A stretch of DNA of 64,000 nt from an uncultured Candidatus Rokubacteria bacterium. Lineage in GTDB: Bacteria; Methylomirabilota; Methylomirabilia; Rokubacteriales; DASRDR01. Below are positions 1-64,000 of this stretch, piece after piece (positions within the stretch are counted from its first letter, which is position 1; the number at the start of each line of letters is the position of its first letter). Made by a program: the position numbers and the translations under genes. Under the pieces are notes generated by a model. The model did no database searches. It saw only the letters and a program-made list of their open reading frames with translations, and was not told where the DNA came from. The stretch lies in the NCBI GenBank assembly GCA_963805625.1, contig CAWDVE010000013.1, positions 448,001 to 512,000 of the forward strand, written 5' to 3'.

Positions 1-1
1 C

Positions 2-154
2 CCGGAGGGTACGCTCGAGGATCGCCGTCTTGCCACTGCCCGGAGCGGACATCAGGTTGACGACGAACGAGCCGTGGGCATCGAACTCCCGCCGGTTCTC
101 CCGCGCGATCAGCTCGTTGGTGTCCAGCACGCTCCGGAGCACGCTAACCTGCAC
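2..154 (-). CDS. hypB: Hydrogenase nickel incorporation GTPase HypB, N-terminus only (runs off the window start)
   Basis: Manual translation from GTG at 154 gives VQVSVLRSVLDTNELIARENRREFDAHGSFVVNLMSAPGSGKTAILERTL, with the HypB NLMSxPGSGKT P-loop. It overlaps the hypA stop. Confidence 0.9.
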   Translation of the reverse strand, partial: MQVSVLRSVLDTNELIARENRREFDAHGSFVVNLMSAPGSGKTAILERTLR

Positions 155-512
155 AGGGCACCTCCTCGCTCGTCTCGAGGCTGATGACCTCCAGCTCACG
201 CCCCGAGATCAGCTCGACGAGCCCGGAGCCGCAGCGGGGACAGCTGAAGGACAGCACTTCGATCTCGAAGCCCGCGGCGCAGTCGGCGCAGGTGGCCCGG
301 ACAGGGATGTGTTCTATCACGAGGACCGCCCCGTCGAGCGCGGTCCCCGGAGTCAGCAGGTCGAAGTAATGGCGGAGGCAATCCGGGACGACGGAGGTGA
401 GCCGCCCGATCCTGACCGTGACACACGATACGGGAGGGCGCGGCCCCGCGAGGCGGGCCAGGGCGTTCGTCGCCACCTCGATGATCCCCTCGCAGACCGA
501 CAATTCGTGCAT
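144..512 (-). CDS. hypA: Hydrogenase maturation nickel metallochaperone HypA
   Basis: MHELSVC N-terminus, two CxxC motifs (CADC, CPRC) and an SGREL C-terminal motif. Confidence 0.95.
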   Translation of the reverse strand: MHELSVCEGIIEVATNALARLAGPRPPVSCVTVRIGRLTSVVPDCLRHYFDLLTPGTALDGAVLVIEHIPVRATCADCAAGFEIEVLSFSCPRCGSGLVELISGRELEVISLETSEEVPCAG

Positions 513-537
513 GCCCGGTCTCCCGTCCGCATCAGCC

Positions 538-957
538 TCACGTCGGTCCGCGCGCGGCGACCTGGGCGAGAGTGGTCTCGTCCATCATCGCCTGGAGCGT
601 CGCGCTGACCCGGGCCCACTCGCTCTGCAGTCGGCAGGGATGGGGGTCGCCCGCACGGCGGGGCGGGAAGATGCACCGCCGGAGGACCACGGGCCCCTCG
701 ATGGCCTCGAAGATCTCCCTCAGCCGGATCTCCTGGGCCGGTCGCGCCAGCGCATAGCCGCGAACGGCGCCGCGGTGGGACGAGACCAGGCGGTGACGCC
801 GGAGCTTCTGGAGCGTGCGGGCCAGAAAGCCGGCGGGCAACTGGCCCGCCTGAGCGATCTGGCGAAGAAGCATGACCGTGCCCCGGGGCTGTCTGGCCAA
901 CACGATCAACCCCTCCAGGCCATACTGACTCTCGCGACTGAGAATCACCGGAGTCAA
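538..957 (-). CDS. Rrf2 family transcriptional regulator
   Basis: Winged-HTH pattern LSRESQYGL...FLARTLQKL...SHRGAVRGYALARPAQEIRLREIFEAIEG. The true start may be GTG at 948. Confidence 0.9.
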   Translation of the reverse strand: MTPVILSRESQYGLEGLIVLARQPRGTVMLLRQIAQAGQLPAGFLARTLQKLRRHRLVSSHRGAVRGYALARPAQEIRLREIFEAIEGPVVLRRCIFPPRRAGDPHPCRLQSEWARVSATLQAMMDETTLAQVAARGPT

Positions 958-978
958 AAGACCTCACGGGTCGCTTGA
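954..978. promoter_or_regulatory. Imperfect inverted repeat at the Rrf2 start, candidate autoregulatory operator
   Basis: TCAAAAGACC-N5-GGTCGCTTGA; the arms match at 8 of 10 positions. Confidence 0.35.
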
Positions 979-1149
979 GGAAAGAGTGGATCGGCCCGCG
1001 CGTAGGGTCCATGAGCCAAGAGCCTCATTCTTCTGAGGCATGGGCCTCACCTCGGGTCCAGGACAGGCCTGTAGGTCGTGGGCCGCCACGACCGGAGCTT
1101 GACCGCGATCGTGAGGTGGATCAGCAGCGACCCGGGAACCTCGCGAGAT

Positions 1150-1412
1150 CCCTGGCGCCTGGTGCACGGCCGGCATCTTCTGCTTCACCCGGTCGTGGAA
1201 CGAGTTCCTCTACGCGCTCATCTTCATGTCGTGCGGCTCGATGAAGATCATTTCGGTCGGGACGGTCAGCGACCTGGTCAAGGCGGACACCCTGTTCTGG
1301 GGATCGCTGATGGCCTCCGCGGTGCTCGGCTCGGTCCCGATCGCCATCCTGTACTCGTTCTTCGTCAAGCAACTACGTGTCCGGGCTCACCGCCGGGGCC
1401 GTGAAGGGATAG
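1150..1412 (+). pseudogene. C-terminal remnant of a carbohydrate ABC permease (MalG-like), frameshifted
   Basis: TAGIFCFTRSWNEFLYALIF...FWGSLMASAVLGSVPIAILYSFFVK, then YVSGLTAGAVKG* in another frame. No N-terminal part; resembles 39028-39888. Confidence 0.8.
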
Positions 1413-1494
1413 GCAGGCACCGCCCGGCCTGGGTCGCGCCCGACACCGGCGGGGGTTCGGGTCAGGCGCCCAGACGGCCCCCGGAGGCGCCGGC

Positions 1495-1625
1495 GTGAGT
1501 TCCGGTCAGGACCCGGCGGACATCGTCGGCGTAGGTCACCCGGCGATGCACGAGGCCTATCTCGAGAAATACTCCGAGGGCGCTCCCGCCCCGCTGGCCA
1601 AGTGCTCCGAGCTCTACGGTTCCTC
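1495..1625 (+). pseudogene. Possible N-terminal fragment of a DUF1330-like protein, ending shortly before the 1660 repeat
   Basis: GGAGG RBS then GTG. ADIVGVGHPAMHEAYLEKYSEGAPAPLAK loosely resembles DUF1330 N-termini. Confidence 0.25.
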
Positions 1626-1659
1626 GCCAGAAAGCGCAAGGAAACGGCGGGTGGTGGCT

Positions 1660-1688
1660 CGAACCCGTGTTTCAGCCTTGAGGATGGC
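1660..1688 (-). repeat. 29-bp direct repeat, copy 1 (tRNA-Glu(CTC)-like fragment, att-like)
   Basis: CGAACCCGTGTTTCAGCCTTGAGGATGGC, identical to 6170-6198. The reverse complement contains CTCAA-GGCTG-AAAC-ACGGG-TTCG. Confidence 0.85.
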
Positions 1689-1779
1689 CCTGGCTCGCGC
1701 AGCTAGGGGTACGGCCGCGGCGGCTTCTATAGCTACGACTGGCTCGAGTGAAAAGCACCGAGCGCGTCAATAACCCACA

Positions 1780-2679
1780 TCATTTCCTCTCGAATACCGT
1801 CCGCTGATGAGTGAAGATCTCACGCTCAAAGACCAGCTGATTGCATGAGTACCAGAAGGAGACGATCTGATACCGGAAGTTCTTGTCGAAGATATACTTG
1901 GGCAGCAGCTTCAGCACGAGCCAAAGTTTTCTGAAACTGAACTCGAGGCTCTTTCTCCCCCACTCTTTGAGCGTCTGGATATAGTCCAGCCGTCCGTTGT
2001 TCGCGGATATGAAAGTAAAATAAGGATCGGCGCACTTCTGCAGCTGCTCAAGGCCGCTGGGCAGCCAACTGCCGGGATAATACTTCTCCAAGTGCCCCAT
2101 CACCCAATTGTCCGACAGTTTTTGCGCGTTCACGTCACACTCTTCAGGCCTTGGGACGCGTTTGCCCCAGAGCATGGTCTGGACATACAAGCGTCCGCCG
2201 GGTTTCAACATCTGGGAACATTTCGCGAAAAAGCCATCGTAAATCTGATCCTGCTTGCCCGCCTCGAACTCTTCAATGCTGCAGAAGTGCTCGAGTGGAC
2301 CCACGGCCACGACCGCGTCAAAGACGCCTTCGTTCGAGTCCAGCTCCCTGAAATCCTTCAAGATGGCGTTCAGCCCGTCGGCTCGACATGCCGCGGCCTG
2401 CGCCGGAGACAACGTAAGCCCAAGCCCGACCGCGCCCCGCTCTCGTATGGCGTTTAGAATCGGTCCCCAGCCGCAGCCGACCTCAAGAACCCGGTCCCCT
2501 CTCTTGACGTGAAGGCTGTCAAGAATGAAATCATGCTTCTTCTTCTGCGCCTGTTCGAGCGTCAGGGTAAAGTCACCGCCATACATGGCGCCGCTGATAT
2601 CGGCATGATCTCCGAGGCTCAGACGGAAGATGTCATCCATGTAATCGTACGTAGCCTCGATCTGCTTCTGCGTTGCCAT
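1780..2679 (-). CDS. Class I SAM-dependent methyltransferase, cyclopropane fatty acid/mycolic acid synthase family
   Basis: TLEQAQKKK...RVLEVGCGWG, GLTLSPAQ, VGPLEHF and LKPGG motifs. Visibly lower GC than the flanks. Confidence 0.88.
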   Translation of the reverse strand: MATQKQIEATYDYMDDIFRLSLGDHADISGAMYGGDFTLTLEQAQKKKHDFILDSLHVKRGDRVLEVGCGWGPILNAIRERGAVGLGLTLSPAQAAACRADGLNAILKDFRELDSNEGVFDAVVAVGPLEHFCSIEEFEAGKQDQIYDGFFAKCSQMLKPGGRLYVQTMLWGKRVPRPEECDVNAQKLSDNWVMGHLEKYYPGSWLPSGLEQLQKCADPYFTFISANNGRLDYIQTLKEWGRKSLEFSFRKLWLVLKLLPKYIFDKNFRYQIVSFWYSCNQLVFEREIFTHQRTVFERK

Positions 2680-2923
2680 AATAGGTTAACCTTATCATGG
2701 ACACGGCAAGCAGCTTCAGGGGATCGACTTGCGCTGGTCCTCAAGGATCTCCCAGAGCCTTCCGCGCGGCGTCCACTTCGCCGTCCTGCATAGTGGGCCC
2801 TGTACTCTCCGAGATCAGCTTGCAGGCCAGATCCCTCTGCGCCACTCGTGATAGTGCTGATCCAGTAAGCATTGCTACTCTCCCGATCTCCCCGGATCAC
2901 TCGCTTCCAAGAACCTTCACATT

Positions 2924-3232
2924 CTAGAGGAATCCGATGCGCCTGGCGCCTCCGCCCTCCGCACCGATTTCCAGAATCGCGACCACATACGACCACGGGA
3001 CGAGAATCTCGAACCCCTCGTGCTTGCTGCCCGTACCGTCCCAGCTACCATCGGTCCTCGCCACTATGCCCGCCAGGTGGCCGAAGTTCACCACGGTGCA
3101 GGCGATGGCGAAAGCGGGCGCTCCGCGAGGCTGATTCAACTCAGGATCCAAGACTTGGCGGCTCCATGAAAACTTCTCGAACCAGGCACCCTCGACGACC
3201 AGCTCCACACGGTCGCCCTCCCGGATCGGCAT
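2924..3232 (-). CDS. Hypothetical protein (102 aa) ending in RRIGFL
   Basis: GAGG RBS before the ATG; globular, beta-rich composition. Confidence 0.6.
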   Translation of the reverse strand: MPIREGDRVELVVEGAWFEKFSWSRQVLDPELNQPRGAPAFAIACTVVNFGHLAGIVARTDGSWDGTGSKHEGFEILVPWSYVVAILEIGAEGGGARRIGFL

Positions 3233-3639
3233 ACCTCACATCTCCCTGTTCATGAATCACTTGGATCTAGGAACGTGTTACCCTTCCCACTTCGTTCCAC
3301 TCTGAAGTCGCACGGTTCCGGCCCTACTGGTACTTTGACAGACATCGCTGGGTCTGACAGCCAGGTCATGTATCTTGCCATCAACCAGCCGGAATCCCTC
3401 GCGTCCGAAGCTTCCCTGCACTTTGCTGACGATCTCGATCGGAAGCCGGACCATTCGGCTATGAGTCTCGGCATCTTCCTAATGATCAAGTGTGCCGCGG
3501 TGTCCACGGCATGGGGAATGGAATCTGGTATCCCGCGTACTCGTTAGATCGGCTGCTCGCGGTAGCGGTCCCGTCCGAGCGGAGGGCCACGGGTGGCCGT
3601 GGCCCTCGCCCCTGCTCCTGGCGTTCGTCACCCCATGGC

Positions 3640-4215
3640 TTACTGACAGATTTGCTGGCTGTAGGCGGGAATCCACACCGTGGCGCGCTGCCCGTTCTGG
3701 ACCGTCCGGGTCTCGTAGTGGCCCTGGACGGTCACGGTCTCACAGTTCTGACCGCCGGTCGGGGCCGACCCCTGGGCAGGCGGCTGCGGCGGCCCCGCCG
3801 GCGGGCTGCCGTAGCTCAGGCTGGTTGACGGATTCACCTGGCCTCCTGTCCCGGGGTCAGGCGGCGGGGTGTAGGCGGGGGGTGAGTATGCCGGGTACGA
3901 GTATGCGGGATAGCTGTAGGCCGGGTATGGGTAGGTAGGGTACGCGTAGGGATACGCAGGGTACGCGTAGGCCGGGGGATACCAGTAGGGGGCCGTAGCG
4001 AGGGTACCGATCCCCAACCCGAGGGCGAAGCCCCCCCAGCCCCAGCCCCAACCACCCCCGTGCCCACCATGCCAGCCCCCACCTCCACCATGCCAAGCAC
4101 CACCGCCGCCACCACGAAATCCACCGTGCCCCCCACCCCGCTGAGCCTGAGCAGGGCCCGCGAGGAGCGGCACGAGAAGCAGGGCCGCGAGCGCGATCGC
4201 CGTCAATTTCCTCAC
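3640..4215 (-). CDS. Secreted Gly/Trp- and Tyr/Pro-rich low-complexity protein
   Basis: GAGGAGG RBS then GTG at 4215; signal peptide ending AQA; GGGWHGG and YPAY repeats; C-terminal two-Cys module. Confidence 0.8.
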   Translation of the reverse strand: MRKLTAIALAALLLVPLLAGPAQAQRGGGHGGFRGGGGGAWHGGGGGWHGGHGGGWGWGWGGFALGLGIGTLATAPYWYPPAYAYPAYPYAYPTYPYPAYSYPAYSYPAYSPPAYTPPPDPGTGGQVNPSTSLSYGSPPAGPPQPPAQGSAPTGGQNCETVTVQGHYETRTVQNGQRATVWIPAYSQQICQ

Positions 4216-4520
4216 GTTCTTAGCCTCCTCTACAGTTGTTTTGACGGCAATATCGCGCCTTCGATTCCTAGGTTCCGTCAATCCCGGCGACCACCCCCCG
4301 CCGCCATCCCGGTCTGCCCACCGACCCGCGGGGGCCGGTTCTCACCCAGCGCGCCCGGCCCACTCTGGCCGGCCTGCCGCGCGCTAGAGTCCAGCCACCC
4401 TGGGACTGAACCGGACGCGGAAAACTAGCGACGGAGGGGCTACTCGCCGTCGCTGCAGCAGCCGGAGCGCAAGATTCCGCATGGAGGGTACAGGCGGAAA
4501 ATAAGGTATTCTCGGCGAGC

Positions 4521-5180
4521 ATGAACGACCCCGCCCAGGCGCCGCGCATCGAACCGCGCTGGCCCCCTGCCCTCGTGATCCTCGGGGTGACCGTCTTGCT
4601 CCAATCGCTGCACCCCCGCCTCCGGGTGTTGCCGGCCTGGTTTCACTACACCGTCACGATTGCTTTGCTCGTCCCGATGGTCGGCGTCGCACTGACCACG
4701 GCCAGAGCGCCGTGGCCACGTGTCGAGCGGACGATGACATTTCTCTTTTTCGCGACCGTTCAGGTCGCGACCCTGGTGGCCCTGGGGCGATTGATCGGCG
4801 AGATGGTGTACGACTCGAAGGAGGTCAGCGGGCTCGTGCTACTGGCGTCATCCATTGGGGTGTGGGCGCAGAACGTGCTCGCGTTCTCGTTGCTGTACTG
4901 GCAACTCGATCGAGGCGGGCCGCACGCTCGGGCGAGTAATCTGAGTCAGAAGCCGGACTGGCTCTTTCCGCAAACGGGAGTACCCGAGGACGTGCTGCCC
5001 GGTTGGCAGCCCACGTACGTAGACTACCTGTTCCTGGGATACTCGACGGCGACGGCATTCAGCGCCACCGATGCGCTGCCGCTGACGTCTCGCGCCAAGA
5101 TGCTGATGATGCTTCAGAGCATGATCTCGCTCGTGACGATCCTCCTCGTCGCCGCACGCGCGATCAATATTCTCCAGTGA
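4521..5180 (+). CDS. DUF1345-like membrane protein
   Basis: EPRWP N-terminus, several TM segments, DWLFPQ, WQPTYVDYLFLGYSTATAFSATD and AKMLMMLQS. Confidence 0.8.
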   Translation: MNDPAQAPRIEPRWPPALVILGVTVLLQSLHPRLRVLPAWFHYTVTIALLVPMVGVALTTARAPWPRVERTMTFLFFATVQVATLVALGRLIGEMVYDSKEVSGLVLLASSIGVWAQNVLAFSLLYWQLDRGGPHARASNLSQKPDWLFPQTGVPEDVLPGWQPTYVDYLFLGYSTATAFSATDALPLTSRAKMLMMLQSMISLVTILLVAARAINILQ

Positions 5181-5419
5181 GACGGTGACCTGGCAGGATG
5201 CGCCCTTCTATCTTGATTCCAATACCAAAGGGCGCCTTTCCGGATGAAACCCCCAATTCGAGTTGACCCGCTTCCGTGGATTCCGTTCCCCTTGTGGGGA
5301 GCGGGAGCTGCGCAGTAGATTCAGTCCTCGCGGCGTTGGGCGGCGAGTCGTTCAGTGCTCGGTTCGCTCACTTCGGTTCACCATGTTCATGCCCCGGCAA
5401 GGAGGAAGGAGACGACTCG

Positions 5420-5851
5420 ATGTTGGCTCAGCTCTCGCTCCGTGAGATCTCGCACGTGATAGCGCTGTCCATGGCGCCGGCCTTTCTTCTGGCGGCGGTC
5501 GGTGCGTTCAGCTCATTGGTGGTAGGCAAGATGACGAGCATCGTCACACGTATCCGCATCCTGAATACCATCGAGGATACCGATCGAGCCCGTGCTCATC
5601 TCAAGGCGGATATTCCAAGGCTCAAGCGCTGCGCGAAGCTGATGGACCGCGCGCTCACATGCTTGGTGGGCAGCGGCTTGGTCACGGCGTCTCTCATGAT
5701 CCTCGCGTTCGCCGGGGCTGTCATGAAGTGGCAGCATGAAACGGCAGTTGCCGTGCTCTTCATGATTACCCTCGCGCTCATCGCAGTCGCGTTTGGCTTC
5801 CTCTTTTGTGAGGCCCTCATCTGGCACGGCGAATTTGATCATCAGGCGTGA
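5420..5851 (+). CDS. DUF2721-like membrane protein
   Basis: RBS then ATG at 5420; IALSMAPAFLLAAVG...RIR pattern; three hydrophobic helices. Confidence 0.75.
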   Translation: MLAQLSLREISHVIALSMAPAFLLAAVGAFSSLVVGKMTSIVTRIRILNTIEDTDRARAHLKADIPRLKRCAKLMDRALTCLVGSGLVTASLMILAFAGAVMKWQHETAVAVLFMITLALIAVAFGFLFCEALIWHGEFDHQA

Positions 5852-6169
5852 GGTTGCCGCTCCGGGGGGTGCCGACGCACCCGGCCCCAAGGCAGGCCGT
5901 CGATGCACGCGCAGAGGGCAGCGGTGGAGGCCGGAGGCCTCATGTCGTACGGGCCGAGCGCTCACTCGTGGGAAAATTGTGGGAGCGGGACAACCACGGG
6001 GTGGCTCCGGCGCGGTTGTCATCGGCCAGAATGCCGTCGCGAGACGGCCCGGAACTCCCCGGATTCATGGCGATGACGTCCAATGGTGGCCGATAGACCC
6101 CTCCCGGTCACAGAACTGAAAAGCCCGGGTGCATCTTGGTCCCGGAGCCTGGGGGTCTGCAACGAAATG

Positions 6170-6198
6170 CGAACCCGTGTTTCAGCCTTGAGGATGGC
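6170..6198 (-). repeat. 29-bp direct repeat, copy 2 (tRNA-Glu(CTC)-like fragment, att-like)
   Basis: Identical to 1660-1688. Confidence 0.85.
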
Positions 6199-6349
6199 GA
6201 CGAGCACTGCAGCCGCACGCACTTCTCGCGCGACAGCTACGTTTGGTTGGGATGCATACCGGGCCATGTCCATCTCAGGTTTCAGTAGACTTTCTGAAGA
6301 CTTGTAAAGCGGGCTGGCACTCGTCACCGGCTTTGTCCCGAGACTTGAG

Positions 6350-6670
6350 AGCGCCTTCTAGACCGGGGCGACCGCGCCCGCTCGAACCTCCGGCGATCTA
6401 CCAGGTGTGGCCCCGTCTCCTGACACAGGCGCGGTTGACTGGCAGGCCGGGCGGGAGCCTCCGCGAGTGCCCCCCAGGCCCTCCGCCAATACTCTATGCG
6501 AGCCTCCAAATTGCCAAGGTCATCGAGGCCGGACGCGACCGGGACGCCCTCCTGACGTACCTCAGAAGCCAGCTGCGTCATCGGAACATCCAAAGGGCGA
6601 TGGGCTACTACATCCACCTCTTCCCGGGCGGCCAACGGGAGATCACCAACCGCCCGGACGACGACATCGG
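6350..6670 (+). pseudogene. Decayed C-terminal part of a tyrosine recombinase/integrase
   Basis: PSRPGRPRPLEPPAIYQVWPRLLTQARL; CTCCGCCAATACTCTATGCGAGCCTC reads LRHTYASL once two inserted bases are removed; TYLRSQLRHRNIQRAMGYYIHLFPGG resembles QLGHSSIxxTxxxYxHLxPG. Confidence 0.7.
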
Positions 6671-6793
6671 CCGGGACTGGCCGTCGGTCTTCCGGTCCAT
6701 CCGGCCGAGGGATGCGAGGCCTCTGGATTCGTCGCAGACCATCGTAAATCCGTCTCACTTGGCGAAAACGTCGCAATCGAGGGCCCCTGGAAC

Positions 6794-7039
6794 GTGAGCG
6801 AAAGGTCCGTAACGGTATATAGTTCGCCCACCTGACGCCCCTGCAAGCAGACGAAAGAGTTTCTTTCGTCCAAGGGCGTGACGTATCGGGAAGTGAACGT
6901 GGCGGAGGACTTGGAGGGCCGGGATGAGCTGATCCGGCGTACCGGTCAGCTGGCCGTGCCAGTGACGGTGATCGACGACGAGGTGGTGCTGGGCTTCAAC
7001 CGGCCCCGGCTCGTCGAGCTGCTCGGCCTGGACGCCTAA
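6794..7039 (+). CDS. Glutaredoxin/NrdH-like selenoprotein (U-R-P-C), 81 aa; absent from the ORF track
   Basis: MSERSVTVYSSPT[TGA 6833]RPCKQTKEFLSSKGVTYREVNVAED...TGQLAVPVTVIDDEVVLGFNRPRLVELLGLDA*. The UGA sits at the first Cys position of CxxC. Confidence 0.9.
6836..6878 (+). promoter_or_regulatory. Bacterial SECIS element
   Basis: Lower stem CGCCC/GGGCG; upper stem GACGAAAG/CTTTCGTC; apical loop AGTTT containing GU, starting 22 nt after the UGA. Confidence 0.8.
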
Positions 7040-7060
7040 CCTACCTGGGCCGGAAGCAAA

Positions 7061-7090
7061 GCTGGCCGGCGGGAGTCCCCGCCGGCAGCT
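7061..7090. terminator. GC-rich hairpin between the convergent glutaredoxin and TPR genes
   Basis: GCCGGCGGG...CCCGCCGGC stem. An upstream A-run gives a short U tract on the minus strand. Confidence 0.5.
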
Positions 7091-7135
7091 CAGCTCGTCC
7101 CAAGAGCGGAGGGCCGGAGCCCTCCGCCGCGCGTC

Positions 7136-8497
7136 TCACTGGGGATACTTGTCGCGAAGCTTCTTGAGGTGCTGCCGGGCGACGTCCACCCACTCCTTCT
7201 CCGTGGCGACCGTGGACGCGATCCCGATGTACCGATCCCATTGCGCGATGGCCTCGCGCGGGTCCAGCTTCTCGTAGGCGAGGGCAAGGTTGTAGTGCGC
7301 CGCCGTGTGTTTCGCCTCGACCTCGATCACCTTCTTGTACTCGGCGACGGCGTCCTTGTAGAGACCCTTCTCCTCGTAGATCTCGCCGAGTCCCATGCGA
7401 GCCTCGAGAAAATACTGGTCCAGCTCGATCGCCTTCTTGTAGGCGCTCACCGCCTCGTAGTAGAGCCCCTTCTCGGTGTAGTAGATCTTGCCCAGGGCGA
7501 ACTGCACCCGGGCATTCAGGGGATCGAGCGAAAGGGCCTTCTGGTAGTGGGCGATGGCGGCCTCATGCTCGCCCTTCGCGGCCTTGGCGTCCCCGAGGCC
7601 CACGTGCGCGTCCGCGTAGTGCGGCCTGATCGTGATCGCACGCTGGTAGGCCTCGATCGCCTGGTCGAAGAGCCGCCGCGGGCTAGACATGAACAGGTCC
7701 CCGAGCGCCTTGTACGGCTCCGGGATCCCGGCATCCACCTGGGTCGCGGCCCGGAACTGCGCCGCCGCCTTCCAGCGGTTCCCGAGGACGAGGTGCACGG
7801 AGCCCAGCTGGTAGTGTGCCAGAGCGAAGGTTGGGTCGACCTCGACCGCTCGTGCCAGGAGCTCCGCGGCGCCTTCGTTCCCCTCCTGGGTCCCGGAAAG
7901 GGCCGAGCGGCGCCCCTTGGCGAAGGCCTCGAACGCCGTGAGGTTCGTCGTGGGCTTGGCCGCCGCCACCAGGCGGTCGACCTCGTCCGCTTTCAGTCCG
8001 AGGTTGAGCGCCTTCGCATACGACTGGATCAGCGTGGCCTGCGTCTCGATGAGCTTGTCGCTCGGGCCCCGGACCGGATCGAGCGTCTGGCTCTGCCCCG
8101 TCTTCACGTCGATCAGCCGGGGCGTGATCGTGATGCCGTCACTCGCCGTCCGCTGGTAGTCGCCGAGGAAGACGATCTCGGCCTTGACAGCGCGCCCGAG
8201 GGCAAGGGGGCTCCGATCGGTGGCGCTCTCCGCAGCGGTCCCGCGAGCCGCCTGCCCGGCCCGGCTCCGGTCGATGGGCAGGAGCGCGGGTGTGCCCTGG
8301 GACGCCACGAAGAGCGTCTCGGCGATGGCCTCGCCGAACCAGGCGTCCGTCTCGGTCGACTGGTACGGCAAGATCAGCACGGGCCTGGGCTTCGCCCACG
8401 CCGTCCCCCCGAGTGCCGCCCAGAGGGAGCACGCCGCGAGCAGCCCCAGCATCGGCCCCCGCATTCGATGGACCCGGCGTCCGGTGCGTCTTGCCAT
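7136..8497 (-). CDS. Exported TPR-repeat protein with an N-terminal CsgG/FlgO/TolB-N-like domain
   Basis: AGGAGG RBS then ATG at 8497; signal peptide; VLILPY...GDYQ...RLIDVKTG; multiple TPR units. Confidence 0.85.
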   Translation of the reverse strand: MARRTGRRVHRMRGPMLGLLAACSLWAALGGTAWAKPRPVLILPYQSTETDAWFGEAIAETLFVASQGTPALLPIDRSRAGQAARGTAAESATDRSPLALGRAVKAEIVFLGDYQRTASDGITITPRLIDVKTGQSQTLDPVRGPSDKLIETQATLIQSYAKALNLGLKADEVDRLVAAAKPTTNLTAFEAFAKGRRSALSGTQEGNEGAAELLARAVEVDPTFALAHYQLGSVHLVLGNRWKAAAQFRAATQVDAGIPEPYKALGDLFMSSPRRLFDQAIEAYQRAITIRPHYADAHVGLGDAKAAKGEHEAAIAHYQKALSLDPLNARVQFALGKIYYTEKGLYYEAVSAYKKAIELDQYFLEARMGLGEIYEEKGLYKDAVAEYKKVIEVEAKHTAAHYNLALAYEKLDPREAIAQWDRYIGIASTVATEKEWVDVARQHLKKLRDKYPQ

Positions 8498-8502
8498 CGT
8501 GG

Positions 8503-11500
8503 CTACCTCCTTGTCCTCCACCACGCGAGCCGCGCGAGAGCTGGGCCGACCCGGCGCATCGCGATCTCCGGCACCAGCGCCACGGTCACGAGGCCCACCA
8601 GCCACGGCCACAGGTCGGTCGGGATCCGGGAGCGACGCCGGTTCAGGGTGAAGACCTCTTTGGCGTCACTCAACGGACCACCACCGGTCAGCTCGCTCAC
8701 CTCCCGCAGGAAACCCTCGTTGGCCCCCAGCTCGCGATACTCCTGCGCGTAAGGCACGACGGTGCCGACGATCTGCGAGCCGAAGCTCTGCTGCTCCCGA
8801 CGGGTCGTCAGGCCGGCCAGGTACACGCCCTCGTCCCGCGCCCCGAAGGTGCCGCGGTACCGCCCGGGTGCGACCTGCTCGAGCTCGACCACGGACTGCC
8901 GCTTGTCAGGATTGACCACCCCGAGCTGACCGTCCAGGAAGTTGATGAACTCTCCCTTCGGATCGATCCCGTCGACGGTGACGACCGCCTGGCCGTCCCG
9001 CCGGTCCACGCTGACGGTGGTGTCGCTGCGCGTGTTCGCGCGCAGCGTCCAGCGGACCACCTGCGCCCAGAACTTGTTGTACGCGCCCCACCGGAGCCAG
9101 AGAATACCCCACTTCGCCCGGGCGTCGGCAGTGAAGGCCACCGACCGTCCGAGCCCGTAGCGCCAGGCAGCCAGCAGCGGGTCCTCCTGGTGGGTCATCA
9201 GGACCTGGTCGGCGGTGCCCTTGATGCTGGTCGCGACATAGCCACCGAGGGGGGGCGCCTTCGGCCAGTCGATGTCCTGGATCGTCTCGTGGGACGGACT
9301 CGTCACGATCGCCTTGAACGGCTGCTCGATCAGCGACGCTTTCGATGCGAGCTGGGTCTCCAGCGTGAAGATTCGCGGGACCGTGCTGGTCTCCTCGGTG
9401 AAGTAGAAGCGCCCGCGCCCCCACTTGGAGACGTCGTTCATCAGCTGGACGTCGGCGTCGGAGCCGATCGCGACTCCGGACACCGTGATCTTGTCTTTGA
9501 CCATGCGACGGATCAGGGCGGCGAAGTCGCCGCGCGTCATTTGCCCGTCCGACAGGAAGATGACGTGCTTGAGCAACGCGTCGCGGTCGAAGAGGGCCTT
9601 GTACGCCTCGCGCACCGCCGGGTAGCCGTCGGTGCCGCCCCCGGCCTTGATCGCCGAGATCTCGCGGTGGATCGCCTGCTTGTTCTTCGCCGGCTGGATG
9701 GGCACGTGCCACACGAACTCGGTGTCGAACGAAAGGACGCCGACCTCGTTCCGCTCGTCGAGGAGGTCGACGACCAGATGGGCGGACTCCTTCGCGACCT
9801 CGAGCTTGTTGATCTTGTCGTTGTCCTTCATGCCCATCGCCATGGAGCCGGACCGGTCGATCACGAGCATGACCGCAAGGCTCGGGATCTCGACCTTCTG
9901 CTTCACCTCCATGGTGACCGGCAGGGCCTCCTCGATGGGCGTGCGGTAGAAGCCGCCGAGCCCAAAGCTCTCCTCACCGCCGATCATGATCAGGCCGCCA
10001 CCCTGATCCCGGACGTAGTCGCGGACGAGGGTCATCTGCTGGCGCGTCATCTTGAGCGAGGACACGTTCGACAGGATGACTCCGTCGTACTTCTCGAACG
10101 CGGCCATCGTCGAGGGCAGGCCCTCGGGGCCGACGAGCCGCACGTCGAAGTACTGGGACCGGAGAGCGTTGGCCAGATTCTGCGCCTGCGACTCCTCCTT
10201 GTCGACCAGGAGCACCTGCGGCTTGCCGCGCACCACGGTGATCCCGATGGCGCGGTTGTTCTCCTCGATGACGTCGCCCTCGACCTCGACCAGCGCCTGG
10301 TAGACGTGCACCCCGGCCTGCTCGAGCGACTGGCGGTAGGTCAGGACGTTCTTCCCCGCGTTGAGGCGCACTACCTGCGAACCGAGGAACTCACCGTTCC
10401 GGTAGAGTGACAGCCGGCCGCTCGCTTCCTTGACCGAGGTGACGACAGCCTTCGCGTAGAACGGCTCGCCGAACTTGACCTCGTTCGGCAGGAGCAGCTG
10501 CTCGACGACGATCTCCTGGGGGAACGTCAGACCGACCGGCGAGTAGTAGATCGGGATGCCGGCGTCCTTGGCTGCCTGGGCGGCCACCACCGCCTTCCCG
10601 GCGTTCTCGCGACCGTCCGACAGGAGGACGATCCGGTTGGCCTCCCCACGCGGAAGCGAGGCCTGGGCAAGCTGGATCGCTCGCGCGAGGTTCGTGATCC
10701 GCCCGCCCGCCGTCGGCTGCGGACGGGCGAAGGTCGGTGTCGGCCGGAGCGCTTCCGCCAGCTGCGGGTCTCCCGCGAAGGTGATGAGCCCGGCCCGGTC
10801 CCCGGCCTTCATGCCCTCGAGCGCCGCCGTGGCCCACCGATAGGCGGTCTCCCGCGCGGCGAGGCTGACGCTGTCGGACATGTCCAGCACGAAGAAGACG
10901 TTCTGCCGGTCCAGCCACCGGGTGAACTGGGGCTGGGTGAGGCCCCAGGCGAGCAGCAGGAGCGCGACCCCGCGGCTCGCCAGCGCCCAGCGGTCCGACG
11001 CGCGCAAGGGCCACGACAGGCGCCCCGCGGTCTGGCGCCGCCAGTAGAGGAAGCCCTCGAACGCGAGCGTCAGCATCGCCAGGCCCAGGAGGAACGGCCA
11101 CAGGTCGCGCTGGTACGTGAAGCTGTCCCCCACCCCGCCCGCCGTCGGCGGCGGCGAGACCGGAAGAGGCTGGGGGCGGATGTTCGACTCGGTGCCGTCG
11201 AGAAGGTTGACCGCGAACCGCACTTCCCGCTTCCCGCCCGTTGTCAGCGTGTACAGACCCACGCGGTCCGTCTGCGAGAACGACAGGGCGCCCCGCGTGA
11301 TCTCGGCTTGGTGCGTGGCGCCGCTCGGGTCCCGCACCGTCCCCTCCTGGACGCCGTGCTCGACGGACAGGAGGAAGGGTGTCCCGGCGGTGACCATGAG
11401 ATCCGAGCCCTCGAGACCCACGGGCTGGAGCCATCTCAGGCTGTTCGCCAGGATCAGCGGGAACGCGACCCGCAGCGGGAGATCGGTCTTGAAGAGGTCG

Positions 11501-12870
11501 AAACCGACGAACACGGCCTTCCGCTGCGGCTCCTCCAGCAGGAAGATGAGGGGACCGCCCACGGATTCGAGCAGCGTCTTCCCTGCCGCCAGCGGCCGCA
11601 CGCGGAGCGCCTCTTCGACCGCCACCTTCGACAGGTCGACGAACCGCATCACGGGGTGGTTCCGAGCCCAGTCGAGCACGACGGGCTGCTCCATCGTGCC
11701 GAGGGACTCGATCGGGACGTCGCCGGGGGTCGAGTTCACGAGGACGAAGCGGCCGGCGCCGATCTTCGCGGGCGACGTGCCGTCGAGCACGACCACGTCG
11801 AAAGTACCCATGCCTCCGGAGTACTCGCCGGGAGTCTTCGTCTCGAGGATCACCTGCGGGTCGGTGCGGAGTGCCTTCTCCAGGAACAGGTTGCCGGGGC
11901 TCACGAGGAGGACGCGGAGCTTCCGCGGCTCCGGCACCACGGCGTGGACGGTGTTGTCCGCGTCGAGATCGTCCCGGACGTCGGCAACGGCCTTGACGAC
12001 CGCCCCGGTCTGGAGGGTGAAGGGAACGATGACGTTTCGCTTCACCTGGGGATCCAGCGCGATCGTCTGCTCGCTGATCTTCTGGTCGTCGACCGTCAGC
12101 GCAAGCGGGAATGAGACGCGCTCATCGGAGAAGTTGGTGACGGACAGGAATGCCTGGTAGTCGAACGCGCCGTAGTAGGCCTTCCGGACAGCGAACTGCG
12201 TGATCCCGACGTTCCGGGCGCCGCCCCCGACCGTGACCCACCGGACCCGCGGGTCGGGGAACTCCCGGACCTGTGCCGGGTCGAACGCGCCGTCGGTCAG
12301 CACGTGCACGCGGACCCGCGGGTCAACCGGGGGCACGAGGGCCAGCGCCGTGCGAATCGCCTCGCTCAGGTGGTTCGGCTGGTCGCGCGCTTCGAGGTCG
12401 AAGACGGCCCGCCGCGCCCGGTCGCGGTCGCGGGTGAAGTGCAGCCGGATCGTCGGCTGCGAGCCCGCCTCGATGACCATCAGCTCGGCGCCCTGGCCCG
12501 CCTCGGCGATCAGGCTCGCCGCCTGCTGCTGGGCCTCGCGGAGGCGGCTCGACCCGACGTCCCGCGCCTTCATGGAGGCCGAGGTGTCCACCACGAAGAT
12601 CAGCCGCTCGGCGCCCTTCCCCTGGAGCGTCAGGGTGGGCCGGGCGAGCGCCGCGCACAGGAGCAGGAGCGCCAGAAGCTGGAGCAGCAGCAAGGGATCG
12701 AGCTGCAGCCGCTGGAAGAGGGCCGACGCCTGCTGGTCCCGGAACACGGGGGACCACAGGAGGACGGAGGAGACGCGGCGCTGCTGGCGGCGGACCTTGA
12801 GGAAGTACAGGAGGAGCAGCGGGACCGCCAACCCCAGCAGCAGGAAGGCCCAGGGCTGCAGGAAGCTCAC
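8503..12870 (-). CDS. Large membrane-anchored BatA/VWA protein with three VWA domains and a GATase1-like region
   Basis: BatA-type N-terminus; MIDAS motifs DTSAS, DMSDS and DRSGS; GGGLIMIGGEESFGLGG...LPV; WRYGLGRS. Confidence 0.88.
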   Translation of the reverse strand: MSFLQPWAFLLLGLAVPLLLLYFLKVRRQQRRVSSVLLWSPVFRDQQASALFQRLQLDPLLLLQLLALLLLCAALARPTLTLQGKGAERLIFVVDTSASMKARDVGSSRLREAQQQAASLIAEAGQGAELMVIEAGSQPTIRLHFTRDRDRARRAVFDLEARDQPNHLSEAIRTALALVPPVDPRVRVHVLTDGAFDPAQVREFPDPRVRWVTVGGGARNVGITQFAVRKAYYGAFDYQAFLSVTNFSDERVSFPLALTVDDQKISEQTIALDPQVKRNVIVPFTLQTGAVVKAVADVRDDLDADNTVHAVVPEPRKLRVLLVSPGNLFLEKALRTDPQVILETKTPGEYSGGMGTFDVVVLDGTSPAKIGAGRFVLVNSTPGDVPIESLGTMEQPVVLDWARNHPVMRFVDLSKVAVEEALRVRPLAAGKTLLESVGGPLIFLLEEPQRKAVFVGFDLFKTDLPLRVAFPLILANSLRWLQPVGLEGSDLMVTAGTPFLLSVEHGVQEGTVRDPSGATHQAEITRGALSFSQTDRVGLYTLTTGGKREVRFAVNLLDGTESNIRPQPLPVSPPPTAGGVGDSFTYQRDLWPFLLGLAMLTLAFEGFLYWRRQTAGRLSWPLRASDRWALASRGVALLLLAWGLTQPQFTRWLDRQNVFFVLDMSDSVSLAARETAYRWATAALEGMKAGDRAGLITFAGDPQLAEALRPTPTFARPQPTAGGRITNLARAIQLAQASLPRGEANRIVLLSDGRENAGKAVVAAQAAKDAGIPIYYSPVGLTFPQEIVVEQLLLPNEVKFGEPFYAKAVVTSVKEASGRLSLYRNGEFLGSQVVRLNAGKNVLTYRQSLEQAGVHVYQALVEVEGDVIEENNRAIGITVVRGKPQVLLVDKEESQAQNLANALRSQYFDVRLVGPEGLPSTMAAFEKYDGVILSNVSSLKMTRQQMTLVRDYVRDQGGGLIMIGGEESFGLGGFYRTPIEEALPVTMEVKQKVEIPSLAVMLVIDRSGSMAMGMKDNDKINKLEVAKESAHLVVDLLDERNEVGVLSFDTEFVWHVPIQPAKNKQAIHREISAIKAGGGTDGYPAVREAYKALFDRDALLKHVIFLSDGQMTRGDFAALIRRMVKDKITVSGVAIGSDADVQLMNDVSKWGRGRFYFTEETSTVPRIFTLETQLASKASLIEQPFKAIVTSPSHETIQDIDWPKAPPLGGYVATSIKGTADQVLMTHQEDPLLAAWRYGLGRSVAFTADARAKWGILWLRWGAYNKFWAQVVRWTLRANTRSDTTVSVDRRDGQAVVTVDGIDPKGEFINFLDGQLGVVNPDKRQSVVELEQVAPGRYRGTFGARDEGVYLAGLTTRREQQSFGSQIVGTVVPYAQEYRELGANEGFLREVSELTGGGPLSDAKEVFTLNRRRSRIPTDLWPWLVGLVTVALVPEIAMRRVGPALARLAWWRTRR

Positions 12871-13790
12871 TGGAGCAGGCCCCCCTTCAGCCGCCGAAGC
12901 AGGAGGTCCTCGACGGGCATGTCACTGGCGACGCGGACGTAGTTCAGCTCGTTCGCCCGGCAAAATCCCTCGATGCCCGAGATGAACGTCCCCAGCTGGC
13001 GCTCGTACCCTCGCAGCACCTCGGCGTCGACCGACACCTCGCGCATCTCGCCGGTCTCGGCATCCACCAGTTCCAGGTCCCCCCCGAGCATCGGGCGCAG
13101 CTCGTCCGGGGACAGGAGGTGGAGTACGTGGATGTCGAAGCGCCGCTCCATCAGCGCCCGCAACCCCGACGCGTAGCCCGCCGGATCCAGGAAGTCGGAG
13201 ATCACCACCGCCACTCCGGCATCCTTCGCGCGCTGCGCGTACTGCCGGACGGCGTCGTTGAACGCCGTGCCTCCGCCGGGCGTGAGATTGGCCAGGAAGT
13301 CCTGGATCGGGAGAAACTGGTTCCGCCCTCGAGTCGGGAGCCATCCCTCGGCAACACGGTCCCGGAACACCGCCACGCCCACGCGCTCGAGGTTCACGAA
13401 CCCGATGAACGCCAGCGCGGCGGCCAGGCGAACGGCGTACCGGAACTTGTTCGGCGTGCCGTAGTCCATGGAGCCGCTCGCGTCGAGGATGAGGTGGATG
13501 CAGAGATCCTCTTCGTCGATGAACACCTTGAGATAGAGCCGGTTGAGACGGGCGAACGCGTTCCAGTCGACGTAGCGCAGGTCGTCACCGACCTCGTACG
13601 GCCGGTAGTCGGCGAATTCGACGCTCGAGCCCCGGCGCGGGCTCTTGCGCTCACCCTTCACCGCTCCCACGTGCGAGCGCTTGGAGACGAAGCCAAGACG
13701 CTCGAGCTGCATCAGGAAAGAGTTCGAGAAGAAGCGCTCGGCAGCCGCGGCCGGTGCGGCGGCGGAAGCCGGGCGGGCGGCGCGCGCCAT
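12867..13790 (-). CDS. DUF58 domain protein
   Basis: GSSVEFADYRPYEVGDDLRYVDWNAFAR, LILDASGSM and VISDF. Confidence 0.92.
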   Translation of the reverse strand: MARAARPASAAAPAAAAERFFSNSFLMQLERLGFVSKRSHVGAVKGERKSPRRGSSVEFADYRPYEVGDDLRYVDWNAFARLNRLYLKVFIDEEDLCIHLILDASGSMDYGTPNKFRYAVRLAAALAFIGFVNLERVGVAVFRDRVAEGWLPTRGRNQFLPIQDFLANLTPGGGTAFNDAVRQYAQRAKDAGVAVVISDFLDPAGYASGLRALMERRFDIHVLHLLSPDELRPMLGGDLELVDAETGEMREVSVDAEVLRGYERQLGTFISGIEGFCRANELNYVRVASDMPVEDLLLRRLKGGLLQ

Positions 13791-13794
13791 GTGG

Positions 13795-15264
13795 TCAGCG
13801 TTCCTCGAGCGCCTGGAAGTAGTCCCGCACCTGACTGCGGTAGTCGAGCGGGATCGCCTCCTTCGCCAGGGCCTCCTCCATCATCTTCCGGTACTGCGTC
13901 ACGACGCTCATCGATGGCAGGCGGGAGGGATTCTGGGCACCCTTGCCCAGCATGTTCGTATCGTAGGACTCGCGCCGGCCCTTGCGCATGGCGCCCTCGA
14001 CACCGATGTCGAAGGGGTTCTGGCCCAGCCGGTTCGTGGGATCGCCCTTCCAGCCGGGATTCGTCCCCTTCCCGGGAAGCGATCCCTGGCCTTCGCCGAA
14101 GTCGGGTTCGTCCTCGCCCGGACGGCCCGCTCCGCCACGCTCGTCGCGACCGCGCCCGCGGTCCTTCCCACCCTGGAGGCCCTTGCCCCCGCGGTCCCGC
14201 TCGTCCTGGGCCCGCATCTTCTGGAGCGCGCGCTCCATCGCGTCCATGGCCTTGTCCATCTGGCCCCGGTCGAGCGCCTCGGCGCCCTCCATCATCTCTT
14301 GGCCCCAGTCGCCTTCCCCGCCCGATCCGCTGCCGGGGCGCCGGCCCATCCGGTTCATCTCCTCGAGCAGCTGACGCAGCTTCTCCGGCGTCATCTGTCG
14401 GGGATCCATGCCCGAAAGGAGGCTGCGCGACTTGCGGAACATGACCTTGTACTGGCTCTGCGTGAAGTCCCGCTGGAGGTCGGGGAGGCTGTCGACCCGC
14501 TCGAGGAGCCGGATGCGGTCGTCGCCCTGCTTCAGGAAGCTCGAGAAGTCCGGGCGCTTCGTCGCGACGTTCGTGTCCTTGAAGGCCGCGGCCAGATCGC
14601 CCTTGGTGTGCTCCCGGCTCTCCGGGTTGGGGCGCGTCTGGTAGTCGCGGTCCTGCATCTCCACGCGCTCGACCTTCTCGCTCTTCTTCTGCGTGGGGCG
14701 CTCGATGGCCTGCTGCGGACCGGCGGCCTCGGGCTTCTTCTCTTCCTCCGTCGCCGGCGTGAACGACGGCATGGAGACGTCGGGGATCGGGATCGGCGGC
14801 AGATAGGGCAGGACGGCCAGCGCCAGCACCGGAGCGGGAAGGAGCTTCAGCTCCCGAGGCCAGCGCCACGCAACCGCCCGCCCGAGTGTGATCTGGGCAG
14901 CGTGCGTCTCGGCGTCCGCGATCGCCGCGTCGGCCAGCGCGCCGCGGTCCGGGCGCGCGAGGAGATCGTGAGCGGTCGCGAGCCGATCCTTCAGGCCGAA
15001 CGCGCGGTCCGCCAGACCCAGCGCGTCCACCGGAGGCACTCTGAGGAGCATCCCGTACAGGACGCCCACCAGCGCCCCGCCGGCAGCCAGGCCGCCCGCC
15101 AGCGGCAGGGCCCACGGCCCCACCATGGCCCGGAGCGCCACCGGCACGACCGCCAGGCAGAGCCCCCACGCCAGGCCGCGCACGCCGTAGAACAGCGCAC
15201 GGCGCTGTCGTATCAGCCGGGTCAGGCGGGTGATCGTGAGGCCGAGCGCTGCGCCATGTGCCAT
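13795..15264 (-). CDS. Membrane-anchored coiled-coil/Gly-rich hypothetical protein of the MoxR operon
   Basis: N-terminal TM helices, DRAFGLKDRLATA and C-terminal IPLDYRSQVRDYF; tightly spaced within the operon. Confidence 0.8.
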   Translation of the reverse strand: MAHGAALGLTITRLTRLIRQRRALFYGVRGLAWGLCLAVVPVALRAMVGPWALPLAGGLAAGGALVGVLYGMLLRVPPVDALGLADRAFGLKDRLATAHDLLARPDRGALADAAIADAETHAAQITLGRAVAWRWPRELKLLPAPVLALAVLPYLPPIPIPDVSMPSFTPATEEEKKPEAAGPQQAIERPTQKKSEKVERVEMQDRDYQTRPNPESREHTKGDLAAAFKDTNVATKRPDFSSFLKQGDDRIRLLERVDSLPDLQRDFTQSQYKVMFRKSRSLLSGMDPRQMTPEKLRQLLEEMNRMGRRPGSGSGGEGDWGQEMMEGAEALDRGQMDKAMDAMERALQKMRAQDERDRGGKGLQGGKDRGRGRDERGGAGRPGEDEPDFGEGQGSLPGKGTNPGWKGDPTNRLGQNPFDIGVEGAMRKGRRESYDTNMLGKGAQNPSRLPSMSVVTQYRKMMEEALAKEAIPLDYRSQVRDYFQALEER

Positions 15265-15286
15265 GAGCGTCTCCTCGGGGAGCGGG

Positions 15287-16297
15287 CTAACGGAGGAACA
15301 CCTCCTTGCCCTCGCGAGACGATGCCTCGACGGCCTCGAGCACCTCCGACAGTAGGCGATCGGCCTCGATCCCCTCGGCCTCGCCCTCGAAGTTCAGGAT
15401 GACCCGGTGGCGGAGCACGGGAAGCGCGATCGTCTTGATGTCGTCGACGCTCACGGCGAAGCGACCGGCCCGGAGCGCGAGCACCTTGGCCCCGAGGACC
15501 AGCGCCTGGGCTGCCCGGGGGCTCGCCCCGTAGCGGATGTAGCGCCGCGTGATGTCCGGAGCCTCCTCCCACTGGGGATGGGTGGCCATCACGAGCGTGG
15601 CGGCGAAATGCCGAACGTGAGCCGCGATCGGCACTTCCCGCACGAGCTCCCGGGCGGCGAGCGTCTCGCTGCCGGTCATCACCCGTTCCACGGACGGATC
15701 GTTCGAGGTCGTCGTGCGATCGATGATCTCGTTCAGCTGCTCGAGCGCGGGATAGCGCACGCGGAGCTTGAACAGGAACCGGTCGAGCTGCGCTTCCGGA
15801 AGGGGGTACGTCCCCTCCATCTCGATCGGGTTCTGGGTCGCCAGCACGAAGAAGGGGGGCGGAAGCCGGTGGGTGACGCCCGCCACCGTCGCGCTGCTCT
15901 CCTGCATCGCCTCGAGGAGCGCGGACTGCGTCTTGGGCGTGGCCCGGTTGACCTCGTCGGCCAAGAGGATGTGCGCGAAGACGGGACCCCGCTCGAACTG
16001 GAAGTGCCGCCGCCCGTCCGCGTCCTCGACGATGATGTTCGTGCCGATGATGTCGGCCGGCATCAGATCCGGCGTGAACTGGATGCGCGAGAAGGAGAGG
16101 TCGAGGCACCCGGCCAGGGTCCGGACGAGGAGAGTCTTCCCCAGCCCCGGAACTCCTTCGAGCAGGACGTGCCCGCCCGCGAAGAGCGCGACGAGAACCT
16201 GGTCCACGATCTCGTCGTGGCCGACGATGACCTTGTGGACCTCACGCTCGAGTTGCCCGTAGCTCTTGACGAACGACTCTACCCGTTCCCCGGCCAT
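15287..16297 (-). CDS. moxR: MoxR family AAA+ ATPase
   Basis: GHVLLEGVPGLGKT, RIQFTPDLMPAD, LADEVNRATPKTQSALLEAMQE and ATQNPIEMEGTYPLPEAQLDRF. Confidence 0.96.
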   Translation of the reverse strand: MAGERVESFVKSYGQLEREVHKVIVGHDEIVDQVLVALFAGGHVLLEGVPGLGKTLLVRTLAGCLDLSFSRIQFTPDLMPADIIGTNIIVEDADGRRHFQFERGPVFAHILLADEVNRATPKTQSALLEAMQESSATVAGVTHRLPPPFFVLATQNPIEMEGTYPLPEAQLDRFLFKLRVRYPALEQLNEIIDRTTTSNDPSVERVMTGSETLAARELVREVPIAAHVRHFAATLVMATHPQWEEAPDITRRYIRYGASPRAAQALVLGAKVLALRAGRFAVSVDDIKTIALPVLRHRVILNFEGEAEGIEADRLLSEVLEAVEASSREGKEVFLR

Positions 16298-16348
16298 CCC
16301 CTGTCCTCCGGTCGATGGAATCGGTTCCGAGCGCCTGCTACGGGACCC

Positions 16349-16376
16349 ATTATAGGCCGGGCGGTCAAGCGGGCAA
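16349..16376 (-). promoter_or_regulatory. Sigma70-type promoter of the moxR operon
   Basis: TTGCCC-N16-TATAAT on the minus strand. Confidence 0.6.
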
Positions 16377-16472
16377 CCGCTTTGTGCGGCGCGAGGGCAC
16401 CATGGACTCCCCGCGCGTCGAATCGCTCGCCGCGACGCCGTCGAACGTGCGGTCGCGAGCCCGGGCGCGATC

Positions 16473-18560
16473 TCACGGATCGAGCACGATCCGCGCGTCC
16501 ACGATCGTCGCGCCAGCTCCGAGGGATCCGACGATCACGGGGTTGAGGTCGAGGGCGGCGAGGCGCGCGCCGAGACCCGCCGCCAGCGCGGCGGCTCGCA
16601 TGACCGTGTCCACCAGGCCCGCACGATCCCCGGGTGGGCCGCCCCGGTACCCCCCCAGGAGCGCGTCGAGCGCGCGGCACTCGACAATCAGCCGCTCGGC
16701 GGCAGCCTCGTCGCAGGGGGCCGGCGCCATCGCACGCTCCCCGTAGAGCTCGGCCCGCACGCCCCCCGGCGCCACCATCACGAACGTGCCCAGCTCCGGG
16801 TCCCGCACCGCGCCGACCAGCACCTCCAGCCCCTCGACCATCGGCTGCACCAGGCAGGCCTCGCCGAGCGGCCCGAGCGCCCGGACCGCCGCGACCAGCT
16901 CCTCGAGGGTCGCGACGCCGAGCCGCACGCCGCCAACCTCCGTCCGGTGAAGCGGGCCGAGCACCTTGACCGCCACGGGATAGCGAAGACGCGGCGCCGC
17001 CGCCCGGGCCTCGTCGGCGTCCCGAACGATCACCTCGGACGCCATTCGGAGCCCGGCGCCGTCCAGCAGCGCGCGGACCGACGCCCAGGGCAGCGCGCCC
17101 GCGCCCTCCGGCGCCACGACGGTCGCCACCTCAGGCACGCGACGGGGCACCCGGGTCCGGACCGAGCGAAAGGCGAGCGCGGCGCCGAGCGCGGCGGCGC
17201 AGCTCGACACCGTGGCGAAGAGCGGCACGCGCGCCTCGTCGAGCGCCCGGAACCCCTTGCGGACGAGCCGTCCCCCGGGCCAGCAGACCACGAGGGGTTT
17301 CGTCGCCCCGCGCGCCGCCTTGATCACGTGCTCCGCCCGGGCCGCGCCCCCGCCCGCGGTCGCCATCGTCAGCGGCACGACGACGACGTCGATCCCCGGG
17401 TCCCGCGCGACCGCGGTGAGCACCTCGCCGAACGTCTCGTCCGGAAGCCCGGCCGTGATGTCGAGCGGGTTGGCGACGGTGACGTAGGGCGGGAGCAGCG
17501 CCTCAATGCGCCGCACCGTCTCCCCCGCCAGCGGGGCGAACGCGAAGCCCCGCGGCTCGAGCGCGTCCGCGAGCAGCACCGCGACGCCGCCCGACGACGT
17601 CGCCATCGCCATGCGCGGCCCGTCGAGAGTCGGCACCCGCGCGAGGTGCGCCGCCGTCTCGACGAGATGGTCGAGCTCGGTCACCTCGAGGAGGCCCGCC
17701 GACCGCGTCCAGGCCCGCCATGGCTCGCGCCCGCCCGCGAGGGAGCCGGTGTGCGAGCGCGCGGCGCGGGAGCCGGTCGAGGAGGCTCCGAGCTTCAGCG
17801 CGACCACCGCGATGCCGCGGGCCGCGGCCCGCTCGACGGCGGCCGCGACGCGGGCGGGCTGCCGCACCTGTTCGACCAGGCACGCGATGGCGCGGGCCCG
17901 GCCGTCGTCGACGAGCCAGTCGAGGTAGTCCGCGAGCGAGAGGTCCGCCTCGTTGCCCGTCGAGACGAACAGACCCACGCCGAGGCCCCGGTCGGCCGCG
18001 CGGTCGAGGAGGCAGCCGCCGAGCCCGCCCGACTGCGAGAGCACCGCCACCGGACCCGGCACGAGGGCGTCGAGCTTGCCGACCGTCGAGAAGGTGAGCG
18101 CCACTCGGTCCCAGGCGTTGACGAATCCCACCGTGTTCGGCCCGAGGAGCCGCACGCCCACCCCCCGGGCGCTCTCCACCAGGCGCGCCTGCTCCACCGC
18201 TCCGGATTCCCCCGTCTCGGCGAAGCCGGCGCCGAGGACCACCGCGAAGGGAACGCGGGCGCGGCCGCACGCGAGGATCGCGTCGGCGGCCTGGGCGGCG
18301 GGCAGGCCGATCCAGGCGACGTCCGGTGCTTCCGGCAAGGCGTCGACGCTCGGATAGGCGGGAAGGTCCCCGATCACGCGATGGCCGGGGTTCACCGGAT
18401 ACATCCGGCCCGGATAGCCGTGACGCCGCAGGAAGTGGAGCGGGCGCGCGCCCGGGCGCGAGAGGTCGCTGGGCACTCCGATCAGCGCGATCGCCCGCGG
18501 CGCGAACAGGCGCCCGAGGTCCGCCGCGCGCCCCGTCACGCTCGGGCCTGCCTCCGTCAT
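16473..18560 (-). CDS. Acetate/acyl-CoA ligase (ADP-forming) family, fused alpha-beta
   Basis: LFAPRAIALIG, LLGPNTVG, SQSGG, STGNEAD, ARSHTGSLAG (phospho-His), NPLD and LDLNPVIV. Confidence 0.9.
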   Translation of the reverse strand: MTEAGPSVTGRAADLGRLFAPRAIALIGVPSDLSRPGARPLHFLRRHGYPGRMYPVNPGHRVIGDLPAYPSVDALPEAPDVAWIGLPAAQAADAILACGRARVPFAVVLGAGFAETGESGAVEQARLVESARGVGVRLLGPNTVGFVNAWDRVALTFSTVGKLDALVPGPVAVLSQSGGLGGCLLDRAADRGLGVGLFVSTGNEADLSLADYLDWLVDDGRARAIACLVEQVRQPARVAAAVERAAARGIAVVALKLGASSTGSRAARSHTGSLAGGREPWRAWTRSAGLLEVTELDHLVETAAHLARVPTLDGPRMAMATSSGGVAVLLADALEPRGFAFAPLAGETVRRIEALLPPYVTVANPLDITAGLPDETFGEVLTAVARDPGIDVVVVPLTMATAGGGAARAEHVIKAARGATKPLVVCWPGGRLVRKGFRALDEARVPLFATVSSCAAALGAALAFRSVRTRVPRRVPEVATVVAPEGAGALPWASVRALLDGAGLRMASEVIVRDADEARAAAPRLRYPVAVKVLGPLHRTEVGGVRLGVATLEELVAAVRALGPLGEACLVQPMVEGLEVLVGAVRDPELGTFVMVAPGGVRAELYGERAMAPAPCDEAAAERLIVECRALDALLGGYRGGPPGDRAGLVDTVMRAAALAAGLGARLAALDLNPVIVGSLGAGATIVDARIVLDP

Positions 18561-18659
18561 GGCGCACACCTTAGCCCGAAGCCGCGGCCTTCCCAAGACC
18601 CGGCGGCGGCAAAGCGTCGCTCACGCTTCACGGGGTACTCGCACACGCCGCCTCCTGCA

Positions 18660-18688
18660 TTGCGCGAGGCGCAGCGCCACCGCATAAT
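18660..18688 (+). promoter_or_regulatory. Sigma70-type promoter, probably giving a near-leaderless epimerase mRNA
   Basis: TTGCGC-N17-CATAAT, 8 nt before GTG 18697; no Shine-Dalgarno. Confidence 0.5.
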
Positions 18689-18696
18689 GCGTCGGC

Positions 18697-19620
18697 GTGA
18701 AGGTCCTCGTGACGGGCGGCGCGGGCTTCATCGGCTCCCACGTGGTGGATCGCTGCATCGAGGCGGGGCACGAGGCCGCCGTCGTGGACGACCTCAGCTC
18801 GGGTCGACGCGAGAACGTCAACCTCGCGGCGCGCCTCCACGTCGCCGACGTTCGCAGTCCAGCGCTCCACGACGTCTTCCGGGCCGAAGCGCCCGAGGCC
18901 GTGATCCACCTCGCGGCCCAGGCCGCCGTCAGCCGCTCCGTCGCGGATCCGCGCCTGGACGCCGAGATCAACATCCTGGGTTCGATCAACGTCCTCGAAG
19001 GCTGTCGGCAGTTCGGCGTGCGGCGCGTCGTCTACGTGTCGACGGGCGGCGCCGGCTATGGCGACACGGACGTGATCCCGACGCCCGAGGACCACCCCAC
19101 CCGGCCCATCTCCCCGTACGGCGTGTCGAAGGTGACGGCCGAGGTCTACCTCGCCTGCTGGGGTGCGCTCTACGGACTCAGTGGGATCGTCCTGCGCCTC
19201 GCCAACATCTACGGGCCCCGTCAGAACCCGCACGGCGAGGCTGGCGTGGTGGCCATCTTCACGGACCGCCTCCTCCGGGGTGAGCCGTGCGTCATCAACG
19301 GCGACGGGCTCCAGACCCGGGACTACGTCTACGTGGGGGATGTCGCCGAAGCCGCACGGCTCGCGCTCGAACGGGTCGACGTGACGGGGCCCGTGAACAT
19401 CGGCACCGGCGTCGAGACGTCGGTCGTGACGCTCTTCGAGCGCCTCCGGGCAGCAGCGGGCGGCGGGGTCGATGCCCAGCACGCGCCCGCGCGACCCGGC
19501 GAGCAACGCCGAAGTCTTCTGGACGCCTCCCGTGCCCGACGGGTCCTCGGCTGGACCCCACGGGTGACGCTCGACGAGGGCCTCCGCCGGACCATCGCGT
19601 CGGTCCGGATCCGCACCTAA
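18697..19620 (+). CDS. NAD-dependent epimerase/dehydratase (UDP-glucose 4-epimerase-like)
   Basis: TGGAGFIG, HLAAQ, YGVSK (YxxxK) and NIYGPRQ. Confidence 0.93.
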   Translation: MKVLVTGGAGFIGSHVVDRCIEAGHEAAVVDDLSSGRRENVNLAARLHVADVRSPALHDVFRAEAPEAVIHLAAQAAVSRSVADPRLDAEINILGSINVLEGCRQFGVRRVVYVSTGGAGYGDTDVIPTPEDHPTRPISPYGVSKVTAEVYLACWGALYGLSGIVLRLANIYGPRQNPHGEAGVVAIFTDRLLRGEPCVINGDGLQTRDYVYVGDVAEAARLALERVDVTGPVNIGTGVETSVVTLFERLRAAAGGGVDAQHAPARPGEQRRSLLDASRARRVLGWTPRVTLDEGLRRTIASVRIRT

Positions 19621-19631
19621 CGCGGCCAAGA

Positions 19632-19687
19632 CCCTGACCGCTCGCGCTGAGCAGTGCGCGGCGCGCCTCTCGAGCGCGGGGCTAGCT
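19632..19687 (-). mobile_element. Degenerate integron attC-like site
   Basis: Minus strand reads AGCTAGC-CCC-GCGCT[C]GAG...CTCAGCGC-GAGC-GGTCAGG. The L boxes pair with one extrahelical C; the R boxes are mutated. Confidence 0.5.
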
Positions 19688-19737
19688 GGCTCCCGCTTCG
19701 CCGGTCTGCCGTTTCCCCTGACCGGCATCCGACGCCT

Positions 19738-19983
19738 TCACTGAATAAGCTTGTCCGCCCGCAGCAGCAGCGACTGCGGGACCGTGAGGCGGAGCGCCCT
19801 CGCAGTCTTGACGTTGTTGTTGAGTCCATGTCGCAGCGCTTCCAGGCACGGGTCCTCGTTGGGAAAGCCCCCTGCGACCACACCGATCCTCGGGATCGCC
19901 GGCTGCGTCTCGGCAGCGAGCGGCGCCGTGAGGAGAGCACAGCTCAAGACGAGGAACCATGCGGGCTGCAGTCTCATGTTCAT
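19738..19983 (-). pseudogene. Internally deleted ABC transporter substrate-binding protein (PF04392-like)
   Basis: N-terminus (APLAAETQPAIPRIGV...EALRHGL) joined directly to the family C-terminus NVKTARALRLTVPQSLLLRADKLIQ. Confidence 0.8.
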
Positions 19984-19987
19984 GTCC

Positions 19988-20070
19988 AGCTAACGTCGGG
20001 CATCAGGCGCGACCGGCCATTGAAGCCGCACCGTGAGCGTACGTGCCCCGACTTCTGGCCACTTGCTGAC
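19988..20070 (-). mobile_element. Truncated attC-like site upstream of the remnant gene
   Basis: Minus strand reads CGCGCCTGATG-CCCGAC-GTTAGCT, a near match to GTTRRRY, 4 nt before the ATG. A partial central hairpin GGCCA/TGGCC remains. Confidence 0.5.
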
Positions 20071-20110
20071 AGGCTCGACCCGCGCGGCGCCGCGACGCTT
20101 CACGGGTCGG

Positions 20111-21271
20111 CTACCGGGGATCCTCACGAAGGCCGAGCGCGTACTCGCCCACCAGGACCCGGTGGATGTCGTTCACCCCCTCCACGACCTGGAGGAACTT
20201 CGCGTCCCGCAGGAACCGGCCCACCACGTACTCCTCGGACACGCCGTACGCCCCGTGGATCTGGACCGCATCCGACGCGGCCCGGAACGCCATCTCCGAG
20301 GCGTACAGCTTGGCGATCGACGATTCCCGCCGCGCGCGGCGCACGCCCTGCCCCTTCAGCCAGGCCAGGCGATAGGTGAGGTACCGGGCCGACTCGATGC
20401 CGAGCACCATGTCGGCGATCTTCGCCTGCACGAGCTGGTAGCGGGCGATCGGCTGGCCGAGCACGACGCGCTGCCGCGCGTACGCCGCCGACGCGTCGAG
20501 ACAGCCCTGCGCCAGCCCGACCGCGCGACACGCCACGGAGAGACGCCCGTTCTCGACCGCGCAGAGGGCGACCTTGAGCCCTTCACCTTCCCGGCCGACC
20601 AGGTTCTCCGCCGGTACCCGGCAATCCTCGAACACGAGCTCGCCCACCTGGGCGGGCCGGAAGGCGAGCTTGTGGCGGATCGGCCGCTCGCTGAAGCCCG
20701 GGAACCCCCGCTCCACGACGAAGGCGCAGACGCCGCGCGCGCCCTTCGTGCGGTCGAGCGTCGCGAAGGTGAGGTACCACTCGGCCAGGCCGACGCCGGA
20801 GATCCAGATCTTCGAGCCGTTCAGCACGTACTCGTCGCCGCGGCGGACCACCGTGGTCTCCATGGCGGCGACGTCGGTCCCCGAGTGGGGCTCCGTCACG
20901 GCCGTTCCAGCGAAGGTCTCGCCACGGGCGAGCGGGACGAGATAGCGCTGCTTCTGCGCCTCGGTCCCGAACTGGAGGATGCCCGAGCCCACCAGCCCCG
21001 CGGCGCGTCCCATCGCGGATCCCATATGGATGCAGACGCGCGACATCTCCTCGATCCCGAGCGCCATGGTGAGATGGTCGATGCCGGGCCCGCCATACGC
21101 CTCGGGGATCGTGCCTCCCAGGAACCCAAGAGGGGCCATCTTCCGGACGATCTCCACGGGGTAGCGCTCCTCCCGGTCGTAGTCGCGCACGTGCGGCGCC
21201 ACCTCCTGCTGCGCGAACTCCCGGACGAGCGCCTGGTAGCGCTGCTGCTCCTCGGTCAGGCTGAAGTCCAC
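20111..21271 (-). CDS. Acyl-CoA dehydrogenase
   Basis: MDFSLTEEQ, TEPHSGTD, LNGSKIWIS, AVQIHGAYG and RDAK...EG. Confidence 0.95.
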   Translation of the reverse strand: MDFSLTEEQQRYQALVREFAQQEVAPHVRDYDREERYPVEIVRKMAPLGFLGGTIPEAYGGPGIDHLTMALGIEEMSRVCIHMGSAMGRAAGLVGSGILQFGTEAQKQRYLVPLARGETFAGTAVTEPHSGTDVAAMETTVVRRGDEYVLNGSKIWISGVGLAEWYLTFATLDRTKGARGVCAFVVERGFPGFSERPIRHKLAFRPAQVGELVFEDCRVPAENLVGREGEGLKVALCAVENGRLSVACRAVGLAQGCLDASAAYARQRVVLGQPIARYQLVQAKIADMVLGIESARYLTYRLAWLKGQGVRRARRESSIAKLYASEMAFRAASDAVQIHGAYGVSEEYVVGRFLRDAKFLQVVEGVNDIHRVLVGEYALGLREDPR

Positions 21272-21280
21272 GCGTTCCTC

Positions 21281-21350
21281 CGAATCAATGCGGGCGAATC
21301 AATGCGGGCGAATCAATGCGGGCGGGTCAATGCGGGCGGGTCAATGCGGG
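21281..21350. repeat. Tandem repeat, 5 x 14 bp
   Basis: CGAATCAATGCGGG x3, then CGGGTCAATGCGGG x2. Confidence 0.95.
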
Positions 21351-22714
21351 TGATGGGAGAGCGCGAGCGTCCGGAGACCATCGGTCAGCTCGCGGGCGCT
21401 CTTGAGCTCGCCGACGCGCCGGCAGAGCTCCCAGGCCGATCCGGCGCCCCCGGCTCCGAGGTCGGATCCGGCGAGCGCGACGAACTTCTCCCGGAGCGCG
21501 CTCTCCGAGTACGGGCGATCGAACTCCCCGAGCGGCTGGTCGACCTGCCGGGCGAGCATCCGCCCGTCCGCGAGGCGCATCTCGACGCGAGCGGGCCGTG
21601 CGTGCGGGGTGAGCGCGGTCAGCGCGGGATCCTCCACGACCTCCACCCGCCGGGCGAGAGCGCGCACGCGGGGGTCAGACAGAGCGGGCTCTCGGAAGGC
21701 CTCCACCCCGCAGTCGCCCCACTTTCCGAGGACGAGCCGGACGGCGAGGGTGTACGGGATCGAGAACTTTGCGCCGAGCGCCCCGACCGGGTCCTGGTCG
21801 CTCATCGTGGCGCCGAGGGCCGAGGTCGCGACGCGGATCGACGCGATCCGCTCGGGCGCGATGGCGGTCATCTCCAGGAGCTCCTCGATCGCGTCGACGG
21901 CGGGGTGATTGTACCGGCAGCAGGCGTGGCGCTTGAAATAGTTGCGCGAGATCTCGAAGCGCTCGCCGAGCCCGTCTAGGACCGCGGGCGCGGCGAGTCC
22001 GGAACCGCTGATCCGGCCGAAGATCTCGGTGAGCATGTCGGGCAGCGGCGTGATCCCGGCGACCGCGAGGTCGGCGGCGAGCCAGCCGTTGGCGCCCGCC
22101 ACCCCCGCGTAGGCGTTCCGCACGGTCGCTCCGCCGAGCGCCGTACGCCAGGACGTCCCCAGCGTGAGGCCCGCGGCCACTCCGAGCGCCCGGGCGGTGA
22201 CGTCCTCGTCCAGCTCCCGCAGTCGGGCGACGGCGGCCGCTGCACCCAGGGTTCCGTGGACGCCGTGCATGTGCATCCCCGGGCGGACCGGCGCCCCGCC
22301 GCCCAGCCGTGCCGCCACGTCGTAGCCCACCACCAGCGCGGCGAGAAGGGCCCCGCCGGACCGGCCGAGCCGCTCGGCCTCCGCCAGAGCGGCCGGCAGC
22401 ACGTGGATCCCGGGATGACCCCGCGCGAACCGGTTCCCCTCGTCCAGCTCGAGCATCGTGCCGGCGAGGCCGTTGGCCACGATCGCCCACCATGGCTCGA
22501 CGAGGGCGAAGCCCTCCCCGAGAACGGTGGCCACCCCCATGGCCCGGTCTGCGCCAGCGTGGAGCCGTCGAACCTCCGGCTCGTGGCTCCCTCCAAGGAT
22601 GGCGCCGATCGTGTCCGCAATGACCAAGGCCGCGCGGTCGCGCACCGCGCCGGGGATGACGCCCTCGGAGGTCCCCGCCACGAAGCGGGCGAGCCCGGCC
22701 AGAACCGGCTCCAT
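21341..22714 (-). CDS. MmgE/PrpD family protein
   Basis: DTIGAILGG, NGLAGTMLELDEG..GHPG, FKRHACCRYNH, AKFSIPY and REKF. Confidence 0.92.
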   Translation of the reverse strand: MEPVLAGLARFVAGTSEGVIPGAVRDRAALVIADTIGAILGGSHEPEVRRLHAGADRAMGVATVLGEGFALVEPWWAIVANGLAGTMLELDEGNRFARGHPGIHVLPAALAEAERLGRSGGALLAALVVGYDVAARLGGGAPVRPGMHMHGVHGTLGAAAAVARLRELDEDVTARALGVAAGLTLGTSWRTALGGATVRNAYAGVAGANGWLAADLAVAGITPLPDMLTEIFGRISGSGLAAPAVLDGLGERFEISRNYFKRHACCRYNHPAVDAIEELLEMTAIAPERIASIRVATSALGATMSDQDPVGALGAKFSIPYTLAVRLVLGKWGDCGVEAFREPALSDPRVRALARRVEVVEDPALTALTPHARPARVEMRLADGRMLARQVDQPLGEFDRPYSESALREKFVALAGSDLGAGGAGSAWELCRRVGELKSARELTDGLRTLALSHHPH

Positions 22715-22737
22715 GCAGGTCTCGGCGACGCGCGGTC

Positions 22738-23196
22738 TCAGCGCCGCGGGGCCTGGAATGGAAGGGGCTCGCGCCCGGCGAACGGGTTCCGGCCTGGGGG
22801 CCACGTCTCACGGGGCTTCTCGTACGTGACCTCGAGCATGTGGCCGTCGGGATCCTCGAAGTACACCGACAGGTTCGCACCATGGTCCATGGTCGCGCGC
22901 ACGGCTACCCCTCGGGCGGCGAGCGAGCCGTGGAAGGCCTGGAGGTCCTCCTCGCGCTCCACCTGCCAGGCGACGTGGAACAGTCCCACCTGCGCCGGCG
23001 CCTGGGGGGCTGCGTCCGGCCCCACCTTCCAGAGGCCGAGATCGTGCGAGTCAGTGTTCCCCGGTACCGAGAAGAAGACCATTCGACCCGGCAGCCGGCC
23101 GGTCACGACGAGTCCGAGGACGCCCGTGTAGAACGCCTCGGAGCGATCCAGATCGCGCACCTTGAGGACCACGTGGCCGAGCTTCTTCAGCGCCAT
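22738..23196 (-). CDS. VOC family protein (glyoxalase/catechol dioxygenase-like)
   Basis: KLGHVVLKVRDLDRSEAFY, GLFHVAW, DHG and SVYFEDPDGHMLE. Confidence 0.9.
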   Translation of the reverse strand: MALKKLGHVVLKVRDLDRSEAFYTGVLGLVVTGRLPGRMVFFSVPGNTDSHDLGLWKVGPDAAPQAPAQVGLFHVAWQVEREEDLQAFHGSLAARGVAVRATMDHGANLSVYFEDPDGHMLEVTYEKPRETWPPGRNPFAGREPLPFQAPRR

Positions 23197-23451
23197 GGCG
23201 GCCTCCCCTCGAGCGGTCATGATAGCGGAGCCGGGGGACCGCTCCAACCCGCCAGGCCTCCCGGCGGCCGTCCAGGCCCCCGCAGGGCCCCGGACCCCGC
23301 AACGATCGGCCAGCGGAAGCCGTCTCATCAGTAGAGCGGGTAGGTCCCGGCGGTTCCCGCCGGAGGGGCTTGCCGCGTGGGAGCCCATGTTAGGATCAGG
23401 ACGGACGGTCCGAGACATCGCCGTCTCCGGACCGGAGGAGAGCGACCGGGC

Positions 23452-23721
23452 GTGGAACTCATCCCCCACGTGACGCGCTGCGACGAGTGCGTGGAGCTCC
23501 TCGTGGACTACATAGCGGGAGAGCTCCCACCGGAGCGCTCGAGGGCGCTCGAGATCCACCTTGACCTGTGTCCCTCGTGCGTTTGCTTCGTGAATACCTA
23601 CCGGGACACCGTCAACATCGCCCGCACGCTCCAGGCCGAGGACATCCCTCCCGAGCTGACCCAGCGCCTCATCGACTTCCTCCGCAAGGAGAAGGAAGCC
23701 CCGCACCGACGCCCGGATTGA
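23452..23721 (+). CDS. zf-HC2 zinc-finger (ZAS anti-sigma-like) small protein
   Basis: GGAGG RBS then GTG; C...LVDYIAGEL...HLDLCPSC (HxxxCxxC). Confidence 0.85.
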   Translation: MELIPHVTRCDECVELLVDYIAGELPPERSRALEIHLDLCPSCVCFVNTYRDTVNIARTLQAEDIPPELTQRLIDFLRKEKEAPHRRPD

Positions 23722-23747
23722 CGCCTCCGCGCCTGGCCTCGCATACT
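23718..23747 (+). promoter_or_regulatory. Sigma70-type promoter for the LLM gene
   Basis: TTGACG-N18-CATACT. Confidence 0.45.
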
Positions 23748-23801
23748 CGGAAGCCAGAGACGCGCTGACGCGTCGGTCACCCTCGCTCTGGAGGTCGGCC
23801 A

Positions 23802-24677
23802 ATGCCCCGCGGGATGCGCTTCGGGCTGTGCACTGACCAGAACCTGCCGTTCGCCACGCTCGTCGAGCGCTGGCAGCACTTCGAGCGCCTCGGCTTCGAC
23901 AGCGTGTGGGATTGCGACCACTTCAACCAGCCCAGCCGGCCGACCGGGCCGTACTACGAGGGCTGGACCCTCCTCGCCGCGCTCGCGGCCCGCACGTCGC
24001 GCATTCGCATCGGGGTCCTCGTCAGCTGCAACACGTTCCGCCATCCGGGGCTCCTCGCGCACGAGGCGATGACGGTCGACCACGTCTCCAATGGCCGGCT
24101 CGAGCTCGGTCTCGGTGCCGGGTGGTTCGTTCCCGAGCACGAGCAGTTCGGCATCCCGCTCCCGCCGCCCGGGGAGCTGGTCGGCCGCTTCCACGAGGCC
24201 GTCCAGATCGTCGACGGGCTCTTGCGCCACGGCCAGCTCACGTTCGCCGGAAAGTACTACCGGCTGACGGGCGCCCACGTCCGCCCGAGCCCCATCCAGC
24301 GGCCGCGCCCTCCGCTGACGCTCGGCGCCCACAAGTCGCGCATGCTCCGGATCTGTGCGGAGTACGCCGACGCCTGGAACTCGTTCGGCACCCTGGGTGA
24401 GATGCGCGAGCGCAACGCGATCCTCGACGAACACTGCGCGGCGATCGGCCGGGATCCGGGAACGATCTGGCGATCGTTCTACGGCTGGGCGTCCAAGATG
24501 AAGGAGCAAGGGCTCGCCGACCCCTGGTCGAGCGTCGGCGCCTTCGAGGAAATGGTGGGCCGCTACGGCGAGGCCGGGGTCAATGAGTTCCTGGTCGACG
24601 CCCCGGGCCTGGAGCACTTCTCGGTCCTCGAGCGGGTCGCCACCGACGTCATCCCCCGGCGCCGCGCAGGCCAGTGA
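23802..24677 (+). CDS. LLM-class flavin-dependent oxidoreductase
   Basis: GFDSVWDCDHF, EGWTLLAALAARTSRIRIG, DHVSNGRLELGLGAGW and YADAWN. Confidence 0.92.
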   Translation: MPRGMRFGLCTDQNLPFATLVERWQHFERLGFDSVWDCDHFNQPSRPTGPYYEGWTLLAALAARTSRIRIGVLVSCNTFRHPGLLAHEAMTVDHVSNGRLELGLGAGWFVPEHEQFGIPLPPPGELVGRFHEAVQIVDGLLRHGQLTFAGKYYRLTGAHVRPSPIQRPRPPLTLGAHKSRMLRICAEYADAWNSFGTLGEMRERNAILDEHCAAIGRDPGTIWRSFYGWASKMKEQGLADPWSSVGAFEEMVGRYGEAGVNEFLVDAPGLEHFSVLERVATDVIPRRRAGQ

Positions 24678-24822
24678 CCCGGGCCCTGGCCGGGGCCGCG
24701 CGTCACGCGTGAGACATCGGATCGCGCGCGCCGGGGCGATCGCCTTCGCGCTGGCGCTGATCGCGGGTCCCGCGGCCGAGGCCGAGGAACCATCCGAGGC
24801 GCTTTGGCTCACGCGGCTCGAA

Positions 24823-25290
24823 CTACGGCAACACGGCCCGAATCGCCTCCCACAGGTCAACCAGATCAAACGGCTTCACGAGGGTGGCGTTGGCCCCGAC
24901 CTCCGCGGCGACCGTCGCGGTGGCACGATTTGCGTAGAGCGCGTCGGCGCTCGTGACGATGATGGGAACGGTAGGGTACAAGCGGCGCACCGCCCGAATG
25001 AATCCGAAGCCGTCGAGCCGAGGCATGGCGACGTCCGTCACGACGAGATCAGGGACCCACTCCTGAGCGAGCGCCAGCGCCTCCTGGCCATTCGCTGCCG
25101 ACAGCACGCGAAAGTTTCCTTCCTGTAAGGCGTCACGTAGGGTCTCCAGGAGTACGGGATCGTCGTCGGCGACCAGCACCACCGGCAAGAGGGTGGTAGC
25201 CTGGTGCCTCGCCAGCGGCGTCCGGGCATCGGTTACCGCCATCACTCGCCCGGCCGACACGTTGAAGGCGGGTTGGCGCCGCATCGCCAT
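24823..25290 (-). CDS. Single-domain response regulator
   Basis: VLVADDD, DLVVTDVAMPRLDG and KPFD; the start is uncertain. Confidence 0.85.
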   Translation of the reverse strand: MAMRRQPAFNVSAGRVMAVTDARTPLARHQATTLLPVVLVADDDPVLLETLRDALQEGNFRVLSAANGQEALALAQEWVPDLVVTDVAMPRLDGFGFIRAVRRLYPTVPIIVTSADALYANRATATVAAEVGANATLVKPFDLVDLWEAIRAVLP

Positions 25291-25808
25291 CGGACCTCCG
25301 ATCCGCGACCACCGGGGTCGCCTCGAGCTCGCTAGCGCTGGCGAGGGTGCAAGAAGGATGCCCTCGCGCTGGATGAGCCAGAGGCACAAAGCGCGACCCA
25401 TCGCTTGTGTCGGTCAAGATGTCTCCACGACGACACTTTCACGGCCGGATCCTGTGGCGCAGGGGAATATCGATGTCGGCGGCAGCGACCACGACGCTAC
25501 GCCATCAACTGAGCAACGCTTTGCCTAGTCTCCATGTCGAACGACACCGTGTTGTGCACGATCTTGCGCAAGCCGGATGTCGAACGCCAGCCGAGTGACG
25601 GTGCGCCTGCCATCGGCGTCCGTGCCCCCGAACTGGTCGAGGCAGCTGACGAATGAGACTTTCACGATCGCGTCGACTACCACGCGAACTGCGGCCTCGT
25701 CAGCGCCCCCCGTGTTGCCGCCGCTCTTGCTGGAATGGTAAGACTGGACACGAGCGATACCGGACGGGCCGAATCCACCGTCGTGATGGACCCCACGACA
25801 CCGCAAAT

Positions 25809-26705
25809 CTAGCTCCCGCTCTCGCTCCCCAGGAACTCCAGGAACGTGCGACAGAGCGGGGAGCGCGACCGACTCGCGTGGGTGACCACGTAGAAGTGAC
25901 GCGTGACCGTCAAGTCCTTGAGCTTCACGCAGCCGAGGAGCCCGTGGCGGCACTCGTCCTCGGCGGCCCGGCTCGACATGACGGACAGCCCGACGCCGGC
26001 CTTGACGGCCTGCTTGATGGCGCTGGTCGAGCCCATCTCGGCGATGACCTGCATCTCTCCCAGGCTTCGCCCGGCCGCCTCCAGCGCACGCTCGAGCGCC
26101 TGCCGGGAGCCCGATCCCGGCTCGCGCACGATGAGAGGCTCGGCCCGGAGCTCGTCGAGGGTGGCCTCATGGCCGCCGATCCACCGGTGCCCCGGCGGGA
26201 CGGTCAGGACCAGCTCGTCCGGCATGAGGGCCCGCGCCTCGAGCCCGCGGTTGCCCGGGTCGGCCCCCACGATGCCCGCCTCGACCTGGCCGTCCAGCAC
26301 GGCCTGGACGATCCCGCGCGTGTCCGAGATCTGCAGCGTGATGGCCACGCGCGGGTGTCGCTCGCGGAACCGGCCGATGACGGCCGGGAGGACATACTCG
26401 CCTGGGATGGTGCTCGCGCCCACGCGGAGCGTGCCGGTGACCTGACCGAGGAACTGGTCGAGCGCCTGCCGCGCCTCGGTCCGGAGCCCGAGCATCTGCC
26501 GTGCGTAGCCGTAGAGAAGCTCCCCGGCTCGCGTCGGCACGGTCTCCCGGCTCAGGCGGTCGAACAGTCGGGTACCCAGCTCCTCCTCGAGGAGCCGCAC
26601 GTGCTCGCTCACGGTGGACTGGGTGAGTCGGAGGGCGGAGGCGGTCCGCGAGAAGCTCCGGAGCTCGTACACCCCGGCGAAGACCTCGAGCTGGCGAAGA
26701 TCCAT
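25809..26705 (-). CDS. LysR family regulator (CysL-like; resembles the selenium-metabolism-associated subtype)
   Basis: MDLRQLEVF..SFS..LTQSTVS HTH; GASTIPGEYVLP; REPGSGSR; STSAIKQAV. Confidence 0.9.
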   Translation of the reverse strand: MDLRQLEVFAGVYELRSFSRTASALRLTQSTVSEHVRLLEEELGTRLFDRLSRETVPTRAGELLYGYARQMLGLRTEARQALDQFLGQVTGTLRVGASTIPGEYVLPAVIGRFRERHPRVAITLQISDTRGIVQAVLDGQVEAGIVGADPGNRGLEARALMPDELVLTVPPGHRWIGGHEATLDELRAEPLIVREPGSGSRQALERALEAAGRSLGEMQVIAEMGSTSAIKQAVKAGVGLSVMSSRAAEDECRHGLLGCVKLKDLTVTRHFYVVTHASRSRSPLCRTFLEFLGSESGS

Positions 26706-26725
26706 GGGGCCGCGACGTGCTCGCG

Positions 26726-29700
26726 TCAGGCCTCGGCGCCGAGGGCCCGTGCCTCTTCGTGGAAGCGCCGGACGTTCCGCAGCTTGACGTCCTCGTAGCC
26801 GCGCACGATGTCGGGGAGGCGCGCGATCCGCACGGCGCGCTCGTGGCGCTCGGGACCGAGGTCGCGGAGCGCGCGCTCCACCATGCCCCGGTACTCGGCG
26901 ACGAGCGCCCGCTCGACCCGGCGGACCCGTGCGAAGCCGAACGGATCGAGCGCGGTGCCCCGGAGACGGCGCAGCGCGACCAGCAGCCGGAACACGCCCT
27001 CGATCCACGCGCCGAGCGAGAGCTTCCGCTTCATGCCCAGCGCCCGGAGGATCGGCGGCTGGAGCTCATAGCGCACCTTGGCCTCGCCCATCTCCGCCTG
27101 GATCGACGCGCGGACCTCGGGCCGCAGGTGGAGCCGCGCCACCTCGTACTCGTCCTTGTAGGCCATCAGCTTGTAGAGATGGCGCGCCACCGTCTCGGCG
27201 AGCTTAGTCTCGCCAGGCACAGCCGTCCGCTCCGCCTCGGCGACCGTCCGGACGAAGTCGACGTACCGGCGCGCGTACTCCCCGTCCTGGTACGCGATCA
27301 GCTCAGGGACCCGGATCTCGAGCAGCCGCCGCAGCTCGCCGCTCGCTCCCAGGGAGTCGATCAGAGCGCACGCCTCGAGCCCGAGCTCTCCCCGCACGGC
27401 CACGGCACCCGCGCGGCCGCGCTCGATCGTCCCCACCCATCCGGGATCGGCGACCAGAAGCCGGCCGACGCGGAACGCCTGGGCGTTCATCTCGACCTGG
27501 ACGCCGTTGATCGCGATGGCCTCCTCGATCGCCGCGGCCCGCACGGGGATCGCCCCCGCCTGGTAGGCCGCGCCCAGCAGGATCATGTTGGCGGCCATGT
27601 GGTCGCCGAAGAGGGACTCGCCCAGGCCGAGGGCGTCGACGAACACGTTCTCGTCCTTCCGGGTCACCCGGTTGACCGACGCGATGAGCCCGCCCGGGTC
27701 GGGGAACGCGACGTCGGTCGAGGCCACCATCGCGCCCGTCGGCACCTGGGTGGTCGAGACGACGGCGATCGTGAGATCAGGCCGCGCGCGCAGGAGATTC
27801 GGCGCCGAGGTCGCGACGAGCAGGTCGAAGCCCAGGTAGAGGTCGGCCTCGGCGACGCCCACCTTGCCGGCGATGTCGGCCGCGGTCTCGCCGATGCGAA
27901 GGTGCGAGACTACCGGCCCGCCCTTTTGGCTGAGACCGGTCTGGTCGAGGCCCGCGACGTGCTTGCCGTCGAGGAGTGCGGCGGTCCCCAGGATCTGGTT
28001 CACGGTCACGACGCCGGTGCCCCCGATCCCCATCAGGAAGAGGCTCGCCGTCCTCCGAACGCGCAGCTCGGGCTCAGGCAGGCTCCGGTCGACGACGTAG
28101 CGCTTCCGGGGCCTGGGGCGCAGCCCCCCCGCCGGCACCACCGTGAGGAAGGAGGGGCAGTCACCCCGGAGGCACGAGTAGTCCTTGTTGCAGGACGACT
28201 GGTGGATCTGGGTCTTGCGACCGAACTCCGTCTCGACCGGCTGGACGGACAGACAGTTCGACTTGACGCCGCAGTCGCCGCATCCCTCGCACACGAGCTC
28301 GTTGATGACCACGCGCATGGCGGGATCGGGAAGCTTGCCGCGCTTCCGGAGCCGCCGCTTCTCGGCGGCGCAGCGCTGGTCGTAGATCAGGGCCGTGACC
28401 CCGGGCGCCTCCCGAAGGATCCGCTGGGCCTCGTCCAGGCGGTCCCGGTGCCAGACCTCTACGCCGGGCGCCCAGCGCGCGCCCTGTGGATACTTTTCCG
28501 GCTCGTCGGTGAGCACCAGGATGCGCCCCACGCCCTCGGCGTCGAGCTGGCGGGTGAGCGCCGGCACGGGCACCGCCCCCGCCGCGTCCTGGCCGCCGGT
28601 CATCGCGACCGCGGAGTTGTACAGGATCTTGAAGGTCACGCGGGTACCCGCCGCGACCGCCTGGCGGATCGCGAGAGATCCCGAGTGGAACAGGGTGCCG
28701 TCGCCGAGCTGCTGGAAGAGGTGCGGCACGTCGACGAACGGCGCGAGGCCCACCCACTGGACGCCTTCGCCTCCCATCTGGGTGATCCCGATGACGTTCC
28801 GCCCCATGTTCATCGCCAGGCCGTGACAGCCGATCCCGCCGGCAGCCATCGAGCCCTCGGGTACCACGGTCGACCGGTTGTGGGGGCACCCGGAGCAGAA
28901 GTAGGGCGGGCGGGCCAGGGTGAGCGAGATCGGCCGCTCGCGCGCCGCCTCGATGACCGCGACGCGCGCCCGGACGGAGTCCAGAGCGATCCGGCGCTCG
29001 AGACGACGGGCGACCACCCGGGCCACGACGTCGGCGTCGAGCTCCCCGTCCGCCGGAACGAGGATCTGGCCGGCGTCGTCCCGCTTGCCCACGATGCGGG
29101 GGCGGTCGGGTAGCTCGTAGAGCGCCTCGCGGAGGAGCAACTCGAGGAAGCCGCGCTTCTCCTCGACCACGAGTAGCTCCTCGAGCCCGCGGGCGAACTC
29201 CCGGACGATCCCCCGTTCCAGCGGGTAGAGCATCCCGAGCTTGAGGAGCCGGATCCCGTGACGGCGAAGCGCCGCGTCGTCGAGACCCAGGTCGCCCAGC
29301 GCCTGCCGGAGGTCGTAGTAGGTCTTGCCCGCCGACGCGATGCCGAGCCACGCGCCGGGCGTCTCCACCGTGATCCGGTTGAGCCCGTTGGCGGCGGCGA
29401 ACGCCCGGGCGGCCTCGAGGCGTCCGTACACGATCTCGCGCTCGGCGTCGAGCGTGTAGGGCGGCAAGAGCCCCGGGATCTGGCGCACCTCCCACGGGCG
29501 CCCTTCGTAGACGAATCCCGGATCCGCGATCCTCACCCGGTCGGGATGGACTTCTGCGGTGCCCACCGCATCGGCAACGTCGGTCACGACCTTGAAGGCC
29601 ACCCAGAGCCCGGAGTAGCGCGACAGCTCGAAGCCGAGGCGCCCGAGGTCGAGGATGTCCTGGACGCTGCCGGGGAAGAGTACCGGCATCTGGAAGTCGT

Positions 29701-30205
29701 AGAAGGCGACCTCGGAATGGGTGGGCAGGGTGGACGACTTGGCCTGCGGATCGTCGCCGGCCAGCGCCAGCACGCCGCCGTGCCGTCCGATGCCCGCGAA
29801 GTTCGCGTGGCGGAGAATGTCGCCGCTCCGGTCGACGCCGGGCGCCTTGCCATACCACATGCCGAGCACACCGTCGTGGCGCGCGCCCCCGTAGAGGTGA
29901 GCGAGCTGGCTGCCGAACACGGCGGTGGCGCCGAGATCCTCGTTCACGCCCGAGATGAAGACGACCTGGTGCTCGCTCAGGAGGGCTCGGTGGCGCTCGA
30001 CCGTCTGATCCAGCCCGCCGAGGGGCGATCCCCGGTACCCGGAGATGAGGGTCGCCGTGTCGAGGCCACGGCGGCGATCGGCGCGGTGCTGGTCGAGCGG
30101 GAGGCGCACGAGGGCCTGGACGCCGGACATGAAGACGCGGCCGGCCTCGAGTCGATACTTCATCTCGAGGGAGAAGGGCTCAGGGGCCTTCAGGATCGTT
30201 TCCAC
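26726..30205 (-). CDS. Indolepyruvate:ferredoxin oxidoreductase family, fused alpha-beta
   Basis: SGYRGSPLGG, WYGKAPGVDRSGD, FCSGCPHN, TPP motif GDGT...NSAVAMTGGQ, CEGCGDC and YKLMAYKDEYEVARL. Confidence 0.95.
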   Translation of the reverse strand: METILKAPEPFSLEMKYRLEAGRVFMSGVQALVRLPLDQHRADRRRGLDTATLISGYRGSPLGGLDQTVERHRALLSEHQVVFISGVNEDLGATAVFGSQLAHLYGGARHDGVLGMWYGKAPGVDRSGDILRHANFAGIGRHGGVLALAGDDPQAKSSTLPTHSEVAFYDFQMPVLFPGSVQDILDLGRLGFELSRYSGLWVAFKVVTDVADAVGTAEVHPDRVRIADPGFVYEGRPWEVRQIPGLLPPYTLDAEREIVYGRLEAARAFAAANGLNRITVETPGAWLGIASAGKTYYDLRQALGDLGLDDAALRRHGIRLLKLGMLYPLERGIVREFARGLEELLVVEEKRGFLELLLREALYELPDRPRIVGKRDDAGQILVPADGELDADVVARVVARRLERRIALDSVRARVAVIEAARERPISLTLARPPYFCSGCPHNRSTVVPEGSMAAGGIGCHGLAMNMGRNVIGITQMGGEGVQWVGLAPFVDVPHLFQQLGDGTLFHSGSLAIRQAVAAGTRVTFKILYNSAVAMTGGQDAAGAVPVPALTRQLDAEGVGRILVLTDEPEKYPQGARWAPGVEVWHRDRLDEAQRILREAPGVTALIYDQRCAAEKRRLRKRGKLPDPAMRVVINELVCEGCGDCGVKSNCLSVQPVETEFGRKTQIHQSSCNKDYSCLRGDCPSFLTVVPAGGLRPRPRKRYVVDRSLPEPELRVRRTASLFLMGIGGTGVVTVNQILGTAALLDGKHVAGLDQTGLSQKGGPVVSHLRIGETAADIAGKVGVAEADLYLGFDLLVATSAPNLLRARPDLTIAVVSTTQVPTGAMVASTDVAFPDPGGLIASVNRVTRKDENVFVDALGLGESLFGDHMAANMILLGAAYQAGAIPVRAAAIEEAIAINGVQVEMNAQAFRVGRLLVADPGWVGTIERGRAGAVAVRGELGLEACALIDSLGASGELRRLLEIRVPELIAYQDGEYARRYVDFVRTVAEAERTAVPGETKLAETVARHLYKLMAYKDEYEVARLHLRPEVRASIQAEMGEAKVRYELQPPILRALGMKRKLSLGAWIEGVFRLLVALRRLRGTALDPFGFARVRRVERALVAEYRGMVERALRDLGPERHERAVRIARLPDIVRGYEDVKLRNVRRFHEEARALGAEA

Positions 30206-30293
30206 GCCGCCGCTCCTCGACTGCCCACCAGAAACGCGAAAGGGGCCCGCCGGCCCCTCGCCGCTCGCTCGCGTCCACCCGACGTCCCGTGCG

Positions 30294-30512
30294 TCAGTGG
30301 CAGCCGCACCCGCCCCGGCCGCACCCACAACCACCGCCGCTCGCCGGGCTCGCCGAAGCCACGAACCCCTGCCCGCTCTTGAACCCGAACAGGGACAGGA
30401 GACGCGTCACGTCCGTGCTGTCACAGGCCGGGCACGCGACCGCCTGTTGTGAGTGCACGAGACGCTCGAACGACCGACCGCAGGCGGCGCAGCGGTACTC
30501 GTAGATCGGCAT
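30294..30512 (-). CDS. FmdB family zinc-ribbon protein
   Basis: MPIYEYRCAACG...CPACDS; Cys/Gly-rich tail. Confidence 0.92.
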   Translation of the reverse strand: MPIYEYRCAACGRSFERLVHSQQAVACPACDSTDVTRLLSLFGFKSGQGFVASASPASGGGCGCGRGGCGCH

Positions 30513-30517
30513 CGAGC

Positions 30518-30718
30518 TTACTGCCCGCCCCGCTGGACGTAGCTCTTCACGAACTCCTCGGCGTTCTCCTCGAGGATGTCGTCGATCTCGTCCAGGAGCT
30601 TGTCGAGGTCTTCCTTGATCTTCTTGCCCTTCTTGGACACCTCGGGGTTCGCAGCCGCCCCCTCGCCGTCCCCGTCACCCTTCGGCCGCTCGACCTTCTT
30701 CTTCTGTTGCTCGGCCAT
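30518..30718 (-). CDS. pup: Prokaryotic ubiquitin-like protein Pup
   Basis: 66 aa; DLDKLLDEIDDILEENAEEFVKSYVQRGGQ* matches the Pup C-terminal consensus with a GGQ end. Confidence 0.95.
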   Translation of the reverse strand: MAEQQKKKVERPKGDGDGEGAAANPEVSKKGKKIKEDLDKLLDEIDDILEENAEEFVKSYVQRGGQ

Positions 30719-30727
30719 GTCGCCCCC

Positions 30728-31282
30728 TTACACCTTGGGCAGCACGATGCCCTGCTGCGCCTGGTACTTTCCCTGGCGGTCCGCATACGAGACGGCGCAG
30801 ACCTCGTCCGACTCGAAGAAGATCACCTGGGCAATGCCCTCGTTCGCGTAGATACGGGCCGGGAGCGGTGTCGTGTTCGAGATCTCGAGAGTCACGAACC
30901 CCTCCCACTCCGGCTCGAACGGTGTCACGTTCGTGATGATGCCGCATCGCGCGTAGGTGGACTTGCCGACACAGATCGTCATCACGTTGCGCGGGATGCG
31001 GAAGTACTCGATCGACCGGCCGAGCGCGAACGAGTTGGGCGGGATCACGCACATGTCGCCCTGGAAGTCCACGAAGGACCGCGAGTCGAACGCCTTGGGG
31101 TCGACGACCGTGTTGAAGACGTTCGTGAAGATCTTGAAGGAATCCGCGATCCGGATGTCGTAGCCGTAGGAAGACAGGCCGTAGGAGATCACGCCCGTGC
31201 GAAACTGCCGTTCCTCGAAGGGCTCGATCATGCCCTTGTCGACGGCCATCCGCTTGATCCAGCGATCGCTTTTGATCGTCAC
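30728..31282 (-). CDS. dcd: dCTP deaminase
   Basis: [29 protein letters not shown] and EPEWEG. Confidence 0.96.
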
Positions 31283-31330
31283 GCCGACACCGGCGCGGGG
31301 ACGGCCGGCCGATCCCCGTAGCCCAGGCTC

Positions 31331-31359
31331 AGGGTAGCCCCCGGCACTAGGGCAGTCAA
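31331..31359 (-). promoter_or_regulatory. Sigma70-type promoter of the dcd-pup operon
   Basis: TTGACT-N17-TACCCT. Confidence 0.55.
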
Positions 31360-31431
31360 GCCTTTTACCACTCTCTTGCCGCCCGCGGGGCCGACGGGGG
31401 AGCGGTCCGCCCTGTGCTAGAGTACGTGTCG

Positions 31432-31656
31432 ATGCGCCCCGAGGAAACGCCCGAGCCCGTCCTGACGCCGCGCCTGCGTCTCGGGTTCGGGATGCTCGCT
31501 TTCGGCCTCGGGCTCATGTTCTTCTCGGGCAAGGTCCTCCCGAGCCCACTGCCCGCCGGCATCGCGGGCGGGATCACGCTGGGAATCGCCGGGCTCGTCG
31601 TGGTGATCGTGGACGCGCTGCGCGAGCCGCCGGAGGGACCGACTCAGTCCCGGTAG
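31432..31656 (+). CDS. Small hypothetical membrane protein (two TM helices)
   Basis: Two hydrophobic helices; TGnTAGAGT just upstream. Confidence 0.65.
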
Positions 31657-31991
31657 GCCGGGCTGCGCCGACTCGCGGGTCGGCCACCCCCGCTGCCTCG
31701 CTTCTGGAAGCAATCACGGCAGTAGACCGGCTTCCCCGCCGTCGGCCGGAACGGGACCTGCGTCTCCTTGCCGCACTCCGAGCACACGGCGGGGTGGAGC
31801 GCGCGGTTCCCGGTGTCCGAGCCCGCCGATCCGCCACCCCCTGCCCCGCCCTTCCGCGTGGTCCGGCAGGTCTTGCACCGGGTTGGTTCGTGCTCGAATC
31901 CCTTCTCGGCATAGAAGCTCTGCTCACCGGCGGTGAACATGAACTCTTTGCCGCAGTCACGGCACGTCAGCATCTTGTCCTGGAAGCTCAT
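31644..31991 (-). CDS. Zinc-ribbon plus CxxC-x17-CxxC domain protein
   Basis: FQDKMLTCRDCGKEFMFTAGEQSFY...PTRCKTCR; CSECGKETQVPFRPTAGKPVYCRDCF. Confidence 0.92.
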   Translation of the reverse strand: MSFQDKMLTCRDCGKEFMFTAGEQSFYAEKGFEHEPTRCKTCRTTRKGGAGGGGSAGSDTGNRALHPAVCSECGKETQVPFRPTAGKPVYCRDCFQKRGSGGGRPASRRSPAYRD

Positions 31992-32204
31992 GGTTCGTGC
32001 GTCTCCTTTGACTTACGCGGGGCGGAGGGGTGTCCGGGGCGGTCGCGGCTCAGTCTCACCTCCCTGGAAGGATCGAGGTACCCGGCGCGCGGGGGACGGG
32101 GGGACACGCGGGAACGGATCCGAGCGGCTCGCTCAGCGGCGTGTGAGGACCCAGGATCGAGGCAGAGAGGACACGCTTGAAGACCGGTTGCTGAATTTGC
32201 GGGG

Positions 32205-32233
32205 ACGATAGCAAGGGGGTCTGCCGGCGTCAA
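32205..32233 (-). promoter_or_regulatory. Sigma70-type promoter about 200 nt upstream of the zinc-ribbon gene
   Basis: TTGACG-N17-TATCGT with an extended -10 TG. Confidence 0.6.
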
Positions 32234-32279
32234 CTCCAAAAAGCGCCGCCTCTCATTTGGGCTCGCCCCCGGGTGTGTC

Positions 32280-33188
32280 TCAGGGAAGCCGCTCGACCTG
32301 CGCTCCTCGGATGTCGGCGCGCAGGACGTGTCCGCGCCCCACGTGGCCCGCGCTTGCCAGCGCCGCGGTCATGGCCCCGGCGACCCCGTCGCCGCTGCCC
32401 GTAAGCGCCAGACCCAGGACGGACGGCCCCGCTCCCGAGAGGGCCGCGCCCAGCGCACCCGCCCCGCGTGCGGCGGCCAGTACCCCGTCGAGCCAGGGGA
32501 ACATGGCGCGGCCACGGTATGGCTGGTGCAGCCGATCGCTCATCGCCTGCCCGACCAGGTCCCAGCGACCCTGTGTCCACGCCGCCACCAGGAGAGCCAC
32601 GCGCACCACGTTGTAGACCGCGTCCGGCCGCGGGTAGCTCGCTGGCAGCGCCGCTCGAGCCGCCGCCGTGGAGGCCTCGAAGTCCGGGACGAGCACCGCG
32701 AACTCGACCTCTTCGGGCACCGGTAGCGACACGATGGCCCGCGTCTCGGCATCCCAGCAGGTCACCGTCACGCCGCCGTGTAGAGAGGCGCCCAGGTTGT
32801 CCGGATGACCCTCCTGCCCGACCGCGAGGTCCATCACAGCGTCCCGCCCGAGCGGATCCCCGAGGAGGGCGTTGGCCCCGAGGATGCCGGCGAGCCACGC
32901 GCTCCCGCTCGATCCGAGCCCCCGGCCGGGCGGGATGCGGTTCCGCTGGCGGACGGCCAGCCCCCGGAAAGGCTGGCCCGCGGCCTCGTAGACGAGCCGG
33001 GCACCCCGCACCACGACGTTCCGCCCGTCCCGGGGAAGACTCGCCTCGCCCTCGCCCTCGACCAGGACCGTGAGCCCGTCGGCCTCGGCGAGCTCGGCGA
33101 CGTTGTGAAGGGCGAGCGCAACCCCCAGGACGTCGAACCCCGGCCCGAAGTTGGCCGAGCTCGCCGGAACGGTCACGCGGACGCGCAC
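32280..33188 (-). CDS. thrB: Homoserine kinase
   Basis: VPASSANFGPGFDVLG, IPPGRGLGSS, EGHPDN, DRLHQPYR and LSGAGPS. Confidence 0.96.
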   Translation of the reverse strand: MRVRVTVPASSANFGPGFDVLGVALALHNVAELAEADGLTVLVEGEGEASLPRDGRNVVVRGARLVYEAAGQPFRGLAVRQRNRIPPGRGLGSSGSAWLAGILGANALLGDPLGRDAVMDLAVGQEGHPDNLGASLHGGVTVTCWDAETRAIVSLPVPEEVEFAVLVPDFEASTAAARAALPASYPRPDAVYNVVRVALLVAAWTQGRWDLVGQAMSDRLHQPYRGRAMFPWLDGVLAAARGAGALGAALSGAGPSVLGLALTGSGDGVAGAMTAALASAGHVGRGHVLRADIRGAQVERLP

Positions 33189-33232
33189 GGATCAGGCGCG
33201 CGGGCGGTCGCGACCGGGAAGGCCGGAGCGCC

Positions 33233-33973
33233 CTACAGGCGCTTGAGGAGCCACTGGGGCGTGAGGCTCAGCGCGTACGAGTTGAGGACGATGAAGTAGT
33301 TGGTGGCGACCAGGACGCCGACGACGACGAGGAGGGCGCCCGCAGTCCGCTCGACGACGGGAATCCACGGGCGGAACCGACGGAACGCCGCGAGGAACGC
33401 CCCGAGGGCGACCGACGAGAGGACGAACGGCAGCGCGAGCCCGGCGGAATACGCGACGAGCAGCGCCACTCCGGACGACACCGTCTCCGCCGTCCCGGCC
33501 AGCGAGAGGATGGATCCGAGAATCGGGCCGACGCAGGGCGTCCAGCCGATCGCGAACGTCACGCCGACGAGCCACGACCCGATGAGGCCGGCCGGCTTGG
33601 AGCGGAGCTGGAGCTGCTGGTAGCGCCCCAGGAAGCCGAGCGGGAGCATGCCGGCGACGTAGAGCCCGAAGACAATGATGAGAAGCCCGCCCACGAGGCG
33701 GATCCGCTCGCGGTAGTCGAACAGGAGCTGTCCGAGCGCGCTGAAAGACGCTCCCATGCCGACGAAGACCATGGAGAAGCCAACCACGAAGGCCAGGGAG
33801 TTGGCGAGGATCCACCGGCGGCCCCGCGCGTCCCCGGCCGCCGACTGGAGCTGGTCGATAGACATCCCGGTGATGAAGGAGAGGTACGAAGGAAAGAGTG
33901 GCAGCACGCACGGCGACAGGAAGGAGAACAGCCCTCCCCCGAACGCCACCAGGATTGACAGCTCACCCGCCAT
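33233..33973 (-). CDS. ccdA: Cytochrome c biogenesis protein CcdA
   Basis: SFLSPCVLPL and GWTPCVGPILG motifs; multiple TM helices. Confidence 0.94.
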   Translation of the reverse strand: MAGELSILVAFGGGLFSFLSPCVLPLFPSYLSFITGMSIDQLQSAAGDARGRRWILANSLAFVVGFSMVFVGMGASFSALGQLLFDYRERIRLVGGLLIIVFGLYVAGMLPLGFLGRYQQLQLRSKPAGLIGSWLVGVTFAIGWTPCVGPILGSILSLAGTAETVSSGVALLVAYSAGLALPFVLSSVALGAFLAAFRRFRPWIPVVERTAGALLVVVGVLVATNYFIVLNSYALSLTPQWLLKRL

Positions 33974-34051
33974 CAGCTGCGCGCCACCGGCCCGCTGGGG
34001 CAGTTGTAACAGACGCCTCGCCGGGGCGCAACGGGCGCGCGGGCCGGCGAG

Positions 34052-34945
34052 TCAGCCCCGCGGGAGCTGGGCGAGCACGGACTTCGGGATCACCAGCCGC
34101 ACGCCCATGATGGGCCGCGGCGAGGTGCCGACGACGAGGTCGCCCACGAGCGACAGGAGCATGTACGCGTCCTCCTCGTCCATCCCGTGGTCCTCGACGA
34201 GGTAGACGACACCCTGCTCGACCGCGTCGCGCGCCGCGGTGTCGAGACCGGGACCGAAGCCGACGATGTGGAGCGCGGTCGGCGTCTCGATGCGGGGCCG
34301 GGCGACGGTCTTCGGCAGCACCCCGAAGCGGAGCCGCGCCGTCGCCGCGCACTCGACCCCGGTTCCGCAGGCGATCCCGTCCGAGATGATCGCGTGCGGG
34401 TCGCCGAGCGCGAACAGGGCGCCCGGGACGAAGACCGGGAGGTACACGCGGTTCCCCGCCGCCACCTCCTTCTGGTCGAGGTCGCCGCCGTGGAAGCCCG
34501 CGATCCCCGCGCGCCCCCCCGCGGCCGGGGTCGTGGAGAAGGTGCCGAAGTTCGGATAGGCGGGAATGCGGAGCCCGTCGAAGAGGACCGCCCCGTCGCG
34601 GATCGGGATGCGCTTGATCCGGGGCGTGGGGAAGCGCTCGGGCAGGAAGCCCGCATTGCGCTGGATGGCGACGAACCCCTCGGCGGCCGCCACGATCTCG
34701 AGAATGTCGATGACGAGTGTCTGCCCCGGCGCGGCACCCTCGATGTAGACGGGCCCCGTGGCTGGCGGCGTCGGGTGCCCCTCCCACTCAGGCGTGAACG
34801 GGTCGGGGACCCGCGCGATGTCGCGCTCGCCTCCGAAGGCGTCCTGGACCTCGATGAGGAGCTCCTCGCCCGGCTTGATCCAGAGCGCCGGCGGGTGCGT
34901 CGGATCGAAGTGGAAGATGGCGTGCTTGGCCGACAGCCGCTTCAT
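34052..34945 (-). CDS. Acetamidase/formamidase family protein
   Basis: TGPVYIEGAAPG, GGDLD, YLPVFVPGALFALGDPHA..SDG and AYMLLS. Confidence 0.88.
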   Translation of the reverse strand: MKRLSAKHAIFHFDPTHPPALWIKPGEELLIEVQDAFGGERDIARVPDPFTPEWEGHPTPPATGPVYIEGAAPGQTLVIDILEIVAAAEGFVAIQRNAGFLPERFPTPRIKRIPIRDGAVLFDGLRIPAYPNFGTFSTTPAAGGRAGIAGFHGGDLDQKEVAAGNRVYLPVFVPGALFALGDPHAIISDGIACGTGVECAATARLRFGVLPKTVARPRIETPTALHIVGFGPGLDTAARDAVEQGVVYLVEDHGMDEEDAYMLLSLVGDLVVGTSPRPIMGVRLVIPKSVLAQLPRG

Positions 34946-34996
34946 GGCCGAGCTCCCACGCTCGCGTTCATCCGAGTCCCACCACTCACGCCCTTC

Positions 34997-36343
34997 CTAC
35001 CTGCTCCAGCGGGCGAAGATGCGGCGCATCTCCGCCTCGGCAGCGCGCACGGAAGCCTCGGGAGTCTGCTCGCCGCGCGCGGCGCGCGCGAACATCGCGG
35101 GAATGACCCCGCGCTGCAACGTCTCGTCGATGGCCGGCGTGACGGGGCCCGGATGCCCCGGCAGGGCGCTCCAGCGGTCGGCCTCGGCGAGAAGCGCGTA
35201 GCGGTCGGCGGGCTGGGCGGGCACGCCCTTCCGGGCCGGGACGGCCTTCACGCGGCCGAGCTTCCGCCGGAGGTCGTGCACCGCCCGGGGGAAGCACGGA
35301 AGATTGTAGAACTCGCTGGCGCGGAACCCCTCGTCGGAGGCGGCCAGGAGGTCGACCAGGAAGCGCTTGGCCAGCTCGATCCTGTCGGAGAACTTCCAGA
35401 TCACGTAGCAGTGGAGCACGTTCGCCGGCGCCAGACGCCCGGCAGGCCCGGCGGCAGGGGGCGCGAGGACCACCTGCTGGGCGAGCAGGGGGTTGCTCTT
35501 CTCCATGCTCCGGATGGCCGAGATCGGGTTCTGGATGATCGAGGCCTGGCCCCACACGAATGCGCGATTGTTCGAGGCCGCGTCCCACATGAACACGTCC
35601 GAGGTCATGGACTCTCGGTAGATGGTCGCCATCAGCTTGACCGCCTCGATGGTCGCCGGAGAGTTGATGGCGACCTGGCCCGCCTCGTCCTGCTCGGCGG
35701 CGCCGAACGCCCAGAGGAGACCGCGGAGGGTCATGTTGCTGTCGGGCTCGGGCGCGAGGCCGAACCCGGCCGGGACCCCGCGCTTCTCCCGGATCTTGCG
35801 CGCGCCCTCACGAACGAGCTCCCAGGTATCCGGCTTGGTCCCGGCCTCTCCCCAGAGATCGCTCCGGTAGTGGAGCGGCGCAGCGGCCCAGCTCTCCGGC
35901 AGGGCGAAATGCTGCTTGGTCCTGGGGCTGAACGTGCCCTTCTGGACGAAGGCCGGGAGGTGCCCGAACCGGCGCTCGCACTCCGTCACGACGTCGGTCA
36001 AGGGTGTCACGTGCGGCTCGTACCCGACCGGCGACTCGGGGAACGCGAAGAGGTCATGCCCCTGCTGCGTCGCAACCTCGGTGTCGGCGCGCACACGGAG
36101 CTCGCTCAGCGAGAGATGGTCGATCTCGACGGTGACGCCGTTTCGCTGGCCCCACTCGCGGGCGAACTTCCGGTCGAACCAGTCGTCGTAGGCAGGGACG
36201 AAGTGCACCCACTGGGCGATACGGAGGACCGGCTGTGCCGCCGGGGATCGCCGTGGGAAGGCGACGGGCAGGCCGCCGGCCGCGATCGCGGTCGCCGCGC
36301 CGGCCAAGAGAGCGCGCCTGCTGGGACCCGTAGAACGCGGCAC
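34997..36343 (-). CDS. Carbohydrate ABC substrate-binding protein, Tat-exported
   Basis: SRRALL twin-arginine; QWVHFVPAYDDWFD; WDAASNN; YVIWKFS. Confidence 0.88.
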   Translation of the reverse strand: MPRSTGPSRRALLAGAATAIAAGGLPVAFPRRSPAAQPVLRIAQWVHFVPAYDDWFDRKFAREWGQRNGVTVEIDHLSLSELRVRADTEVATQQGHDLFAFPESPVGYEPHVTPLTDVVTECERRFGHLPAFVQKGTFSPRTKQHFALPESWAAAPLHYRSDLWGEAGTKPDTWELVREGARKIREKRGVPAGFGLAPEPDSNMTLRGLLWAFGAAEQDEAGQVAINSPATIEAVKLMATIYRESMTSDVFMWDAASNNRAFVWGQASIIQNPISAIRSMEKSNPLLAQQVVLAPPAAGPAGRLAPANVLHCYVIWKFSDRIELAKRFLVDLLAASDEGFRASEFYNLPCFPRAVHDLRRKLGRVKAVPARKGVPAQPADRYALLAEADRWSALPGHPGPVTPAIDETLQRGVIPAMFARAARGEQTPEASVRAAEAEMRRIFARWSR

Positions 36344-36599
36344 GGTCGATGTCCTCCCGTCGAACGCTGGGGTATTTAGCCTCCGGGCCCCCGCTCTGTC
36401 AAGGCGTGATCGTCGGTTTGACGGGATAGGCGGCGGACGCCTCGAGATCCAGCGGACCCAAGGGCGGCCCGCCGGATGCCCCGGGCACCGTGATATCCTT
36501 TACGACATTCGAAGACTGCCGTCGTGAGCCCCAACGTGGGGCCCAACATGGCGCGCCGCCGTCATGGTGTGGAGCCGAAGCTCCAAGAGGAGGGGCAGC

Positions 36600-38015
36600 A
36601 TGCAGACTCGTCGCCAGTTCATGATCCGGGGAGGCAAGCTGGTCGCTGCGGCCACCGCAGCCACCGCCGTCGGACCGACGGTGTTCACGCGCGACGTGCG
36701 CGCCGCCTCCACGCTCAAGATCCTCCAGTGGAGCCACTTCGTGCCGGCCTACGACGCCTGGTTCGACCCGTGGGCCAAGAAGTGGGGCGCGACCAAAGGG
36801 ATCGAGGTGACGGTCGATCACGTCGGGTTCGCGGACGTCGTGCCGCGGGCGACCGCGGACGTCGCCGCCCAGTCCGGTCACGACATCCACATGTTCATCG
36901 GCCTCGGCAGCGCCTTCGAGGAGCATGTGATCGACCTCACGGACGTCCAGACCACGCTCGAGAAGAAGTACGGGCCCCAGATCGAGCTGGCCAAGAAGAG
37001 CACGTACAACCCGCACACCAAGAAGCAGTTCGCCCTCTCCGACATGTGGGTGCCCGATCCAGGGGACTACCTCAAGTCCCACTGGACCGAGTTCGGCATG
37101 CCCGAGGGGCCGGTGACCTGGGAGGATCTCGTCAAGGCGGCGCCGGAGATCAAGAAGCGGCACCCCGAGATTCAGATTCCGATCGGAATCGGGCTCTCGC
37201 AGGACATCGACTCGAACATGGCGGTTCGCAACATACTCTGGTGCCACGGGGGCTCCATCCAGGACAAGGACGCGAACGTCGTGCTCAACTCCCCGGAGAC
37301 CCTGGCCGCGCTCGAGTACGCGAAACGCCTGTACTCGGTGGGCATGACGCAGGCCGTGCTGAGCTGGAACGCAGCGTCGAACAACCAGGCGCTGATCGCG
37401 AAGGAGACGACGTACATCCTGAACTCGATCTCTGCTTACCGGACCGCCCAGGACAACAAGCTGCCAGTGGCGGATGACATCTACTTCACAAGAACCCTGA
37501 AGGGCCCAACGGGGATCCAGCTCGGTTCCGAGCACGTCATGTCGGGCTACGCCATCTGGAAGTTCTCCAAGAACCAGGATGCGGCCAAGGAGTTCCTGGT
37601 CGCGCTGGTCGACGCCTCCCGCGAGTCCACGATGTCGAGCAAGCTCTACAACTTCCCGTCCTTCTACGGCGCGGTCGCCGAGCCCAACACCCCGATGAAC
37701 AAGAAGATCGAGTCGGGGGCGGCCTGGCTCGTGAAGCAGTGCCAGGCGGATCCGTTCGGCTCCAAGCCTATCGACAAACTGGCCTTGCTCACGTCCTTCG
37801 ACCGGACGTCCACCAACCTGGGGTACCCGGGCTACGGGAACCCGGCCGAGGGCGAGATCTTCGACACCTACGTGCTCACCGACATGTTCGCCAAGGCGGC
37901 GACCGGTGTCCTATCTCCAAAGGACGCGATGGCCGAGGGGAACACGCGGGCGAAGGAGATCTTCAACAAGTGGCGCAAGAAGGGCTTCGTGGCTGGCGGA
38001 GCGAAGGACAAGTAG
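36600..38015 (+). CDS. Carbohydrate ABC substrate-binding protein, Tat-exported
   Basis: GAGGAGG RBS; TRRQFM twin-arginine; QWSHFVPAYDAWFD; YAIWKFS. Confidence 0.92.
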   Translation: MQTRRQFMIRGGKLVAAATAATAVGPTVFTRDVRAASTLKILQWSHFVPAYDAWFDPWAKKWGATKGIEVTVDHVGFADVVPRATADVAAQSGHDIHMFIGLGSAFEEHVIDLTDVQTTLEKKYGPQIELAKKSTYNPHTKKQFALSDMWVPDPGDYLKSHWTEFGMPEGPVTWEDLVKAAPEIKKRHPEIQIPIGIGLSQDIDSNMAVRNILWCHGGSIQDKDANVVLNSPETLAALEYAKRLYSVGMTQAVLSWNAASNNQALIAKETTYILNSISAYRTAQDNKLPVADDIYFTRTLKGPTGIQLGSEHVMSGYAIWKFSKNQDAAKEFLVALVDASRESTMSSKLYNFPSFYGAVAEPNTPMNKKIESGAAWLVKQCQADPFGSKPIDKLALLTSFDRTSTNLGYPGYGNPAEGEIFDTYVLTDMFAKAATGVLSPKDAMAEGNTRAKEIFNKWRKKGFVAGGAKDK

Positions 38016-38041
38016 CTCCCCCGATTGCGCTCGAGGATTGG

Positions 38042-38073
38042 AAACCGGCGGCCAGACACCTGGCCGCCGGTTT
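38042..38073 (+). terminator. Perfect 14-bp hairpin after the binding-protein gene (terminator or mRNA stabiliser)
   Basis: AAACCGGCGGCCAG-ACAC-CTGGCCGCCGGTTT. Confidence 0.75.
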
Positions 38074-38090
38074 GCCATTGACAGGATGCG

Positions 38091-39026
38091 ATGGCCGTCG
38101 CTGAGCCGGTAGCTCTCGCGCCAACCGCGAGGTCGCTCGGAAGCCTGAGCCGCCTGGATCGGACGCTCGGGGCCGTGATGCTGGCCCCGGCCTTGATCTA
38201 CATTGCGGCGCTCGTCGGGCTGCCTTTCCTGCTCGCGGTGTTCCTGAGCCTGACCAACTCGTCGGCGGGCAGCCTGGACTTCTCCTTCGTCGGGTTCCAG
38301 AACTTCGCGAGCGTCATCCGGAACCCCGTGTTCCAGCGATCCCTCAAGAACACGTTCATCTTCACTTTCGTCTCGCAGCTGACCGTGATCGTCTGCGGCA
38401 ACATCCTCGCCCGCGCCCTGATGAAGCGCTTCCCCGGCAGGGCGCTCGTGCGCTTCATCATCCTGATGCCCTGGGCGGCACCGGTGTCCCTCGCGACCCT
38501 GGGCTGGCTCTGGATCTTCGACTCCACCTTCAGCGTGATCAACTGGATGCTCAAGGTCGTCGGCTGGCTGGGTCCAGGGCAATGGTACTACTGGCTCGGC
38601 GACACGACCCTCGGGATGGTCGCGATCATTACGATCCATGTCTGGCGGATGCTGCCGTTCTCGACGGTGATCCTGCTCGCGGGCCTCGGCTCCATACCGC
38701 CAGAGGTTCACGAGGCGGCCGACATCGACGGCGCCGGACCGCTCGCCAAGACCTTCCGGGTGACGCTACCCATGATGCTCCCGATCCTGACCGTCGCCCT
38801 TCTGTTCGGTGTCGTCTTCACGTTCACCGACATGAGCGTGGTCTACCTCCTGACCCGCGGCGGTCCTTATAACAGCACGCACGTGCTCGCCAGCCTCGCC
38901 TTCCAGGATGGTGTCCTGGGGTCCGACGTCGGCCGGGGCGCCGCCATCGCCATCTTCCTCCTGCCCATGCTCGTGGTCATGGCGGTACTGATGCTCCGCG
39001 TGTCACGGCGGGCGGAGGTGAGCTGA
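38091..39026 (+). CDS. Sugar ABC transporter permease (MalF-like)
   Basis: FVGFQNF, EAA loop EAADIDGA and LLTRGGP. Confidence 0.93.
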   Translation: MAVAEPVALAPTARSLGSLSRLDRTLGAVMLAPALIYIAALVGLPFLLAVFLSLTNSSAGSLDFSFVGFQNFASVIRNPVFQRSLKNTFIFTFVSQLTVIVCGNILARALMKRFPGRALVRFIILMPWAAPVSLATLGWLWIFDSTFSVINWMLKVVGWLGPGQWYYWLGDTTLGMVAIITIHVWRMLPFSTVILLAGLGSIPPEVHEAADIDGAGPLAKTFRVTLPMMLPILTVALLFGVVFTFTDMSVVYLLTRGGPYNSTHVLASLAFQDGVLGSDVGRGAAIAIFLLPMLVVMAVLMLRVSRRAEVS

Positions 39027-39027
39027 G

Positions 39028-39888
39028 GTGGCCCGCCAGGGCCGGCGAAAGCTGCTGGCCCTCGTCGGCCACCGGGCCCTCGTTCTCTTGTTCACCCTGT
39101 TTGCGGCGTTCCCCTTCTACTGGATGTTCGTGACCAGCTTCAAGCAGAACAGCGACCTCTACGTCGGTGCCACCAACACGGCCCACAATCCGTTCATCTT
39201 CAACGCACCCCCGACCCTCGAGCACCTCCAGATCCTATTCCAGCGGACGCTCTACCCCGTCTGGCTCATCAACACTCTCTTCGTGGGCGTGGTCGTCGTC
39301 GCCATCACGCTCGTGCTGACGGTACCCGCTGGCTACAGCCTTGCCCGGCTCACGGGACAATGGGGGGAGCGGCTCAGCATTGGCATCTTTCTCACTTATC
39401 TCGTGCCGTCCACGCTCCTCTTCATCCCGTTCTCGCGCCTGGTCTCGGTCCTGGGCCTTCAGAACAGCCTGTGGTCTCTTGTCCTCGTCTATCCGACGTT
39501 CACGGTCCCCTTCTGCACATGGCTTCTCATGGGCTTCTTCAAGTCGCTGCCGAAGGAAATCGAGGAATCGGCCATGGTGGACGGCTGCAGCCGGGTGGGG
39601 GCGATCTGCCGGATCGTGCTGCCGCTCTCGGTGCCCGGTCTCCTGACCGTCGTGATCTTCGCCCTGACTCTCGTGTTCCAGGAGTTCGTGTACAGCCTGA
39701 CCTTCATCTCCTCCGTCCAGCGAATGACGGTCAGCGTCGGGGTGCCGGTCGCGCTGATCCGCGGCGACGTCTACTACTGGGGGTCCCTGATGGCGGCCTG
39801 CCTCATCACCAGCGTGCCGATCGCCATCCTCTACAACTTCTTCCTCGACCGCTTCATCGCCGGCTTCACGGTGGGAGCGGTGAAGTGA
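39028..39888 (+). CDS. Sugar ABC transporter permease (MalG-like)
   Basis: PFYWMFVTSFK, EESAMVDGCS, WGSLMA and GAVK. Confidence 0.93.
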   Translation: MARQGRRKLLALVGHRALVLLFTLFAAFPFYWMFVTSFKQNSDLYVGATNTAHNPFIFNAPPTLEHLQILFQRTLYPVWLINTLFVGVVVVAITLVLTVPAGYSLARLTGQWGERLSIGIFLTYLVPSTLLFIPFSRLVSVLGLQNSLWSLVLVYPTFTVPFCTWLLMGFFKSLPKEIEESAMVDGCSRVGAICRIVLPLSVPGLLTVVIFALTLVFQEFVYSLTFISSVQRMTVSVGVPVALIRGDVYYWGSLMAACLITSVPIAILYNFFLDRFIAGFTVGAVK

Positions 39889-40163
39889 GAGGCCCCGCCC
39901 GCCCCTCCGCCGCCCGGTGAGTCCACGTCTTGCCGGCGTTCGACGAGTGGGGCCACCGGACGTTCGCCAAGGCGTGAGCCTGGCTGGTGGTCTAGCCGCG
40001 AAATCGGTGTTCGACTAGCGCTACGCCTCGACCCCGAGGACGGGCTCCGTCGTGATGCCCCCCAGCCGCGAAGCGTCCGCGCCACCGGGTAGCGGCCCTG
40101 GTCGGCGCCGTGCGCTCGCTCCGCCGCCTCGCGCTGCTCCGCGCACAGCTTGACGCGTGTCTC

Positions 40164-41072
40164 CTACGACTCCGGCGCCACAGACATGCGATAGATGGCG
40201 GTGTGGCGGATGCGAGCGATGGGACGGGTGCCGCCAGCGACGATCAGGAGATCGAGGTCGACCCAGCCACGCCCCTTCCGCTCGTAGAGCTGGGCGACGT
40301 GACCCCGGGTCTCGAGCCGGTCCCGCGCCCGCGCCAGATCGCAGTGCGCCACGTCGCTCGAGACGTGGATCCAGGGGCCGAGGGCCACGTTCTCTGAGAG
40401 CGCCCGATTCGCCTGGCGGAGGAGGAGGCCCGGATGGGCGATCGCCTCGGGGCCACGATAGCTCGGCGACGGATCATCGAGATCCGCCGCAGCCCGGGCG
40501 AGCACCGTCGTGTCCAGGAGCAGCGCCGGAGCGCCGAGCGGATCGAGGCGGGCGAGCGTCGCCGCGGTCGCCGGTGGAGGCGATGCCGGGAGCGGCGCCG
40601 CCGGGTATCCACGAGGATCGGCCGCGATGACAGGTCCGCCCCATGCCAGGCCCGCGGTCAGGCTCGCAGCAACGTCACCACGAGGGCCGCGCGCCTCGAT
40701 CTCGGCGACGACTTCCCCCGCTTCCCCTCGCCCGGATCGTCCGACGATCCGTCCCGAGAGCGCCAGGAGGTCGCCGTCGTAGACGGGTCGCGCGAACCGA
40801 ACCGTGGCCGTCCCCCGCCGGAGCCAGTCGACACCGAACGTCTCGACGACGACCCGCGCGAGGTATCCATAGATCGTGACGCCGGCGACGAGCGCGCCCG
40901 CGTACCCGTGCTGCCGAGCCACGGCGTCGTCATGGATGCGGTTGGCCGCGTCGCGGAAGAGGTTACGCGCGTGTACGCCGCGCTCGGGCAACGCCGCGCC
41001 GGGCACGAGCTCGTGCGACACCGCCTCGCCCGTCACGAGGCGGACTCTATGCTCGCGGATGGCCCGCGTCAA
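40164..41072 (-). CDS. MaoC-like double hotdog-fold protein
   Basis: NRIHDDAVARQHGYAGALVAGV, VRFARPVYDGD and GPWIHVSS; the start is uncertain. Confidence 0.8.
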   Translation of the reverse strand: MTRAIREHRVRLVTGEAVSHELVPGAALPERGVHARNLFRDAANRIHDDAVARQHGYAGALVAGVTIYGYLARVVVETFGVDWLRRGTATVRFARPVYDGDLLALSGRIVGRSGRGEAGEVVAEIEARGPRGDVAASLTAGLAWGGPVIAADPRGYPAAPLPASPPPATAATLARLDPLGAPALLLDTTVLARAAADLDDPSPSYRGPEAIAHPGLLLRQANRALSENVALGPWIHVSSDVAHCDLARARDRLETRGHVAQLYERKGRGWVDLDLLIVAGGTRPIARIRHTAIYRMSVAPES

Positions 41073-41099
41073 CGCGCAGCGGCAACGAGCGCCGCCTGC

Positions 41100-41128
41100 T
41101 TGACCCTCCCCGGGGGGCGGGCTAACGT
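41100..41128 (+). promoter_or_regulatory. Sigma70-type promoter giving a probably leaderless transcript
   Basis: TTGACC-N17-TAACGT, 6 nt before ATG 41135. Confidence 0.55.
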
Positions 41129-41134
41129 GGCGCC

Positions 41135-42271
41135 ATGATGGTGGGGATCCAGGCGGACGACCTCACGGGCGCGTGTGACACGGGGGCACCGTTCGCCGTG
41201 CGCGGGCTCGAGACCCTGGTCGTCATACAGGACGGAAAGAACCCGCCGGCCTGGACTGACACGAGTGCGGACGTCCTCGTCATCGACACCGAGACTCGAG
41301 AGCAGTCGGTGGAGGAGGCGCGCGAGCGAGCCCGCGCAGCCGGCGCTGCCCTCAAGGCCGGTTCGCCCCGTGTCCTCTACAAGAAGGTCGACTCCACGCT
41401 TCGCGGGCGGGTGGCGGCCGAGATCGACGGGATGCTCGACGGCGCGAGGCTCGGGCTGGCGCTCCTCACGTCCGCCTTCCCCGCCCAGCGCCGCACGGTC
41501 ATCGACGGGTGTGTCCGCGTCGGCGGCCGGCTCGCCGACGAGACGCCGATCGCGCGCGACCCCGCCTTCCCGCGCACGGGGGCGAGCGTGCTCGGGCTCC
41601 TGGCCGCTGGCGGCGTGCGGCCGACCGCCGCCTTGCCGCTCAGGACGGTGCGTCGAGGCCGGGATGCCGTCGCGGCGCGGCTCCTGCGCTTCGGCGGGAT
41701 CGGCGGACGGGTTCTCGCCGCGGACGCAGATACCGATGCGGATCTCTCGGTGCTGGCGGAGGTGGCCCGCGGCCGGCCGGTACTCCTGGCCGGGTCGGCC
41801 GGGCTGGCGACGGCGCTCGCCGAGTGCGAGAGCCCCGCGGCGTCCGGCGTCCAGCGGGTTCTTCCCCGCCGGCCCTTGGTCGTGGTCGCCGGGAGCCCGC
41901 ACCCCGCCACCCGGGCGCAACTCTCACGGCTCTCACAGCGGGCGGGCCTCGACGTGCTGGCGCCGCCCGAGAAACAAGGAGTCGACGATCCCCTTCGGCG
42001 CCGCGAGACGGCCGCCCGCCTGGCGGACGCCGCGCGACTCCGCATCGAGCGCAGGAGGCCGGGCGCGATCCTGCTGACCGGCGGCGAGACGGCGATCGCG
42101 GTGCTCCGGACCCTCGGCGCCAGCGGGCTCCGTCTGGCCGGGGAGATCGAGCCCGGCCTCGCCCTGGGAACCCTCGCGGGCGGGCCGTTCGACGGCCTGG
42201 TCGTGATGACCAAGGCGGGCGGTTTCGGCGACGCGGACGCGCTGGAACGCGCCTGGGAGGCCTGCGCGTGA
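41135..42271 (+). CDS. Four-carbon acid sugar kinase family (DtnK/DenK-like)
   Basis: ADDLTGACD, YKKVDSTLRG, GSAGLA, TGGETA and TKAGGFG. Confidence 0.92.
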   Translation: MMVGIQADDLTGACDTGAPFAVRGLETLVVIQDGKNPPAWTDTSADVLVIDTETREQSVEEARERARAAGAALKAGSPRVLYKKVDSTLRGRVAAEIDGMLDGARLGLALLTSAFPAQRRTVIDGCVRVGGRLADETPIARDPAFPRTGASVLGLLAAGGVRPTAALPLRTVRRGRDAVAARLLRFGGIGGRVLAADADTDADLSVLAEVARGRPVLLAGSAGLATALAECESPAASGVQRVLPRRPLVVVAGSPHPATRAQLSRLSQRAGLDVLAPPEKQGVDDPLRRRETAARLADAARLRIERRRPGAILLTGGETAIAVLRTLGASGLRLAGEIEPGLALGTLAGGPFDGLVVMTKAGGFGDADALERAWEACA

Positions 42272-43314
42272 CCCGGCCGGTGCTCGGCATCACGATGGGA
42301 GACCCCGCCGGGATCGGACCCGAGATCGCGGCGAAGGCGCTGGCCGAGCCCGAGGTGCGGGAGAAGGCGCGCCCGCTCGTCATCGGCGACGCCCGGGTGA
42401 TGGTCTCGGCCGCCCGGGTCGCCCGCGTCGATCTGGAGGTGCGGGCGCTCGCGCGCGTCGGCGAGGCCACCTTCGCGCCGGACCGGATCGAGGTGCTGGA
42501 TCTCGCCAACGCCGACCCCGCGGCCTTCGCCGTCGGCCGGGTGAGCGCGGTCTGCGGGCGCGCGGCCTACGAGTACATCGAGCGCGGCGTGCGACTCGCG
42601 CAGGAAGGCGCCATCGCCGCGATCGTCACTGCTCCCGTCAACAAGGAGGCGCTCGCCGCAGCGGGCGTCCGCCACTCGGGGCACACCGAGATCCTGGCCG
42701 AGCTCACCGGAACGAAGGCCTACGCCATGCTCCTGATGGGCAAGGAGCTCCGCGTGATCCACGTGACGACCCACGTGGCGCTCCGCCGCGTCCCCGAGCT
42801 CGTCACGCGGGAGCGCGTCGCGCGGACGATCCGGCTCGGTGACCGGGCGATGCGGGACCTCGGGATCGCTCGCCCGCGCATCGCCGTGTGCGGTCTGAAT
42901 CCCCACGCCGGCGAGAACGGGCTCTTCGGGGACGAGGAGCAGGTGGCGATCAGCCCCGCAATCGCCGATGCGCGCGCCGAGGGCATCGACGCGACCGGCC
43001 CCTACCCCGCGGACACGCTCATGAGCCGCGCCGCCGGAGGCGAGTTCGACTGCGTCGTCGCCATGTTCCACGATCAGGGGCACACGCCCGTCAAGGCGCT
43101 CGGCTTCCGGTACGACGAGGCGAAGAAGGCGTGGACCGGCCTGTCCGGTGTGAACGTGACCGTCGGGCTCCCCATCCTCCGGGTCTCCGTGGATCACGGC
43201 ACCGCCTTCGACCGGGCGGGCACCGGGACCGCGAATCCGGAGAGCATGGTGGAGGCCATCCTCGTCGCCGCCGAGATGGCGCGGAGCCGCGAGCGCGCGG
43301 CGTCCCAGCCCTGA
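42268..43314 (+). CDS. pdxA: 4-hydroxythreonine-4-phosphate / D-threonate-4-phosphate dehydrogenase (PdxA family)
   Basis: ITMGDPAGIGPE, TAPVNKE, GHTE, LNPHAGE, HDQGH and RVSVDHGTAFD. Confidence 0.93.
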   Translation: MTRPVLGITMGDPAGIGPEIAAKALAEPEVREKARPLVIGDARVMVSAARVARVDLEVRALARVGEATFAPDRIEVLDLANADPAAFAVGRVSAVCGRAAYEYIERGVRLAQEGAIAAIVTAPVNKEALAAAGVRHSGHTEILAELTGTKAYAMLLMGKELRVIHVTTHVALRRVPELVTRERVARTIRLGDRAMRDLGIARPRIAVCGLNPHAGENGLFGDEEQVAISPAIADARAEGIDATGPYPADTLMSRAAGGEFDCVVAMFHDQGHTPVKALGFRYDEAKKAWTGLSGVNVTVGLPILRVSVDHGTAFDRAGTGTANPESMVEAILVAAEMARSRERAASQP

Positions 43315-43316
43315 CC

Positions 43317-44420
43317 GTGCCGCTCTACCGCATCGCGGTTCTCGCCGGGGACGGCATCGGGCCCGAGGTGATCGCCGAGGCACTCAAGATCCTCGACGCC
43401 GTCGCCGTGCCGGGGCGGCTCGAGTTCGTCTTCGAGGAAGCGGCCGCGGGAGCGGACTGCTACCGGCGCACCGGCGAGGAGCTGCCGGGCGAGACGCTCG
43501 AGGTCTGCCAGGCGGCGGACGCGATCCTGTTCGGCGCGGCGGGACTGCCCGACGTGCGCTTCCCGGACGGAACGGAGATCGCGCCCCAGCTCGCGCTCCG
43601 GATCGCCCTCGACCTCTACGTGGGCCTCCGGCCCATCCGGCTTCACCCGGGAGTGCCCACGCCCCTCCGGCTCGGCGAGCGCGAGCGGATCGACTATGTC
43701 ATCCTGCGCGAGAACACCGAGGGGCTCTACGCCTCGCGCGGGGCGGGCGTCCTGGTCGGCGGCCACGTCGCGACGGACACCCTCGTCGTCACGCGGCCCG
43801 GCGTCCTCCGGATCTGCCGCCAGGCGTTCAAGGTGGCGCGCCGGCGCCACGGCGCCCCCCGGGACGGAGTCCGGCGGGTGACGCTCGTCGACAAGGCCAA
43901 CGTGCTCAAGAGCTACGCCTTCTTCCGCGCGCTGTTCGACGAGGTGGCGGCCGACTACCCCGACGTCCAGGCGGAGCACGCGTACGTCGACGCGATGACG
44001 ATGTATCTCGTGCAGCGCCCGGGCCACTACGACGTGATCGTGGCCGAGAACATGTTCGGCGACATCCTCTCGGACCTGGCCGCCGCCACCGTGGGCGGGC
44101 TCGGCATGGCACCGTCCGGGGACATCGGTGACCACCACGCCCTGTTCCAGCCCTCCCACGGGACGGCGCCCGACATCGCGGGCAAGGGTATCGCCAATCC
44201 CCTGGCGACCATCCTTTCGGCCGGGCTCATGCTGGAGTGGCTCGCGGAGCGCGACGGCAACGATGACGCCGCGAGCGCGGCCGCGCGGATCGAGGCAGCC
44301 GTGGACGCGGTGACCGGCGCCGGCCGCGTCCTCACGCCGGACCTCGGCGGTCCCGGCACGACGGGCGCCGTGGGTGACGCCGTGGTCGCGGCGCTCGCCG
44401 CCCTGCCCGCCCGGACCTGA
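43317..44420 (+). CDS. Isocitrate/isopropylmalate/tartrate dehydrogenase family
   Basis: [30 protein letters not shown] and [15 protein letters not shown]. Confidence 0.92.
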
Positions 44421-44430
44421 CCGACCGGCA

Positions 44431-45466
44431 ATGCGGGCGATCGTCATCCACCGGCATGGCGGGCCCGAGGTGCTCACCTACGAGGCCCACTGGCCCGACC
44501 CGGTGGCCGGACCGGGCGAGATGGTCGTCCGCGTCCACGCGTGCGCCCTCAACCCGCTCGACATCTTCACCCGCGAGGGCATGCCCGGAGAGCCGACGCC
44601 GCTCCCGCACATCACGGGGGGCGACATCGCGGGCACGGTCGCCTCGGTCGGACCCGGCGTGGAGTGGCCTCGTGTCGGGGACCGGGTCGTGCTCAACCCG
44701 TCCTGGGGGTGCGGCGCGTGCGAGTACTGCCGGGACGGCGAGGTCCCGAAATGCATCCGCGTCCACATGCTCGGCGAGATGGATCCGGGCGGGCTGGCGG
44801 AGCTACGTGAAGTGCCCCGCGCGCCAGGCGATCCTCCTTCCCGAGCACTACCCCTTCGAGGAAGCCGCGTGCCTCCCGATCACCTTCGGCACCGCCTGGC
44901 GGATGCTGGTGACCCACGCGCGGGTCCAGCCCGGCGAGGACGTGCTCGTCCACGGCGCGGTCGGCGGCGTCGGCCTCGCGGCGATCCAGATCGCCAAGCT
45001 GGCGGGCGCGCGTGTCTTCGCCACCGCGTCGACGGCGGAGAAGCTCGAGCGCGCGACCGAGCTCGGCGCCGACGTCGCCATCAACTACGCCGAGGACCGG
45101 GAGTGGGACGCGACGGTCCGCCGCCTCACCGGCAAGCGCGGCGTCGACGTCATCGTCGAGACGGTCGGCACGGCGACGTGGGAGCGCTCGATCCGCGCCC
45201 TCGGCAAGGGCGGGCGCCTCGTCGTGAGCGGCGCCACGTCGGGGCCGATCGGCCCGACGGACCTCCGCTATCTCTTCCGCCGCGAGCACACGATCCAGGG
45301 CTCGAACGGCTGGACGCAGAACGACCTGCTCACGATCACGCGTCTGGCCTTCGCAGGAAAGCTGCGCCCGGTGATCGACCGCGTGCTGCCTCTCGAGCAG
45401 ACTGCCGAGGGTGAACGAGCCTTGGAGCGACGCGAGGTCATCGGCAAGGTCGTGATCCAGCCCTAG
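44431..45466 (+). pseudogene. Zinc-binding alcohol dehydrogenase/quinone oxidoreductase with a +1 frameshift near 44803 (may be a sequencing error)
   Basis: [15 protein letters not shown]...CGACEYC...GGLAE continues as YVKCPA...GAVGGVG...GKVVIQP in the next frame. Confidence 0.85.
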
Positions 45467-45599
45467 GCGGGACGCTCCCGGACCCTCATCGCGCGGTCCG
45501 CCGCTTGACCCCCGGCCGGCCACCGGACTACCTTCGGGGCCGTCAACCTCTGCTCGCTGGACCACCGGGGCCATCAGCCCGAGTTCCGGAGACTGATCA

Positions 45600-48500
45600 A
45601 TGGGAGTTCGCGCAGCCAGGATCCGAGGTCAGTCGAGGGCGCCCGCCAAGGGCGATCCAGATCGCCGCCGCGCGCTTCGGGCGGGCCCCCGATCGCCAGG
45701 CGACCCCCCGGCCATACTGCAGGCCATCGCACGGACAGCCGCCCGCCTCTGCGACGCGTCAAATGCCCACATCTACCGACTGGAGAGTGACCAGCTCCGG
45801 CTGGAAGCGATTCAGGGATCCGAGCCTGAGCGATGGCTCGGTCAGGCGGTCCTGGTCACCCGGGAGCTCCCGAGCGGCTGCGCCGTTCTGGACCGCCGCA
45901 CGATCCACGTCCGCAATGCCCAGTCGGCCACCGCGGAGCGACGATATCCGGGGCTCAAGCACATACCCCATCTCCGCACCATGCTCGCGATGCCGCTGCT
46001 ACAGGATGGTGCCGCCGTCGGGCTCATCATCATCTGGCGGGCACGCGTCCGACCGTTCACCGCGAAGCAGATCGAGCTCCTCCGGACCTTCGCCAACCAG
46101 GCGGCGATCGCCCTCGAGAACGAGCGCCTCGCCCAGGCGCTCGCCGCGCGGAACGCCGAGCTGACCGAGGCGCTGGAGCAGCAGACGGCGACCAGCGAGA
46201 TCCTGCGGGTCATCTCGAGCTCGCCCACCGACATCCAGCCGGTGTTCGACACGATCGTCAGGAGCGCGGCGACGCTCTGCGCCGCGACGACCGCCGGCCT
46301 GTTCCGGTTCGATGGCAGCCTGATCCATCTCGGGGCCTACCACAACTGGGACCCGGAGATGCTCGAGAGTGTCCGGCAGGCCTTCCCCGGCCGCCTGGCC
46401 GAGGCACCCTGACTGCCCGCGCCATTCTCTCCGGCCAGGTGATCACGTGCCGGACATCACCGTCGACCCGGAGTTCGCCGCCCCGAGCATCGTCCAGGCC
46501 GGATTTCGATCCGAGGTCTCGGTGCCGATGCTCCGTGCGAGCACGCCGATCGGCGCCATCACGGTCACGCGTCAAGAAGTGAAGCCATTCTCGGACAAGC
46601 AGATCGAGCTGCTCAAGACCTTCGCCGATCAGGCCGTCATCGCCATCGAGAACGTCCGCCTCTTTCAGGAGCTGGAGGCTCGAAACCGAGACCTCACGGA
46701 GGCGCTGGAGCAGCAGACGGCGACGAGCGAGGTCCTGAAGGTCATCAGCCGCTCGACGTTCGATCTCCAGCCCGTGCTGAAAACCCTGATCGAGAGTGCC
46801 GTGAGACTCTGCCATGGGGAGAAGGGCTTCATCTACCGGCAGGACGGGGATGTTTATCGCGCGGTGGCAGCCCACGGCGCCTCGCCCGAGTTCATGGAAC
46901 AGGTCGTGGAGAGGAACCCGATCCGCCTGAATCGGGAATCCGCGACCGGAAGGGCAGCGCTCGAGCGCCGGGTCGTGCACATCCCCGATATCCTCGCGGA
47001 CCCCGAGTACAAGTGGGCCATCGATCAGCTGGGCGGGGAGATCCGCACGATCCTCGCCGTCCCCATGCTCAGGGAAGCTACGGTCATCGGCGTGATCGTG
47101 ATCCGGAGGATCGAGGTCCGGCCTTTCACCGACAAGCAGATCGAGCTGGTGAGGACCTTCGCCGACCAGGCCGTCATCGCCATCGAGAACGTCCGCCTGT
47201 TCCAGGAGCTGGAGGCCCGGAATCGAGATCTGACCGAATCCCTCGAGCAGCAGACGGCGACGAGCGAGATCCTGCGGGTCATCTCGAGCTCGCCCACCGA
47301 TGTCCAGCCCGTGTTCGACACGATCGCTGCGAGTGTCGTCAAGCTCTGCGACGGCCTCTTCAGCGGCGTGTTTCGCTTCGACGGTCAGCTGATCCACTTC
47401 GTCGCGCACCACAACTTTACAGACGAGGGGCTCCAGGCGTTTCGCCGCACCTACCCGCGGGCGCCGAGTCGGGAGACGCAGGTCGCAACGGCCATCCTGG
47501 ACCGCACCGTCGTCGAGGTGCGTGACTTCGAGAACGACCCCGACATTCGCCCACCGTCGCTCGCTCTCGCCAGAGCCCTCGGCTATCGTAGCAACCTGTC
47601 GGTCCCGATGGTGCGCGAAGGAAATCCCATCGGGGCGATCGCCGTCGCGCGCGCCGAGGCGGGGCCGTTCTCGGACAAGCAGATCGAGCTGCTGAAGACC
47701 TTCGCCGACCAGGCCGTCATCGCCATCGAGAACGTCCGCCTGTTCCAGGAGCTGGAGGCCCGGAACCGTGATCTCACCGAGGCACTGGAGCAGCAGACGG
47801 CGACGAGTGAGATCCTGCGCGTCATCTCGAGCTCGCCGACGGACATCGAGCCCGTCTTGAACACGGTTGCTGAAAACGCCGCGAGGCTGTGTGAGGCGAT
47901 CGACGCTCAGATCTTTCGAGTGGAGGGGGATTTCCTGCGTCAGGCTGCCTCGTTCGGATCCATTCCGGTTCATACTGGACGCGCCATCAGTCGCGGTTGG
48001 GTGACCGGACGTTCCGTCGTTGACCGAAGAACGATTCATGTCCATGACCTCGCGGCGGAATCGGAGGCGGAGTTCCCCGTCGGCAGGGAGGCACAGGAGC
48101 TCTTTGGCCATCGGACCACGCTCGCCACGCCCCTTCTGCGGGAGGGGCAGCCGCTCGGGGCGATCCTCATTCGCCGCATGGAGGTCCGGCCGTTCTCGGA
48201 CAAGCAGATCAAGCTCCTGGAGACCTTCGCCGATCAGGCCGTCATCGCCATCGAGAACGTCCGCTTGTTCAAGGAACTGGAGGCCCGCAATCGCGATCTG
48301 ACCGAGGCCCTCGAGCAGCAGACGGCGACCAGCGAGATCCTCCGCGTCATCTCGAGCTCCCCGACCGACGTCCAGCCGGTGTTCGACACGATCGCGCGGA
48401 GCGCGGCGCGGCTGTGTGAAGCCCTCGACGCCGTCGTCTACCGAGTCGACGGAGATGTCCTGCGCCCCGCGGCGCATCACGGCTCGATCACGACCGGCTC

Positions 48501-51500
48501 CGTGCCACTGATCCCGGGAACCCTCGGCGGGCGCAGCGTGATCGCGCGACGAACCATCCACGTCGCCGACGTCCGGGGGGAGGTGGACGAATTCCCGGAG
48601 GGAGCCGCGATTGCTCAGCGGGAACGGACCCAGTCGATGGTCAGCGTTCCATTGCTGCTGGAAGGCAACGCGATTGGCACCATCGGGGTCCGCCGCATCG
48701 AAGTCCGGCCATTCAGCGAACAGCACATTGCGCTCCTCGAAACGTTCGCCGCTCAGGCGGTCATCGCCATCGAGAACGTCCGCCTCTTCCAGGAGCTGGA
48801 GGCCCGGAATCGCGATCTGACCGAATCCCTCGAGCAGCAGACGGCGACGAGCGAAGTCCTGAAGGTCATCAGCCGCTCGACGTTCGATCTCCAGCCCGTG
48901 CTGGAAAGCCTCATCGAGAGCGCGGCCAGGCTCTGCAACGCCCACCGGGGCTCGATCTATCGTCAGGATGGCGACGTCTATCGGATGGCCGTGACCTACG
49001 GGGAGTCTGCGGAGGCCATCGAGGTCCTGAGGCGACACCCCCACCGCCCGGATCGAGAGTCTGGAACGGGCCGGGCCCTCCTCGAGCGCCGAGTCATCCA
49101 CATCCACGACGCCATGGCCGATCCCGAGTATCGCTGGGCCGAGACCGAGAGAGGCGCGGAGGTGCGGACGATCCTGGCCGTCCCCCTGCTGCGGGAAGCC
49201 ACCGTCATCGGCGTGATCACACTCCACAGGGTCGAGGTCCAGCCCTTCAGCGACAAGCAGATCGAGCTGGTGAAGACCTTCGCCGACCAGGCCGTCATCG
49301 CCATCGAGAACGTCCGGCTCTTCCAGGAGCTGCAGGTCCGGAATCGCGATCTGACCGAGGCACTGGAGCAGCAGACGGCGACGGGTGAAATCCTGCGCGT
49401 CATCTCGAGCTCGCCCACCGACGTTCAACCCGTGTTCGATACGATCGTGCGGAGCGCTGTCCGACTCTGCGACGGGCTATACGGCGCCGTCAACATGTTC
49501 GACGGCGAGATGATCCTCCACCCTTCTGCCAACTACAACTACACGCCCGAGGCGATGGCCGCCGTGAAGCGCATGTATCCGAGGCGCCCAAGCCGCCAGC
49601 AGCTAGTCGGTCGAGCCGTTCTCAGCCGAACGGTGGCCCAGATTCCCGACGTCCTGAACGATCCCGAGTACGCACCGGACATAGCGCTGGCCGGAGGCTG
49701 GCGTAGCGCCCTCGCCGCGCCCATGCTCCGGGACGGGCATCCCGTCGGCACGATCCTCGTCACACGGACACAGACCGGGCCCTTCTCGGAGCGCCAGATG
49801 GAGCTCCTCAAGATCTTCGCCGACCAGGCGGTCATCGCCATCGAGAACGTCCGGCTGTTTCAGGAGCTCGAGACCCGCAACCGCGATCTCACTGAAGCGC
49901 TGGACCAGCAGACCGCCACGAGCGAGGTCCTGAAGGTCATCAGCCGCTCGACGTTCGATCTCCAGCCGGTCCTCCAGAGCCTCATGGAGAGCGCGGTGAG
50001 GCTGTGCGGCGCCGACAAGGGCTTCATCTACAGGCAGGAAGGGGACGTCTACCGCGCGGCGGTCGCGTACGGGGAATCGCCGGACTTCATCGAGGTGGTG
50101 AAGCGGCATCCTCATCGCCCCGGCCGGGAGTCCGCGACGGGCCGGGCCCTCCTCGAGCGCCGCGTCATTCACATCCACGACGCCATGGCCGATCCCGAGT
50201 ACCGCTGGGCCGAGACCGAGAGAGGTGCCGAGGTCCGGACGATCCTGGCCGTCCCCATGCTGCGGGAAGCCGCGGTCATCGGCGTCTTCATGATCAGACG
50301 GACGGAGGTTCGGCCTTTCACCGACAAGCAGATCGAGCTGGTGAAGACCTTCGCAGACCAGGCCGTGATCGCGATCGAGAACGTCCGGCTCTTCCAGGAG
50401 CTCCAGGGCCGGAATCGCGATCTGACCGAATCCCTCGAGCAGCAGACGGCGACGGGCGAGATCCTGCGCGCAATCAGCGGTGCGCAGACGGACGCGCAGC
50501 CCGTGTTCGAGGCGATCGTGAGGAACGCCGTTCGACTGTGTGACGGCTTCTACAGCGTGCTGTTCGCGTTCGACGGCGAGTGGCTTCGGGTGCGGGCGCT
50601 GCACAACATGTCATCGGAGATGCTTCAGGCTTTCACGCAGAGGTACCCGATGCGGGCGGAGGAGCGAAGGGGCATGGCGGCCCTGGCCGTCGTCGAGGGA
50701 CGAATGGTCCGCGTGCGGGACATGCAGGAAGATCCGGAGGTCCCCCCGGAGTCGCGGCGCTTCGCGAAGGTGATAGGCCACCGTTCGTTCGTTGCGGTGC
50801 CGATGCTGAAAGACGAGCGATCCGTGGGCGCCATCGTCGTGTCCCGCAGGGACGTGGCGCCGTTCTCGGACTCGGAGGTGGCCCTCCTCCAGACGTTCGC
50901 CGACCAGGCGGTCATCGCCATCGAGAACGTCCGATTGTTCCAGGAGCTCGAGGCTCGGAACCGGGACCTCACCGAGGCGCTGGAGCAGCAGACGGCCACG
51001 AGCGACGTCCTGAAGGTCATCAGCCGCTCGACGTTCGATCTCCAGCCCGTGCTAGAAACTCTCATCGAGAGCGCGGTGAGGCTCTGCGGCGCCAACACGG
51101 GCTTGATCGTCAGGCAGGACGGGGAGCTCTACCGCGTGGTGCTCGGCTACGGGATGACCCCGGAAGCCATCGAGCTCCACAAGAAATACCCAATGAGTCT
51201 GAATCGGGAGTCCGCGACGGGCCGGGCCCTCCTCGAGCGCCGCGTCATCCACCTCCACGACGCCATGGCGGATCCCGAGTACCGCTGGGCCGAGGCCGCG
51301 AGACGCCCCGGGGTCCAGACGGCCCTGCCCGAGGTCCGGACGATCCTGGCCGTCCCCATGCTGCGGGAAGCCACCGTCATCGGCGTCATCGTGGTCGAAA
51401 GGGCCGAGGTTCATCCCTTCACCGACAAGCAGATCGAGCTGGTAACCACCTTCGCCGACCAGGCCGTCATCGCGATCGAGAACGTGCGGCTGTTCCAGGA

Positions 51501-53577
51501 GCTTCAGGCCCGGACCCGAGAGCTGACGCGGTCCGTGGAGGAGCTGGAGGCCCTGGGTGCGGTCAGCCGGACCGTCAGCTCCACGCTCGACCTCCCGACC
51601 GTCCTGACCACGATCGTCAGCCGCGCGGTGCAGCTGTCCGGAGCGGCCGGCGGCGTGATCTACGAGTACGACGAGACCACTCAGGCGTTTCCGCTCCAGG
51701 CGAGCCACCGAATGGAGGAGGAGCTGATCGAGGTGCTGCGCGCCGCCCCGATCCAGCCCGGGGAAGGCGCCACCGGCCAGGCGGTGCTGCGCCGCGAGCC
51801 GGTCCAGGCGCCCGACATCGGCGACGAGAAGGCCTACGCCACGACCCGGCTCCGGGCGGTCCTCCTCCGGCTCGGCTATCGTTCGGTCCTCGCCGTGCCG
51901 CTCCTGTCCGAGCAGCGAATCCTGGGTGTCCTGACGGTGTGGCGACAGGCAGTTGGACTGTTCCCGGACGAGGTCGTGAAGCTTCTCCAGACCTTCGCCT
52001 CCCAGTCCGCCCTGGCCATCCAGAACGCCCGGCTCTTCCGGGAGCTCCAGGCGAAGAGCCGGGAGCTCGAGGTCGCGAGCCGCCACAAGTCGGAGTTCCT
52101 CGCGAACATGTCCCACGAGCTCCGGACGCCGCTCAACGCCATCATCGGCTACAGCGAGATGCTCCAGGAGGAAGCCCGGGACCAGAACGCCGAGGGCTTC
52201 GTCCCCGACCTCCAGAGGATCAATGCGGCCGGCAAGCACCTCCTCGAGCTCATCAACGGCGTGCTCGATCTCTCGAAGATCGAGGCCGGGAAGATGGAGC
52301 TCTACCTGGAAACCTTCGAGGTTGGGCCACTCGTGCGCGACGTTGCAGCCGTGCTCGAGCCCCTCGCCCAGAAGAACGCGAACCGCCTCGAGGTCCACTG
52401 CGCCCCGGAGATCGGGGCCATGCGCGCGGACCTGACCAAGCTTCGTCAGGCGCTCTTCAATCTCCTGTCGAACGCCTGCAAGTTCACCGAGCGCGGCGTC
52501 GTGTCCGTGGGGGTCGCGCGGGAGGCGACCGCCGACGGCGACTTCATCGTCTTCGCGGTGAGCGACACGGGGATCGGGATGACGCCCGAGCAGATGGCGC
52601 GGCTCTTCGAGGAGTTCGGCCAGGGTGACGCCTCAACCACACGCCGATATGGGGGAACTGGGCTCGGGCTCGCGCTCTCCCGGCGGCTCTGCCGGATGAT
52701 GGGGGGTGACGTCGCAGTAACGAGCGAGCCGGGGCGCGGCAGCACGTTCACGATCCGGCTGCCAGCAGAGGTGCCGGAGCCGTCGCGGGAGATCCCACCC
52801 CCGGCCGTGCGCGACGCGGGCCCCGCGGGCACGAGCACCGTGCTCGTGATCGACGACGACGGCGCGGTGCGCGACCTCATGTCGCGGTTCCTGGGGAAGG
52901 AAGGCTTCCGCGTCGTGGCCGCCGGCGGCGGGGAGGATGGCTTGCGGCTCGCCCGGGAGCTCATGCCCGACGTGATCACTCTCGACGTCCTCATGCCCGG
53001 CATGGACGGCTGGTCGGTACTCGCGGCGCTGAAGGCGGACGCCGCCCTGGCGGAGATCCCGGTGGTGATGCTCACCATGCTGGACGACCGGAATCTCGGC
53101 TACGCCCTCGGCGCCGCCGACTACCTCACCAAGCCGATCGACCGGGAGCGGCTCGTGGCCGTGCTCGAGCGCTACCGCCGGGACCTCCCCGTCCTCGTGG
53201 TCGACGACGACCCCGATTTCCGTGAGCTGGCGCGACGGATGCTGGAGCGCGAGGGTTACACGGTGGTCGAGGCTGAGAATGGGCGCGCCGCCCTCGACCG
53301 GCTCCGCGACACCGTCCCCGGCGTGGTCCTCCTCGATCTCATGATGCCCGAGATGGACGGGTTCGACTTCGTCGCCGCGGTCCGGGCGGACGCGGCGTGG
53401 CGGTCCGTGCCCATCGTCGTCATCACGGCCAAGGACCTCTCCCCCGAGGACCACGAGCGGCTCAACGGCTACGTGACGCGCGTCGTCCAGAAGGGCGCCC
53501 TGAGCCGCGAGGCACTGCTCGGCGAGGTGCGCGATCTCGTGACCGCATCGGCCCGCCACGGCCGGGGGAGGCGCTAG
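45600..53577 (+). CDS. Giant hybrid histidine kinase: 12 GAF, HisKA, HATPase_c and 2 REC domains; two apparent -1 indels near 46388 and 46444
   Basis: Twelve FAxQAxIAIEN-type GAF ends; [24 protein letters not shown] and GGTGLGL; two receivers. The bridging peptide [19 protein letters not shown] lies in a third frame. Confidence 0.9.
46089..51500 (+). repeat. Conserved inter-GAF linker repeats recurring every 519-555 bp
   Basis: TTCGCCGACCAGGCCGTCATCGCCATCGAGAACGTCCG-like units at 46089, 46621, 47158, 47701, 48226, 48745, 49279, 49816, 50350, 50896 and 51451. Confidence 0.95.
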
Positions 53578-53631
53578 TGGCGAAGATCCTTCTCATCGAG
53601 GACAATGAGATGAATCGCGATATGCTTTCGC
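53298..53631 (+). repeat. Diverged direct repeat, copy 1 (half of REC2 plus response-regulator start)
   Basis: Aligns with 57297-57630 at an offset of 3999 bp. Confidence 0.9.
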
Positions 53632-53717
53632 AGCTGGTCCCGCGGGCTCCGAGGTCCTGGCCGCCCGCGATCCACCCGCGCAGACGCACACGGAAGCAGA
53701 CCAGGGTTGTGTCGTAG
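53577..53717 (+). pseudogene. Truncated response regulator (first ~18 codons only)
   Basis: [18 protein letters not shown], then unrelated sequence; the intact paralog is at 57573. Confidence 0.85.
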
Positions 53718-53734
53718 CAAGGGAGAATCGGTCC

Positions 53735-54838
53735 ATGGGCAATCTCACGCGCCTGCTTCTTGTCGCAGCCACACTCGTGGCGCTTCACACGACATCCGTG
53801 CGAGCGGAGATCACGATCGGATCGGCCGGCCCACTCAGTGGGCAGTGGACGGGAACTGGCGAGCAGCAGCGGCGCGGCGTGGAGATGGCGGTGGCCGACC
53901 TCAACAGCCGGGGCGGTGTCCTCGGCCAGCGAGTCAGGCTCATCGTCGTCGACGACGCCTGCGACCCCGATCAAGCGGTTGCGGTCGCGAATCAGCTGGT
54001 CAGTGAGCGCGTCGCGATGGTCGCCGGCCACCTCTGCTCCGGGTCCTCGATCCCCGCCTCGAAGGTCTACACGAAGGCGGGCATCGTCATGATCTCCCCG
54101 GCCTCGACGAACCCGAAGCTCACCGACGAAGGCGGGGCCAACGTGTTTCGCGTGATCGGTCGGGACGACCAGCAGGGCTTCATCGCCGGCAACTACCTGG
54201 CCGACCACTGGGGAACGAAGAAGATTGCGATTCTCCACGACGGCCAGGCGTATGGCAAGGGCCTCGCCGAGGAGACCAAGAAGCGGTTGACCAAGCGCGG
54301 CGTGCAGGTCGCCATGTACGAAGAGTACCCGCCCGGCGCGAAGGACTACTCGGACCTGGTCTCGAAGCTGAGGGACGGGGAGATCGCCGTCGCCTACGTC
54401 GGGGGTTATGTGACCGAGGCGGCGCTCATCCTCCGCCAGGCCCGCGATCGGGGCTATGGCCTCGAGCTCGTGTCGGGTGACGCGATGGCCAACGACGAGT
54501 TCTGGCTGATCACAGGTCCGGCGGGCGAGGGTACCGCGTTTACCTTCGGCCCCGATCCGCGCCGGAACCCCGAAGCGGCCGCCGTCGTCGCACGGTTTCG
54601 TGCCGCGAAGTACGAACCCGAGGGCTATACGCTCTACGCCTACGGGGCGATCCAGACGTGGGCCCAGGCCGTCGCGCGGGCAGGTTCCTTGGACTCGAGC
54701 AAAGTGGTCGCGTCTCTCCGCAGCCACCAGTTCGAGACCGTGCTGGGCAAGATCCGCTTCGACAAGAAGGGTGATCTCACCTCCGCCGGGTTCCTCTGGT
54801 ACGTCTGGAGGCAGGGAAAATACGTGCCGAAGCAGTAG
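53735..54838 (+). CDS. Branched-chain amino acid ABC substrate-binding protein (LivJ/LivK-like)
   Basis: Signal peptide; AGPLSG, DDACDP, GHLCSGSSIPAS, STNPKLT, GRDDQQG and YGKGLA. Confidence 0.93.
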   Translation: MGNLTRLLLVAATLVALHTTSVRAEITIGSAGPLSGQWTGTGEQQRRGVEMAVADLNSRGGVLGQRVRLIVVDDACDPDQAVAVANQLVSERVAMVAGHLCSGSSIPASKVYTKAGIVMISPASTNPKLTDEGGANVFRVIGRDDQQGFIAGNYLADHWGTKKIAILHDGQAYGKGLAEETKKRLTKRGVQVAMYEEYPPGAKDYSDLVSKLRDGEIAVAYVGGYVTEAALILRQARDRGYGLELVSGDAMANDEFWLITGPAGEGTAFTFGPDPRRNPEAAAVVARFRAAKYEPEGYTLYAYGAIQTWAQAVARAGSLDSSKVVASLRSHQFETVLGKIRFDKKGDLTSAGFLWYVWRQGKYVPKQ

Positions 54839-54907
54839 GTGTCTCGCCCGAGTCCGTCGAAGACGGGGTGGTCGTGACAACAGTTTCCCGGTCGACGAAG
54901 AGGCGCG

Positions 54908-57343
54908 GTGCTTAGGAACCTCGGCGTCCGCGGACGGCTGCTCCTGGCCTTCTTCGGGATCAGCGCTTTCGCCGTCCTTGCCGCGGCCGCCGCCATGTAC
55001 TCCTTTCTCCAGGTGGGTCGGACACTGGACCGCATCACCGCGCAACGACTGCCTCCGGTCCTCGCGTCCCTGCAGCTATCCGGCCAGGTCGAGCGGATCG
55101 TTGCCGTGGCGCCCGCGCTGCTGACGGTCACGTCGGCGACACAGCACGAGCCCCTGTCGAAGACGATCGCCACCGAGGCCGACCAGCTGAGCCGGCTCGT
55201 CGCCGAACTGGAGAGGGGAGATCTCGCCCGCCCGGCCATACCGCAGATCAAGTCGGTCGTGGCGCGGCTCCGCGTCAATCTCGATACCCTCAACGCACTG
55301 GTGGCGAACCGGCTCGCGGCTCGCCAGCGCAAGAGGGATCTACTCGGGGAGCTGTCCGGGGCCCACATCGCCACGCAGCGGGTGCTCACGACGGGCATCG
55401 CGGTGATGGACGCGAAGATCTCGCACTCGCGTCGGACGACGAGGCAGGCGCCCGTGGCCCCCCAGGCGCTCCTGTCGTCAGTGCTGTCCCTCGATGAACT
55501 GCTGTCCTCCGTGGCGCTCCGAGACGTCCAGTCAACGGTTGCGATCATCAACCACACCCTGCTCCAAGCCGCACTGGTCGAGAGTGCCGCCGAGCTCCAG
55601 GTCCTGGCGTTCCCGCTGCGCCGGTCGCTGAGCGCGCTGGAGACCGCGTCCGCCGACGTCGACCCGACGCTCCGGCAGCTCCTGGCTCCCCGAATCGAGG
55701 AGTTCCGGAGCTTCGTCACCGGACCCAACAGCATCCTCGATGTGCGCACGCGCGAGCTCGACATCGTCGCCGACGGTGAGCGCCTGCTTGCCGAAAACAG
55801 GACGCTCTCCGGTGAGCTGACCAAGGCGGTGAGGACGCTTGTCGACGGTGCGGAGCAGGACATCGGCAAAGCGAGCCTTGAGGCGCACTCCGTCCAGCGA
55901 TTCAGCCTCGGCATCGTGATTGCTGCGGTCGCGTTGAGCCTGACCAGCTCCACGCTCATCGTCTGGCTCTACGTGGACCGTAATCTGATCGCCCGCGTGG
56001 CCGCTCTGAGGGACAGCATGCTGGCGATTGCGGGCGGCAACCTGCAAGCAAACATCCCGGCCCAGGGCCAAGACGAGCTTGGCCGCATGGCTCAGGCGCT
56101 GGTCGTCTTCCGCGACACCGCGAGAGAGGTCGAGGCGGCGAACCTCAGGGAGATTCGAGAGGCGCGGGGGCGGCTCACGGATGCGATCGAGAGCATCTCG
56201 GAGGGGTTCTCGCTCTATGATGCGGATGACCGGTTGGTACTGTGCAATAGCCGCTATCGTGAGCTCTTGTATCCGGGCCTGAGCGATACGATCACACCTG
56301 GCATGTCCTTCGAGATGATCGTTCGGCAAGCTGTCGAACGGGGCTTGATCCGCAGCGCCGAGGGACAGAAAGATGCCTGGGTCACGGAGCGCGTGGCCCA
56401 GCATCGCAGTCCCGGCAGACCCCTCGTGCAGCGGCGCAGCGATGGCACGTGGATCCGGATCAACGAGCGACAGACGGAGGACGGCGGCACCGTCGGCGTG
56501 TACACGGACATCACCGAGCTGAAGCGGCGAGAGGAGGAACTGGAGCAGGCGCGAGACACGGCACAGCAGGCGACCGAGGCCAAGAGCCGATTCCTCGCCA
56601 ATATGTCCCACGAGCTCCGGACCCCGCTGAACGCCATCATCGGCTACAGCGAGATGCTCCAGGAGGAAGCCCGGGACCAGAGCACCGAGGGCTTCGTCCC
56701 CGACCTCCAGAGGATCAACGCGGCCGGCAGGCACCTCCTCGAGCTCATCAACGGCGTGCTGGATCTCTCGAAGATCGAGGCCGGGAAGATGGAGCTCTAC
56801 CTCGAGAGCTTCGACATCCCGACCATGGTGCGCGATATCGCCGCCATGATCGCTCCTCTTGCCCAGAAGAACTCCAACCAGCTCGACGTCCGGTGCGACG
56901 AGACTGTCGGCGCCATGCACGCCGATCTGACCAAGGTCAGGCAGGCTCTGTTCAATCTGCTCAGCAACGCCTGCAAGTTCACTGACCACGGCATCGTCTC
57001 CCTGTCAGCGGCGCGCGAGGCGGCCGACGGCGGCGACTGGATCGCCTTCCACGTACGCGATACCGGCATCGGCATGACATCCGAGCAGCTGGGCCGGCTA
57101 TTCCGGGAGTTCTCCCAGGCGGATGCGTTGACGACACGTCAGTACGGCGGCACGGGGCTGGGCTTGGCGCTGAGCCAGCGGCTCTGCCGGATGATGGGGG
57201 GCGACATCACGGTGGCGAGCGAGCCGGGGCGCGGGAGCACGTTCACCATGCGGCTGCCGGCCAACGTGGTCGAGCCCAGGGAGGCGGCACCCCCTGCCGG
57301 CTCCGCGAAGCCAACCCAGGCGCGGACCTCCTCGACCTCATGA
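54908..57343 (+). CDS. Membrane sensor histidine kinase: TorS-like periplasmic domain, HAMP, PAS, HisKA and HATPase_c
   Basis: Two TM helices; [14 protein letters not shown]; [25 protein letters not shown]; H, N and G boxes. Confidence 0.9.
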
Positions 57344-57576
57344 TGCCCGAGATGAACGAGTTCGAGTTCGTCGCCGCCGTCCGGGCGGACGCGGCGTGGC
57401 GGTCCGTCCCTGTCGTCGTCATCACGGCCAAGGACCTCACTCCCGAGGACCGGGAGCGTCTCGACGGCTCCGTGCCACGCGTCCTCCAGACGGGCGCCCT
57501 GAGCCGCGAGATGCCGTTCGGCGAGGTCCGCGATCTCCTGGTCGCGTCGGCCCGCCACAGCCCGGGGAGGCGATGA
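57297..57576 (+). pseudogene. Out-of-frame C-terminal half of a receiver domain (direct repeat copy 2)
   Basis: [47 protein letters not shown] matches REC2 of the giant kinase. Confidence 0.85.
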
Positions 57577-57941
57577 TGGCGAAGATCCTTCTCGTCGAGG
57601 ACAACGAGATGAACCGCGACATGCTCTCGCGCCGGCTGGCCAGGCGCGGCTACGAGGTCGTGGTGGCAGTGGACGGCCGGGAGGGGGTGGCGAAGGCCCG
57701 GGCGGAGGCCCCCGCCCTCGTCCTCATGGACATGAGCCTCCCCGTGCTCGACGGCTGGGAGGCAACCCGGGAGCTCCGCGCCGACCCGGCCACCCGGTCG
57801 ATTCCGATCATCGCCCTCACCGCCCACGCCATGGCCGGCGACCGGGAGAGGGCCCTCGCCGCGGGCTGCGACGATTTCGACACGAAGCCGATCGAGCTCG
57901 AGCGGCTTCTCGGGAAGATCGAGGCGCTCCTGGCCCGATGA
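57573..57941 (+). CDS. Single-domain response regulator (DivK-like)
   Basis: KILLVEDNEMNRDML, LMDMSLPVLDGW, ALTAHAM and TKP. Confidence 0.93.
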   Translation: MMAKILLVEDNEMNRDMLSRRLARRGYEVVVAVDGREGVAKARAEAPALVLMDMSLPVLDGWEATRELRADPATRSIPIIALTAHAMAGDRERALAAGCDDFDTKPIELERLLGKIEALLAR

Positions 57942-59539
57942 CCCACGACCCGGCCAGCCTCGCGCACCTCCGCCACGAGCTGCGCACGCCGCTCAACCAC
58001 GTCCTCGGTTACAGCGAGATGCTGCTCGAGGACGCGGGCGATGCGAGCGCGCTGGCCGCGGAGCTCCGGCAGGTCCGCAGCGAAGGCCGAGCGCTCTTGG
58101 CCGTCGTCGAGGAGTCGCTGTCGCCGGCCCGCGGCGAGGAAGGCGGGCCGGATCTCGGCCGCTTCGCCTCGGCGCTGTCCGCCCCGCTCAACCGGCTCGG
58201 AGAGGCAGTGGACCGGCTCGGACGGCTGGCGAGCGAAAGTGGCTCTGGAGCAGTCTCGGCGGACGCGGAGCGCATCGCCGCCGCGGTGTCGAGGCTGCGG
58301 ACACTGGTCGAAGGCTGGGGGGCCGGACCCGAACGGGGCGCCGGGCCGAGTCCGGCCGTCGCGGCGCCGTCGGGCGCGACGGCCCTGGGGAAAAGTCGGG
58401 CCGCCGTTCGCGGCCCCGCGGTAGCGCCAGCCACAATCCTGGTCGTCGACGACGACGAGGAGAACCGGGAGCTGCTGACGCGGCGGCTCGCCCGGGAGGG
58501 TCACAAGGTCCGGGCAGCCACGGGCGGCCTCGAAGCGCTCGCCCTCCTGCAAAGCGAGCCCGTGGATCTCGTCCTCCTCGATGTCATGATGCCGGACCTC
58601 GACGGGCCCGCTGTGCTGGAGCGGCTCAAGCAGGACCCGGAGCGGCGGCACATCCCCGTCCTGATGATCTCGGCGCTCAACGAGACGGCGAGCGTCGTGC
58701 GTTCGATCGAGCTCGGGGCCGAGGACTACCTGCCGAAGCCGTGCGACGCCGTGCTGCTGCGGGCGCGGATCGGGGCCTGTCTCGAGAAGAAGCGCCTCCG
58801 CGACCAGGAGGCGCGGCACACCGTGGAGCTAGCCGAGTGGAACCGCACCCTCGAGCAGCGCGTCGCGGAGCAGGTGACTCAGGTCGAGCGTCTCGGCCGG
58901 CTGAAGCGGTTCTTCTCGCCCCAGCTCGCCGAGCTGATCGTGGCGGGCGGGGCCGATGACCCGCTCCGCACCCACCGGCGCGAGATCACCGTCGTCTTCC
59001 TGGACCTCCGCGGCTTCACCGCCTTCGCCGAGACCGCCGAGCCGGAGGAGGTGATGGGCGTCCTCCGCGAGTACCACGAGGCGATGGGGCAGCTCATCCT
59101 CGAGCACGAGGGCACGCTCGAGCGCTTCGCCGGCGACGGCATGATGGTCTTCTTCAACGACCCGGTGCCGGTCGAGAACCCCGCGGAGCGCGCCGTGAGA
59201 ATGGCGGTGGCCATGCGCGACCGCGTCCGTGGGCTCCGGAGCGCCTGGCGGAAGCGCGGCCACGACCTGGACCTCGGGGTCGGGATCGCGCAGGGCTACG
59301 CGACGATCGGCGCCATCGGCTTCGAGGGTCGCTGGGACTACGGGGCGATCGGCACCGTGACGAACCTCGCCGCGCGGCTCTGCGCCGAAGCCCAGGGCGG
59401 GCAGGTCCTGGTCACCTCGCGCGTCGCTGCCAGCGTCGAGGGGCTCGTGGATGTCGAGGAGGTCGGCGCGCTCGCGCTGCGCGGGCTCACGAAGCCTGTC
59501 CCGACCTCCAACGTCGTCAGGCTTACGCAGCCGTCCTGA
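57938..59539 (+). CDS. Class III adenylate/guanylate cyclase with an N-terminal HisKA-like helix and a REC domain
   Basis: [19 protein letters not shown] with no HATPase; LLDVMMP; VFLDLRGFT, GDGMM and NLAARL. Confidence 0.92.
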   Translation: MTHDPASLAHLRHELRTPLNHVLGYSEMLLEDAGDASALAAELRQVRSEGRALLAVVEESLSPARGEEGGPDLGRFASALSAPLNRLGEAVDRLGRLASESGSGAVSADAERIAAAVSRLRTLVEGWGAGPERGAGPSPAVAAPSGATALGKSRAAVRGPAVAPATILVVDDDEENRELLTRRLAREGHKVRAATGGLEALALLQSEPVDLVLLDVMMPDLDGPAVLERLKQDPERRHIPVLMISALNETASVVRSIELGAEDYLPKPCDAVLLRARIGACLEKKRLRDQEARHTVELAEWNRTLEQRVAEQVTQVERLGRLKRFFSPQLAELIVAGGADDPLRTHRREITVVFLDLRGFTAFAETAEPEEVMGVLREYHEAMGQLILEHEGTLERFAGDGMMVFFNDPVPVENPAERAVRMAVAMRDRVRGLRSAWRKRGHDLDLGVGIAQGYATIGAIGFEGRWDYGAIGTVTNLAARLCAEAQGGQVLVTSRVAASVEGLVDVEEVGALALRGLTKPVPTSNVVRLTQPS

Positions 59540-59730
59540 CCGACGCGCCAGCAGCCGCGCCCGAGCGATCATCCGCGACTCCCCGCTCCGCGCGCTGGTC
59601 ACCCGCCCGCGCCGCGCCCGACGCGGCGGCCCTTGTCGCGCCGCGACGGTCGCGCGTACACTCGCTCCTGGGGCACCCGCCGCCTGGCGCGGCCGGCCCG
59701 ACCGACACCGCCCCCGGAGGACCGCGCTCG

Positions 59731-61287
59731 ATGCTTCCCGACACCCTGGGCCACATCTTCGACGTCCCGCTGCGGCTCGCCCCGTCGTCGGTGGCAGTCA
59801 TCCAGGGCGACACCACGTTCACCTACCAGGAGCTCGACGCCTGGTGCAACCGCGCGGCGAACGCGCTGGCGGGACTCGGCGTGCGCCCGGGCCACCGCGT
59901 CGCGCTCATGTTCTCGAACGACTGGCGGTTCCTTCCCGCGTTCCTCGGCCCCATGCGGATCGGTGCGGTATCGGTACCGCTCAATATCCGGATGGGGGAC
60001 GAGGCGCTGGCCTACGTGGTCCAGAACGCCGAGGCGACGGTGCTGGTGGCCGGCCGAGATCAGGCGGAGCGCGCCCGGCGCCTCGCGAGCCAGGCCAAGG
60101 GACTGGCCCACCTCGTGATGGACGCGCCGCCCACCGACGGCACCCTCGAGTGGGACGCGTGGCTCGCCGCCGCCTCCCCGCGCTTCCGGCGGCGCCGGCT
60201 CGATCCGGATTCGGTCTGCATGCAGCCGTACACATCCGGCTCGACCGGCAAGCCCAAGGGCGTCCTCCTGGCCCACCGCGGCCAGGTGTGGAACGCCGAC
60301 ATCATCCGGAAGATGGCGTGTCTCGACGACACGGAGCGCGCGCTCGTCGCCGTGCCCCTCTACCACAAGAACGCGATGATCGGCGCGGTGAAGCCGTTCC
60401 TCCTCGCGGGCGGGTCGCTCGTCATCCTCCCCGGCTTCGACCCCGTCGAGGTGATCCGCGCCATCGACCGCCACAAGGTGACCTACCTCACCGGCGTGCC
60501 GGCCATGTACAAGCTCATGCTCGCCGAGAAGGCCACCCTCGCGCGCCACAGCGTCCGCTCGATCCGCTACGCGCTCTGCGGGTCGGCCGAGGTGCCGGAG
60601 GAGCTCCTGATCGAGTTCCAACGGGTGTTCGGGGCGCCCATCGGCGAGTCGTACGGGCTGACGGAGGGCGGGCCGGTGCCGATGGCGAACCCGCGCTACG
60701 GGCTCAAGAAGCTCGGCTCCTGCGGCGTCGACGTCGCCAACTGCCAGAACCGCATCGTCTCGACGGCTGACGGGGTCACCGACTGCGCGGTCGACGAGGT
60801 GGGCGAGCTCGTCACGCGGAACCCCGGTCTCGCCAAGGGGTTCTGGAAGCTCCCGCAGGTCACGGCCCAGAAGATCCGCGACGGCTGGCTCTACACGGGC
60901 GACCTGATGCGCCGGGACCGGGACGGCTACTACTACTTCGTGGGCCGCAAGGACGACATGATCAACGTGGCCGGGGAGAACCTCTACCCGAAGGAGGTCG
61001 AGGACGTCCTGCTCCGGCACCCGGGGCTCAAGGACGCCTGCGTCGTATCCGCGCCCCACGCGACCAAGGGCGAGGCGCCGGTCGCCTACGTCGTCGCTCG
61101 CGATCCCGGGGCCGCGCCGGACGAGGAGGAGGTCAAGCGGTTTTTCCTCGAGCGCGGCGCCCCCTACGCCCACCCCCGCCGTGTCTTCTTCCTGGACCGG
61201 CTCCCGCTCGGCGGGACCGGCAAGCTCGACCGCTCGGCGCTCAAGCGCCTGGCTGCCCAGCTCTCGCCCCTCGAGTCCCTGAGATGA
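59731..61287 (+). CDS. Class I adenylate-forming acyl-CoA synthetase
   Basis: YTSGSTGKPKG, YGLTE, GWLYTGD, GRKDDMI and GTGK. Confidence 0.94.
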   Translation: MLPDTLGHIFDVPLRLAPSSVAVIQGDTTFTYQELDAWCNRAANALAGLGVRPGHRVALMFSNDWRFLPAFLGPMRIGAVSVPLNIRMGDEALAYVVQNAEATVLVAGRDQAERARRLASQAKGLAHLVMDAPPTDGTLEWDAWLAAASPRFRRRRLDPDSVCMQPYTSGSTGKPKGVLLAHRGQVWNADIIRKMACLDDTERALVAVPLYHKNAMIGAVKPFLLAGGSLVILPGFDPVEVIRAIDRHKVTYLTGVPAMYKLMLAEKATLARHSVRSIRYALCGSAEVPEELLIEFQRVFGAPIGESYGLTEGGPVPMANPRYGLKKLGSCGVDVANCQNRIVSTADGVTDCAVDEVGELVTRNPGLAKGFWKLPQVTAQKIRDGWLYTGDLMRRDRDGYYYFVGRKDDMINVAGENLYPKEVEDVLLRHPGLKDACVVSAPHATKGEAPVAYVVARDPGAAPDEEEVKRFFLERGAPYAHPRRVFFLDRLPLGGTGKLDRSALKRLAAQLSPLESLR

Positions 61288-61331
61288 GACACCACGCCCG
61301 CGTCCTCGTCACCCACCTGTGGATCCATGCG

Positions 61332-61393
61332 GTGGGGGGGTCTGGGGCCACAGGCCGAAGGCCGTGGAACGGAGCGCCGCCGCTCCCCCCCAG
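61332..61393. repeat. REP-like GC palindrome containing the GCCACAGGCCGAAGGCCGT motif
   Basis: TGGGGGGG...CCCCCCCA arms; the 19-bp motif at 61347-61365 recurs at 61831-61849. Confidence 0.6.
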
Positions 61394-61402
61394 GGTGAAC
61401 CA

Positions 61403-61792
61403 GTGAGCGAGCACCTTCACGTCGACCAGTCGCCCTTCCATCGCCTGATCGGGCTCGAGATGGTCCGCGCCGAGGCCGGCACGGTGGAGATGCGCCTGCC
61501 CTGGCGGGACGAGCTGGGCCGCGCCGACGGCTCCGACTGGTTCCACGGCGGCGTGATCTCGGCCTTGATCGACATCGCCGGCGACTATGCCATCGCCTCG
61601 AAGCTCGGCCGGGGCGTGCCGACCATCGACCTCCGCGTCGACTATCTTCGCCCCGCCCGCCGCGGCGACCTCCGGGTGCTCGCCCGTGCGGTCAAGGTCG
61701 GGCGCACCGTGGGAGTGGCCGACGTCGAGCTCCGGGACGCCAACGACGCCGTGGTCGCGATCGGCCGCTGCGCCTACTCCACCGCCGGATGA
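61403..61792 (+). CDS. PaaI family thioesterase
   Basis: SPFHRLIG, FHGGVISALID and TIDLRVDYLRPA. Confidence 0.92.
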   Translation: MSEHLHVDQSPFHRLIGLEMVRAEAGTVEMRLPWRDELGRADGSDWFHGGVISALIDIAGDYAIASKLGRGVPTIDLRVDYLRPARRGDLRVLARAVKVGRTVGVADVELRDANDAVVAIGRCAYSTAG

Positions 61793-61830
61793 CACGACCG
61801 GTAGACCGCCGCGGCCCGCCGCAGCAGGCC

Positions 61831-61883
61831 GCCACAGGCCGAAGGCCGTCCAAAAGGCCGTCCAACAGGCCGTCGAACGGCCG
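61831..61883. repeat. Second 19-bp motif copy followed by degenerate 12-bp tandem units
   Basis: AGGCCGTCCAAA / AGGCCGTCCAAC / AGGCCGTCGAAC. Confidence 0.7.
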
Positions 61884-61925
61884 CAGGCGCGAGGCGCGCC
61901 GGCCGTGTTGAAAGGAGCGAGCCCC

Positions 61926-62936
61926 GTGACCAAGGCCCGCGTCGTGCTGGTCCATCCTCCGTCGAAGATGTTCCCCTACGAGGTCTGGCCCCCCGCGTTC
62001 GATGGGCTCGACGTCGAGATCGTGGCGGTCGAGTGCCGGGCGCGGGAGGAGGCGCTCGAGGCGGTTCGAGGAGCGGACGTCGTCATGATCGGCGGCTTCC
62101 GGGTCGATGCCACGATGATCGGGGCGATGGATCGGGCTCGCGCGATCTGCGGGTTCGGCCACGGCTTCGAGGGGGTCGACGTCGACGCCGCCACCCGCGC
62201 GGGCATCCTGGTTACGAACGCGGCGCACATCTGCCACCTCGAGGTCGCCAACCACGCGGCGGCGCTGATCCTGGCGCTGAACCGGAAGCTCGTCCAGTAC
62301 GACCGCGCGATGCGGCAGGGCGTGTGGGACCGTCCCGCCGGCCGGCCGATCACACCGCTCGACGGCGAGACGGCCGGGCTCGTGGGCCTGGGCGCGATCG
62401 GCCAGGCGCTGGCGCGGCGCCTCCAGCCGTTCGGGCTTCGCGTGATCGCCTACGATCCCCACGTCGAGGAGCACGTGCCGCGGGAGCTCGGCGTGCGGAT
62501 GGCCGGTGACCTCCACGCCCTCCTCGGCGAGTCGGACTGGGTGTCGGTCCAGGTCCCCCTCAATTCCGAGACCCGCCACCTCCTGGGCGAGCGCGAGTTC
62601 CGGGCGATGAAGCGGACCGCGTACCTCGTCAACTGCTGCCGTGGAGGCGTCGTCGACGAGGCCGCCCTCACGCGCGCCCTCGAACAGGGCCGGATCGCCG
62701 GCGCCGGCCTGGACGTCTTCGAGCAGGAGCCCACCGATCCCGCCAACCCCCTGCTGCGTCTCGAGAACGTCGTCGCCACGCCCCACGCCGGCGGCGAGTC
62801 GACCGAGTCCGCCGCGCTGTCGGCCCGCGTGGCAAGCCGTCAGGCTGCCGCGGTCCTCCGCGGGGAGTGGCCGGACCGCGTCGTCAACCCCGCCGTCTAC
62901 GGACGCCTCTGCATGGCTGGCAGGCTCTCGCGATGA
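61926..62936 (+). CDS. D-2-hydroxyacid dehydrogenase (CtBP/SerA-like)
   Basis: AAAGGAG RBS; GLGAIG, NCCRGGVVD, AGLDVFEQEP and TPHAGG. Confidence 0.92.
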   Translation: MTKARVVLVHPPSKMFPYEVWPPAFDGLDVEIVAVECRAREEALEAVRGADVVMIGGFRVDATMIGAMDRARAICGFGHGFEGVDVDAATRAGILVTNAAHICHLEVANHAAALILALNRKLVQYDRAMRQGVWDRPAGRPITPLDGETAGLVGLGAIGQALARRLQPFGLRVIAYDPHVEEHVPRELGVRMAGDLHALLGESDWVSVQVPLNSETRHLLGEREFRAMKRTAYLVNCCRGGVVDEAALTRALEQGRIAGAGLDVFEQEPTDPANPLLRLENVVATPHAGGESTESAALSARVASRQAAAVLRGEWPDRVVNPAVYGRLCMAGRLSR

Positions 62937-63024
62937 GCGCCCAGCCAGGTCTCGAGCGGCACCCCCCCGCCCCCGGGTCGGTGGGGCGGGGTCGGGGGTG
63001 GGGGTGGGGGTGGGGGGCGTTCCG

Positions 63025-63942
63025 ATGACCGGCCGCGCGACGGAGCCGACGACCTGGTACCTCTTCTCGGTCAACGCCGATACGCCGCCGACCATGACGA
63101 TCGCCTCGGGCGAGGAGGTGACGCTCGTCGTCCGCGGCGCGTTCGCCGACGTCCGGGACATCCGCGACGTGCCCACGCCCTTCACCCCGGCGTGCGACGG
63201 CCACCCCCTCGCGCCCATCGCGGGACCGGTGCACGTCCGCGGCGCCGAGCCCGGGGACGCGGTGGCGATCGATCTCCTCGAGATCACGCCCCACGGGGAC
63301 GGCATCACGGCGATCCTGCGCGACTTCGGCGTGCTCCGGAAGGAGTACGGCGAGCCGAAGGCCCTCGCCTGCCCGGTCCGCGACGGTCACGCGTGGTTCG
63401 GCGGCCGCATCCCGATCCGGCTCAATCCGAACCTGGGCACCGTGTCCACGATGCCGCCCGAGGGGTACAAGCCTTCCTACGCGGGGCCGTACGGCGGCGA
63501 CTTTGACCAGAAGGACGTCAAGGCCGGGAGCCGAGTCCATCTCCCGGTCATGGTGCCGGGCGCCCTCGTGTTCTTCGCCGACCCGCACGCGGCGATCAGC
63601 GACGGCATCGTCACGGGCACCGGCGTCGAGTGCACGTCGACCGTGCGGGCGCGCATCACCCTCCACAAGCGGCGAACGGTGGCGCGCCCGATCATCGAGG
63701 TGGACGGCACCGTCCAGGTGCTCGGCTTCGGCCCGACGGTGGAGGAGGCGACCGAGGATGCGACGCGGGCGGCCATCGACGTGGTCGCCCACGGCGCGCG
63801 CATGGATCCGGAGGAGGCCTACATGCTCCTCTCGATCATCGGTGAGCTCCGCATCGGGACGTCGCCCCGGCCCGTCATGGCCGCGCGGCTCATCATTCCC
63901 CTCGAGACGCTCACCGCGGCGGGCTGGACGTCGCCCTGGTGA
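63025..63942 (+). CDS. Acetamidase/formamidase family protein (paralog of 34052-34945)
   Basis: AGPVHVRGAEPGD, GGDFD, ADPHAAISDG and AYMLLS. Confidence 0.88.
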   Translation: MTGRATEPTTWYLFSVNADTPPTMTIASGEEVTLVVRGAFADVRDIRDVPTPFTPACDGHPLAPIAGPVHVRGAEPGDAVAIDLLEITPHGDGITAILRDFGVLRKEYGEPKALACPVRDGHAWFGGRIPIRLNPNLGTVSTMPPEGYKPSYAGPYGGDFDQKDVKAGSRVHLPVMVPGALVFFADPHAAISDGIVTGTGVECTSTVRARITLHKRRTVARPIIEVDGTVQVLGFGPTVEEATEDATRAAIDVVAHGARMDPEEAYMLLSIIGELRIGTSPRPVMAARLIIPLETLTAAGWTSPW

Positions 63943-64000
63943 GCCTGCTGGTCATCCGGGACGTCCGCGTCTTCGACGGGGTATCGGAGCGCGCCATCGA
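63939..64000 (+). CDS. Probable amidohydrolase N-terminus (runs off the window end)
   Basis: GTG overlaps the previous stop; MSLLVIRDVRVFDGVSERAI. Confidence 0.6.
   Translation, partial: MSLLVIRDVRVFDGVSERAI

Follow-up and report, generated by a model that had tools for sequence, protein, structure and literature searches.

The 64,000-nucleotide stretch of an uncultured Candidatus Rokubacteria genome analysed here (the window) contains a conserved gene of the glutaredoxin type. Its in-frame UGA is very likely read as selenocysteine (Sec) by means of an adjacent SECIS hairpin, and its front end is likely to have been supplied by an integrative element. Judging from comparison with its relatives, the gene appears to serve as an attachment site for integrative islands. 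The features on which this reading is built are listed in Table 1.

Table 1. Features of the glutaredoxin locus and its surroundings, in window coordinates.
Feature	Position	Strand	Remarks
Decayed tyrosine-integrase remnant	6243..6797	+	C-terminal part at 6378-6662
Glutaredoxin-like (YruB/NrdH-type) gene	6794..7039	+	81 aa, GTG start, TAA stop
Equivalent of the G019 76-bp repeat; likely attR junction here	6795..6870	+	Comparison with G019
In-frame TGA, predicted selenocysteine 14	6833..6835	+	Attacking position of U-R-P-C
Whole predicted SECIS, including weakly conserved lower stem	6836..6878	+	Folding; lower stem 68.3% paired
Resolving Cys17 (TGC)	6842..6844	+	Invariant, 18/18 aligned proteins
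SECIS upper stem and apical loop	6850..6870	+	9 bp with loop GUU, or 8 bp with loop AGUUU
AVPV cis-proline loop (Pro56)	6953..6964	+	Pro56 invariant, 18/18 aligned proteins
GC-rich palindrome without T run, between convergent genes	7060..7090	.	Seen in sequence
Convergent TPR-protein gene	7136..8611	-	Conserved host neighbour, marks orthology

An earlier note on this DNA had pointed to a frame with a TGA in place of the first Cys of a glutaredoxin CxxC, followed by AVPV and GFN motifs, and each of these elements was confirmed. The frame at 6794-7039 (+) encodes 81 residues plus a stop and has a single internal TGA (6833-6835), which is codon 14 and lies in the context S-S-P-T-U-R-P-C. AVPV corresponds to codons 54-57 and GFN to codons 67-69, and the translation reads MSERSVTVYSSPT-U-RPCKQTKEFLSSKG...AVPV...GFNRPRL.... 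From what is known of the glutaredoxin family, we assume that Pro56 of the AVPV loop has the cis geometry. With the TGA read through, the product matches the Pfam family Glutaredoxin (PF00462) with 67.8 bits, against a cut-off of 22.9 (E 9.5e-19). The more narrowly defined families are all matched below their cut-offs: YruB (TIGR02196, with U read as C) with 81.2 bits against 88.55, Uxx-star (NF041212) with 52 against 66, NrdH (TIGR02194) with 51.1 against 85.75, and GrxC, the classical glutathione-dependent glutaredoxin, with 47 against 90. These scores suggest a protein that would work like YruB TIGR02196, yet is not filed in that family. The AlphaFold model has a thioredoxin-like fold (pLDDT 93.2), and Foldseek superposes it on PDB entry 7C10, identified by its Foldseek title as dithiol cGrx1, with an rmsd of 0.8 Å, a TM score of 0.88 and 48% identity; 7C10 is also the best PDB match by sequence (E 8e-17). 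In the protein collection, the gene of the window is present only as P0064, a 46-residue fragment that does not include the active site; therefore, gene callers truncated the gene. Among its homologues in the protein alignment, P0001, P0002 and P0012 have Cys at the Sec column. Two database homologues, P0020 and P0030, have Trp or Cys there and retain KEFLSS; P0020 may be a gene call made under the wrong genetic code. A scan of the locus for promoters and terminators returned none of either.

The hairpin, GACGAAAG-AGTTT-CTTTCGTC at 6850-6870, had been described in the earlier note as standing on a base in which CGCCC (6836-6840) pairs with GGGCG (6874-6878). The upper part of that description stands and the lower part does not fare as well. 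In an alignment of 29 sequences, made up of 28 orthologous loci and one paralogue, the 9-bp upper stem is 96.9% paired, the base only 68.3%, and RNAalifold retains the upper stem and drops the base. Covariation is thin, at 4 of 14 pairs and 6 cells, the aligned sequences being kin and not independent. The 50 nt that begin at the UGA fold with -21.6 kcal/mol (z -3.99), a stability equalled by none of 200 shuffles; 100-nt stretches around the UGA fold less distinctly (z -1.05 and -1.94). According to the available part of PMC13188914, the bSECIS model calls for a loop of 3-9 nt, an upper stem of 4-16 bp, a G in the first two loop positions, and a distance of 16-37 nt from the UGA, with an MFE of at most -7.5. 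The hairpin agrees with all four bSECIS criteria: its loop has 3 or 5 nt and its stem 9 or 8 bp, the G is first or second in the loop, and the distance from the UGA is 23 or 22 nt, with the folding energy already given. As DNA, the same 21 bp are a near-perfect inverted repeat.

How well are the TGA and the hairpin conserved? For the locus set, 61 genomes were searched and the 30 best loci taken; after removal of one that is unpublished, 29 were left, the window's own gene included; a TPR gene lies downstream in 24 of these and a galT-like gene upstream in 18. The TGA is present in 28 of the 29, the remaining locus (L018) having TGC. In the 28 TGA loci, the codons that form the hairpin are AAA (25/28), TTT (26/28) and CTT (28/28), which make up just 4.8, 6.1 and 4.3% of the Lys, Phe and Leu codons of the genome and are found later in the same 28 genes at 3/17, 4/45 and 7/162 of the corresponding positions. 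In the TGC homologue these codons are AAG, TTC and CTC, and the stem is lost. The idea that L018 is a reverted orthologue is unsupported, as it has neither TPR nor galT neighbours, and it serves here only as a Cys control. Among 183 genomes of the order, 70 have the exact pattern of UGA plus stem (two of the 70 being unpublished), spread over several families, and the reversed control gives 0. With the conserved hairpin and the Pfam match, these counts support the proposal of a real Sec-glutaredoxin made in the earlier note, and we regard it as very likely, from sequence comparison, that the UGA of codon 14 is read as selenocysteine. Sec14 would be inserted when SelB-GTP-Sec-tRNA binds the loop with the apical G, which lies 22-23 nt downstream of the UGA. 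The one RNA run compared with the locus (X14) gave no coverage of the gene.

The organism had also been expected to decode Sec, and its genome (99.91% complete, 6.26% contaminated) bears this out, with the sel genes on contigs other than that of the glutaredoxin gene. Both selA (576 bits) and selD (395 bits) are over their cut-offs, selD having a TGA of its own in HGAG-U-ACK, and one tRNA-Sec(UCA) of 76.9 bits, likewise over cut-off, lies within the selA-selB cluster. In the assembly, selB adjoins selA and is split by the loss of one base in a homopolymer run (G000:C21:224981; L003:1485). Since the missing base is present in short-read contigs of runs X1 and X3, and selB is over its cut-off in all five of five congeners, the break is an assembly error. 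X3 comes from another study; the long pieces of X1 show no other letters, and this run may not be independent. Pieces of X2 and X5 stop at the homopolymer run. A broken Sec pathway was accordingly considered and rejected.

Two other ways of accounting for the TGA have to be weighed against Sec. The gene could be a pseudogene, the TGA a sequencing error, or UGA reassigned to Trp or Gly throughout the genome; the frameshift of selB in the assembly and the Trp of P0020 at the Sec column would both fit such a view. It is largely refuted, and we give it next to no weight. The TGA is conserved over several families, and the selB break is absent from the short-read contigs. A 434-nt short-read contig from another strain (run X2) spans the TGA and has it unchanged, not TGC or TGT, so that the TGA is no assembly slip; relative to the window, this contig differs at 2 of 246 bases of the gene, while the 145 bases upstream show 8 substitutions and 1 deletion. 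Moreover, TGA ends 1169 of 1767 long coding frames. As the main stop codon, it rules out a general reassignment of UGA. A subtler possibility is that the UGA is decoded, wholly or partly, as Cys through a tRNA-ReC (selC*) that depends on the SECIS. The available part of PMC13582414 reports tRNAs of this kind from genomes with UxxU hydrogenases, and this genome has one UxxU hydrogenase gene. Against this, the sole UCA tRNA among the 63 found at default stringency looks like tRNA-Sec, with an 8-bp acceptor stem and a G discriminator, and the single tRNA for Cys has no unusual length; a scan at relaxed stringency gave 1046 calls and was too noisy to use. We consider decoding as Cys very improbable, and Sec is the reading retained below.

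Other Sec candidates turned up in the same genome. A genome-wide SECIS scan gave 57 hits among 152,479 TGAs and missed the present glutaredoxin gene, so it is not a census. From these hits 20 TGA candidates were picked by hand (L139-L158), of which 17 match redox or selenoprotein families across the TGA; the 20 include four UGSC proteins, several peroxiredoxin and ResA/TlpA-like proteins, two related to YciW, and GrdB-like, SelL-related, protein disulfide oxidoreductase and rhodanese candidates, again not a census. A paralogous Sec gene, from G000:C10:725102 onward (+) (L039, L072), combines a glutaredoxin-like domain containing RPG-U-SSC with a longer C-terminal part and has a related SECIS with a compensatory pair. 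The hydrogenase mentioned above (L071, L080) is a Group-1-like [NiFe] large subunit with PRK10467 as its best NCBIfam match, encoded roughly 1.7 kb to the left of the window at G000:C13:445427-446326 (-), in which both N-terminal Cys codons are TGA (RI-U-GV-U). In the available part of PMC13582414, UxxU hydrogenases are reported for group 4 only. Four of the five matches to this pattern in 183 genomes have both TGAs and G019 has only the second; the C-terminal motif has Cys in relatives. In the present genome this subunit breaks off after some 345 residues and continues into hypE. HypA-like and Rrf2-like frames, read from the sequence of the window (144-957 (-) and 1-6700), end the hydrogenase cluster.

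NrdH-type redoxins use thioredoxin reductase, and the genome has a thioredoxin reductase over cut-off. No GshB was found over cut-off in it, and neither PF04262 GshA nor BshC was found in any of the 15 genomes examined. On these grounds we lean toward re-reduction of the protein by thioredoxin reductase rather than by glutathione. A GCS2-family ligase in the genome, and the description of cGrx1 as GSH-reduced in the available part of PMC7642778, speak against it. By analogy with the cGrx1 family, the Sec14 selenolate would attack a target disulfide and Cys17 would resolve the intermediate, as described for cGrx1. The only ribonucleotide reductase found is the class II NrdJ, and there are two MsrA domains, without internal stops; candidate targets are this reductase, MsrA and the numerous peroxiredoxins.

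We turn now to the upstream side of the gene, on which the earlier note is silent. The C-terminal part of the integrase remnant (6378-6662) is 36% identical over 95 aa to the integrase of relative G019 (tblastn, E 1e-11), and the remnant alone has no Pfam match; with this decayed sequence as the evidence, an island here is likely. Its frame (6243-6797) stops at a TGA that overlaps the GTG start of the glutaredoxin gene (GTGA). The same overlap is found in G008 C5, and the end of the integrase abuts the start of the gene in G019 and G008 C39. In G019, the order is galT side, 5′-only copy of the gene, 25,539 bp, a protein of 439 aa that matches Phage_integrase (E 6.7e-19), the gene itself and TPR, and this 25.5-kb island lies between identical 76-bp direct repeats that end at the last pair of the stem. 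In G008 and G001 the gene is adjoined by this same integrase at 95% identity, and remnants abut it in G014, L041, G004 and the window; an integrase or remnant is directly upstream in 4 of the 29 gene loci, this window included. Among 29 loci with related integrases, the four closest (66-100% identity) all abut the start of this gene, and eight of the more distant ones lie beside tRNA genes. The island-side gene is frameshifted in G019 and G001, through assembly error or real damage.

Extra 5′-only copies, comprising the first 24-25 codons, are present in several relatives. Four of them, of which G004 and G008 have two apiece, stop after GAGTTTCTT (window 6865), another two stop after TTTCGTC (window 6870; G019 and G004 C9), and a seventh, in G008 C5, ends before the hairpin. 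Copies in tandem occur in G004 and G008. In G019 and G004 the displaced, co-oriented target fragment is seen at the far end of the island. The crossover may lie anywhere along the 76 bp of the G019 repeat, and the copies break at two points, 5 bp apart. Against the island reading, the galT gene lies 171 kb away in the window's genome, and 44 and 118 kb away in G014 and G003. Of the 19 loci outside the genus, none has an integrase upstream and at least 18 keep the stem Leu codon, most of them the whole stem; the hairpin is therefore older than the islands.

An opposing view would accept a real Sec-glutaredoxin but take the remnant for a chance neighbour and the front end for native, with islands recombining at some other point of the 76-bp repeat, so that the SECIS would be incidental. 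In its favour, searches of the window's genome by blastn, tblastn and pattern gave neither a displaced 5′ copy nor an island arm, the G019 repeat leaves the position of the crossover free along its length, and the region upstream of the gene varies widely within the genus. It accounts poorly for a remnant frame that stops on the start codon, as intact integrases do, for the six of seven displaced copies that end in or at the stem, and for the 42%-identical integrase that abuts the paralogous Sec gene, which has a similar hairpin (L102, G017). We consider it unlikely. An island-supplied front end in this window is, in our judgement, probable, and a crossover within the hairpin DNA is the placement we favour, with somewhat less assurance.

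Several observations accompany the attachment site. GC content is 0.60-0.66 over positions 1-8000 of the window and about 0.70 further right, as would fit debris of an island upstream of the gene. In the G019-type element the attachment site is flanked on either side by short repeats ATCCGCAAC (upstream arms of L099, L100, L101 and L062; left junction of G019), which are possibly integrase arm-binding sites. Rare codons in the first 13 codons were considered as a sign of foreign origin and rejected, as they are equally present in the host-side copy of G019. A search for phage carriers gave no match to the UGA plus stem pattern in viral contigs, and no relatives of the integrase were found in metagenome contigs.

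We picture the process as follows. A tyrosine integrase would recombine inside the inverted repeat of the SECIS, and the element would carry a ribosome-binding site, a start codon, the UGA and the 5′ arm of the hairpin. The 3′ part of the host gene would be refitted with this new front end, the old one being displaced to the far side, and the element in this window would since have decayed to a remnant. More broadly, and with odds that we put only a little better than even, an integrase clade may have shifted from tRNA genes to the SECIS hairpins of at least two selenoprotein genes, recombining at an inverted repeat that reading by SelB holds nearly constant. The element would carry the catalytic UGA, and with every integration the selenoenzyme would receive another promoter region, start codon and active-site codons.

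What would follow from this? The selenoprotein as such is a routine annotation fix: the glutaredoxin occurs across the order, and gene callers reduce it to stubs of 46-67 residues. If the crossover does lie in the SECIS, mobile DNA lands on a signal for translational recoding, probably for the reasons that make tRNA genes targets (frozen sequence and dyad symmetry), and the element must bring along a functional Sec codon together with half of the SECIS. Integrase and target would make a short, testable pair, and 5′-only selenoprotein fragments in assemblies can be island ends, which is a warning to annotators. In the literature, with most subscription journals outside our scope, we found no report of a SECIS or selenoprotein gene as an integration site, although the supplement tables of island databases could hold one, and none of a Sec-glutaredoxin family in Rokubacteria.

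A Sec-glutaredoxin is not new in kind, since UxxC glutaredoxins are an established family among the experimentally verified bacterial selenoproteins (PMC13188914, in the part available; also PMC1794560), and a Methylomirabilota MAG is reported in the former with 63 selenoprotein genes. The nearest characterised counterpart is cGrx1 of Clostridium (Alkaliphilus) oremlandii, described in the available parts of PMC7642778 and PMC4479559 as a native U13/C16 selenoprotein that reduces Sec-MsrA. cGrx1 (7C10) and the present gene share Sec at the attacking position of UxxC and the AVPV and GF motifs. They differ in the active site (U-P-H-C in cGrx1, U-R-P-C here) and in phylum; furthermore, cGrx1 serves a Sec-MsrA, whereas neither MsrA domain here has an internal stop, and a glutathione pathway is not likely in this organism. 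YruB, NrdH and Uxx-star are the top NCBIfam matches, and like them the protein has about 80 residues and a single domain; unlike them, as judged by the three cut-offs, it falls outside each family, and its gene does not adjoin ribonucleotide reductase genes.

As for the islands, replacement of the 5′ end of a gene is known from dusA (PMC4482086). To the extent that the available part of that source describes them, the dusA islands share with those proposed here a tyrosine integrase, a target at the 5′ end of a protein-coding gene and an island that supplies the replacement 5′ end. The replaced part of dusA is described there as holding no cofactor- or tRNA-binding residue; here it would comprise the Sec codon of the active site and one half of the hairpin used for recoding. 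For dusA islands, excision was shown by PCR, whereas the present islands were recognised by sequence comparison. At tRNA genes, a regenerated target plus a displaced fragment is the rule, according to the available part of PMC4383910 (Islander), and, as in the tRNA- and tmRNA-targeting islands treated there, these two mark the ends of the islands considered here, tandem arrays occur, and the crossover would lie in DNA that encodes a stem-loop. The difference is in the nature of the target: instead of a tRNA gene, it would in the present case be a hairpin of an mRNA, situated within a coding frame.
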